From Zygnema circumcarinatum SAG 698-1b (Eukaryota > Plantae > Zygnematophyceae), in the NCBI GenBank assembly GCA_037447605.1, contig CM074813.1:1488001-1552000 (forward strand): a stretch of 64,000 nucleotides of DNA. Direction: 5' to 3'. The translations under genes and the position numbers were made by a program. Shown here one piece after another: positions 1 to 64,000 of the stretch. The stretch's first letter is position 1; each line of letters opens with the position of its first letter. Below the pieces are notes generated by a model. It worked only from the letters and a program-made list of their open reading frames with translations. It made no database searches and had not been told where the DNA came from.

Positions 1-3000
1 CTTCACCCACTGGCCTGCATCTGCGAGAATTTCATGTCACGTGAGCCAAGGGTGTGCAGGAATCTGATGTTACATTTGAGGGGAGAAGTCATGCGTGGCA
101 TCTGGCTCCCGAGGCGGGAGGCAGTATTCGGGGGTTATGAGAGGAGGGCGTATTATCTTGATTATAAGAGGGAGAATCATGAGGGAGGTGAATGCGGTTC
201 GAGGAGAATGCGTGATGTATGGCATGGTAGACTTGGTCCGAATTTGGTGAGGGAGGCTAGTCACAGAGTGGGCTGGGCAGGGTGTAGTGGAGAAGGAGTT
301 GGGGGTTTCTTGAAATGTGTGGAGGGGAACCAAGGCCTGCCTGAGGAAATGACCTTGTGAGGTGAGCGAGGTCACATCGGCCAGCCGAGAGAAGTTGGGT
401 GAGGTGCGTTCACGACTTGTGTGGCCCGGTTACGCGGCGACGGTGGCGGGCGAGGTACTTAGATCACCTTCGCCCACAGCGACTATTAGAGGGAAGATTT
501 GGATTACACTCCTGAAGAACAAGTCAGAGGCCTTCGGAGCCTTTCGAGACTGGCTAAACGAGGCGGAGACAGAGACGGGACTGAAGCTGAAGGCTTTCCG
601 CTCAGACAATGGTGGCGAGTTCAAATCGAAGGAATTCGCGGCGTTTCGGAAGAACCGCGGTATAAGGCATGAATTCTCGATACATTCCCCGCGAGTAATG
701 GGCGGTGAGCGTGTGAATGGGACATTGGGGGCATGCTTGGAGACCATGTTGATTGATTCCCCTTTCAGGCTTCCTTTTTGGTGAGAGTTTCTAAAATTTA
801 TTTACGTAGGGAAACGGTCGTAAGATGTACGTTACGAAAGGCAGAATCCCTGGCGGATGTGGAGTGGGAGGGAAGCCCAGCGATTTCCACACGAGGAAGG
901 ACCTTTTGGTAGCGCGCGATCTTTGGGCTACGCGCCCCAAAGCGCGAAGAAGAATTCGGCCGGCGTGGGGAGACTCGTGCTTTCGGCTTCACAACACAGC
1001 GGCCCGCACATACGGGGTTTGGAACCCTCGGTGAAGAGTTCTCCGGGCGAGGCATTACGATTGATGAAGATATGAGTGTGGTTGGCGTGTTGCAGAACTC
1101 ACCAGATCTTACACACTCCGGCCGAGAAGACGACCTCGAGATGCATTATGCGAGGAGGGAAAGCTTGTTGATTGGAGAAGGGGTAGTGCTTTGTGCGGGT
1201 GCAGCGCGTCGGCAAAAGAGGAAACGTGGCGGCGACAAGTGGCCGGTGATGATGTGAAACGCCCGTGTGGAGGCGCATGCGAGGAGGAAACGCCGCGATT
1301 CGGCGGAGGCGATTCGCTCCGGTTGGTGAAAGGGAAGGGGAAACTTCGGTGGAGAGCGGTCAAGCGCAAGATTGAGAAGGGAAGGATCTTAGGCGGCGAG
1401 AGGGAGAACAATGTTAGCGAACATGCCCCAGTTTTGTTCCGGACTCTCTTTCTACGAGGGCAGTCTGCGAAACGTTGATCCGGGGCTGAACAGAGGCGAC
1501 GGTCGGTTTTCGCTGGTGCCGATCGGTCAGAGAGTGCCATCGGTCGGTGACCTTGTGGGGAGTTGCCCCTTGCTTGTTTTCGTGGTCCTGCAGAGCCACT
1601 GAGACCTTTGAGGAGGCGCCGCGGCTGGTGGAATGGCGATAAGTGGCCGGGTTGCGTTGTGCTTGAATGGGGCAGGCGTCGAAGGAAGCGACGCGTGGAG
1701 ATTGGAGGGCGCCTGAGGGGAGGCCCATTTGCTCCGGCGGTACACCGTGGTCTTCTGGAAGGTCAAAGAGGAAGGCTGGGGCGGGCGTGGACCCTAGGTG
1801 CAAGAGAGGCGGTTGAGTGGCGAAAAAGGATCTGACCAGCGGTATGGGATTGACTACACATGGAGACGTTGGCTCGATTGGTAAGTTCAATTCCACGAGA
1901 GCCTTGATTTCCATTCTGCGGCGAGGCTGAAGGAATGCACGTCCATCAATTGGACATCAAGACGACATTTCTGTATGGTGATCTCATAGAAGAGATTTAC
2001 ATGGAGCAGCCGGAGGGGAAGGTCGTCCCCGAGAAGGAGCACCTAGTCTGTTGACTAGTGAAGAGCCTGTACGGCTTGAAGCAGGTGCCGAGAGTGTAGT
2101 ACGAAAAGATCGATGATCTTTTGAGGAGGAGCCAACTTTTGCTGGTTTGAGAGCGAGATCATTAGGTGTCTGCAGTCAGGGGAGAGGCGGAACATCATGT
2201 TGGGTTGGGATCTGTAGCCGGCGATCTCATCATGGTGAGCTTCTCTCCGCGAAAGAATGAGATCTTTGAAGGAATTGCTTGAGCAAATTTCAAAATATGG
2301 TCACAGGAGGGCGCCCGACTCTGTAGGAATGCGGTGAAGAGATGGAAGCATTTTACATGTCCGAAAGGAAGTATGCTTCGGTGTGCTTGCCCACGTTTTC
2401 GAATATGGAGGATGCTAGGCGGTGTTCGGCCCGTGGAGGTCGGCCTTCAGGCTTTTCGAGAAGGAGATGTCACCTTAGTGGATCTTGAGGCACAAAGATG
2501 TTAGGGTGCCATACAGATCAGGTGGGAGTCTAATGTACTTGATGATGGAGCAGCGTCGGGACTTGGCCAGCGGTGGTACGGCGGCCGATTAAGTGGAGAG
2601 ATCAGAGACTCGGCATTGGGAGGCCCGGTGAAAGAGGATTTTTGAATATATGTGAAGGACGCTTCGATGCGAGGTCGGTATGAGGAGGGGGCCAACGGGG
2701 AAATGATTGGCTATCTGGACTTCAGTTGGGGAGGGATGTCGTCACGTCGCTCGGCTTCCGGGTTCGTTTACGAATGGAGGAGGAAGGCGATTCGTGGAGT
2801 TCAGTTGCGGAGGACTTCGGTGGCGGCGTTATGAGCAGGAGGGCGAGTACATGGAAGTGCTTGTCGTGCTTGAAGGAAGGGTGTGGTTCATCGCGATTCT
2901 TTGAAAGAAGAATACAAGAAGGTGACATTTGATTACGGACAGCAGGCAATCCAATGCGTCGATTGCCATTGGGAAACCATGTTCCACAAGAGGACCAAAA

Positions 3001-3185
3001 AGCACATTGGTGCGGTACCATTACGTCACGAGAGTTGGTCGAGGGCTTGATTGGTGAGGATTACGTAGGCACCCGAGGAGGCGGGCGGCGAATATGTATG
3101 AGAGTGAGTAAGGAAACACTATTAGTCAGCCGGGAGGTTGATTAGAACAGGGCGGCGCAAAACTAGAAGTTCCAAAGAGAGGGAT
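1..3185 (+). mobile_element. Degenerate Ty1/copia internal region (GAG-pre-integrase, integrase, RT, RNase H), 5' end outside window
   Basis: Fragments KIWITLLKNKSEAFGAFRDW and LKAFRSDNGGEF (integrase, 362-784); HQLDIKTTFLYGDL (RT, ~1940-1980); degenerate RNase H near 2700-3050; purine tract AAGAGAGGGAT directly before the LTR at 3186. Many frameshifts. Confidence 0.9.
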
Positions 3186-4196
3186 TGTTAGTGTATGATA
3201 GTTAGCATGTTTTATTTGGAGCATTAGTTTTGTGTGTGTTTGTGTTGGTGTTTGCTTAGCGGTGGTGCGCTTTAAGTTAGTAGGCGTGATGCGGACATTT
3301 GGTCGGCGGAAGAGGCGGCGGTGGCGGTCAGTGGCGGCTGGCGGCGGAATCGAGGAAAGTGGCGTGGGCGGGGCCCGCCGCCCGAGGCGAGTGAAAGATA
3401 ATGGCCTTGGCTTAGCCTTGAATCTGCTTGTATGAAATACGAAAGTGGCCTTGGCCTTGGCGTCCAACCAACTGGATTGAGCGGTCGGACTTGGCCAGCG
3501 ATCTTGGCGTCAAAATGTCGGCCCTTTGCGATTCACATCATTATGCGGGCGTGGAGAAGGCAGCCTTGGAAGTTTGGCCAGCGTCATCAATCTTGGAGGC
3601 GGGGGTGGATCTGCAGGCGTGGATTAGCTTAGAGGCTTTGAGTCGGATGCGGCGGAGAGCGTCACGGGGACGTTCGTGTGAGCGGCGAGGATCGGCAACG
3701 AGGATGAGGTCGGGATAGGGCCACTGCGGGCCGGCCTTGATGTTGTGAGAGCTGTTTGTATGGTATCGCGGATGTTGTGACATAGTATATGAGTGTGTTG
3801 TTTTGTTTTAGAAGTTTGTTAATCTTTAACCACGATTATCAACGTAGCTGTATTGCATGAGCCTACGAGAAAGGCGATGCTGCGTGTTCTTTGAACTTGA
3901 TACACTTACTTGTCGCGAGGTAGTGGAGCTTTTGAGTTTTGACAGGCTGAGAGGGGTCTCTCGTACGTATTTGATAAGAATTATTATTAAGGAGTTTTAA
4001 ATGAGAAACTTTCTCCTATCCTTTTTCTCTCTGTTATTCAGCTATTACATTACGAGAGGTTCACTCTTGTGAAGTAAATAAGGCTATAGTGAATGTGAGA
4101 GTTTGGGAAATGTCATCATCGATTGGAACGCGAACTCCGATGGAAGGTGATGCGAGTGGAGAAGCCGGCAGCAGTGGAGGAGTCCCTGCACCAACA
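3186..4196 (+). repeat. 3' LTR of copia element 1 (TG...CA), inserted into the gypsy integrase
   Basis: Starts TGTTAGTGTATGATAGTT after the PPT and ends GCACCAACA. It shares start and U5-like blocks with the LTRs at 6605 and 16089. Gypsy integrase sequence resumes at 4197. Confidence 0.88.
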
Positions 4197-5955
4197 GGGA
4201 TGACCTCGCGCCAGTCCGCCTCCAGCTCCGCGCAGCCGCGAACGCACGCATCCTTGACCGTCTGTATGGTACGTTCTGCAAGCCCATTCTGCCAGGGGGA
4301 GTAGGGGCTAGAGGTGTGGTGAATGATGCGGAAGTCCTGCATGAGCTTGGCAAATGCCCCCTTGTATTCGGTGCCATTGTCAGAGTGGACAGAGTAGGGG
4401 AGAGAGTGGCGGTGAATGATGGCCGTCAGGAGGCGAGCAGAGTGGTCTGGAGATACTTACATGCGCGCCGAACTTCCCGCCCCGCGGGTGTATCTGTCCG
4501 CGGCTAGGAAGGCCGAATGCTTAGCGAGAGGGTGCCGAGCACAGGATAAGAGTATCCCATATTCCAATCTTAATGACGCCTCGTATAGGGATAATCTCAC
4601 CCATCTCCGGGGTTGGCCGGTGAGAGGGCGAGGCGCTTTACGGCGTTGGCAGCAGTGCGAGATAGCCGTGTAGCGGCTCCCTGGCGCCATGGAGGCGAGA
4701 CCAATAATGGCGCGCCCTGCGGCAGGCGACCATCTTCTTACGGCCAGGTGGAATCCGCGGGCTGAGATGGGTAAGGCGACATCCGTCTCCCATGCGTTCA
4801 TTGGGGAATGGAGCAGGAAGGCGGAGGTAGAGAATCTGTCGCCGGCATCCGCGAGAGGAAGTTCCGGCCTTGTGGCCGGAGCAGCGGAGCCACCGATTGT
4901 GGGAAAGTAAAGGGGGCAATATGCGGGTCATGACGTAGCGCGAAGGGAGGAGTCTGAATGGGCGTCATTGGCGGCGGGAAATGGGGAGGAAGTAAGGGAG
5001 CTTCGCCATCGTCATCCATGAGGAGTTCCCACGGATCCGCATGGGGGTGGCCGTGGGTGAAGTCAGGGTCCTGCCAGCGATGGAGGGTGGTGGCCGTGGC
5101 CGGAATATCGATCAGCCCATCTGCGAATAGGACATCATGCAAGGCTTGAGCGGCAATAAAAATCTCAATGGGAAGATGCTCAGGGTTCAAAAGGGTGGGT
5201 GGAGGGATGGGTTCAGGAACGGCCGGATCGTGACAGAGGAGGGGAGCCGAAGGATTGCGACTGAGGCCGTCAGCATTGCCGTGACTGCGGCCGGGACGGT
5301 GGGTGACCTTGAGTACATTATACTCCTCCAACTTCATCACCCATCGTGCAAACTTAGGTCGTAGGGTAGCCATGATGTGCAGCCAAGTGAGTGGCATGTG
5401 GTCAGTCCTAATGATAATGGGCTGGTAGGCCGTAAAGAGCTTGAACTTCTCCAGTGCCCAGAGAATAGCCGCTGCCTCACCCTCAGTAGGGCTGTACTTG
5501 GTCTCGGTTTCCGAACAAACCCTGCTAGCATAACTGACCGGGTGTTCCCCATCCGAGAAGGCTTGACTGGCCACTGCCCCAAAGCCCGTCTGACTCCAGT
5601 CAGCGTCAATAATGGTGGGCAGGGTGGGGTCGAATTGATGCAGACAAGGAGCCTGAAGGAGGGCACTCTTGAGCGCTTGGAAGGCCAGATCCTGCGCTCG
5701 GCTCCATTCATAGTGGACTCCGTGCTTCTCCAAAGCATGTAGGGGGCGCGCGATAAGGGCATAGCCCTTGATGAACCGGCGATAGAATGAGGTGAGTCCC
5801 AAGACAGACTTGAGCTGAGTGAGGTTCTGTGGAATCGGCATAAGGCCAATCGCTTCAATCTTGTCGAGTGATGGTTTCAGTCCATTGATGCCGAGGCGGT
5901 GCCCGAGATGAGTGATCTCCTGATGGCCCCATTTGCACTTCTTGGGTGCAATCTT
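4197..5955 (-). pseudogene. Gypsy pol remnant: RT C-terminus, RNase H, degenerate integrase
   Basis: LKSVLGLTSFYRRFIKGYALIARPL (RT connection); IIDADWS, ETKYSPTEGEAAAILWAL, RTDHMPL and HRPGRSHGNADGLSR (gypsy RNase H); HHTSSPYSPWQNGLAERTIQTVK (integrase). Stops and frameshifts below 4798. Confidence 0.9.
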
Positions 5956-6516
5956 NNNNNNNNNNGGGTCTTCTGAGGAATCCCTTGCTCTGCTGTAGGA
6001 CTGCGTGCCGCTGCTGTGCTTGAAGGAACTCCTGGTGCAGTAGTTATCCGACTGAGATCCCGTGGGTTGTGTCCCTGGTGGGCCGCGGGGGGGACCTCAG
6101 GTTCGAACGGCACTCCTCTCTTCACGGCATCTGCGGCCGTGACAGCGACTGGGCAGGCTGCAAGCTTGATCATCCTGCGTGCATATCGCCAGCGAAGTTT
6201 ATGGCCATCACTGCCTAGATGGAGTCGTTGCAGCTCTTCAATCGACTCGATCTGCTCAAGGTAAGCCAAACTGGGATAAGGGTTCTCTTCGGTGATGCCC
6301 ATCTTTAGTCTTTCTCTGACTGCTTCTTCCTCTGAGTCTGAATCCGTCCTTGGATTTCCGATCGTCTGATCTTCTTGAAGTCCCAAGTCTTCATCTGAAA
6401 ACTCATGAAGATCTGCTTGTCCCTCTTGTTGCAGCTCTTCATCCATGGCGGCTGTGACACGGGTCACAGGATCGGCAGCCTCACGTATCAAGGTACGTGG
6501 ATCTGCAAAACCTTCA

Positions 6517-6528
6517 GCTCTGATACCA
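6517..6528 (-). promoter_or_regulatory. Primer-binding site (tRNA-iMet) of the gypsy element
   Basis: Reverse complement reads TGGTATCAGAGC, directly adjoining LTR sequence and preceding gag. Confidence 0.85.
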
Positions 6529-6604
6529 AGATAAGTGGGGTTAAGAGAAGACTGCTGAGCTAGTTGCAAGTGCTGTACGGCCACTCGCGCGTCCGTGCTG
6601 AAAC

Positions 6605-7472
6605 TGTTAGTGTTAGTGTATGATAGTTAAGCATTACATAGTACACACTAACTTGGTTGTGGTGCTCAGTCATGGAAACTACCTAGTATGTGTCACGATG
6701 ACGTCAGCAACTTAAGTTCTGAGGTGCGCTTGTAGCGCGCGCGGGCGGAGTGTGGATGAACGGCCGCGATTGATTGCGGCGCTAACTTGAAGACGCGCGG
6801 AGCTGATTGGTCGCGGCGCTGACGCGAAGGCGCGTGGTACGGATGCGNNNNNNNNNNGAGTGGGCCCGTTGGTTCGAGCGTACGGCGAAGGAGTCGGCGG
6901 CCGGAAAATGTTAAGGGTACCCGACGAACGGCGGCACTGTACGGATAGGACGGAAATAGGTCGGTGTCGTCGTAGGTTTACGAGACCACTACCGTAGGTC
7001 GCTATTCTGAGTGCGCCGCTTTGCCGAATGCAAGGGCCAGCTATGGCGGCCGTGACGTGACATGTGTGTCACGTCACAACGCCATATAGTATATAGTGTG
7101 TGTTGTGTGTTTGGTAGGTAATCTAGTCTGTCTCTCATTCTGTGCCAGCTCGTGTTGCTAGGCTGCCTTGCTCGTGTTGTGAGGTAGTGAGTAAGAGAAG
7201 ATAGGTTCAAAGGGTGGGAAGTGAACTTTCATGTGGGAAGACATTTATTAAGGAGTTTTAGAGCCGTGAGCTTTCTCCTACACTTCTCTCGATTGATTTC
7301 CGCTGTGCTTGTCTTTGGTGTTCATTCTGTAGTTATGGGCGATGAGTGAATTGTGAGATAGAGCTGTGAGAGTGCAAGAGTGGAAGTGTCTTCATCGGTG
7401 AGAACACGAGTTCCCGTGGAGGGCGACACGCGAGGTGGAGCCGGAAGCAGCGAGATGTCCCCTGCTTCAACA
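6605..7472 (+). repeat. 5' LTR of copia block, followed by PBS TGGTATCAGAGC at 7475-7486
   Basis: TGTTAG...TTCAACA, then AG and the PBS; gag start SGIRANGGDEDHVKFSIPAFDGSDYKGWRWR follows. Contains an N gap at 6848-6857. Confidence 0.9.
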
Positions 7473-7579
7473 AGTGGTATCAGAGCCAATGGTGGCGACG
7501 AGGACCACGTGAAGTTCAGCATCCCGGCGTTCGATGGATCGGACTACAAGGGGTGGAGGTGGCGGCTGGNNNNNNNNNN

Positions 7580-10500
7580 TGCCAGCCAGACCGCCTCTCT
7601 GGCAGCGTGACATGCGGCCACGTATTCTGCTTCGGTACTCGACAGAGCCACCGTATCCTGTAATTTTGAACTCCACGAGATGAGCTCACTCGGCGTTCGA
7701 ATGCGGCGTATCTGAAGTGAACTTACGCCCGTATCTGGTCTCCTCCCCAATCGCATCCGTGTATCGAACAGGCGCGGCGCCCCTCTCGGTAGTAGTCCGC
7801 CAATGGACGTCCCTTTTGAGCTCCATCGAAAAGATTTTCTTATTTGCCTCCCGATGCTTAGCCACGGATTCTCCATGTGCACGGAAGCCGTCTTGTTGCT
7901 TTCACGCCGAGATCGGTACGTTCCCTACATAAGGTACGTGGGGCGCGATATAAGCGGAACTTTGTCTGAGTACTAGCGCCATCTCAGCGCCCTCGCCTCC
8001 GTCGAGGCTCATGTCGGTGAGCTCCTACCGGCTGCCCATCCATGGGAGTGGAGCATGGTGAACATTTGTCCATGTTGAACTTCGCCAAGACTTCCTTGGA
8101 GTACTTCTCCTGGCAGAGGAACAAGCTTCCGTCTGTCCCCCTCTTAAGCTGGATGCCGAGAAGGTATTCCGCAGGGCCGAGATCTGACATCTGAAAATTC
8201 TGCTTTAGAAGCTCCTTGAGACCCTGAATGCTCTTCATGGAGGAACTCACAATGATGAGGTCATCTCACGTGAATACTCTGAACATCACGTCGTCTCCCT
8301 CCCCTTAGCGTGTACACCCGAGTGGTCCGGCGTTGAGCGGCGTGAAGCCATTCTTGATATAAGCAATTAGGTGGATTACTACGGTACCAAATTCTCGGCT
8401 TGTTTTGACCCGTATAGGCTCTTGACAAGTCTGCAGACGAGGTGCTCTGCTCCTGGTTCAACCGTTCCCTCCGGTTGCTGCATGTAGATCTCCTCCTCGA
8501 GATCTCCATAAAGAAATGCCGTTTTGATGTCCAGCTGGTGGACGTGCATCCCTTCGTCCGCCGCGATCGAAATCAATGCGCGCAGTGAGTTGAACTTGAC
8601 TACGGGTGCAAAGGTTTCAGAATAATCAATTCCGAATTTCTGCGCGAAACCTTTCGCCACTAGCCGTGCCTTGAACCTATCTACACTCCCATCTGATTTC
8701 CGTTTGACTTTAAACACCCACTTGCAGCGATTGCCGCGTCACAGGGGGCGACTCCTTTGGCTGCCATGTCCCACGTCTCCTTAAGACTATTTGGCTAAGC
8801 TATCTATGGCGACTCTCCACTTCGCTCGTCCATCCATCAATCGCGTGTCGGAATAGGTAAGCGGCTCCTCGGGAAATATTGCCATAAGGCAAGTGCCATT
8901 CTGTGAAGTCGGCTGGTCAAGGGGTACTGCGGGTTTCCCCTCGGCCTCTTCCCCCTCACGAGTCCATGGGTTCTGGACGAAATCACATGTTCACAGGCTT
9001 GTTCACGGGCCTCCCAGTGGTTTGTCCCGTAGTTAGGTGTAAACCGCTTCGCGTTGGCATGGGGGGTGCGGTCCATCCCATCTTGTATTTACCATTTGGG
9101 TTGTACAGCGGTAGGAGGCTCCTCGCTAAATGTACGATGATGTCACGATCGTTGTCAAGATGGGACAGGGTATCTTCAGGCTGTTCACTCGGGAATGCCG
9201 ATTCGAGGCGCTTCCTCTGAAAGGCCTCTCTCCTCCGCGTGGCAGCGACACGGCGCCGAAGTGGGTTTTGGTCCGTACGTTGGTGCGAGAAGGAAGGGGC
9301 GGCCCGGTGGGGCGAGATCCTCACCTCCCGAATATCCCTCGCGCAGGAGAAATTCTATGATGCGGGGGCGGCTCCTTTCCAAGTCCGGCGTCGCTGGCGT
9401 CTCGCTAGCGAGGGTTTCCTCGCGGTAGATTCGCGACTTGTCGAGGACTTCTACGTGGGCAGTTCGAGGCGATAAGTCAAGCCCCGTAGGCGTTGTAGCC
9501 AAGGAAGTAGCCGAATTCTCCTCTCGGGCTGAACTTCGTCGTCTGCTTGCTCTTTGGAATCGCTATCCAGCATGGCGAGCCGAATACTCGTAAGTGCTGA
9601 ATCGTGGGCTTCCTCCCACTCCACATCTCCTCCGGTACTTTCCTGTGATCCTTCAGGGCGCTGGAGGGACATCTGTTTCGGATATAGGCCGCCGTGAGGA
9701 TGGCTTCTCCCCAAAAGTTAAAGAGAGGGTGACTCACTTAACGCTCGACCGTGTCATGTGCCAGTGGTTCACTCTCATTTGCTCCGTTGCTTTCGTAAAG
9801 AACATGCGGAGGCGTGAACTTCGTCTGTCCGGATCCAAAGGGACTTGAGATATTCGAAAGTGGAGGATTTATATTCTCTATCCGTCCGGTCCTCACGGAA
9901 TCCCTCTCGCGGACTGCCTTTCTACCTCGATCACTGCCGTCACGAAAGGTGTTGAATGCCTCGCTCTTGTGCTTCAATAGCGCAACCCAGATCTTCCTTG
10001 AGTAGTCATCAAGGAATGTGATGAAGTACCTCGATCCTCCCTTCGTCTCTGGAGTGATCGGTCCACAGATGTCGCTGTGAACGAGCTCCAACCTCCGTGT
10101 TGCGCGGAACGTCTCCGCGCCGTGGGTCGTGAAGGGGTGACGATGGGTCTTGCCTACCGCGCAGTCGGGGCAGACTTCTCCCGTTTTAAAGGCGTCGTGA
10201 GGAAAACCTGGGGCGAGGCTTCCCGAAGGTCGCAGGGTCTCCCAGGGCGGTATGCGGCCAGTGCCCAGTCGGCGGTGCCGCAGTCGGGCTGGTCGGAGGC
10301 AGTGTACGGACTCGGAGTCACGTTGAATCGCGACTCCTTACTGCTGAGGTAAATTTGGCGCGCGGGCGCGAACGTGCATTTATCCGCATCCTGTGGCGTA
10401 AAGGTGCGGGGCGCCGACCAAAATTGGGGCCCCCGGACTTAGCCGTCTTCGCGCGTATACTGTCCGTACAGTTAGCGCGGGTGTTCTCGTCACTCACTTT

Positions 10501-12990
10501 GTCGGTGACGCTCGTGGTTTCGATTTCGCAAGTTCCCGTCGGAACTTCCCTCGCTCGTCGAAAATGGCCGCTCCCGTCGTCTTTGTGGGCTGGCCCATGG
10601 TCGCTGGCTGCACTGCGTGGAGTGCACAGTTGAACTTCGCCATTGTCGCGATAAGCTCCCTAGAGACGATTCGGTCAATCCACGCTTCGCGATTTTAGGC
10701 GGATTCACGAGTTGAGAGTTGATACGCGCTCGAGGAAAGCGGCCCGCGAGACTCCCCCTAGCAGCTTGCCTTAGGTTCAGCCAGCGGATCATTAATTCCG
10801 TTTGCGATTTCCAGTCTAGGTAGTAGAGCCCTCCCATTTGGGTCGACCACGGAGTTTTCTGGTTTTCTATGCACTATTTTGCGGGTATTCTGCTAAATAT
10901 CCCTATCGCTCCATGGTCTGACTAACCGAAAGAAAAGTTATTTCTAAGGGTTGGGGTGTGCAGCTTATTACCAATCGATTTAGGAAAAGGCTGTTCCTTC
11001 ACACGCATGGTGGCAATTTACGGACTTCTCCTCATGATATACTTGGCCCGATCTGGTCTCCGTGGGCGTCACCGCTCGTGACTCATCCAGCATCTGCATG
11101 TGTGAAAATAGAGACTTGTCGCTGCACATGTGCTTAGAATCACCTGAGTCTATAAGCCTAGGCAGATATTCAGATTAGTCAATTTCATTAACTGAAATTT
11201 GATTTACAAATGCTGCGTGCTTTGCTTCACTAGCCGACAGACTCGCGCTCATCTGGGCGGCTACATCTGCCGTGCAGTTCCGCGCCATGTGTCCCGGCTG
11301 TTTGCACTTGTAGCAGATGATCTCCTTGCCTTTGCCTTTGCCGTCCTTCTTGGGTGCGCTCGGGGTCGGTACGTTGCCCTGGGCAGCCTTCTTGGTTCGA
11401 CATTCGGCTTCAAGGTGACCTTTCGTTTACAAAAGTTGCAAGAAATGCGTGCGGTAGCTCCACTGTTCTTACGAGGTCTCGGTCGATCATATGCGTCCTC
11501 GAGGGTGAACCTCTGCCGTCCCTTTGATGGTTAACTCTCCTCGGCTCTCACTTTCGCGTATCACTTCCTCAAGGTAAAGCGTATTTTGACGGTTTTGGGA
11601 GTTGATAGTTGGTGCAAACCGGCTCGGCAAACCTCGGAGGAAGCTCACAATCTGATGATCCTTGACGATAGGCTGCCTAGCGATAACGAATTTCGCCATC
11701 AGTTCGTCAAAGCGTATCACGTATGTGGTCAACTCCTCGGTCTGGGCCATCTTCATTTGCATCAGCTCATCGTAGAGCTCGAATTTGATGGTGATATCGA
11801 TGACGTCGTAGATGTTGGCGAGCTTCTGCCACATTTCGTAGGCGGACGTAAGCTCCCGAAGCATCTTGGCGGGGTTCCCTCTGACGCTTGAGGCGATGAG
11901 CAGCCTCACTTGAGCGTCCTTCATCGTCCACGTTGATAGCTCGTCGGCAGTCATGGGCGAATCCACAGTCGGCGGCTTGACAGTCCCGTTCACGTACTTG
12001 ACCAGGTTCTTGGTCTGCAAAAGGGTCATCATGTGCCACCGCCAGTCCTTGTAGTCAGTTCCTTTGAAGATAGGAATAGTATGCCGAATGTCTCCATCAG
12101 CTCTGATACCACTTGTTGGTAATTCCATGGTGGAACCACCCTCGGCCAGTCGCCTCCACTGACTCTTAATTAAGTGAACATCTTCGGCGAGGCGCTCAAG
12201 ACGGATGCAAGACAAAGAGGCGTCAAGATAGAAGCCCCACGGTGTATAAAACTACGATTTTCTTTGGGTGAAGTACCTTGATTCAAGCAGCCTGGCAGCA
12301 ATGCAGCTTGCACTACCCCACTCTCTTTTTCCCAAGACTGGCAGCACTACTCCTCTTCTTAACTACAGGCTCGGCCTCAACTCGCTACACACCCCCATTG
12401 GCATGTGGTATGAGGTTGCTTACTCTGAGGAATGCTACTCTCTATATACTTCCTACGACTAAGCTACGTGACAGCGTCCTGTGGACCGGCTTGTCACGCC
12501 CGCCCTGAGCGGGTGCATGCAGTCCGCAGCCAGCTGCGCGTTCAGCAGCCAGCTCGTCTGCGGACCCGGTCTCCTCCATAGTTGGCCGCGTCAGAGCCCG
12601 TCGGAAGTAGTGGGTCCGCAGCCAGCTGCGCGTTCAGCAGCCAGCTCGTCTGCGGACCCGGTCTCCTCCATAATTTGGCGTCGAGCCGTCGAGGAAGTAG
12701 CGGTTGGCGCGCCCGTCGGTCACGAACTTAGCGGCTCGCGTAGCGCCCTCTCTGGAATCCGTACATCTCGGGACTTGGCGTCTCGCTGGCGCCCGTAGCG
12801 CTAGGTATGTGACCAGAAAAAGTGTCGTCCGCGCGACATATCGTCGCGTCGCCCCGGGCGCGCCGATACTCCGTTTCGTCATGTCACGGTCCCAGAACTT
12901 ATCGCGTCACATTGGTGTAGCGACCGGCCTGTAATAAACTTCATGTTACGGCGTCAGTTCCATTTATCCTTCGAACTATCATGGCGTTAT
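7580..12990 (-). mobile_element. Opposite-strand copia copy: LTR (~12990-12114), PBS 12100-12111, gag, protease, integrase, RT, RNase H (degenerate)
   Basis: Gag IPIFKGTDYKDWRWHMMTLLQTKNL plus CCHC knuckle CNFCKRKGHLEAEC (~11390-11440); protease IDSGDSKHMC (~11120-11150); ELVHSDICGP (integrase); FKARLVAKGFAQKFGIDY and HQLDIKTAFLYGDL (RT); VALSSTEAEYVAACHAAREAVWL (RNase H). Outer LTR boundary is approximate. Confidence 0.85.
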
Positions 12991-13039
12991 GCGGCCTCTA
13001 GTCATTACAATGAATGCGGCCTCGTGCAATCATCAGTAC

Positions 13040-15042
13040 ATCAGGCTTCAATGTGACGTATGGTACGATCTCCATCTTCTTAAGCCTCCCTCTTGAGGCG
13101 GGGTGACGCATGGATTCGAAGCCTGCGTGACATATCCATGGGACTTGTGCATGGAGTGCACTTGTCCATTCTGAACTTCGCTAGGACATCCTTGGCGTAC
13201 TTCTCTTGGCAAAGGAATAAACTACCATCTCGCCCCCTCTTGTTTGAATTCCCAACGAATGTGGGCTCTCTAAATGTCCACGTCATGCGGAAGGATTCTC
13301 CTTCATCAAATCCTTGAGACTTTGAATGCTTTGCATGGAGGAACTTACAATGATCAGATCGTCCATCAAATGCCACGTATGGCGACTCCTTCCGGTATCT
13401 TTCTTTGTAGGCGGAGTGGTCTGACTCAAACGGCTTGTATCCATTCCTCCGTAAAAGATCATCTATCTTCTGGTACCAAATCCGGGGTGCTTGCTTGAGG
13501 CCGTAAAGACTCTTTACCAGCCTGCATACGAGATGTTCTTGTCCTTCCACCACTGTGCCTTCCGGCTGCTCCATATAAATCTCCTCACTTAGATCTCCAT
13601 AGAGGAATGCAATCTTTATATCAAGTTGATGGACATGCATTCTCTCATTTCGCTGCGATCGAATATTAAGGTGATCTAAAGGGGGTGAACAACCAGCGGT
13701 GCAAAAGTCTCCGAATAATCAATGCCCTCTTTCTGTCTATACCCCTTTGCAACCAGCCTGGCCTTGTAGCGATCTACGCTCCCATCTGCCTTCCGCTTCA
13801 CCTTAAACACCCATTTGCAGCCTATAGCCTTCCTACCCTTAGGAAGCTCCTCCAATCTCCAGGTTCCATTTTCTTTCAAACTATTCAGCTCACTATCTAT
13901 TGCTGCCCTCCACTTTTCAGCATCCTCACCCTGCAAAGCTTCCGCATAACTCTGAGGTTCTGTAATATGAGCCATCATGCACGCAGCAATGCCAGCAAAG
14001 TCAGCTGAGTCACTAGGTGTTCTGACCTTCTTCGTCCTTTTTGCCTTCCAATATGGTGGTTGGTGGTAGTCTGCCAACCAACCAGGTTGCCTCCTTGGAC
14101 GATCACTCCTGTTCTCATAGTTTGGAGTGAATCCTTGCCTCTCTCCTGACTCCTTTGCTAGCTGCACCTGCAAGTCCGCTGATGGCTCCTCCTCCTCGGG
14201 TGCTTCCTCCTCAGCGGTCCCTCCTCAGTCTGAGAATCTGGCGGTTAGTGACATGCTCCATCGGTGGGCTATGCTGAATATCAGGCCGTGGTAATGCTGC
14301 TTCCTCAACCCTTCCTGAATCTTTTGGAACCCATGGAAACACAAGCCTTCTCGTGTTCACGTCCTTCTCTCCATCCAGCTTCTCTGAATACTTGTGGAAT
14401 TCTTGCACAATTATGTCACGACTCCTTTCCACCTTCTTTGTGACTGGGTTCCAGATCCGGTAAGTCTGGCTATCTTCATTGTAGCCAAGGAAGTATCCTT
14501 CCACAGATCGAGGACTGAACTTCTGCGCTTGCTTGTGCTTTGGAACGTGAATAAAGCACTTTGAGCCCCAAACTCGAAAGTGCTCAACAGTCGGCTTCTT
14601 GCCTGTCCACACTTCCTCCGGAACTTTATCCTTCAAGACAGATGTAGGGCACCTGTTCCGAATATACGCTGCCGCCGTGATCGCCTCAGCCCAAAACGAT
14701 AGCGGAAATGGCGACTCATTCAGCATAGTCCTTGCCATATCTCCTAGCGTCCTATTCATCCTCTCAGCAGCTCCGTTACTTTGAGGAGAGTAAGGGGCAG
14801 TGAACTCATGTTTCACTCCGAGGGACTTCAGGTAATCTCTAAACTGGTGAGAAGTGTACTCTCCACCATTGTCTGACCTTAGAGTTTTTAGTTTCATCCC
14901 TGTCTCCCTCTCAGCCTGCAGCTGCCACTCCTTGAAGGCCTGAAAAGCTTCCGATTTCTTGGTGAGCGTTTTCACCCATACTTTCCTTGAGCAATCATCA
15001 AGAAAGGTGATGAAATAGTTAGCTCCACCTTTGCTTGTAGGG
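13040..15042 (-). mobile_element. Copia integrase-RT fragment, relatively intact
   Basis: LKTLRSDNGGEY, FTAPYSPQSNGAAERMNRTL, YKARLVAKGY and HQLDIKIAFLYGDL. Ends at the N gap 15043-15052. Confidence 0.9.
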
Positions 15043-15052
15043 NNNNNNNNNN

Positions 15053-16073
15053 CCGTGATCTACGAAGAAAAGAGGCAAGAGCGCCTCTGCATCGGTGACG
15101 TCCTTCACACCCCTGAGCTGAAACAGAATTTTATGTCTGTTAGCCAAGTATGTAAGAAGGGGTATGAGGTCATGTTCAGGGAGAAGTCATGTGTAGCTAC
15201 TCACCTTGTGACGGGGAAGCAGCTGTTTAAGGGGTTTGAGAAAGGAGGGTTGTATTACCTTCACTATAGGAGAGAAGAAGACGAGGAAGTCATGGCCGTG
15301 GCTGAAGATGCAGTGAATCTCTGGCATCGTAGACTTGGTCACCTCAACCATAGGGGCTTGCAGCAACTGGCAGAAAAGGGGCTGGTCCGTGGGTTGGATG
15401 TTGACGTAGTTGAGAAGGAGCTCGGACTTTGCAAAGAGTGTGTGGAGGGGAAGGCGCGTAGGAGACCGTTTTCGAGGAGTGGAGAAGAGGCGTTCCATGC
15501 GAAGGAGAAGTTGGAGTTAATCCATACCGACCTCTGTGGCCCCGTGACACCGACAACAACAGGAGGAGCCCGTTATTTCATCACCTTCCTCGACGATTTT
15601 TCGAGGAAGATCTGGGTGAAGATTCTCAAGAACAAGTCTGAGGCATTCGGAGCCTTCAGAGATTGGCAGATTCAGATGGAGAGAGAGACTGGACACAAGT
15701 TGAAGACTCTTCGTTCAGATAACGGAGGCNNNNNNNNNNGAGGGCGAGTACATGGGGGCTTGCCATGCAGCGAAGGAGGGAGTGTGGTTTCAACATTTCT
15801 TCGAGGAGTGTAAGAGGCCGCAACTGCCCGTGGCTCTGTTCACGGATAATCAGTCGTCCATTGCCTTGGTGGAAAATCCAGTGTTCCACAAGAGGACCAA
15901 GCACATCAGAGTGCAGTATCACTATGTGCGAGAGTTGGTGGAGGAAGGGATGATCGTTGTGAAGTTTGTTGGAACAAAAGAGCAGGCTGCAGATATGTTG
16001 ACAAAAGGTGTTAGCAGAGAGACCATACTAGTGAATAGCAGGCTTATTGGGATGGGGCCCATGAGAGACTGAG
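15053..16073 (+). mobile_element. Copia GAG-pre-integrase/integrase start and RNase H end
   Basis: GGLYYLHY, LWHRRLGHLN, CKECVEGK, LELIHTDLCGP; after the gap, FTDNQSSIALVENPVFHKRTKHIRVQYHYVRE and QAADMLTKG. Confidence 0.9.
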
Positions 16074-16088
16074 TCCCAAGAGGGGGAT

Positions 16089-17063
16089 TGTTAGTGTTAG
16101 TGTATGATAGTTAAGCATTACATAGTACACACTAACTTGGTTGTGGTACTCAGTCATGGAAACTACCTAGTATGAGTCGCGATGACGTCAGCAACTTAAG
16201 TTCCCGAGATGCGCTTATGGCCAGCGCTTGGCGGTAGTGTGGATGAGCGGCCGCTGATTGTCCTTGGCGCTAACTTGAAGGCAATGGCCAATTTGATTGG
16301 TCGTAGCCTTGTGGCTGTAGTGGCGTGAATGCGGATCTTGTGAAGATGATTGGACCTGTGGTATGGGGCCCAGCGGAGGAGTGCTTGTCGGTGAAAGCCT
16401 TGGCGGCGAAGGAGATATGCGGCGATACGGCGCGGCGCCCGCGTGGGCCACTATGCCCGAGTGGGCGGATTGGTTGGCGTCTGTGAAGAGTCGGCGGAGA
16501 AAAATATTAAAAATTGCAACCGAGCGAAACCTTATGCAGGATAGGGGTGAGGAAATAGGTCGGTGTAAATTACCGTGGGTTCTGAACCACACCTGGTAGG
16601 TATTGTCCCCGAGTCGTAAGCTGCTTAGAATGCAAGGGCGATATGGCCGGTCGTGGCGTGACATGTGTGTCACGTCACAGCGCCATATAGTATATAGTGT
16701 GTGTTGTGTGTTTGGTAGGTAATCTAGTCTGTCTCTCATTCTGTGCCAGCTCGTGTTTCTAGGCTGCCTTGCTCGTGTTGAGAGGTAGTGAGTAAGAGAA
16801 GATAGGTTCAAAGGGTGGGAAGTGAACTTTCATGTGGGAAGACATTTATTAAGGAGTTTTAGAGCCGTGAGCTTTCTCCTACACTTCTCTCGATTGATTT
16901 CCGCTGTGGTTGTCTCTGGTGTTCATTCTTTAGTTATGGGCGAAGAGTGAATTGTGAGATAAATTTGTGAGAGTGCAAGAGTGGAAATGTATATCTTCAT
17001 CGGTGGGAACGAGTTCGTGGAGGCGTTTCGCGAGGTGGAGCGGGCAGCAGATAATCCTTGACA
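16089..17063 (+). repeat. 3' LTR of copia block
   Basis: First ~110 nt and the CATGTGTGTCACGTCAC...TGTGAGA block are near-identical to 6605-7472; preceded by a PPT. Confidence 0.9.
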
Positions 17064-17068
17064 TAAAC

Positions 17069-17984
17069 TAATGAAGGGTTGATTTGTCCTTGGGCCGCCC
17101 GCAGGCATAGAGCCAGGATTTGGGAGATTCAGAGGTACGCGCAGCCAAGACGTAGGGATCCCTGAAGATGTTCCCACCGCGTCTGCACCTCACCTCTAAA
17201 GAGCCCTTCCTTGGGGGCTCTCTTCCCCTGTCCTCTCCTCGGCTTTTCTCTTAGCTAGGATTCTAGTTATCATCGGTCATTGGGATGAGTGTAAGGTTGA
17301 ATAGAACAAGATGGTAGCTTGGCATAATGACCGCAAAGGGAAAACAGGGACTCCATTTAGATAAAGGTTGTATTTTGGAAAGTCACCCCAGCCAGCGGTT
17401 GGCTGGGGATAGTCATTACAATGAAAGGATCTTCTCACTGAAATCTTTGTCTAGCTGGGCTGAATGGGACGTCTAAATGCTATCAGCAAGAAGACTCTTT
17501 CTCTCTCTCTCTCTCTATCTATGGCATGGAACTCTCTCTCTCTCTCACACTTAGCATCTATTGCTGGAACTGAAGAGGAAGAAGAGAAGAACAAGACAAC
17601 AAACCATACAGCAAATACAAATACTAAGCCCAGCACTAAAAGACAAACAAGCATCACTGACATCCCATCTACTTAACACTGACAATAGATCTTGAGCCTT
17701 AGCAGTGACAGGCCCTGATTGGCCAACTGCCCACTGAGAGGCCTGACTGACTACGTGGAGCCTTCGGATAGGTCAACGAATGATAATCGGCGGCCGTAGG
17801 CGGTGTTCCCGAGTGCGCCTTGCTGGATAGTGTGCCGTTCCGTGGGCCGCCAACGCATGGCGCCGCCTTCTCTCATTCTCCGTTGGCAGCTCCTGGATTC
17901 CGCTGATCCGTGACACGGAAGAGGCATATGTCAAGTACAATTGAACTGACGCAGATCCGTCGAACACAGCTCCGTTACGCTACA
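17069..17984 (-). repeat. Main part of the gypsy 5' LTR (remainder at 6529-6604)
   Basis: Minus strand begins TGTAGCGTAACGG; colinear with the solo LTR 24293-25301, including the (CT)n tracts and the CCCCAGCCA-TGGCTGGGG hairpin. Confidence 0.9.
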
Positions 17985-18216
17985 CCCCCGATATTTTCGC
18001 CTCTAATTTCGCTACCCAATATTTTCGCCCCTAATTTTGCTACCCAATATTTCCGCCCTGATTTTGCTGAAACCACTTTTTTGTACGGTATGTTCGCCAT
18101 GCTAGCCGTACTATTCGCACTATCCGTACTAGCTTTACTAGCCGTTAGCAAAACTCACCGACTCTTCCCGCACGTGCCGCCGTACGAGGCGCTCGCCCCT
18201 CTCCTTCTTAGCTTCG
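17985..18216. mobile_element. Fragment of the pogo-like MITE family seen at 23-25.7 kb; insertion host of the gypsy element
   Basis: Shares ATATTTTCGCC, GAAACCACTTTTTTGTACGGTA, GCAAAACTCACC and CCCGCACGTGCCGCCGTA.GAGGCGCTCGC with the 23938-24180 copy. Confidence 0.8.
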
Positions 18217-18428
18217 TAGGTGGAGACCTCCAGGGCTTCTACTGTCTGGTTGAAAGTGGCTGAAGTTATAGGCCTGAGGCTCTAGTCTTAAGATCAGAAA
18301 GTCAAGGCACGGCTGGAGTAGGAAAACTGCGTTTGGAGGCATAGCTATTTTGCTGCAAAGTGATTATTGAGGAGGAGAAAGAGGAAGAAAGAAGAAAAGA
18401 AGAAAGAAAGCGACCTTATTCTCCACCG

Positions 18429-21400
18429 ATGGCCACTCGGCCTCAAAGGGAGCGCAAGCCACCTGAGCGCTTTGCTGTTGAAGATTTTCGCGATAAAGTG
18501 GCTGACTTTGAGATTAAACAGGTCTCGAAACTTTCTTTCTTTCATTTTTTTTTTTTTTTGTTTCGAAACTTTGGCTGAGGATACACTTTACCGGAATTCT
18601 GTGTTAACGGGCGTGTTTAGCCTCTGCTAGAAATTTTTATTGTAAACTTTGGCTCCTTCGCTGATTACTCTCTCCGGGATTGAGTCGGGTCTTGCAGGGA
18701 AGGGGAACGGCACTGAAAGATATTCCAAACAGTAGGGCATCGCCAGCACCAGAAAGGCCTTGTTTCAGGCCTTGTTTCTTGCAGTAGCCTTTTAGGGTTA
18801 TCACAGAGTATTTCTGGCTTTTGTTGTAGATGACGTAAGAGACCTTTTAGGTTAGCTATGGTGCTGCTTATTCTTGTAAACTAAATGGAGGGGGAGTTCT
18901 GCACTTCTGTTTGTACAGACAGGAAAATGATCATTGCAGTGGGCTGCTTCTTTTGCAGTTGCGGCTAAGATGGCTAAAAAGGCGAGAAATGATGAACTAA
19001 TCTCAATGTTCCATTCCCTTCTGTACAGCAAACGCGCCAAGGTGAGCTGCTTTAGTGCCTTATGCTTGTCGGAACCGTTAGACTATGCAATTTCACTGCA
19101 CTTCCACGGATTTGCATTGGTCTTGGTTGAGAAATTTGTTCCTGGTATCTGTCGGCTGCAGGTTCACGTGGTGAAAAGGAACATTTTGGAGTTCTCTGGA
19201 TACCCCTGGAAAGAGAACGATGTGAGCTGTTCCTCTTTTCATTCATTTCTGGACTGGAGTTAACAATCTTTCCTGGCTTAGCTAATGTCAATGTTAGTGT
19301 TCGATTATGAGGTCTCTGACAGTGCTGCTTGCGACCTGCTTGCATTATAAATGAAATAGCCTTAAGTGTTTACAGTTTGAGTGCTATGTGCTGCACAGGC
19401 AAAGGAAAAAGCGAAACTGAAGGAAAAACTCGAACGTTATACGAAGGAAGGAATCCAGCAGCTCCTAGAGTTCCTTGATCTTCCCAAGGCTGGCAAAAAG
19501 GTGGGGTTGTATAAATTGTTCAATGTGTTCTGATGAAAGTGCTTCTGTAGTATTGCACAGTGCACTTGCAAGCTGATTGTAAGCTCAATTTGCTGATGCT
19601 TTTCTCTGCTTGTTCGGTGTTTGCAGGAGGAGCAGATTGAGCGTGTGTCTTCTTTCTTGCTGAAGCCGGGGCCCCCGTCAACAACTCCCAAGCGGAAGCG
19701 CGACGATGAAGAAGTAGAAGAGTCCCTTCCGACCAAGAGGTGGAGGCCATCAGAAGAGCCTACGGAGATGGAGGTGGAACCTCTACCAAAGTTGGTAGAT
19801 GCAGAAAAGGTACAACTGAACAGAAACCCTGGAGGGAGGCAGGGAGGGAGGCAGGGAGGGAGGGAGGGAGGGAGGCAGGACGCTATTACGCTGACGCTAT
19901 TATTGTTGTTGTTGTCCCTTTACTTCTGCAGGAAAATCTCTGGAAGGAGGTTCATTTTGTTGGCACTGAGGTAAGGATTTCTTTTTCACTTTTATTGTTT
20001 CCTTTTTGCTTTTGCAATAGTCTGGCTATTAATTACCACTTTTTTTCTTTGTTCTTCTTTTTTACAGTGGGCTGAATACGATAAAATTCTTAAAGAAAAC
20101 TGGGATTTTTCTTCCCTTGAGGTAAATATTCGACGCTCTACTTTAGTTGAATACATTGGTTTGCTCGCCTTATCCAGTTTTTAGTTATTCATTGTACTAA
20201 CCAAGATGCTTCAAAAACTTTTGCAGGAAGCATTCAAACCTGGCGCAGTTCTCCACGGGAGAACCTGTTGGATATTTGGGTCAAGCGAAGGTGAGTTTAA
20301 TTTACAGTTGAAGGATCTACTTTAAGTTGTAACAAATTGCCATGCTCTGTTTTTGTTTGCCTGCCTCCCTCCCTCCCTCCCTCCCTCCCTCCCNNNNNNN
20401 NNNCCTCCCTCCCCTCCCTCCAAAAGTCAATGGTTTTGTTTGTCCGCACTGAAAAGTCAGCATTGAAATTTCTGGATTTGTTAAATGCAGGCCAATTCAA
20501 CTTAGAGTTGTTGAAACCTTTTTCGATCCCGGTGATATTTGCTGTAAGTTGTTGGCCTTTATCTTGCTAAACCTCATCCCTTAGCCCTTAGACCTTTGAT
20601 TCCTTTGTTCTCAAATGCAATCGTAAATGCGGTAGAGGTCATGGACTAATCTGATAAAGACTTGTGTTATGGATGGCAGGTGGTTTCGCCACTGGCCCCG
20701 TCTTACAAGTTCGGGGTGACGTCCGTCACGAGGGGGGAAGAAATTATAAATATGGAAGAAATGCACTTCGGCTGGATACCCTCCAGGTAATAATACTTGC
20801 TAAACTACTACTTGCTTATTTACTTGTTGAATTTACGTGTTCAGTTGTATGTTTATGTGATTGAACACTGCTGGGTATTTCAATTCTATTTTTTTTTTTC
20901 CTTTCTTTGTTTGGCTTACTGTGCAGGAGAAAAGCTGTACAAGGTTCTGAAGCTAAAATTCATGTTTTGAACTGGGAAGGACAGAGGTAAATACGGAAAC
21001 TGTTGTTGCATTTGTCTTGTTGTTTTTCCGTTTTTTTCCAGATTCACGCCTAAATCATGTATTGTCGAGTGAGTTGCTAACACGTACTTCCAAGTGCATT
21101 ATGCAGGGAAAGTTTGAGAAGGATGAAAGAGGAGGATCTTAAAAAGTTTGAATATCTGGTTCCATGTGAGTGTTATTCCTTCCTATTCAACTGTCTTGCA
21201 GGTTCTTGTGCGCTTTCCTGTCTTGATTCTTGAAATCAGCCGCATGTGCGCAGATATTCCTGTTCATTTGGTTGCTGCCAGGTTGGATACTAAACTATTG
21301 GGTGTTCCTTCACAGATGTTTTCAACCCAAATAAAGAAGGGAATCTCCTAATAGCAGACACTGTACTCCAGATTCTGTTTGAATATGGCGAGGGAAAGGC

Positions 21401-22791
21401 ACCGGTGCGTCCTTTGCACTCGATCCGAGGCTCGACATAGAAAACACAATAAGCTTTCATAATGAAGGGATCAAGTGGGGTGAACGTTGAGTCCACCATG
21501 ACTATTAGCCCTATCCTTGCAGGCCAATTGAAATTCAGACAAGGGATGGCTTAAGGGGAGTGTCTTATATCTGATTATATGATTTGGGGTGTGGAGAGCT
21601 GGGTGGGCAGATTGTCACACAGTATGACTGGAAATTTGACGAGAAGGATGTACGTGGCCTTCACTTCGTGACGCCTTGATCTCCAAACGAAAATGCTGCT
21701 TTCAATGTGATCCTAAGTCAACTGTTTATGGTTCGGGCGGTTTCATTCTACTTGCAGGATATTTTGGCCAAGATTTCTGATGAATTTGAACTGCCCGACT
21801 CAGAACGTGACAATTTTTGGGTAAGTCACCAACCTGTGATAGGATTGGCAGTGGAGACGGAAGGCAGGAACTATCGATCAGCCGTTGTCGAGGGAGCAAC
21901 TGACACTCCTCACTGTCATTGTTTCTGGTTTATGTGTTTTAGAATCTTTGGGCACATTTAATTTCCTGATTGGATGTGTGATATTGGCATTGCTTTGAAT
22001 TTATGGGTCAGGCGCACTGCAAAGCGGAAGCGAAAGCGGCAAAGGCCAGGATCAGGGAGGTGAGTTGAGACATAAAACTGTTGTAGGGTTTTTAGGGGCT
22101 TTAGGGGTTTTAGGGTTTTTTTGTCTACTTTTGGAGTTGCTAGAGTCATCAATTAGATGTTTGCATGCTTTTTGGCTCTAAGGAAATCTTGAATAACAAC
22201 CTTTGCGCATTCATTTCGCCAGTCGCCAGTCTTTTTATCAGACGCTTGACCTCTGTTCGCGTTATGTAAGAAGTTGCAGTTCAACTGGAAAGGCTTAGAA
22301 ATGCCAAAAAGTAGAGGATCAAAGTTTATATGAATGTTAATATGAATGTTTGCTTTTTACTAACAAGGAATGTGAGTTTGTTGCATCATGGCAGGAAAAA
22401 GCAAAAATAAAGGAAAAACTTGATTCGATGTCGGAAGCAGAGCGCGAGTCTCTGAAAGTGATGAAAGTTTACAAGATTTATCCAAAGGAAACCCCAGAAG
22501 CGCCAGTAATAGAGAGGGTAAGAGCGTGTTGACTTTCATCCTGATGCCTTGGTAGGAGAGTGATTAACTTGCATTTTGTTTCTTTACTTTAGGTCGCCTA
22601 AGAGGGAAAGTAGCACAATTTGAACGGCGATGTCTTGCCGCCAACCTTAATCTTAACATTTTTTGTTTTTTGTTTTGTTTTTTTGTTTTATGTTGCAGAC
22701 GACATTTGTGAACAGATATTTTGATAGTGCACATGAAGTCTTTCCTGCCGTGCCACCTGCACGTCCATTTTCTTGGGGCATCGGTAAATGA
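18429..22791 (+). CDS. 19-exon chromatin protein: DEK-like N-terminal region fused to a HEAT INTOLERANT 4-like domain
   Basis: Exons read with GT-AG in one frame. DEK-like: MATRPQRERKPPERF, GRGTALKDIPNI, VKRNILEFSGYPW, EKAKLKEKLERYTKEGIQQLLEFLDLP. Linker PKRKR. HIT4-like: ENLWKEVHFVGTEWAEYD, NWDFSSLEEAF, FGSSE, KFGVTSV, MKEEDLKKFEYLVPY, YDWKFDE, MKVYKIYPKETP, FVNRYFDSAHEVF. TGA at 22789-22791. An upstream exon cannot be excluded. Confidence 0.85.
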
Positions 22792-23376
22792 TAGGTTAAA
22801 CGTGAACTCCAGCAAAGACAACAACACAACTTGTACAAAAGTAGTGCACATTTTTTGTTAGGCGTAGGTTTCCGCTCTTAGCTTCGTTCTATTGTGCTTA
22901 GGTCCTTTGCGACCAGTCCCTAGTGGTCCCACATCATGCTTTTGTCCATGTACATTTGATGGCCTCGCCATCGCGAGTTCAATGAAATTCCCCCGTGTCA
23001 CCTATACAGTGTATAATACCGTGTACGGTACAGTAGACCCCCCTAATATTTTCGCCATGGTTTCGGCAAATATGGGGCGAAAATCTTGGAATTTGCAAAT
23101 ATAAGGTTCGTGTTACCAATAGGCGGGCGGTATTATGTTAGAGACTTAACAGTTCATCCTCGTTTGTACGTATCGTACCGTACCATATGGTACCGTAACG
23201 TATCATGCCGTATCGTATCGTATCGTATTATATCGTATCGAAACCAAGAAGATGGGGGAGAGGAGCGAGCGCCTCTTACGGCGGCCCGTGCGGGAAGATT
23301 CGGTGAGTTTTGCTTAAGCCCGTAACGGCTAGTACAGCAAGTACGAATAGTACGAATAGTACGGCTAGTACGAGTA

Positions 23377-23935
23377 CAGTAGGGGGTCCTCATATTTTCC
23401 ACCCTGGTTACGGGCAAAATGAGGCGAAAATATTAAATTTGCATATATAAGGTTCGTGTTACGAATAGACGGGCGGTATTATGTTAGAGTTCATGTTGAA
23501 CCGTACGTATCGTACCGTACCATATCGTACCGTATCGTACTGTATCATTTAGCATCGTATCGTATCGTGACATATCGTGACGCATAGACGTAGTTTTCCG
23601 CTTTCTGTTGTTCGTCTCAGCTCGTACATCTCGTACGGACAATACCATATCGGGGCGTTTCGTATCGTATCGCCTAGTATCGTAAAGTATCGTACCGATC
23701 GTTCCGTATCGTATCGTATCGAAGCCAGGAAGAAGGGGAGAAGAGCGAGCGCCTCTTACGGCGGCACGAGCGGGGAGATTAGGTGAGTTTTGCGGAAGCC
23801 CGTAACGGCTAGTACGAACAGTACGAATAGTACGGCTAACACAAGTTACCGTACAAAAAGGTGGTTTCGGCAAAATCGGGGCGAAAATATTGAGGACGCA
23901 CTCCTTGGGGTGGTAAATACGAGGACCCCCCACTG
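23377..23935. mobile_element. Pogo/Tc1-mariner-like MITE B
   Basis: Left TIR CAGTAGGGGGTCCTCATATTTTCCACCC; right TIR (rc) CAGTGGGGGGTCCTCGTATTTACCACCC; TA on both sides; internal (GTATC)n tracts; no ORF. Confidence 0.85.
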
Positions 23936-23937
23936 TA

Positions 23938-25625
23938 CAGTAGGACCCCGTCATATTTTCCACCTTCAAAAGTGCGTCCCCAAGAAATTCGCCCCGATTT
24001 TGCCGAAACCACCTTTTTGTACGGTAACTTTGTGTTAGCCGTACTATTAGTACTGTCCGTATTGTCCGTACTAGCGGTAATAGCTGTACTAGCCGTTACG
24101 GGCTTACGCAAAACTCACCTAATCTCCCCGCACGTGCCGCCGTAAGAGGCGCTCGCTCTTCTCCCTCTTCTTCTGAGCTTCGATACGATACGATACGATG
24201 CGGTACGATACGGTACGATACAAAACCCCCGATACGGTACTATTCGTACTAGCCGTACGAGCTGTACTAGCTGTACTAGCCGTTACGGGCTTTGTAGCAC
24301 AAGATAAGTGGGGTTAAAAGGAGATTGCTGAGCTAGTTGCAGGTGCTGTACGGCCACTCGCGCGTCCGTGCTGAAACTGATGAAGGGTTGGGTTGGTGCT
24401 GTGGGTCTGCCTGCAGCATAGAGCCAGGATCCGGGGGATTCAGAGGTACGCGCAGCGGAAGACGTAGGGATCCTGAAGATGTTCCCACCGGCGGCTGGAC
24501 TCGATGCGCAAAGAGCCCTTCCTTGGGGGCTCTCTTCCCCTGTCCTCTCCTCGGCTAGTCTCTTAGCTAGGCTTCTAGTTATCATTGGTCATTGGGAGGA
24601 ATGTAAGGCAGGATAGAACAAGATGGTAGCTTGGCATAGTGACAGCAAAGGGAAAACAGGACTCAACTTAGATAAAGGTTGTATTTTGGAAAGTCACCCC
24701 AGCCAGCGGTTGGCTGGGGATAGTCATTACAATGAAAGGATCTTCTCACTGAAATCTTTGTCTAGCTGGGCTGAATGGGACGTCTAAATGCTATCAGCAA
24801 GAAGACTCTTTCTCTCTCTCTCTCTCTCTCTCTATCTATGGCATGGAACTCTCTCTCTCTCTCACACTTAGCATCTGTTGCTGGAACTGAAGAGGAAGAA
24901 GAGAAGAACAAGACAACAGACCACACAGCAAATACAAATACTAAGCCCAGCACTAAAAGACAAACTAGCATCACTGACATCCCATCTACTTAGCGCTGAC
25001 AATAGATCTTGAGCCTTAGCAGTGACAGTCCCTGATTGGCCAACTGCCCACTGAGTGGCCTGACTGACTGCGTGGAGCCTTCGGATTGGTCAACTGATGA
25101 CAATCGGCGGCATGTTGCGGCGCTTCCGAGTGCGCCTAGTTGGATGGTGTGCTGTTCCGTGGGCCGCCAACACATGGCGCCGCCTTCTCGCATTTTCCGT
25201 CGGCAATTCCTGGATCAGGCCGGTCCGTGACACTGAATAGGAATATGGCAAGTACAACTGAACGGACGCGGATCCGTCGAACGCAGCTCCGTTACGCTAC
25301 AGCTTACGCAAAACTCACCTAATAATCTCCCCGCACGTGCCGCCGTAAGAGGCGCTCGCTCTTCTCCCCTTCTTCTTGGCTTCGATACGATACGGTACGA
25401 TACGGAACTCTCCGATACTGTATTAGCCGCACTAGCCGTACGAGCTGTAGTAGCCGTCACAGTACGATACGGTACGATATGGTACGGTGCGATACGTACG
25501 GTCAAACATGAACTCTAACAGAATACCGCCCGTCTATTGGTAACACCAACCTTATATATGCAAAATCAATATTTTCGCCTCACATTGGCCAAAACCAGGG
25601 TGGAAAATATGAGGTCTGTTTACTG
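23938..25625. mobile_element. Pogo/Tc1-mariner-like MITE C (inverted relative to B), split by a solo LTR
   Basis: CAGTAGGACCCCGTCATATTTTCCACC ... rc CAGTAAACAGACCTCATATTTTCCACCC; shares the TA at 23936-23937 with B; TA at 25626-25627. Confidence 0.8.
24293..25301 (-). mobile_element. Gypsy solo LTR (1009 bp) with 4-bp TSD GCTT
   Basis: TGTAGC/GCTACA inverted termini; GCTT at 24289-24292 and 25302-25305; the empty-site sequence TTACGGGCTTACGCAAAAC is present at 24096-24114. Confidence 0.92.
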
Positions 25626-26297
25626 TACAGTAGTACGAATAGTACGACTAACACAGAGTTACCGTACAAAAAGGTGGTTTCGGCAAAATCGGGGCGAATT
25701 TCTTGGGAGCGCACTGTACAGGGTGGAAAATATGAGGACTGCTGACTGTACAGGGTAGTCGCGTTATAGTGAGCATGTCGGTCCCCATATACAGTCTAAT
25801 CACGTTATAGTGACTGTGTCGGTCCCCACATGTTTGTGTCACTATATCTGTAATGACCCGTTTGTCATTTCACATTTATAGTAACAATGTTATTGACAAT
25901 GTTGTTGTTGTTGTTGTTGTGTGGAGTCAGACCTTGAACTGACCTTGAACTGTTGTTAGGCGGTGTAAATAGTACTCGCCATCATCATTTGTCCCGTCAC
26001 GCAGTTTTTCGCCCTCCGTTGACCGACACGGACTGGGGTCGTCGGAGGGGCCTCCGCTCGCAGACTGGCGACCCATCGACCCATAGTGCGACACGACCCC
26101 ATAGTGCGACTCGTAAGCAGCGTGCGACGCTTATGCGAGTCGCACTACCGTACGAGAATCGCGTCGCACGAAGCTCCCGACATGCGACACAAATTTCGCA
26201 GGCTCGCGTCTGAACTAGGGATGGCGAAAAAGTCCGTACAAGGGACTTTATAGAGTTTCATACAGTATTTCAGACATAGAACGCTCTAATATCTAAT

Positions 26298-26493
26298 AGG
26301 GGGAGTCAGACCATCGCCAAAACAATTTCGTAAGCCTGTCGGGCGAATTCAGCATTGGCTAGGTACGCATTTCGGTACGGCTGTTCTCGGCGGAGCCGCG
26401 GATCCCGACCCGGAATTCGTTCACGAAAGAAGTGACTTTTAGTATAAGGAATTCGGGAACTTCGTAAGCGATGGTCAGGGTCTGACTCCCCCT
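26298..26493. mobile_element. Small MITE (PIF/Harbinger-like or mariner-like)
   Basis: TIR AGGGGGAGTCAGACC / GGTCTGACTCCCCCT; flanks read as a 3-bp TSD AAT, or as TA if the termini are GGGGG. Confidence 0.75.
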
Positions 26494-26957
26494 AATAGGT
26501 TCAGAGTCTTAGATCAATTTCAGAACGGCTGTACTGTACTACCGTTGAAATAGAACTACACGTACGGCATACGATCGACAAAAAGGTGCTGGCCCGCCCG
26601 AGAGCTCTACGCAGGCCTCAGTTAGGAACAAATGCACTAGTCCTCTTGGTATGTACATACAACAAAATTGTCATTTCCATTCTTTAATCTTTGGGGACAA
26701 TGATGGTAACAAGTAGTGATTGAGTAGTGATGTAAGGCGGGCTTGCATGTGAATTTTGGTGTTCGTTTGCTGCTGAAATGGGGCTCGCCCATAAACTGAA
26801 GCAGTATCAAACACTACTGAAGACTTAGAGAAAACAACGCTCAGCACATAAAAGCAGGAGCTTACGTGCTTGACCCATGTACGATTCAAGGTATGCCCAC
26901 GCCTACATTGTCTATGTCCCCTCCCCGCATTCCCGTAAATAGATGCGTCCTAACGGC

Positions 26958-29900
26958 TTACACGTCCCATCGAATAATGGCCCTGTCTGGCAGGCCTGCC
27001 TCTTTCAACAGTTCCGTCACTCCATCGTTTGACTCTTTGCTCCCGAACAAGATCGCCCCAGTTGTTTCAGGGTCGTACTCTAAGTCGTCCTCATCAAAGA
27101 GCTCCGTGAATGAGCCCACAAAGCCCTCCCAGCTCTGTCCAGAAGTGGAGTCCACTGTGGGACGGACCTTCACCTTCCGTGCCTCCCAAGTTGAAAATAA
27201 GCTCTGCAAAAAAAAAAGCCCCAAACATTAGGTATTCTTCTTCACCGGAGCCTCTCCTTAACAGGTGTAGGAAGCAATACACAAAGTCACTAGCCTCGCT
27301 TCACAATCCTTAATCAAACATTTCAGTAGGACGGGTTCCCAGCAGCTCGAAATGCTACTGCGAGTCCTGAAATGATGCCTTCTTGATTGATCCAAAAAGG
27401 TGATTTCATTTGCACCTTACTGCATGTTCATACGCAAGCTGCAACAATCAGTGCATCAAGATAGTCTTTCATTATACTTGTCCGATTGAAGTATTTTCCA
27501 AAATAGGTGTTCAGCCCAACTGGAAATGACGATTTCTCAATTGCCGAGCATTCGAAGAGAAAAAGAAATCTCCATTTTCCTTTCCTCTATTTAGCCTGGT
27601 GCATGGGGAAAAGCAGGGAAGACTGGAACGGATAGAACCGGCTCTTATTACCCCTTCCCCTGGAGATTGGCCACTGAACTCCTCCCATCAGTTTCTTTAT
27701 TCATACCAAATTCAGTAAAATGGCTTACCGTATAGGCGACGTCTGCTGGAGAAGCTGCTGAGTAGTAGAACCGCACTTCCTCCCTCATATTCAAGAATAG
27801 GCTTCCCACGTCATTAGCTTCGATGAGAGCACGAGCAGGTGCTATCCCATCTCCTCGGGCAAAGATGAGGACTATTGGATAGCGAGCCAGAAACATTATA
27901 GGCCTCAAATCGACCCCCGCCTGGAATGGTCCTATTTCTATCACCTCACCTGCAAAACAATAAAAGAAGAAACGAAGAAGTTCAGGATAAAAAGAAAATC
28001 CCTGGTCACACAGTCGAGCAAACGACGACACAACGACTCAAGTAGATGAGGCACTGCTTGTCTCATTTGACGACTGTATATCTGCGAACCAAGAAGGAAG
28101 AACACAATATGTTTTTGTTTCGTAGTTCATTAACACAAACCTCAGCCATAAGTTCAGATATGGAAAATGGGAAAATTATCCATGAACTTCCTAAGACCTT
28201 TCATAATACCCTCATAAAGTAGAATCACCGTGTCAAGCCTACACAGGATATAATAGAGAGAACGTTGAACTTGAAATGATGCCAGACAAGAGTGACACCA
28301 CCAGCCCTTAAGGTCCATCATAACTTTGCATGGAAATATCCAAAAACATGCACGCACTCCTCATCCCAAGTTCATGAATTGAACTGCATAAAGAGAAAAG
28401 TTCCTGCTATGTTGTTCTTACCGACGTCACACGAAAAACGTCCGGCATCACTAAAGACTGACTAAAAACTGAGTGATTTTATTGCCGAAATTGCAGAAAA
28501 GCTAGACATTCACCAAACTTAGAAACCTCTAAAAAGGAAGAGTGATCACTATGCCTATCCTTTTCGACTTGTTTACTGCCAGAAGGATGTATAATCACGA
28601 GAAAATCACGAGGCAGCAAGAAAAATGACCGTACCTGGCTGTACATTAAACAGGCCAGAAGTTCCACTGACGTGAAGATCCAAAGGGGCTTTGACAGAGA
28701 CACCATATTGTGCCAGTTTAGTCGATCCCGCTGGAATATCTCCTCGTAATTTGAGCAGGACAGCATGGTTCGATTCTGAAGGAAAGGGTGGACTTGAGAC
28801 AGGAACCACCACAACGTCACCGCCTGACAGCCTGACTTCAACCTTCTGACCGGGAGTTGTATATGCCTTTGAGAGCTCCACAAACTGCAGCAGACATTCC
28901 GAAACCGCCATACATTGGAACTTAGATGTCGTTGAAGTTTGAAAACAAACATCCACAATGCCAAATGCCATATGCCCAGCACCTCACTGTTGGAAGTTAA
29001 GCAGGAAATCGACAAACAGTACGATTCCTTGGAAAATAGAGACACAAGCAACATGAGACAAAAGGGCCTCGACATCAACTAACTACATCCGTTTTTCAGC
29101 TGTTCACAAAATCTCCAGATTGAAGACGACTTGCTCTACGCACTTAGTTTGAGGTGACAGACAAGATGAAAATGTCCATAATGCTGCTAAACTCCAAAAT
29201 ATGACACCAAACCAATGTCCTTTCAATCACCCACGTCAGAACCACAATTCCATGCTAATTGGAGCTTCATTCTTGACCTGCACATTAAAAATATCTTCCA
29301 CTTGTCTAAACAACTCCGAAACTGCTGAAAGACTTGGCGTATTAAATCTCTTCACTATTTAGAAACAAACTGAAATCAATCACGCAGCACGAACCCAATC
29401 CGAAGGGAAACCCCAGGGGGAGAATAATGAGAAAAGACAAAGCGACACTCAGATGACCATACGAATACATAAGAAAATACTATGAAACCACTGGTGCATG
29501 AAGCTTCCATGACAACAAGTGGTGCTCCTCCGAATGCGAAGGAGACTTTCAAATCGAAGGAAACTTCACAAGGTTCTAACCCGAGAATGCGAAGAGCATG
29601 CAAACAGACTGCATGGAAAATAGAGAGACAAGGTAGAAGGTGAAAGGGGATAAAGAAACAAACCTCGCGAGAAATCTCGGCATCGACAGTGATGCATCGA
29701 ACCCCTTGAGCGACATCCCTTACTGCTAAGACCTCAGCAGCACTATATTCTCGCTTTGGCGCAGATTCCACCTCCTCTAATCTAAAGGCCTTAGTTGACG
29801 CACTGTCTTCAGCTGCCTGCTTCCTATCTTCTGTAGAGACGGAAGGTGTGGCTGTGCTAACGGCACAGAGAACGCCTGCATTCCTCCTTGAGACTCGGAT

Positions 29901-30059
29901 GCAAGTCTTCGTACTCGTCGCTTCAAATGATTGTGATTGACCGGTCCAAGGTGTCGACAGAGAAGGAGAAGCGAAGAGCTTCTTGCATGTAACTTCCGTA
30001 CTTGTTTTTGCAGAACTTATTGCCAAATTTGCTACAGCCTGGAAAGAAGTCGTAGCCAT
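26958..30059 (-). CDS. Plastid-targeted FNR-like FAD/NAD(P)-binding oxidoreductase (pKIWI502/At1g15140-like), 4 exons
   Basis: Ser/Thr/Ala-rich transit peptide. Exons 30059-29664, ~28883-28635 (YTTPGQKVEVR), ~27950-27730 (VLIFARGDGIAPARALIE, VRFYYSA) and ~27210-26958 (WEGFVGSF, YDPETTGAILFG). Confidence 0.75.
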
Positions 30060-30330
30060 GTCTAGCCGAATAAAGCAGCAATATGGTGCAGCAACGAATC
30101 AATGCTGAACGAGCGACCAGTCCCTGTAAGGACAGAGCCCCCTGCAGCAGACAAGCCAACGCCTTTCCCTTCACTTGAATACCTAAACTCAGTCAATACT
30201 CCAACCCTTGCTCTTAGCCTCATGCACCTTTTGCACCTCCTGCAGGGCGAGACTGAGAGGTTAGGGGGAGGCGACAGAGGGGAGAGAGGGGAGAGAGAGA
30301 GGGAGGGGACTAGCGGAGAGTTTCAATGCT

Positions 30331-30340
30331 GCCACGTGGC
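30331..30340. promoter_or_regulatory. Palindromic G-box GCCACGTGGC in the divergent promoter; a second copy lies at 62026-62035
   Basis: Exact decamer beside GA-rich tracts in two of the three divergent promoters; function untested. Confidence 0.4.
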
Positions 30341-31435
30341 AGTCCCCACGGCGGGAGCGCAGCCGCCATTGGACATTGAAGATTTCGGTGGCTGGAAGAG
30401 GGCGGCCGTCCGATGCGATTCGACGCACGTCCGTGGCCGTCGATTCCAGATAGGGGAGATACCGATTCCGGGACGCAGTCGCACAACAAGTGGGGTTGTT
30501 TGCGACCGCACGCGCGGTTCTATGCGATAATTTCTCGAATTGTCCCGGTTTGTCGCACAGAATCGGCATGTGAATCCATGACATCTGTCGCATCTGCGGC
30601 TAATCCGGGCCGCGCTGGCCCCCAGGAGGCGGGAGGGGCCGGGCCGGGCGGGCGCTCGGGATTGGTCGCACGCCGCGGGGAATATTCCCTCGCGGACGTG
30701 GCAGCATTGCGGATGGCGCCAGACGGATTCGGTGAATTTTTACACATGGAACGGGGCTGAAAAAAAACTGGATAGGAGGAAGGCATGACCTTTGGTCAAA
30801 GTCTTTGGTTCGTTCGAATTGAGAAGTCTGTAGTTGCCATCGCAGAAATGAAGCTGTCATGTTCAAGAAGGGATAGTTCAAGGGCCAATAACTATACAAT
30901 GTGCAAGGATGGCAAGAAGGTCCAATACATTGTACTGCTTGCTTGACCCTTGCTGTCGCCCCCTCTCTTTTCCGCGATTAACACGAAAACGATGGGAACA
31001 AGGGGAGAAAGATTCCCAGCTTCATGAGTGTGCCAAAGATGCAGCACGTGGATGAAATTCAATCGCAAGTTCAACAAGAAAAGACCACACGGATGAATTG
31101 CATGTGGGCAAGGTCCCAACGATTGGAGCGAGAAAATCGAACGGGTTCTATGCGTGTCAGTTAAAGCCAGTTTCAGCAGTTTTACGGAGAGCAGCATAGA
31201 GCCGGCGCCCTGCCGGAGCTGCAAGACGGCAGCGGCGGCTGTCTAGTAGCCCTCTTTCGCTGCTGCGAGCAAGCTGCTGCAGCTTCCTTCCTGCCTTTGT
31301 TCCTATTTTAATTCCTTCCGGAATAAAACGACCCGTCCCTTACTGTTTGCCTTTCATTTGTTGTTTTTTGCTGGAACATTCGAGCATGTTCCTTTGTTGA
31401 ACAGCTGTTTCTGGCTGCAGTTTGAACTTGTAGGC

Positions 31436-34400
31436 ATGGCTGAGCACTGCTCTCCGTCGCGCCTTCGTCGTCAGGATTTGCAGCTTGATAACCGACTTAT
31501 TCATTTTTGTGAACCTTTGAAGAGATTGTCTTCCCACGTTTCCCTTGTACTTCCCTGGAATAAACGATCAGAGTCATGGAACTCAAAAGAGACTAAAACT
31601 CTTGAGATAGATCATCTTTCGTGTACAAGGAATCTGCATAAGCCAGTTCATTCAAGTCAGAAAGCTATTACCTTGCGGCTGAAGGGACAGCATGTTCTGA
31701 AAACGCTAGAAAATGCGGGCAATGCACTCAGAAACTTGGTCGTAGCTTCTGTGGAAGTCCATGCAGTAAAAGTGCAACAGATGCTGCATCCTCTTTTTTC
31801 CTCATCACTCGCACTTGGAAACTTTGTGAACACCTTCCATCATCAGTGTGCACTTCAGGCATCTATTGAGGCGTCGAATATCCTCAGCAGACTTGAGAGT
31901 ATAAGACTTTTTTCAGCTAACTTTCGACAGAAAATGCCGCTACTTGCGTCTATACCGCCAGCTTTGCCGTCGTTGGCAGTATCTGCATCTGCAGATAGCA
32001 TTCCAGAAGCAAAGCACTGTTTTGATTTGGCTCTGTCAGTTGAGCAAGTCTCTAAGGCAGTTAATGGAATCCCTGTCTACACCGTGAGCAATTCATCGAA
32101 CGAGTTTGTGCTAGTCTCAGACCTGGAGGGAAATAAGTCCTTGGGCATATTCTGCTTTCGACAGGAGGATGCCGAAGCACTGCTCACTCAGGTTATCTCA
32201 GCTCCCTAAGGCCTTCTTTTGGAGTCGTACTAGGCATTGTCAAGGTTTCTGTACATGGCCGAGCTCGTCCTAGTATCTGTAACCCCCCCCCACATTGTGC
32301 TTAAGCCTTACGTTTTTCCATTGGAACAACAATCACGTGCTTTGGACTTAAGTTTTGTTTTCAGCCAGAGCTTCGAATTCGGATTAGACGACAATGCGGT
32401 TGTCGTACTGCTGTTCCAATGGTTGGCTGTATTTGTATGTGCACTTGGCCACGATTTGAGAACAGCAGCTGCTTTTGGATGCAACTGCACGCTCGGATCA
32501 TTTGACGCAATTACTTATCTGCATGATTTTTTCAGCTAAATTAGTTCAAGTCGTTCAGGACTGAAGCTGCTGCCGCGTCTGAAAAACTGTTCTTTTGATA
32601 TGCCAGGTGAAGGACAGGGATCCCAGTCTCGGAAGAGGGGCCCGAGTAGTGGAGGTTATGCTGGACAAGGTTTGGCAAATATACTCCCACGAGCTTGTTT
32701 GGTCGCTTCCATGGTTCTGGCCTTTGCGTTTTCCTTGTCAAGCAATAAGTTTATGAATAATACTCACATTGATCAGTGACCTGCTTAATTGTTTACCCTG
32801 TAACTCGCAGGTGTACCGTCTGAATGCAGAGGGCATCGCTTTCAGATTCTTGCCCGATCCACTTCAAGTCAAGCATGCGATTGAGGTAAGCTTTGCTAGC
32901 TGCTGGTTTTTGCCTGGGCTCAAACCCTCGAATCTTGCTTGACTCGTTACCGTATATCAGCAACACATATCTGTACAGGTCATCATGCCAAGTGACTGCT
33001 GGTTTTAGCCAGGTTTAGTGACAAAACTCTCCTGCTAACACCTTGATTTGTTTGGCCAGGAAAGGAGTAAGCGCGGCGATACGAGCAAGGGGTTCTCAGG
33101 TGTTCCAGTATTCCAGGTTGGCTTCATTTTGCCCTTTAAGTTGTCAGCGATGCCGCTTTTCATTCTTTGTACACGATGATGCAGTTACTCGCATCGTTTG
33201 ATCCCGTATCACACACTTACGTCTCATACAGTCATGCAGGATGGGAGTGAGAATGTACTCGCATTTCTTTAGTGTTGCGAAATAAGGCTTCTTGTGTCGA
33301 ACAACTGGCAGTTTATCTGATGACCATGCATGAGGTGTGGTTGTAGTCGGACAACCTGATCTTGAAGATAAAGAACCGCCGATGCTGTCCCGTTTTCTTT
33401 TGCAAGGTGAGATTCTGTCTTTTTTAGCAAAGTCGTCTCATCCTTGTTGGCTTCTGATTGGAGCCAAAAGTAGAACATCTTGACAATTTTCACAGTAGCT
33501 TGTATGATCAATTACAACGAGCATTGTCAAAGTGTCTGTGTTTTGCTTCTGATTATTGTGGTTCCAATAACAAGCTTGTCCAGATTTTGCCAGTGTAGTT
33601 CGAGTACAGGTCGGGAAAGTGAGGAGGAGCTTAAGTCCAGTACTGTGGATTCTATTCTTTGAAGGCTGTGTGGTTTGTCTATTCGTTTCCATAGTTCATG
33701 CATGAAGGCACTGTATTTCCTATCCATTTGCTGTGGCGGAATTCATTATATTTAGGTCACGTCCCAGTTCACTGCTGGTATAGTGTATTTGAAACAAGAC
33801 GACTGTTACTGTTCTGATGTCTTTCCTTGAACTCTGGTCAGATTTATGTCACGGATTCTGCAGATTCTTTAATGTCTGTTTGTGAACAAAGGTCAGGAAG
33901 CCAGGGAGAAGATTTATTGCAAGTAGCTAAAGGGGAAATGTTGAGAACATCTAGTGGCCTTCAAGAAATGGCTCAGGTTCATGCGAACATTCGTATGCTC
34001 CTTTTGGAAGGCAGCTCGATCCAACTTGTTCCTTATCCAAGTTAATCTTCTTGATTCAGGAAGATTTGCAAAACGCTCTTGCGAAAGCCATTTCACAGCA
34101 AAAACGGAACAACCCGTCCTTGCGGGTCAACACCGAAGTGCAGGTATTTTGAGCCAGCGAGCAAAAGATTCACTTTCATTTGAGTCGTATAATCAGAAAA
34201 AACGCAGAATCTTTTTCGTGAAAATGATATGGACTTAAGGTCCTCGTTCCACGCTTTCTTGGAAATGCGTGGATCAACAGTTTGATGGAGGTTTTAAGTC
34301 AGAAACATACGGTTTTGTTACCGTCTTGTATACTTTCGCTGGCCTATCGTTTTCCTTTCGTGCATTTACCTTTTTGTTATAGTTGTTTCTGCCCACTTCA

Positions 34401-34980
34401 TGCATTTGCTTCTGCGTGTATGCTGTCGCATGTCTCGCGGCTCATATAGCAAAAATGACTTTGAACTGACTGCTTTGTACTTCGTTTTACTGTGCAGGTT
34501 GGCAGCTTTGAGGATGTGCTGAAGCGGATGGAGGTAAGCTTCCCTTAAACCAGTCCGCATAACTTGCCAAGAGAAGTCTGGCAAAGCAGCGAGAAAAAAG
34601 TAGACTGAGCGAGAAACCGAGACCCGTAAAACAACATTGAGGAAGAAAACATTGAAGAGGACCTAACTTTTGTTCTAACTATTTTCTATCATTTCATCAT
34701 TTTCGTTAGAGTTCTTGCAATGATCTTGAAGGCAGGCTCTGCTTCCTTTCATTCTCCACTGGTCCCCATTGAGTTGCTACATAATGACGTGTATTGTGCT
34801 CCTCGGGTGGGCTTTCAGAGCAGTGAAGAGGACTCAGGGTGGGCGGACATTGTCTTCATTCCCCCTGGAATGGATGCCAGACATCACCTGGACAAGGCTG
34901 TAGCAGCCAACGCAGGTGGAACAGTCATTGCGGACATTAGCACCATCGGAGCGGTCTCGCACAGAACCGCTCTATGCTAG
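31436..34980 (+). CDS. TIC22: Chloroplast import component Tic22-like, ~8 coding exons
   Basis: GIPVYTVSNSSNEFVLVSD, SLGIFCFRQEDAEALL, VYRLNAEGIAFRFLPDP, FSGVPVFQ, CPVFFCKEDL, VGSFEDVLKRME, GWADIVFIPPG; canonical GT-AG junctions in frame. Confidence 0.92.
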
Positions 34981-35430
34981 AAAGCATCATTTTTTTTTGT
35001 TGTGCTGTCGGCGTTTTGGCCGTCGGAGGTTCCCACGTTTTCGGGTAACAGAAAATAGGAGTTCAGTTTCCTCGAATGTTTTGGCACAAACTTTTTTGAT
35101 AAGCTGGATAGGACGTGGGTGCGGACAGAATAAGCAGAGCAAGAAGTTGAGACTCGGTTCGCCAGGTAGTGAATGTCAACGGATTTTTGGACAATTTTGC
35201 TAAATAGGACGACGGAAAGGTCTAATGACTTCGTCAGGGCAGGGACTGGACACGGTTCCATCCAAGCATTTTTTTGTCAGCCGTTTGGACAGATTTTCCA
35301 GATTGAAAAAGTCCAGAAAGTATGTAGTGCAGTCTTCTCTGGAATGAAAAGAAAGCAGAAAGTAATCTTTTGTGTCAACTCGCTTCCTCACCCCCCCTCT
35401 TCCTCCCTCCCTCTTCCCCCNNNNNNNNNN

Positions 35431-35464
<34 letters not shown>

Positions 35465-38033
35465 TCTCCGGTCATCCCCCCCCGCAAACCTGCCACTTTG
35501 TCTGTCTCTCCCTTTCTCTTTCCCCTTCTTGTGTCCTTTTAGAGTCCACCGGTATTCTGGCATGTACAAGAATTTGAACTCGAGAAATATGTAGTTTCAC
35601 TAGCCATTATTTGGAAAGAAGCGCTGCTTGTTTTATAGATGATGTCCCTTGCCAGAATTAACCGGTGTGGACATATGTGAATCTCTCAGTGTAAAATGGA
35701 CGATGGTCTACACTGACAAAATTAGCATAAGTGCTTTCGTTCTGGACTGCAACAACTAAGATAAATGGTCCATGTTTATCTCATTAAATTAACGAAGGAA
35801 AAAGGGAAGGATTTACATTTTGGTCGCCTGCTCTTCCATTTAAGACATTAACTATATATGAAGCAAAGGGAACATTTTTGAATAGTTGCTGGGCAATTTT
35901 TTGTTTCCGGTGCTCTGTTGTCAAATACTTCAGATGTTGAGTTTAGAGTGATGTCAGAGTCTGTCTCGATAGCAGGCGTTGGGCATCTTCCCAAGAAGGC
36001 TTTACATTACAACAATTTCGTTATGGAGAGTTGCGCCCTTAACATCACAGGCTTGGGGATTATGAGAGTAATCACAAAAGGAACTGGAAGTTTTTTTCAC
36101 CACTTCAATACTGAAGTGAGTTTTCCTGCTTTCCGTGCCGAAATCCTTTACCATCGGAGTTAAATGGAAGAAACAGAGTGCCTGTATGAATTGCTATGTC
36201 ATTTAAGTCTAGACTGGTGAGTTTTTACTCATTGGGTAAGTGTACCTTTGATTTACCTCCTCCAACCCGACCGGTAGCCGTCTTCCCCAAAATTTCATCT
36301 TTCGCCAAGCACAGTTCGTTGTACCTTGTCAACAAGTTCTTACCTATATGCAAAGCCTAATGGACCGGGCGCGTACAGCACACAGCGCGTTGTGAAGCTC
36401 CAACTTCGAGATTTGGGGCTTCCGATATGTGACATTTTGCACTACATACATAATAGAACGCCCTTACAAGTATCCCAAGCATACCAAGGTCTAGGGCCAT
36501 CCTCATGAAGGGAAGTAATTCTGATGTAGTAGAGACTGGACCTCCACAGAAAGTACGGATTGAGGATATTGACACATTCGACAGGTCAGTAAGGGACCAA
36601 AGAGTGACGGAAGCTACACATACGTGCAATGTTGAGGAAAAGCTGTGCCCCAGCCCGACCTAGAGCAGCACCTCTAGGTTGGGGCGACCTCAAGATTGAT
36701 GTTAACTTAGCGAAACTCAATCTTCCTTCCCTATTCCCTGGCCTTATCTGCCCTTCATTCGCCACTCTCGCCCACTCACTTTTCCTCTCCCCATGCATAC
36801 TGAGATCAGTCCTATCACAATACCTTGAAAGGGTGAACAAAAAGTTGAAGCGACCACCATTCAGAAGTCGAAGGACATGGAGAAAGACATGAACAGTTTG
36901 CAAGGCATCAAAGTGAACTCGAGTCATGCCCCTTGCCTTCCTACAGAAACCACCAAAAGGAGACTGCTGGAGCTTAATGTCTTCCTCAAGGACAGCTCCT
37001 ACATGAAATAGGAAGGCCCTCAAGGTACACCGCAGCCATGATAACCGACCGAGTAAGAGAGAAAAGAAAAATCCCCGAGACTAAGAGAGAAAAAAAGAGA
37101 AATGCCTAAAGGCCCAAATGATGCCTCCCTTCCCAAGGTTCCAATTTACCTGCTCAGTACCATAACACTCCCTAGAGCAGCGAACAATTGAACGAGCTAC
37201 AGCCAGGAGAAAAAAAACGATTTACCACAATCGCCGCGGTCTCACCCACATCTGCGCTGAAAGGAATACTTGAAACAAGTTGCTCCGGAATAACACATCC
37301 ACCAATGCTCCATCCGGCTGCGGAGTTGCTCATGATGAATGCTGGCCCCTTACCAAGCCTCGTAGGAAGGCATAGCTAAATCTCGTGTGAGCACCACGTT
37401 TGCTTGCTGTTGCTTCAGTTGGGCCTTACATCCCTCCATGTACAAAGCCACAGTCCCTATGGGTATTCCGGAGCAGAACCTCACCTTTCATCCTCACCAG
37501 GAGCATGAGGTCTTTACCTGTCCCTGCAATGCACAATGCTATATTGCTATGAAGCTTTCTCCAAAGACGCCTCCAGTGGCATACCCACGGAACAAGAGAG
37601 AGCCATACCCATCCAACACATCAAGGCAGAACCTAACCATGCGTGTCCACCATTCTGACACCTAAGCTTCTACCCACGACCTGAAAATTACCAGTCTCAA
37701 GGGGCTCTTATAGATGCCACGGTTGGCGCAAGGCATGGCCGGATGGGAACTCCCACATGACCATTTTTGTTCCTTTCTAGCCAGGAAGGTCCAGCAGACG
37801 CACCTCCGCACTACTCACCGTGCAAGAGAACGCTGCCCTTTTGAGGGAGGACGATGACCAGCAATTCAAGGGAATGCGCACATCAGATGTTATGCCTTGG
37901 CAGACGATTGCCCGAAATCCAGCTGCTGGCTTTGAAAGTTTGCTCATGGCCCGCTGAGCTGCAGGAAAGATGCACTGCATTCATCCAACTTCATTATCAT
38001 GTGTCTACCTCCCCACTACACAAACTTAAGGAA

Positions 38034-41000
38034 TTACGTAGCAGCATACCTCTCACGCTCACGCTCTCTTGAACGAGATCTTTCCCCTCGGTCCTTCCGC
38101 TCACGCTCTTTTTCCCGATCCTTTTCGCGGTCCTTGTCTCGGTCCTTTTCCCGGTCCCCATCTCTGTCTCGTTCCCGTTCGCGCCGCTTCTCACGATCAT
38201 GGTCACGATGGCGATCACGATCCCGATCGCGGTGCCGATCCCGATCTCGATCACGGTCACGATCCCTATCGCGATCCTTCTCCCGATCCTTCTCCCGATC
38301 CTTCTCCCGGTCCTTCTCCCGGTCCTTCTCCCGATCCTTCTCCCGGTCCTTCTCACGATCCTTCTCCCGATCCTTCTCCCGATCCTTCTCCCGATCCTTC
38401 TCCCGATCACGATCGCGATCGCGATCACGATCTCGATCTCGCCCACGATCGCGCTCACGATCTCGAATGCGGTCGCGCTCACGATCATCATCCTTCTCAC
38501 GATCACGCCCCTTATCAGCATCCCTGTCACCCTCAAGTTCTGGCTTCTCTTCCATAACTAAATCTCGATCACGGCTTTTTTCCTTTTCAAATCTTGCAGA
38601 TTTTTCTGGTTCCCTGCAGGATGATAACACGGTCAAAAAATCACCAATTTGATCAGACTACGAAAGATAACCCCTTTCACCCAGCAAGCAACTTCAAGCA
38701 GCTCACTATAAGAACAACTCTAGCCTCTATACGCTGCGGTTAAGTACAGTGGCAAACAATAGTACAGTATGCAGCAACCAAGGTTAATTATTACCGTTCA
38801 TCGGCTCGTCGCTCAGATTCTCGCGGAGCCTCGTCTACACGAGGAGGAGCTGCTGCAATTTGCGGCTCTCTGCATAGTCAATTCCATTTTTTCGAGAATG
38901 AGTATCAGAGATGAAGAGGCAATGGAATTTAGGAATGCAAAAACTTTAGATAGCCCAGGCACTGTCCAAGGGAGACCAAGAAAGAAACGAGTAATAATTT
39001 CGTAAAACTCCTCTAAGAGGGCGCATTTAAATGATGACGATGCAGTAATGCTAAAGATGACTTAACAATAGAATCGCCCTCTTACCGGCCCGAATGTTTT
39101 TGGTTCACTTCATCGCCACCAATTCGTGTCGAACCCAATCCTCCTCCTAGGCGTCTTGGCCGCCAATTGGGCACAGTTCGACCTCTTTCAACGTCTACAA
39201 TGACGCGTCGATTATCAATCTTCCGCCCATCGGCTTGCTTGTATGCAGCTGGACAACAACGAAAACGAAATTGAAAGTCAGAAAAACAAGTGCAAACATA
39301 CACATTTGCAGGAGCTGAGTAAGGAAAGTGGGAAGAGATGTCACATTGATCTCACGATGGCGATGTCATCAAATGTACATGGACAAAATCATCATGGGGA
39401 ACAAAGAGGAACTGTTGCAAAGGACCTAAGGACAAAAGAAAAAAGCTAGGAGCGGATAACTATGCCTAGGCCCAACAATGCAGCCCTAGAAGGAAGGTGC
39501 CTTAAATTGATAGTTTTTTACTTATCTGCGGTGTTAGATAACCTTCTTGCATGCTGACTCTCAAATAAACGAACCTCAAAGAGCCCATTTCCGTTTCACA
39601 GCGAAGGATCCCCAAACAACACAATGCACAAACCAATGCTCGAGCTTCCAAGCAATGGTTACAGCGCATGCCGAATTCCAGCTGTTACCATGAACGGCTC
39701 TCTTCAGCAACGTACATAGCAGGGAAAAATGGCAAGATAGGGGAATGGGACGTACTTTTCATGTCACGAGTGTGATGGTATTCCACAAATGCATAACCTC
39801 TGGGCTTGTCTGATATCTTGTCATTCACCAGTCTCACCTGGACACACAGCGTTAATTTCAACGCAGTGAACAACTGCGATGTCAATATAGAGAAATTCAA
39901 ACAGATGAAGAGCCAGATCTGTCAAAACAAGAATGATTCTCACCTAAACACAAAGTGTTCCGCTTGGCCATTTAAAAAGCATTCAGAACAAACGCACCTA
40001 CCTTTTTTATGGGACCATAAGCCTCAAACTCACGCTTGAGCTTCTGTTCCGTTGACTCGTAACTCTGCAGCAAAGACATAAAAACCATATCAATCATGAA
40101 GGTTACAACAATTGGATTATCATTGGATTCTCAAGTAGCGAAAGTGCAAAGCTTTCGGCTAGAGCAGCAGCTCTTCCTTCTGGAAGTGAGAAGGATCAAA
40201 GGAAGAAAAACCCGAAGCCCACGCTAAACCAGGCACAAATGCTAAAGAAAATGGCAACTAAAGGAAGCAAATAGAAAGGTCCACACATGTGGCTTACAAT
40301 TCTTGCAACAAAGAGGGTCTTGTAAGGATCACCATCAACACTTGGATCTTTTGTTGGATCATCTGCATAAAAAAAAAAAAAAGTAAGGGGCAAAAAGCTA
40401 CATTTAGAGTTTAGATTTCATGTAGGGACGCTTCCGCGAGTTGATTACATTTCCGAAAAAAAAAGCCACTGCAAGACCACGAAGTCGACCCGAGACTGAA
40501 GACAAGACATCGCACAAGAAGGGTCAAATTACAACAACTTACATTTCTCCAGTTCCTCCTTCACTTTCTCCGCACCCCTTTCAATTTTTGCCTCTCGAAT
40601 GCGTGCTTTACGTTGAGCCTGCACAAGGTACAGAAACAATACAGCCGTACAATACTCATCTTCTATAATAGTACGAAAATTTCCAAAGTATAAGCCTATT
40701 TAGACTTTTCGCCAAACATGGTGCAACTCCATATGACATGCGACTGCGCTTTAGCTACAACTGTCTCCAAACCACATAAGTCCTTGTCAAGGTGCTTCAG
40801 CTTACAGGTGTTTCTCCTTTGGTTACCGGCGGGGAGTACTCCGGCTCACCAGGCTCAGCAAATTTCTCAACAAACTGTGCCATTCCTGCAAGAGCCAAAG
40901 GCATTCAAGTGTTACGTGACTCACGCAAAAAGGAAAAAAAATGACAGGAGGCGGATTCTTATTCAGTCACAGCAACGATGAACCAAACTTTACTTTTCAA

Positions 41001-41388
41001 ATCAAGCCGTACTACAAATCTTGAGGCGCCTTTAAGGATGCATGTACCTTGATAAGCAGGCAGCTTCCGCTTTTCCGGGGGCGGCTTGAATTCGAGTTCT
41101 GGCCTTGGCTCAAAAAGTTTGAGAAGGTTCGCAGTTAAGCCAGTCTGATGGCTCTGACCAATCTGTTGAAAAATTCCACAAGCTCTCGGCAAAAAGGTTC
41201 AAAGGTGCAATACAAAGAAACCGCAGACTCATGGAACAAGACGACTTCCAGGAGGCAAAGCCTTCAGAAAACGGGCTTCTTTCCGAAACGAATGCGCATA
41301 CCAGCTTAAGCTGCTGCACGGTGGCACGATTTTGCGCTTTGGTCCTCGGCTGGCCTCCGACATCCCTCCTATCTCCATAGTCTCCCAT
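38034..41388 (-). CDS. U1-70K: U1 snRNP 70 kDa protein (3' end uncertain)
   Basis: [48 protein letters not shown] (RNP1), [21 protein letters not shown], long RD/RE tail. A possible donor GAGAG|GTATGC near 38050 may add a further exon. Confidence 0.95.
38273..38404 (-). repeat. Coding tandem repeat, 11 x 12 nt (DREK)
   Basis: Units G(A/G)TCCTTCTC(C/A)C on the plus strand, within the U1-70K tail. Confidence 0.9.
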
Positions 41389-42732
41389 GGCTTCGTGCCT
41401 TTCTTAAGCCAATATCTCAACCGTACAAGGAGAGAAAAAAGGGAAATATGAGTGAGAGAGAGAGAGAGAATACGGGAGAGGGAGGAGGTGCGTTACGAAG
41501 CCATCTGCTCAACCCTTCCAGAGCCCTTCCAAAACCCTAATCCATGGCGCCCGGGCCAGCCCCGCAGAGCTGCAGCACTCCAGGAATCCACCAGACGGTC
41601 GTGCCGAGCAGGCTTCATGTTGATCGTAGTCCACTTTCGGGCGGGTACTCACGATCAACTCTGCAGCATCTAAGTGGGTTCCACTATCGTGGATCTACTA
41701 GATCAACATTTCTAACTGGATCGACAGAAACGCCGGGTCGCCGTTCCACGGGCCGTTCAACTGGAACACTTGCGACCCATGCGGTCACTTGCCTTGCGCG
41801 CAGTTTGAGTGCGGGCCGTTCCATGTTCGAGCCCGGCAGCGGGTCGTGGACGATCGTACAATTTGACCCTTCGGGTTCGGGGCGTCGTTTTCCATTTCGC
41901 AGACGTTTGGCCGAGTATTTTTGGCCCGGCGCAGACTTCTTGTAGCGGTACTGTACGGAAGAGTCGTGACTCGTGAGGGCACTGTACGAACATCACTGGA
42001 GTACATATTCGTACAGGCCATAGTGCATCACAGTACGAAAGCGTACCAGGCCGAATGGGCGGTCTAATGGGCACGGTCAAAACTTGACAATCTTCAACTC
42101 TACAATGTTTCAAATCTTTTTGTTTCGAACATGGCGTAACGAGGAAGAAGAGAGAGAGAGAGGGAGAAGAGAGTGTGAGTACTGTATCACTCGCATGCTC
42201 ATGATTGGGAATGTTGCAGGGATGGGGGGAGGACATGCGATTGCTGATGCGATGCCCTCCGTCCCTCATGGTGGTACGCGATGTAGTTCTGTCAGTCCAC
42301 CTACAGCGGGATTGTAACAGAGACAGAAAGGAGCTGGCTGGGACGGATGGCGGCATTGGACGAATTTGACGAGGTGCGTGAAGATGCAGGGCATGAGTTT
42401 GATGCACTCACTGACTGGGAACAGTCAAGACTGTCATCAGGCAGGGGACTCTGCTGCTTTGGATTGCCCGGCAGCCATAATACGTCAGTCCAAGACTCTG
42501 CCATTGTTGCTGCTTCATTAGGATGTTTAAAATTTTCAAAACGAGGGAGGAAATGAACACATCTGCAGGTAGTTCAAGGAGGCTCAGAATCTTTAGAGTG
42601 ACATCAAGAGAAAGAGGGGTTCCGAGCTGCACAATATCACCACATGGAACAATTTACAGAATGCTCCAATTTTTTTTTTCTTAGACTAGACTAAACGCAT
42701 GCATTCGCATTCGGTTAAATTGGTGACAGGAT

Positions 42733-45700
42733 ATGGATTATGAAGAGTTTATCTTGGAAATTGACAGAGCTTGCGTCAGTCGCAAAGCTGCTGCCAGTTG
42801 TGGTGTAAGCGGAGGCCCGAGGACGACAGAAATGTTGCCAGACCCCTTTCGCAATGTGAAACCAAAGTCTGTAAATATGGAAAACTCTCCACAGCAGCAG
42901 AGTCTGCGGCGCTGCTGGAAAAGCCATTTGAATCCTGAAGAAATTAGCAACTTTTCTAGCAATGAAGGCAAGCAGCTTCTACCAAAAAAATTTGCAGAGC
43001 TCAAAAGTGCGCAGAAAAAACCAATAATCTCCAAAGGGTTTCTTCAAGTCCTAGCCACGCCAGCTCAAAGTATGCCCCCTCCTACCAGTGACCATAACAA
43101 CAGAGGGGTAAAAAACGAGCCATTCACAAAGTATCCGCCACAGAAGAGCAAGAGAGAACTCGCTCCAAAATGGGAGTTTCCCTTGGAACTCGATGACAGT
43201 CATCAATTTGACAAGATCGCTGGAGCAAGATGGATATACCCAGGTGATCTTTTTGCAGCAGCAATAGGATAAGCTGGTTCAGGTTAGGCAGTGGGGATTC
43301 CATGTGAGGCCATTCTTGCCTTACTTGAACGGCTGTTGAATAGCAGTCCTTTATTGGTCAGGTCATCTGACATGCATACCTTACTTCAATCTAGTATTCT
43401 CAAGCCAGAAGCTTCAGGTGCTCGAGTAAAGGCTGTTCTGCTGTTACTCCACCAGCCTGCCCTGTATTTGCCTTGAAATGCTTTTTTTCATCAAATGATC
43501 TGCTGAAAGGTGTCTGTCCCGGGCAGTCTCTCCTGACAGGCCAAAGCGCGAATACCAATTTCGCATCACCGAAAAGGCCTTACTTACGAACACACTGGTT
43601 TGCCTACCTACTGGGCTTGGAAAAACACTTATTGCAGCTGTGGTCATGCTCAACTTCTTCCGCTGGTTTCCGAAAGGCATGTTCAGGAGCCCACAACTTT
43701 TGAATGATGATTCACCATTTATTCGTCACATGAAGCAATGATGCTTCTTGCACAGCAAGGACGGGCTTGGTTGATAGTCTATGAATTTATGATCACCGCC
43801 TGAACAGTTATTCTTAAAGCTTGCTCAAGTTAAGGTCATTATAGTATGCGAGTATCTGCAAGATCCTAAAGCTCATTGCACTCGTGAAGGCCTACGAAGG
43901 TTGCGGTTGAAGGAGGATACTGTATGACGTCTTTTTTGGACTGTTTCTTACGGATGAGGATGGACCTCGTTTGAAGTCATTATGGAAGCGTGACTTCAAC
44001 ATGAAGCATAGGTGAATGCTGAAGGTTTGTATGAAACTTGTGTCTATTTCTGCAGGCAAAATTGTTTTCTTGGCACCCACGAAACCACTCGTGAGCCAAC
44101 AAATGGCAGCATGTCATGGCATTGCACGAATCCCAGTGGTACTTCCATCCAGCCCAGTGATGTAGAATGTGATAGTTTGGGACATTTTTTATCTGGAAAG
44201 GCCAAAAAGTGAATACAAGGCTGAGTAGTAGCAGCAGTACAGTACTCATCCTATTTTAAGCACCAGCTGTGATCTCATTAACTTGCGGTCGGATAAACGT
44301 AGATGTTTGCTGTAGTGCTCAACCCGTCTAGAACAATGTTATTGGGATTAGTGTCTTATTAGTTTATCCAGGTTCAACATAGCACCAGCCTCAGTTACAA
44401 ATGCTTAAGGTTATTACCTGTCAACCTGAATTGCCCCACGGAGGCCTGCCATACCCGTAGTTTCAGTGTACGGAAAGCGGGCCTCTGTCAGACGGCGAAC
44501 TTCTGTCGATTCCATTGTCTATCCTGTTCTTGTCAGTAAATGAGGACCTGTCCAAGTTGATGGTAATTTGTACAAGCTCTAGCAGTTTTCAGACTAACAG
44601 AGATTGTTTTCTTGTTTGTGACGTTACCTAAAAGTTCCTAGCATGCTCGAGTAGCTTAAGTGATAGCATTTGAAATTTGGTATCCGCTTAAGCACCATTC
44701 TCAGAGGTGACTTATTTTTTCTCAAATATCCATATCCAGCAGTTTATGCTTGCCAAAGACTTGCTAAAATCTCTTTTGGAGCTTGCCAGGAAGCCATGGT
44801 TTGCATGACAGGCAACACCCCAATAGAGGAGCGTGCGACATTGTGGCAGTCGAAGAGTGTGTTCTTCATGACCGGTCAAACGCTGCAGAAGGATATAAAA
44901 GAACATCGTAGGTTTACTACAAGACATGCGGTCAATAAGCCTCAGCTTGCCTGTTTGCACCATCGCACGGGTGTGAGCGAAGTCGTATGACGTTGTTGTT
45001 TGGAGTTACTTTTTTGCTGGTAGTTCGGTCATTTGACTAACCACGTCATGTGCATGAAGGGCAGGGATTTGTCCTCATGAGGCCATTGTTTGCCTGGTGG
45101 TGGATGAAGCCCATAAGGCATCTGGGAGGTATGCCTACTGCATTGTTGTGGAAGAGGTAAACTGTCCTTCCTCTTTCAGGATGAGAGAATGCCTCGTGGA
45201 CTTAATGCTTGAAGAGAATTCCCTACAGCCACGATAGCTGCTTTGCCAATAGATTTAACTGAGCAGCGGTCGAAAGTGTGCTTTTGTAAGAAAGCCACGA
45301 GCTTGAGGTTGGGGTTGTTTTTCAATAGGATGTGGGTGCCACTGTAACACATCTAAGAAACAACAACCAGAAAATTAGTTGATAATTAATATTTGATAAT
45401 GCGCATGCTCCTTTGTTGCAGCTTGTGAAGGCGGGAGTGAGGTGCAGAATTCTCGCACTGACAGCGACCCCAGGAGGTGGGCTACCAGCCCTAACCATTT
45501 CTTAACGGTGTTTCCTTGTTTAGGTCTCAGACCCTCAGAGCTCAGTGCAGGATGTTCTCATGTATGACCTTTCTTGCTTTATCCATGAGGGCGTGAGTAG
45601 TCGGGTAGGCCAATTTTTTTGCCTCTTTGTGAGTTTATCAATTCCGTCTTCCATTTTCGTCTCATGTTGTGAGAGGCCATCAACGATGATGGAAGTGCCA

Positions 45701-48700
45701 AGTTCAGCATTCATCCTTGTCGTGATGCAGCGACTCATGACAAGGTGCAAGAGTTGGTGGACAATCTGCAAATTTCTAATCTCGAGCTCCGTGATGAGTC
45801 TGACGTGGATGTTCGACAGTACACCTTTCACAGAGTGGAGGAACTTAAGAAGGTGTGAACTCCTCCATCCAATATCTCTCGATTTAAAAAATGAAGGCTT
45901 TTCAAACTTTCGCGAAACAATGTGATCGTAAAATGCTAATTTGCAGTTCACAGTACGTGACGTCTGTTGGAAGCTGTTGACCGTAAAGCAGCTTCTATTG
46001 TTCCAGGTGCCGGTGCAATCCGATATGAAAGAGATCGAAAACCTCCTTCATGAGGAGTTGCAAGTGCATACGAAATACCTTATGCAAGCTGTGGACGCAA
46101 GAATCCCTTCCCTGGTACGGCACAGCCTCAGTCCCGTCTGCCCGTTGATGGTAGTTTGGTCTTAAATATTTCACCTTCAATGGTAAGAGGGCTTAAAGTG
46201 TTTCAACTCGAACTGTTATTGGAACATAGTCCATTCTGTTGATGCAAAACTTGCCATGCAATTATGAACCGGAGGGCAGTTGTATCTCTATCAGGCATTA
46301 TAAGGCTAAAAAGGAATGAAAACCACCAGAAATAGGCGTGTATGCATGGCGCATTGTATCTAAGGTCTTTTGATGGATCAAAGTATCCAGAGAGGAATTG
46401 AATAGCTTTGAAAAATCACGTTAGGCTTTTGGGCTGTTTCAGTGTCATTCATACGTGCTTCAGATGAAGAAGGCCGAGTTTGAAAAGGCGCGTATGGACG
46501 AGGGCGGACTTCGAGAAAGCGATCAGTACACCCTCCATTCATTCGTCAATGCACATTTTTTGGCCCATCTTGCGGAAACTTTACTCGTCTATGGCACTGG
46601 CTCTGCTTTGAAGAAGTATCTGGAGAACAAGGACGGAAGGTGGGTCAGATCACTATTGAAGGTACAGTGGGTTTTCCACTGCTTGTGTCCAGTTGTCCTC
46701 TGTACGAAGTTTAGCAGATAGCGGATACTTTCAAAGTCTTAAGAATGTTACCGGCAGCATGCATGTTTTGATTTCCTCCCCAAAGTGAGTTATTGCTTTC
46801 AGTACTAAGCACCTGCTCTCACTTTCAGACAAATGAATGTTACGTATTACAGTTTTACAGCGTGTTGCATCTGAGTATGGGTAAATGAGGTCTTTTGTGT
46901 TTAGTACTGAGGAGGAAGCGGAACAACAGTCACCGAATGGATGAAGTGTATGCTTGGCAGAGTAAAGCTGGATAGCCCGAAGCTAAAGGAGGTGTACCGT
47001 CGCATGCTGCGGATAAGGGAGAAGGGGCTCGCTAGTCCTAAGCTCACCGAGCTTGAGACTGTCGTTCTCAAGCATTTCAGTATCCAAAGCGCGTTTCCAA
47101 GAGGTTGTGAAAATTTAGACAATCGATAGTATGTGTCTAGTTTCTCCATTCATGTTTCATGCCCATCTTTGAAAGGCCACATGTACTCTTAGGTCTCTTT
47201 GATCCGTTGCAAGGCCATGTGATGGGGTTCTAATTGAGATTATGAAGCTGGCTGACTTTTAGATACAAAAGTTAACCATTTAGTTACTCATTTAAAAACC
47301 CATTGAGTCTGGTCGACTAGTAAACGTACATTCGATCCTTGACAGACATTAGAGAAGATGGGACCGGACAACACCAAAGTGATTGTCTTCACCAACTTAC
47401 GAGAGAGTGTGATGTGAGTTTCTCTTCACCTTGAGTTGTTGCTGAGTTTTTCAACTTTTCAACTTGATGCTCTCCCAATGATTTTTTTGTGTGAATGTTA
47501 CGTTTATGTCTATTTCTGAAAAGGTGAACTTCCTTACACTCTACCAAATAGCTTGTGGTTTTTAGCCCTCAACAAAGGCATCATAACAGTGTTTGTGCTA
47601 TGTTTTCCCAACATGATTCTTGGGATTTATAAAGGATTTTCCAATGCTGAAGATCCTTTTCTGCTTAGACTCCCTACTTGCTGAATGACTTCTGCTTAGT
47701 GGCACTACTATAGGGCTTTATTGGGCTTCAAACCTGACTGGTCTTCTCTCAAATGCGTGGCAGGGAGATCGTGGATGTGCTAAATGCCAGACATTCTGAA
47801 GGAGTGAAGGCAAAGGAGTTCATTGGCCAGCAGACGGGTGAGTTTTAAGTCGGGCAACCTCCTGCTCTCAGAACTCTAAAAACCCCAAAACGACAACGGC
47901 ATGGTTTGTATGCCCACTAGCCACTATCGTGTCTGAGATCGAAGTTGTGCTTTCAAACAAGCTGGAGAGCCTGCTGCCTGCCTGTCTGGTTGCAGCTGGA
48001 TTCATTGAATGTTATTTGGTTCTCCAAATAACATTCAATGAATGTGTGTCTGTGTGTGTCTCTTGCAAATCCTCTTCGTTTCAATGCGCTTTAGTCAACT
48101 TTTGGAGTTTGGGATGAGTGTTTGCCTCTACTTGTGGGCGATTGCCGTTATGCCGCAGGAAAATTCAAGGGCATCTCTCAAAAACGACAAATCGCCCTTA
48201 TCCAGGCAAGTTATGTCTCCGATTGCTTGATCTGCAGTCTGAAGTCGAAAGCAATGTGTGTTTCCCTTTTGTTGAATGTCTTGAAGTCTTTCTTCAGCAG
48301 CGTTTTGTTTCCATTTCATGGTTTACGTTTACGGAAAACATGCGTGTAAAATCTGAGGTGATATTGTTTCTGCAATGGACGATTCGAGCTCAAAGTCCTC
48401 TTTAAGTTGGGCTAGTATGTGGGGCCTCATGAAAAGTCAATAACCCCAACTGAATTCTGGCATTTGTACGCCGAGAAATGTTGCTTGCTAAGTCAGCAGG
48501 TTTGTTGCTATTCCATGCAGGACTTCCGTGAGGGCCATTTCAATGTTCTTGTGGCTACCTCTATTGGAGAAGAGGGCCTAGACATCAGCCAGGTGGACCT
48601 AGTCGTAGCATTCGACTGCATGTCGGTCGGACGAATGACTCAACGCATGGGAAGGACAGGGCGGCAACGTGACGGCAAAGTCAATATCCTTCTCGATACA

Positions 48701-51700
48701 TTCCAAGATTATAGATAGTATAGATCTCTGCCAAGTCATTGTATGCTCTGGCATGTGAAAGAAAGCGGAGGAAAACGGAGGTTCATGTTGGTCCTTAAGA
48801 CTGTGTCTACATGATGTCGTTTTCTTGTGATAGTTTTGCTGTAAACCTTGACTCCGTGCACTCATTCTGGCGAGCGAGGGTGGGGAATATAGCAAGTACA
48901 AACGGGAAAAGGATAAGGGCCAGAAGTTGGCACGGACAATCCGCATTCAGGGTGCAGATCTCCTTCAATTCCATGACAGCCCCCGCATGGTGAGCTTTAA
49001 AAAAGTCTTTTGTTTATTTCTGCAGGAGTTGCAGTTGTATATGTAAATGGCTGGAATGTAGGAGGTAATGTAGGCCTTGACGGGGGGCCGCTTAGAGAGG
49101 AGATGGGAGGCGAGGAGAGAGTTGAGGTATGGGAGAGAGCAATCAAAGAAGAGAAAGTAGAGGGGATGGGGATTGTTCTTCAGTATGGAATCTTCATCCG
49201 TTGTTTATGAGCCATATCTGCCGTTTTTCATCCACGCATTTGGCGAAGCAGGTCCCACATGCCTGCATCACTCCTGAGGCCTTTGAGCAAGAAATGACGG
49301 TTAGTCATTGGTCCCGCCATGCTTTGAAGCATAAATGGGAGGAGGAGCAACCCCCTTCAGGCCGAAGAAAAAAGGTGACTAAAAAAATGACTAATTGGTT
49401 TGTATCTCTAAAATTGTTAGGAATCTGCCTTTTATCTTCTCTCAGACAGGTGATGAAAGAAGTGACTCCTTGCCACTCGATTACTTAAAATGAAAAAGCC
49501 TGAAATTGCAGACGAAGACGGCTGTGGATGCTCAGGAGTCTCCGTTGGTCACTTCCCATGCAACTTTTTCAGTGGCAGGTTTGTTTTCTCACCTTGCCAT
49601 TCCATGTTGAACTTAATTGTAAAGGGAAACAGGGCCATTATGAGGCAGAAAATCATCGTTATAAAGATTTCACCAACTGTCATCAAGCGTTGACTTCTTG
49701 CAGTACATATACAATCTGCGTCCCTTTCAAACTGGATGGATCTATCTTGAACCTTTTTTCATATTATTTTGTAGCTTCTGAAACCCTCTACACCATAGGC
49801 ATACCTTTGAAAACCCCATCCACGAATCTCACAATTTCATCGGCATCGGTCCGGAGCAGACATGGCTTCTAGCAAACCGCTCCGTATCAAGAATGTTGCA
49901 ATGTTTGTTTTCTTTTTCAGAGAAAGAAAAGGAAGGACTACAAGATGGTCAACCAGTAGGTATTGATGAAGGGGGTATGGAGGTGGAGAATGCTGGTGAG
50001 AGCCAACAGTGGGAGGGGTGGGATTGGGCCACAACCGCTGGTTTTGTCGTAGGGGGGCATTCAGCCATATGGGAACCGAGAGGAGAGAGTCAAGGGTCAG
50101 GGGAAGAGGAGGCTTGTAGAAAACCTACAGATCGATGGCATGGAGAGATGAGAGCAGCAGAATGCAGTGCTGAGTTTAGGGTACAGGAGGTTGAGAAACC
50201 GTCAGAGGACGACGACGATGAGAGGGGGTCCGAGGTCAGGGAGACAGAGGTTAAAGCAGGAGGCGAGGGAAGCGACAAACGGAAAGATTTGATTGAGGAT
50301 TACGGTATAGATGAGAAACAGGAAGGAGATACGCAACCAGCAAAAGTAGCAGGAGAAGAGACTTATGCAGACACGGAGGATTTGGAATCAGAAGGACTTA
50401 TGGCTCGTGCTACAGTCTTTGATGACGTGAGTGAACATGGAAAAGAAGGAACTTCTAGAGCTGAACAGGTTGATGGACAGAGAAGAACGAAACGTATACA
50501 CACAGGGAACAAATTTTTTTCGAAGAAGTCTTTAAAGAGCAAAAGGATCAAGGTTAATGATAGCGGTGAAAGCCCAGATGTTACTTGTCCGGCAAAATGT
50601 ATTGGAAGTGGACGAGCAGATGACCTCCAGCCAGGGAACAATTTGTTGAGTTTTCTAGAAGGCTCAGTTCTCATGAATCCAACGGATTTAGACTGCTTAA
50701 AAGATAAACTGGAAAATACGGCTTCATGCAACGAAGGCTTACGTCACATGAATACAGACAGGAGGGCGAGGGGAGCAGTCTGTAAATCTACTGCTTTGAA
50801 AAAGCAGCAAGTCAGTGGGCGACATTGCAATACTGAGAGGAGACGTGATGAAGACGGGGTCAAGCAAGGAGGTGGAAATGTGGTTCAGCAGCCGTCAACG
50901 AATGATAGTTCTGCTACTGGTAGAGTATCGTCACCCCAAAAACAGTCGGCTGCTATAGCACGGGGCGGTGTGGTCAATGATTTGGAATTTGAGGAGATGG
51001 GAGAGAATTCTGGCATAGCTAAGAATCAACCAGTAGTCGAACAAATTCAGTTGGAACTTGAAAACAGAAGGAGCCCAGTAGAAGCGAGGAATTCCTTGTC
51101 TTGTAGGTTTGCACTTTCCAAAGAATTGGAGACTTCTGTTCATTCTCGCAAGCCATTAATGGAAAAAAACATTTGGGTTGTTGAGGATCATGCTACTAGC
51201 TGTTCGAAAAGATCTCGGAACTTGCAGTTACCAATGTTTCCTTCTTCAGATGACATCAGCGGAGCACCTGAGAAAGATGAGGGAATTCCTTTGCAGACAA
51301 ACAGTGATGCAATTGACGAGATGTGGGAGAGTCCAGATCATGATGTTCAGAGAAGCCCTGGTATAATGAAAAATAATCAAGAAGAGAATGAAATTGTACC
51401 AGCCTCCCCTTCAACAGCGAGTGGCTCTATGGCAGCAATTCCACAGCCTGAAGACTGCATACAGGCTTCTTTCGGGAAAGACAGTTCTCCAATAGTTCCG
51501 AAGGTGTTTGAAAAGCTGTCTGGAGATACTCTTGGAGGGAAACAGCCCTTACCACAATGCGAGTTGATGGCCGAACCTCCACGTGACAAGGCTCCTTCAG
51601 TTTCAGAGGTTGGGATGAACGACGAGAAGCATAGGATTGGCAGTCGATGTGACTCTCATGGAGACTCGTCTTCAAGTTCATCTCTTCCTCGCTGCTTTCG

Positions 51701-53843
51701 AAGGGCTCCTCTGGCAAAAAGGACCTGTCGGGTGGCTGACCGTAGCGAGGAAAGTGACAGAGGAGGCCATATGGGGTCTAGGGAAGAGTGGGAACTTGGA
51801 GAAGAGGAAAAGGAGGAGCTTTCTTCAGTGGCTAAGAGCAAGCGACGGTTACGGAGAGTAGGAGATAATAAGAGCACTGGCTGTGTTAGGAGAAAGCTTG
51901 GGGAAAGAAAGCGGGTGTTGGATCCTCAACTGTTAGTCGACAACTGCATTAAGAGACCAAAGAAAGGTGAGAGCTGAGAACTATGACTTGGAGGGGGATA
52001 AGCTGCTAAGTTAAAGTTACAACCTGAAAGTACACGTGGAAATGTCTCGTTACATTTACGTAACGTCAATGAACGTAAACGTTACGTTTCTCGTTGCGTT
52101 TCTTTATTGCATGGCTATCGGTAGCTATGACATCCTGCATGGTTTTTTTAGTACAGCGATAAAAGCACGCCATATGAAAGCTTGAGTTGTTTATGAAGTC
52201 TTACTTCTGATGGTTTGTTGTGTTTTCCGAATTTCTGGTGCCTGCTGAATGACAACCTGATGCGAACTATAGACGGGATAAAGAGAGCCTATCGACGAAC
52301 AAAAAGGCGAAAACGGGGTCATCAGTTCATTGACGAGGAAGCTATGTGAGTGATACCTTTCTTGTTACAATAACTGTTGTATGTCCCATTTCTCATACCT
52401 TCTGAGGAACAAATTGATATGCACACCCACTTCAGTTTGAGGTCATTTCCCTGACCTCTCTTACCTCCCTCCCTCTTCCATTTTGCGCTCATGTCTAAAT
52501 CATTCCCTTTAATTCCATGCGAACGCAGAGCTGATTCGGACAGCTGTGAAGAGGAAGATGTTTATCTTCAAGGAGAAGAGGACGACGCGGACCTGCAGGA
52601 CTTTATTGTCTCAGGAAGTCCCACCCCTTCCTCGGCGTGTGGAGAGCCCAGAGAGCGGGAGACGCCTCGTTCTGAAGACCAAATGTCAATTTATCGGTTA
52701 GTAAAGGCTCCTAACAATCACCTTCCCCCGCTTAATCGAAGGAGCATTCACATCCCTCACTTTCGCATGCGGACTCCTTGTTGTTGTGGTGTCCAAAGGA
52801 TCTTCAGGGCATCGGGATTCTACTCGTGTGTGGTATTAGTAGAAACCCTGAACCCTTAACCCTTAACCCTTGACCCTTGCATGTTTCGTCCCAACCCTCT
52901 GTTTTTGGACGATTCTGAAGGGATTTTAATGATGGCTTTGGTTGTACTCTGCAACTTTTGCAGGCAATCCTTGCTGAGTCAGCCTCCTGCAGAGACCTCT
53001 CCCGTCAGAACACATGTCAAGCGGGGCCGCCTTAAATTTGTAGCTTCTCCCATGAAGTTTGGCAATAGGAATGTCGGAAAAATGCGCTATCTTCCACCTA
53101 TGGTTGATGTACAAGGTGAGGCTTTGTTATGCAGTCAAGCCATGGAGACTAAACACCTGGAAGAAGAGAGCGACTATATAGAAGGTGGCTGTGCAGAAGA
53201 GGGAAAAGGCCGAGAAGGAGAAGATGGAGTTATCGGACTATCTGAACATGAGGTAAGGGATGTGAATAAGTGCGGCGAACTGGGTGATACACCAAATGGA
53301 TTAATGATGGGACTGATGGACGTAGGAAAGGATATGGTTAGCAGCTTGGACAGAGTTGAAGAAGGTGGAGAGGAGGACCTCTATGACGGTCTGGACTTGG
53401 ACGCCCTTGAAGCAGAGGCAAGACTAAAGCTGGAATGCAAGAAGCTTCAAACTTCTCAAGGTCCATCTCCGTCAGCTAATTGTATGGAAAGGCTGCCGCC
53501 AACGAACCCAGCTGGAAATGAAATCCTTAGAACGGTTGATCCCTCTAGCAGCCCTTGCCAAAGGGCTACTCGATTTGGTAGCGGCGGTGGTTCTGCCGGG
53601 GATTCTAAGGGGTATATCTGCAATCTTGTATCAGAAAGGACTAGCGCTCATGAGCTTAGAAACGGGGAAAGGAATGGCGTGGGCATTCAGGAAGGGGGAG
53701 AATGGCGGGAGCGTTGCAGTTTAGCCGAGTGGAGCCATCCTTCCCGTCCCAAGGAGGGAACAGATGCATTTCCACACGCGTCGGATGTGGGCGACGGCGA
53801 CGACTGGGATTGGACTCCTTCGTTCCAGCTCCGCATTACTTAG
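42733..53843 (+). CDS. FANCM: FANCM-like DEAH helicase (multi-exon)
   Basis: [87 protein letters not shown]; long acidic/disordered C-terminus with FIDEEA and MSIYRQSLLSQ. Some junctions around 49.4-49.9 kb are unresolved. Confidence 0.92.
47080..47352 (+). other. U12-type GT-AG intron in FANCM
   Basis: Donor GTATCCAA; branch site TCCTTGAC at 47336-47343, 9 nt before the intron end; restores KHF|[13 protein letters not shown]. Confidence 0.7.
48684..48861 (+). other. U12-type AT-AC intron in FANCM
   Basis: Donor ATATCCTT; branch CCTTGAC at 48846-48852; acceptor AC; restores RDGKV|[10 protein letters not shown] in frame. Confidence 0.9.
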
Positions 53844-54006
53844 TAATTTAACGTATAATTTCATATTAAATTTGGTCTACTTGTCTTAGGCCTTCAAACC
53901 TTGGAAGCAAATCAAGTGGGTAACTGCTGCAAGCCTCTGGTCAAGGTTTCTTATTTTCATTCTCCACCATTCGCTGTTGGTTTGTTTATGTTTCATTTCC
54001 ATTTTT

Positions 54007-54037
<31 letters not shown>

Positions 54038-54586
54038 CTGAATGTTGCTTTACTGAGGTCTGCCAGGCCAATTGTATTTCCTTAGGCTGCTCTCAAAGTT
54101 TTTCGTTCTAAAACCCCTGAAATTCAACACGTGTCAGCACCTGAAAATAATATCCCTTGAATTTTATCTTCCTTCCAAAAATATGTTGACAATGACACAC
54201 TTGCCGTACCAGTTTTCAAGTGAAAACGAATGCACAGAAAATAATAACACGCAAAAGCATCTGACAGTCCAAAACATTCGGACCCTGACTGCGACATGCA
54301 GGAGAAAGAAGTTGTGCTGCCCGTTAGGAAATGAGAATGGTTGCAAGAACAAGAGAAACGCACTAAGAAAATACCACAGGGCCAGAAGAAAGGAATGATT
54401 TTTCTGGACGTATTAGACCTTATTTTGGTAATTGATTTCGGCACAGAGGCCGAAAGAAACAGAAAAAAAACAAATACGGAAGAAAAAAAAAGGGGGCCGA
54501 GGTGGGGGAGACTGCTTTTCGTGGGGCCTTCTCTTTATGCACTCTGACCTGCCCGCTCGCTCCCCTGATCTGCTCAAGATAAAAAA

Positions 54587-57500
54587 TCAGTGGGGACTTT
54601 CCATCCCCTTCTTTTGTCTTCGGCCTTTCTTTCCCTTTTCCTGCTTCCCGCCATGACCGGATTTCCCCTTCGCTGCAGCAAAATCTTGAAACGGATTTCC
54701 TTCATATGGTCTCTCGTTCTGCTCATCAGCTGTCTCCTTCGACTTCACCTTTTTCATCCTCCCCTTGTCCAATTCAGCATCCCTGCAGTAAGGCCCAAAA
54801 AAATTGTCTTATGCGGTATTCAAGGCATCTTGAAAAGGTTCCAAAAATTGCAGTCAACGTTTAGCCTTTACAGCTTCCTCCCGGGATGCGAAGATTATCA
54901 TCAGCACATCTCCAGTCACATTTCAATGTTAAACAAAGAAAACTAGAATACAAAAAGGCATACCTGTATGAATGGCAAACCTGCACCATACCCTACAAGT
55001 GATTCTACACACGCTTACAAGGGACATGGTAAGAGGGGTTTCAGACTAAGAGCAAAATTGATATGAAACTTGTTTTCAAGGAAAAGTACTCTTGATTTCG
55101 ATGTTGCTAATTCATTCGCTGTGCGAAAGAGTGTCCTGATTCCGAATGCCAAAAGTGTGAAGCTCTTCTAAGTCTGAACCCCCTTACTCATTCAATTTTG
55201 AGGGAGTGACACAACAGGGCCACACGATGCTTATACCCGCACTGAAGCCAACAGCCCCACTTCCTCAGTGGCTTAACAATGCTCCTAGTGACCCGGCCTT
55301 CACCTCCTTATAAGCTTTGAGGTTGTACTCACCACTCATCATACTCCCGCCTCCGAGCTTTCGGCTCCTTTTGCAGCACCTCCTTAGGCTGCGGAGCATT
55401 AGCGGTTCCGTCCTCCCATTGCGGTACTGCTCGCCCATACCAAGCCCCCACTCATTAGCAAACCTGCTTTATTCCCCTTCTCTCTAAGCGACCCTCCTCT
55501 CCCTTCTTTCTCCTTCTCCTTACCCTCAATCTTCCATTCCCTTTGTCCATCCTTTCCTTTCCCTTCCTTGCTTTCCCTCTCTTTCCCACTCCTGACACCT
55601 ATTGTGCCACTTCTCTCTCCTACCCATTTCCTCACTTTCGTCCTAATCTAACCTTCAATTGCTTTTCCCTTGTTGTCTAATTGCTGCCTGCTTTCAAATC
55701 TGCATCATTAGGAATACTGATAGCATCATCAAGCCAGATAAATACCAAACTACAAGCCAAGAACATTCTCCAAACTCTTCAAACATATGTGCATCACAAA
55801 GTTACTTACCGGAAAACTCCTCGCCCTTCACTCTCATTGGTCCTCTGAGTGCCTCCATAGCTGCTGCACCTCTCAATCTATGTGCTCCCACCTCAACATT
55901 CACCACAACCTTCTCAATTTTCTTCTTCTTCTCCTGTCCCTCCCCTTTCCCCTTTCCCTTCCCAATACTCCCCGGTTCCCTACTATCGGCACCTTCCCTT
56001 CTCCCCTCATCGTAAGAAACTCCACGAACCTCTCTCTCTTCAATCCCTTTTTCCTCATCAATCCCATCTTCTCCATCCGCGTTGCCCCTAAAGCCCCCTA
56101 TCATCGCCGCGCTACCTGCAATAGTCCAGCCTTGGTCGGCATCATCCCTCCCACTTATTCCACTATCACCGAATTCTATCACTCTACTGCCTGTCTCTGT
56201 TATTCTTACTACCCTATTTTGAGCCCCATTCATTTCCTTCTCCCCTGTACTGTTATTACCATGGTAAACTCCCTTACCTCCCACTTCTCCCACCTGCAAA
56301 GTCTTCGTTTCCTTCTGGTTCGTTATCTGCCCTACGACCCTATCTGCCGCTCTTTGCTCCATACTACTTTCAAACCCTTGCTTCCTTTGAAGTGTTCCGA
56401 GCTCTCTCACACTTATATCACCTTCTTCACCTTTCTCTTCATTCACTTCTACTGAATTATCCGCATGGCTACTATCTGACATTAAGGTCGCAAGCAATCC
56501 CCGTGTAATCCTTCTACCGGGAATGAAAAGGTTTCTCAAGACCCCTACTGTTTTTGAAGTCTGCTCTTCCTTACTCTCCCTCCCTCTCTCGCCTCTCTCA
56601 CTCCCCTTCGCTTTCCTTCTCTTCCTCCCTTGGAGAAGACCACCCTGTAATGAAAAGTACTGCCTTGCTGACGGAACTGCCATAAGGAACCTAATAAACA
56701 ACCGTCGCCTTCGAAACCTTTTTCTCTCTTTCAGAAATTTGCGGTAATCATCTTCCGAAAGGATTAATGAATCAGAGTTGGCTCCAACCCCCTCTCCCAC
56801 TCCCTCGTCCTCCTCTTCCATTTCCTCTTTCTCGGCCACATCCGTTAACAAGTCCTCCCTCTCTTTTTCATCCTTTTCCTGCCTTTCCATGCTCTTTACA
56901 GCCACGACTACTTCCTCATGTTTCAGCTCAAGTCCACTCCCAACTGCTACCTTAGTTTGCAGAGACTTGGAACCCCCCTCACTTCCCACTACGCTTTCTC
57001 CAATGCTTTGTTTACTGGTCGTATTACTGACATGGTCCGCAGCAACAGAGGCTACTTCCAATTTCCTTATTTCCAATACTGCTCCATTTCCATCAACCAC
57101 CTTCCCTTCATCCTCCACCCGTTTCTCATCAGATTTCTTTCGGGACTTTAGTACTTCCTTTGACACATTTTCTGTAGTCTTGACATCAACTTTATCCACT
57201 TTTCCCAGTTTCTCTGTTCCGCCACCCTTGCCATCTTCTCGCAGGGCTTTGCAGTTGTCAACTTCAAGACGCTCCTCTTTTTTCTCCGAGGAGCCCTCCT
57301 TCAATGCTTTCTTCTCCTCCTTTCCCTCTGCCTTAGCGGGAAGGCTGCGTATGTAGAATAAAATATATGCCTTTTGCTGCAGTACAGTTTTTTCACTAAC
57401 CTGTCGTACCTGCAATATCAAGATGGTTCATAGAACCGTCATTGTCAAGCTATGTGCTCATACTAAACCTCAGTGGTGAACCTACATGATTTTAATGTTC

Positions 57501-60500
57501 ATCTATCCTCAAAAAAGGCCAGTTTTATCTGGCTTTCCTCTTTCCTCCATAAAAAATCAGCAATTAGTACAGCACCTATCAGCCGACGTCAGCAATAATG
57601 GCAAACGAGCGTGGGAGGACCTGCACAATCGGGGAATCCCCTAAGGATAAGATTGTGAAGTTTTTATTTTTATTTTTTTATTTTAGTATATATATATATG
57701 TATTTTTTTTCTACATACCTGTGTATCGTTCACCTCATGCCATATTCCCGATGAGGTTCGGACGAAGCCAAAGTAATGGCCACTATGAGTAGACCAACCA
57801 GCATGCACGAGGACAGCATAGAGAGAATATTGAAGACCCTCCTGCCAAGTTCCATGTCCAACTTTAACTTCCCCTCAACAGCTGGATAGAAATGCTGCTG
57901 GATATGTGTCATTTTGAAGGATCTTGGAGGTTTGTTCACTGTTCCATACAAGGGAAAGAGATTTGCGCAAAACTGTGTTGAAACATTGCATTAGGGCTTC
58001 CTTTGTCACATGCTGACAGGCCTCAAGGTCACGGCACCATGCATGAACACTTTCTGAAGGCTAGTTGCGATAAATTGTCTAGTTGACTTTAACATGGAAC
58101 GAGTAGGGGGGAAGGGAAAGGAGGACAACAAAAATAAGAAAAGGTTTCAGGACTATTTGCAGCTCTTTATGGGTCTTTATATTTGTAGGAATAAGACTCT
58201 TAGAGTTACTTCGATACTTCTCCCCTACAAAGGACACTTCCTTCACAACACCACTGTCTCATTTTTGCATTGCGTCACACTTCAAGCTCACCATAAAGCT
58301 AAGGATCGACGATGAGGATTCTTGCTGGTTGTTGGATGAATGCTCCAAATGGACATTCATAGAATTCTCAAAGGTTTAAGGTAATCAAGCTCCTATTCAA
58401 TTTCCATAATTTCTTCTGTGATTTTTTTTTTTTTAAGCTCTAAGTCCTTCCGACAGACCCACCTGCTCGTTGCTCACATAAGGACTGAGATCGAGAGTGG
58501 TTCCAAACTGCACCCATTTGTCAATCTTTCCGCCTGTGATACTGCTGAACCGTTTGAGCTGAATGGTGAGGACAGGTGGCACCTTCTCAATGCTGAAGCA
58601 TTTCTGAGCTCGCACCTTCTTCTTGCACTGTCTGCATTTTCCCATATCCCGCAAGCATCATATGCATTAGAAATGGGAAAGAGGATGAAGGCGAACTTCA
58701 GAAGGGAATATGCTATCTTCAAAAGCAGACATTAGGGAGGAATTTTGTTTTTCTTTGTCGCTGAGCATTGGAATTCACCTGCACTTATACTTATTTTCTC
58801 CATCCAGCACTTCTGAAGCTGTGAATCGCTGCAGAGCCCGTGGTAGAGAATCCGCTCGATGAATATCGAGGCTGAGGTCCAAAAAAGGGTCAAAAGTATT
58901 GGAGCAGAACTGGCACACAGTGCACTTAACCTGACCACATTCATTTCCTCAAACAGCATTAGCAAACCATAGCAGAGAGATAGGGGTTGTAGTGAAGGAG
59001 GGTCTCCAGAAACACCCATAACCACAACTCTAAGTTAGCTCAAATAGCCCTTTGATTTCCCTAGGGGAGGAAACCCACATGTTTTAAAAAGGAATAGTCC
59101 CAATTACACCTCCAAACAGCCTCTCACACGCTCTAACCTTAACGCACGGTACGCAGAAAGTGCGGATTAAGCTTTATAACCTTCAAATCTATGAATATTC
59201 ATCACCCACCTGACTCCTCAGTCGCCCTCCAAAGCAATGTTGCACAAAACTGTTAGCTTTCGCTGCAGCTGCAGGATTCCGAGCAACAGAAGGAGGGAGG
59301 CAAGCTTTATGCAAAGCCTCCAAAAGGTAACGCATGTATTCATGAGCGTCCTCCTGCCGGCCCAGCTTGAAGCTGCGGGCAATGTCTGTAAGGTTTGGTT
59401 AAGGGGAACATTCGGATTCACTTTTGTGAACTTGTAGAAAAAAGTGTGTGTGCAAAAAGGAATGAAGAGTTTCTCATTTCCGCCAAACTCCGTTCTGCAA
59501 TGCTGTTACAAAGTCAGTAAGTCATCATGGTTGACAATAAAGGTATTCTATTGAGTTCATTGAGTGTCATGCAAGCATTAAGGCAGCGTACGGCTCCTCT
59601 TTGACGAAGGGTCGTTCTCAAGGTTGTGCCAAAGGTTGCAAAAGGGAGGCCAAAAGTGTACATGATTATGATTCGCGTACACAGTAACATGCAAAAGTGC
59701 ATTGTCTTGATATGGTCATAAATCAAGCAAGATGTTAGCGACCTCTTCAACGAGCAACTACGCAGCCGAACTTGACTCACAGAAAGGGACGTGAGTAATG
59801 CCGTTTCTCTTATAAAAACTGGGCCTTCATCGTGCTGAAAGGATACTACGTAAACCTTTGACGAGGCCGTTTGGAACCACAACACCACGCGTTATTGTCA
59901 GCGCCTTTGATACATGTCGGCGTAATTCACACAACGCACAAAACGGGGCTCCCTGCTGACCTGCCCAAGTCACCATCCTAACAAAACCGTAAGCACAGAA
60001 TGCTCAAGAATCTTGAAGCTAAAGTCCTTTCCATCCTACTCCTAAGCCAATCATCCCCCATAAACAGTCAAGGCATGAGTCCGGTAGAGCAATCTTTCCA
60101 TGCTAGGTGGTTGCCAACAAGTGGAGGTCAAAATTGGCGCAGTGGTAGGAGAATTAAGCCCAGGAGACACGTCGAAGATGACCGTAAATGACCAACGAAA
60201 CTTATACCTGACACCGATGACTTCGTGTAATATTAACCTCTGGGCCATGCATGAGCTCCTGTTGACTCCCCGATAAGACATACTCTGCAGCTTCCTGAGA
60301 ATACTAATGCCTCCGTCTCCCTGTCTGCAGACCGATCAGCCCCGTACGCCTGCTACTGCGATTTCTAAAACCCGTGAACACTCCCTAACACTGAACCCTT
60401 ACTCCTCACTACCCTCCTACTCCTCACTTCTACCTCTTAACTCCTTACCCAAACTCTAACCTTGAATTCCTAATCCTGAACGTAGCCCTACCTCAAAAAT

Positions 60501-61821
60501 CCTGTGCTTCTACCGCCAGCACGAGAGATGAGTTAACTCACCTTTTACACAGCTTCTTAGCCCTGATAGACGGGGACACTAGATTGCCAAGTGGTGGTTT
60601 TTTCAGGTGGTGAGTTTGGAAAATATGGAAAGGAAAGAGATGCAAGCCTTACAAGTAGGGTGGCGAGAGGATTCCAAAAAGTAGACGAGAGGAGGAGTAT
60701 AAGTAAGACACTGTAGGACAGAGTTGAGAAAGCAAGTGTTGCCCTGATTTGCAAGGCCAGCACCCTGCATAAAATTTCTCCCACACAACCCACCCAAAAA
60801 TTCTTTTTCAATCAATCGCTAAATTTAGCTTCAGGTCCGCGATTCCCTCCAGGGTGAATAAAAAGCCAGCCGTCATTCTCCAACATTTCGCGCGGGAGAA
60901 TGAAAGGAAAGGAAGTGGTAAAAGGGGCAACAAGTATTCAGGATAAGGAGAAGGGAAAAAACAAGCATTGTACTGTATTTCAAAGCTCAGTTAAGTAGTA
61001 GTTTCCGAACTTAGTACATTTACATAGAGTTCATAAAAAGAGCTGAAAATAATAACCATGTAGCTTCTGAAAAGATGCTGGGTGGAAAAATATAGAGGAT
61101 AAGACGAGCATTAGGAGGGCTAAGTGAGAAGTATAGCTGGGTTTGGCTAACTTTCTGGATTCGAACTTCGTCATGAAAAATGCATTACTTTTAACATCGC
61201 ACTCTCTCTCAAACACACTTACGCACAAACACAACAGAGTTGTTGATTGATAGGTGGAACCCATCACCAAGGTTTTAATATTAAGAAACGGACAGGTTAA
61301 GCAATTCCTTCTTTATGCTCTATAACGACTTTCTTATCGTCGATATGCACAACAAAGCATGCAAGTAAAGCAAGGAATCTCACGACTCCTCTGACGCTTC
61401 GCCACGTGAGCTGAAGCTCACAGCCCTCCTCTTTAGAAGTCCCACTACCACCAGATTGCACCGCCTTTACGGCTTCAAAAATAACAGTTTTGTCGTCGCC
61501 TTTCCCTGGCAAAGCTGATTTTAGAGCTAGAGTATCATCTGAGCTTTTCTTCAAAGAATCACGAGATAGGGGCCTTTGCAGCTTGAGGTCGTTGAGGGGA
61601 ACCAGCTGAGAGCCACCCATAGAATGTGCGTCAGGAGATTTTGCAGGGCGGAAGTTGATCATTCTTGGTAGTACTTCTGCGGATGCATAGAGGCCTGCTA
61701 AGGGGTCATTCATGGCATCCGTGGAAGCCAGAGGTTTGTTTTCTCCTGTTGCTGCCCTGCCAGCTACTCCGCGGAGCGCCTCAGGCTTCACAACTTGGCC
61801 CCCTCTCAAGCCTCCCGCCAT
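54587..61821 (-). CDS. UBP23: Ubiquitin carboxyl-terminal hydrolase, UBP23/USP36-USP42 type
   Basis: Cys box [18 protein letters not shown]; GRQEDAHEY; PFLDLSLD; LTIQLKRF; His box [14 protein letters not shown]; AYILFYIR; C-terminal YDEW|[13 protein letters not shown]...NPFQ. Confidence 0.9.
59386..59846 (-). other. U12-type GT-AG intron in UBP23
   Basis: Donor GTATCCTTT; branch TTCCCCTTAAC just upstream of CAG; restores KGLR|[13 protein letters not shown]. Confidence 0.9.
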
Positions 61822-61880
61822 GGCTTCCAGACAGTCCTCTACATCTGCTCAAGGGTTCAAGTGGTGACTACCAGCATTGA

Positions 61881-61920
<40 letters not shown>

Positions 61921-61943
61921 GAGAGAGAGCGAGAGAGAGAGAG
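61881..61943. repeat. (GA)n tract in the UBP23 5' region; similar tracts near 30280-30305 and 41452-41470
   Basis: Direct sequence; each is CT-rich on the sense strand of the minus-strand gene it precedes. Confidence 0.85.
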
Positions 61944-62231
61944 TGGCTGCTACAGCTGTCGCTGCGCCGCCGCCGCCGCCAGTCGTTGGCACCGCCACAA
62001 GTAGCAACAAGCTTGCAGGAGGGCGGCCACGTGGCATGCCATCGTGGCACAATTCTGCCAGCGTGGCACAAATTGACCAATCACAAGTGAGGATCCGACA
62101 AACTGAAAATCAGTTGTCCGGATCCGTGTGAGGCAGTTCAGCGGCGGACTGCGACGGGACGAATGAACCGAACTGCGACACGGACATGGACAGAGCGAAG
62201 GTGAAAAAGGTACTGTGAGAGGTGAGGATCC

Positions 62232-64000
62232 ATGGCTGCCTACCCCACTCTCACGGCCCGACTGCCCACTCCCAGCAGCAAGGGAGTATCCCCTTGGAAG
62301 AAGCCTCGCAGCTACTCGTTGGCAATCATCAGGTGGTCTATTTTGTGGTTCATTGCAGGAATTGTAGCTACCAGGGTGACGGAATTCGCAGTGTTCAAGA
62401 GTAGGGTTGATAGTAGCCTTCAGTTGCGGGAGAGCATGCCGACAATGACAAGCATAAGGCCCAGATTCGTTTTATTTGGTGATTCCCTAACACAGCAGTC
62501 ATTTCGGGAAGGAGGGTGGGGGGCTTCTTTGCAGGATCTGTACTCTCGACAGGCAAGCTCCTCTTGTTTTGACCTTTATATGATTCTTGAAAGCTTCTCA
62601 TGAATCGGATAACGATCATAAAAATCATTTTTTTTTCCTCTCATCATTTCAGCTTTTATGTAGCGTTCATGTCATCAAATTCGCTGTTGGAAGCATTCCA
62701 CAAGCACCAACAAATGCTGTGGCAAACATTCAACAAGAATCACATTCAAGCAAGAAGCGTGTTCATTTTATAAAAAAAAATTCACTATGCTTGCAACATT
62801 TTGCAATCAGCAGCAACAATGACTCGCTGAAGCATTCATTGGTACATTTGTTTGCATTTTAGTTTTGCATGGACTAGGACAATGTCGTTTTTAGTTTTGT
62901 GTTCAAGCCAATTTTCTGCCTTCTTGTTGATGCTCGTTAAAAAGTATGAGTATAAGTACAAGCAAACAATTTTTTCATGCTAGTTGATACAGACTTGCAT
63001 CACAAATGCGGTTTATCAATCTCACTTCCGTCTCTGTTGTGCTCGAGTACTGTGCAGGCCGATGTGGTAGTCAGAGGTTATGGAGGTTACAATACGAGGT
63101 GGGCATTGTTTCTTCTAAACAAGATATTCCCAAAGGTTGGTTGTTTTTTCTCAAACTCGCGGAATTTGACAGGAAGGACGAGTGACAACCAGAAGTCAGG
63201 GTCGACTTTTGGCTGAAACGGAGCTTTTTTGTGGCCAGGATGCGCATTACTCGTGATTCAAATGCTTTCTATAATTGCAATATGCACAACCGCACTTGCG
63301 GGCTTGTTTCTCCCTTATCGTTTGACTTCGTTTGGAAGACGTCGGAAGTGCTGCACAGGAACGCTCACCCTGTTTGCGTATTGCAAATGTGAAGTCCAGT
63401 GCAATGAGCTTTACGTTTGTCATGCTGTGGCACCTTAAGTCTCATCGCCTACCTCCCTTTTCTTAATCTCAAATCTGTCGTTTAATTTTTAAATAAAGTT
63501 GCCCCGCTTTGTCTCCACTTTGAATATTTTTTGTTTAAAGTATGCAGGTGAATGATGGCTCCTCCCCGGCGCTTGTTACCATCTTCTTTGGGGCCAATGA
63601 TGCTGCATTGCCTGATCTTCAAAGCAAGCGCCAGCATGTGCCTGTTCCAGAGTACAGCTCCAATCTGAATAAAATTATCGACCATATTCAGGTATGTCAA
63701 GGCATGAATACATGATGAAACTATGAATCTACATTGGATTCCTTCTTCTTTTGAAGAACTGAAGTCGGATAGAATATTAAAGAGAGCAACCTGTCATCTT
63801 CTGATCCTTAAGAGTTAGAAGCGGCCTTCCATTGATGGTACTGGCAAAATCAATCGTGCACTTTTTGCGGCTTTCGGCTATGGAGCAATTGCTCGATAAC
63901 CTATTCATTTCCTTTCAATGCTTTTGAAGAATCGTACAGTGTCACCTTATGATGACATTTGAAAGTTTACTCTCCTTCTCTATCTGCCCATTTGGTGAAC
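62232..64000 (+). CDS. SGNH/GDSL esterase, IAH1/CPRD49-like (partial, runs off window)
   Basis: RPRFVLFGDSLTQQSF, GWGASL, ADVVVRGYGGYNTRWAL, LVTIFFGANDAALP, QHVPVPEY. Exons 62232-62552, ~63058-63135, ~63549-63690. Confidence 0.9.

Follow-up and report, generated by a model that had tools for sequence, protein, structure and literature searches.

A probable fusion gene joining a putative DEK-type SAP core to a putative HIT4-type region in the alga Zygnema circumcarinatum

A single open frame across 19 exons

Within the 64-kb window, the whole stretch of Zygnema circumcarinatum DNA analysed here, computed exons, splice sites and phases outline one proposed gene whose coding span occupies positions 18429–22791 of the + strand. 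According to the exon table derived from the sequence, its 19 exons form a single open frame of 1,446 nt, equivalent to 481 codons and a stop, with 0 internal stops. All introns (18/18) have GT...AG ends and lengths of 97–335 nt, and the ATG at 18429 is preceded by an in-frame TAG (18342–18344). The original prediction held that a DEK-like and a HIT4-like part follow one another with no stop between them, exon 6 ending and exon 7 starting in phase 0; the spliced frame is indeed uninterrupted through its 481 codons, and the computed exon table bears out both phases. The two halves differ somewhat in GC3, at 0.535 in the first and 0.448 in the second, a point against one joined gene.

Repeats abut the gene at both ends, with copia pieces upstream and a dense dispersed repeat adjoining; for a neighbouring copia ORF, no encoding contig was on record. 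A local tblastn search detected no second copy of the gene within the 64-kb window, and no RNA gene was found in the introns at the Rfam gathering score.

The DEK-like half carries a partial, sub-threshold SAP match

Exons 1–6 encode 185 amino acids, and the peptide motifs that the original prediction had quoted from them, including RERKPPERF, GRGTALKDIPN and NILEFSGYPW, are all present on the + strand at the places given for them. The frame begins in exon 1 (18429–18521, +, 31 aa), which also encodes the basic RERKPPERF motif, and exon 2 (18698–18731, +, 34 nt) carries GRGTALKDIPN and ends in phase 1 at the donor GTAGGG. These are followed by a helix-like exon 3 (18959–19041, +, 83 nt) containing FHSLLYS and by exon 4 (19162–19221, +, 20 aa) with NILEFSGYPW. 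Exon 5 (19399–19500, +, 34 aa) is K/E-rich and then enters a SAP motif, of which it holds the first helix and the turn (LLEFLDLPKAGKK); it matches the Pfam SAP family PF02037 with an E value of 0.0075 and 16.3 bits, below the cut-off of 23.9. This match spans profile positions 2–25 of 37 and is ended by the exon boundary, and from the sequence the motif would be completed by the first ~14 residues of exon 6 (19627–19809, +, 61 aa). Beyond those residues exon 6, which ends in phase 0 and matches no Pfam family, is a Pro/Lys/Arg linker that turns acidic and includes an NLS-like KRKR.

In DEK proteins, of which Arabidopsis has four (DEK1–4), the pseudo-SAP/SAP region is the central DNA-binding core. 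We take the N-terminal half of the algal protein to be collinear with this core in human DEK and Arabidopsis DEK3, presumably sharing in the same order RERK..ER, G.G..LKDIPN, a helix with ..LH/FHSLLY, NIL.FSG(Y/F), a K/E-rich segment and a SAP box ending in ..FL.KP. The order and spacing of these motifs would follow DEK over ~130 residues, beyond the SAP box alone, and the weak, sub-threshold SAP match of exon 5 lies exactly at the position of the DEK SAP box. The algal protein differs from DEK in beginning directly at the core, without the long acidic N- and C-terminal regions, in lacking the DEK_C domain and in extending into an unrelated region of ~296 aa. The absence of a DEK C-terminal domain had also been predicted, and a search of 20 exons or exon-bearing open stretches, reaching through the final exons into the 3′ flank, gave no DEK_C (PF08766) match at E≤10.

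The HIT4-like half

The remaining ~296 residues are encoded by exons 7–19, all on the + strand. Exon 7 (19932–19970, +, 13 aa, ENLWKEVHFVGTE), the first HIT4-like exon, starts in phase 0 and is followed by exon 8 (20068–20121, +, 18 aa) and exon 9 (20227–20290, +, 64 nt), the latter ending in phase 1 so that exon 10 (20491–20543, +, 53 nt) provides the second part of the split codon. The first in-frame Met of this half lies in exon 11 (20680–20786, +, 107 nt). Exon 12 (20927–20986, +, 60 nt) closes on ...LNWEGQ and gives way to exon 13 (21107–21165, +, 59 nt, RMKEEDLKKFEY), exon 14 (21316–21404, +, 89 nt) and exon 15 (21611–21649, +, 13 aa); the pyrimidine tract at the exon 15 acceptor is weak, and a second, in-frame AG that could serve instead is located 12 nt upstream of that acceptor. 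Towards the C terminus, exon 16 (21758–21820, +, 21 aa) precedes an Ala/Lys-rich, probably helical exon 17 (22012–22059, +, 16 aa), a Lys/Glu-rich, helix-like exon 18 that then reads MKVYKIYP (22395–22517, +, 41 aa) and exon 19 (22699–22791, +, 30 aa and TGA), which encodes the FVNRYFDSAHEVF tail. Exons 18 and 19 belong to no Pfam family, and Pfam returned no match for any exon of this half, whether queried as exons or as exon-bearing stretches.

As with the N-terminal half, the comparison is one of motifs. This half is presumably collinear with angiosperm HIT4, in motif order and spacing, over ~290 residues and also across an assembly gap described below. The shared series would comprise W.EV.F.GTEW, FGS.E, VVSP..PS, WEGQRR..L.RMKEED.KKF.Y and DW.FDE, and presumably continues to the end with a K/E-rich helix, MK.YK.YP and F.NRY....HEV. 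Arabidopsis HIT4 (HEAT INTOLERANT 4; At5g10010, UniProt A2RVJ8) has 434 aa, and cotton HIT4 proteins have 334–351 aa (PMC10970331), so that the algal 296 residues are near the size of the cotton proteins and of the conserved HIT4 body. In Arabidopsis and cotton HIT4 stands alone, whereas in the alga a SAP-type core replaces its N-terminal region; the accounts of the Arabidopsis and cotton proteins describe no DNA-binding domain (PMC10970331, PMC4408840).

The intron between the two halves looks ordinary

The fusion junction is intron 6 (19810–19931, +, 122 nt), which runs from GTACAA through a pyrimidine tract to CAG. Its size falls among those of the other introns, its pyrimidine tract is good and its acceptor is strong. 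Inside it lies a GGAG microsatellite of 49 nt, (GGAGGGAGGCAG)4, at 19831–19879. Followed back through the intron, the reading frame of exon 7 meets neither an ATG nor a stop, and the intron contains no AATAAA; if the intron were retained, the frame of exon 6 would continue for 54 junk codons and then stop. Since the intron offers no in-frame ATG and its retention adds only junk codons, neither half makes up a whole gene by itself.

These features bear on whether the span instead holds two transcription units or separate isoforms, namely a short DEK-like SAP protein from exons 1–6 and a HIT4-like protein driven by an internal promoter, with the joined frame used rarely or never. Such an arrangement would fit the stop reached after 54 codons on intron retention, as well as the existence of HIT4 as a protein on its own in Arabidopsis and cotton. 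However, 122 nt is too short to house both a 3′ end and a promoter, the polyadenylation-type hexamer and the in-frame start codon are both missing from it, and a separate HIT4 initiated at the Met of exon 11 would miss ~85 residues of the conserved region, while the matching 0/0 phases and the strong acceptor are those of an ordinary intron. We consider two units unlikely. A single gene is by far the likelier reading, because the DEK-like half has no stop, the HIT4-like half reaches its first in-frame ATG only in exon 11 and intron 6 is ordinary, and the locus is probably a real fusion gene.

How far the family names hold

The original prediction fared unevenly: a SAP-containing N-terminal half that reads openly into the C-terminal half stands, whereas the names DEK and HIT4 are putative. 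'DEK-like' and 'HIT4-like' are our interpretation. Homologue queries were stop-free exon-bearing stretches or single exons, the latter of 13–61 aa and too short for a fair test. Searched with phmmer against the PDB, exons 1, 3+4, 4, 5 and 6 (20–61 real residues per query) retrieved chance-level matches only and no DEK chain at E≤10, and Pfam has no model for the pseudo-SAP part that precedes the SAP box. Among protein representatives, exon 11 found no relative, its sole match (P0001) being a spurious repeat protein. A homologous-protein search with the exon 6, exon 3/4 read-through and exon 18 stretches yielded nothing within a length window that excludes full-length kin; the exon 13 and exon 18 stretches gave pattern matches in metagenome contigs, none of them confirmed as related loci, and querying a protein atlas with exon 5 or exon 11 produced no usable match. 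A full-text literature search returned no link between DEK and HIT4 within one protein, and a search for peptide words was likewise blank.

The names could be overstated, with the N-terminal segment being a generic nuclear SAP-motif region not derived from DEK, or the C-terminal half not a true HIT4 orthologue. This reading draws on the sub-threshold SAP hit being the only family match, on DEK or HIT4 being named by no result, on the absent DEK_C domain and on the PDB searches, which found no DEK with single-exon queries. Against it, those queries (13–61 aa) were too brief to test the names fairly, and motif order and spacing presumably hold over ~130 residues for DEK and ~290 for HIT4. We give overstated names little credence.

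Integrity of the locus

Seven sequencing runs from 5 studies, none recorded as RNA, contain 0.29–0.38 of the words sampled from the stretch; by a count from the exon table, all exons and UTRs would account for a share of ~0.24, and either half alone for ~0.11–0.13. These figures fit a single joined gene. They are also relevant to a decaying or transposon-carried duplicate without function, lodged between copia fragments and the dense dispersed repeat. The repeats at both gene ends and the copia pieces upstream are compatible with such an origin, but 481/481 codons are open, 18/18 introns keep canonical ends and the exon share of the gene's words is present in runs from several studies, making decay very improbable.

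An assembly gap of 10 N (20394–20403) falls within intron 9 (20291–20490), in a CCTC microsatellite, 103 nt past the exon 9 donor and 87 nt ahead of the exon 10 acceptor. It is directly flanked by (CCTC)8.5 at 20360–20393 and by (CCTCCCTCC)2 at 20404–20421. The frame is kept across this intron, exon 9 leaving 1 base and exon 10 supplying 2, and the gap may hide a further exon with a length divisible by three. The sequence around the exon 6/7 junction is unbroken and the gap comes more than 460 nt further downstream, which makes the fusion independent of the gap. The complementary GGAG and CCTC microsatellites around exons 7–9 might modulate splicing of the fusion gene. Also very improbable is an assembly artefact, in which two loci were mis-joined at the intron 6 microsatellite or sequence was lost at the gap in its complementary counterpart in intron 9, as the intron 6 repeat is just 49 nt and below ordinary read length, the halves agree in strand and phase with each needing the other's start or stop, and the gap has the HIT4-like half on either side, with the frame kept.

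Discussion

The explanation we favour, and regard as reasonably likely, is that one streptophyte-alga gene encodes a protein of ~481 aa in which a DEK-type core without DEK_C is followed by a HIT4-type region of ~296 aa. The N-terminal core would consist of the pseudo-SAP region and the SAP box, and a basic-then-acidic, NLS-like stretch would join it to the second part. In this fused protein the SAP core may tether the polypeptide to DNA or nucleosomes, where the HIT4-like part could then act as HIT4 does in Arabidopsis. There, HIT4 is located at chromocentres, relocates on heat and is required for heat-induced chromocentre decondensation and the release of silencing (PMC4408840); the component linking it to large-scale chromatin reorganisation is described in a review as unidentified (PMC4408840).

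The arrangement invites comparison with Rosetta-stone pairs. When one lineage encodes two proteins apart and another fuses them, a functional or physical link is commonly presumed; DEK and HIT4, separate in Arabidopsis, would form a single polypeptide in the alga, and the link between them is putative. Read in this way, the fusion predicts that flowering-plant HIT4 may act on chromatin in concert with a DEK protein. A broader proposal is tentative and, in our view, on the doubtful side: that a single polypeptide combining a DEK-type SAP core with a HIT4 domain is undescribed in print, that land-plant HIT4 reaches heterochromatin via DEK proteins, and that the combined form was either ancestral and later split or is specific to this lineage. 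That it serves as an ancestral or lineage-specific heterochromatin remodeller is speculation.

Should the architecture turn out to be widespread among streptophyte algae and bryophytes, the present description would be a useful annotation and no discovery. If the fusion is true, it would supply a concrete candidate for the link between HIT4 and chromatin, namely interaction or co-recruitment of DEK and HIT4, and the alga would offer a simpler system in which to study that link.

DEK-like and HIT4-like halves share one open frame

The region 18000–23200 was read and its stop-free stretches collected for all three forward frames, and an exon table was verified by script. The spliced model comprises 19 plus-strand exons (1446 nt, 481 codons, zero internal stops), running from an ATG at 18429 to a TGA at 22789–22791, with an in-frame TAG at 18342–18344 upstream of the ATG. 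All 18 introns have GT...AG boundaries and are 97–335 nt long, and most carry a clear pyrimidine tract; the weakest acceptor is that of exon 15, where an alternative in-frame AG lies 12 nt upstream. The original prediction described an in-frame fusion of a DEK-type N-terminal half (exons 1–6) to a HIT4-like C-terminal half (from exon 7 on), and the sequence observation is confirmed: each peptide string that it quoted is found at its place on the plus strand, the junction is in phase 0 on both sides (end of exon 6, 19809; start of exon 7, 19932), and no stop separates the halves in the joined frame.

Ten Ns at 20394–20403 fall inside intron 9 (20291–20490), with (CCTC)8.5 at 20360–20393 directly before them and (CCTCCCTCC)2 at 20404–20421 directly after. 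Because repeats abut both edges, the gap is an unresolved microsatellite. The intron splits a codon that one base from exon 9 and two bases from exon 10 complete, so the frame is kept across the gap. The gap may hide an extra exon with a length that is a multiple of three; spacing at this point is normal compared with what we take to be that of angiosperm HIT4. The fusion junction sits over 460 nt upstream of the gap, where the sequence is unbroken, and is independent of it.

A single gene is favoured over two

Intron 6 (19810–19931) has a size typical for the gene (122 nt). It opens with a GTACAA donor and carries a CTGAC branch-like site, and its CAG acceptor follows a strong pyrimidine tract; no AATAAA was found within it. 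The exon 7 frame stays open across the entire intron and contains no ATG there, the first in-frame methionine of the C-terminal half lying in exon 11, and if the intron is left unspliced the exon 6 frame extends for 54 unrelated codons. Read separately, the first half is thus without an end and the second without a start. The two halves also match each other in strand and phase, and the internal evidence favours a single gene.

Sampled words of 18300–22900 were present at 0.29–0.38 in seven sequencing runs (one organism, five studies), the shares expected from the exon table being about 0.24 for the mature mRNA, 0.11 for the first half alone and 0.13 for the second half alone. These runs, whose type is unrecorded, resemble transcript assemblies in which each half is apparently represented; the word share does not demonstrate the joint. 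Overall, we lean towards the locus being a real fusion gene.

Identity of the two halves

The motif order and spacing of exons 7–19 presumably follow those of angiosperm HIT4 to the C-terminal end. At 296 amino acids, this half is of a size compatible with HIT4, given 334–351 amino acids in cotton (PMC10970331) and 434 in Arabidopsis (A2RVJ8; PMC13214078). According to reviews, HIT4 is needed for heat to decondense chromocentres and release silencing.

For Pfam scans, 20 exon or exon-bearing open stretches were each submitted alone. The single relevant match was SAP (PF02037) on exon 5 (E 0.0075; 16.3 bits, below the cut-off of 23.9), spanning profile positions 2–25 of 37 and ending at the exon end; the remainder of the motif would fall at the start of exon 6. 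DEK_C matched none of the 20 stretches, in keeping with the predicted lack of a DEK C-terminal domain. Exons 1–6 follow, over about 130 residues, the motif order and spacing of what we take to be the pseudo-SAP/SAP core of human DEK and Arabidopsis DEK3. A review cites DEK3 as a DEK-domain chromatin protein working with topoisomerase. Searches of the PDB with exons 1, 3+4, 4, 5 and 6 (20–61 real residues each, too short for a fair test) returned no DEK chain.

Word searches with open stretches from exon 6, exons 3/4 and exon 18 recovered no relatives, those of metagenome contigs with exons 13 and 18 none that were confirmed, and those of the protein Atlas with exons 11 and 5 none that were usable. 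These searches were empty because queries had to be free of stops and no exon of the gene exceeds 61 amino acids. A contig look-up with a neighbouring copia ORF, aimed at public annotation of this locus, likewise returned nothing. The sole representative-database match to exon 11, a repeat protein, was judged spurious. No paper describing DEK and HIT4 joined in one protein was found in the literature library.

Repeats within and around the gene

Complementary microsatellites, (GGAG)n in intron 6 (19831–19879) and (CCTC)n in intron 9 (20360–20421, surrounding the N gap), bracket exons 7–9, which sum to 157 nt, not a multiple of three. Their pairing (predicted RNA duplex −84 kcal/mol, versus −65 ± 4 for shuffles) could fold the pre-mRNA so that exons 7–9 loop out, leading to skipping or circular RNA. 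Intron 17 carries a telomere-like tandem repeat, (GTTTTAGGG) x4.6, at 22080–22120.

Directly upstream of the 5′ end (17987–18260), pieces with a CCGCACGTGCCGCCGTA core, related to the dispersed repeat downstream of the gene, and a 28-nt tandem array were seen by eye. The dispersed repeat, with copies of about 350–480 nt in both orientations and many arms 82–94% alike, fills the 3 kb downstream (23000–25800). Ty1/copia retrotransposon pieces span 11490–16070, including Pfam matches on the minus strand to gag (11490–12215), the reverse transcriptase RVT_2 (13083–13640) and integrase (14214–14975); a plus-strand ORF at 15031–15813 contains N runs. Minus-strand open stretches at 27600–30060 belong to a neighbouring multi-exon gene, the first (29379–30059) encoding a Ser/Thr/Ala-rich, transit-peptide-like N terminus; three pieces of this gene gave no Pfam family at E ≤ 0.001.

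A putative tethered HIT4

The component tying HIT4 to chromatin reorganization is unidentified, according to a review (PMC4408840). In the fusion protein, the SAP-type core would hold the protein on nucleosomes or DNA. Exon 6, through its basic KRKR stretch and acidic linker, would allow import into the nucleus and flexible tethering, and the HIT4-type body would perform the HIT4 activity at the anchored site. If taken as a Rosetta-stone fusion, the gene predicts that DEK cooperates with HIT4 in land plants.
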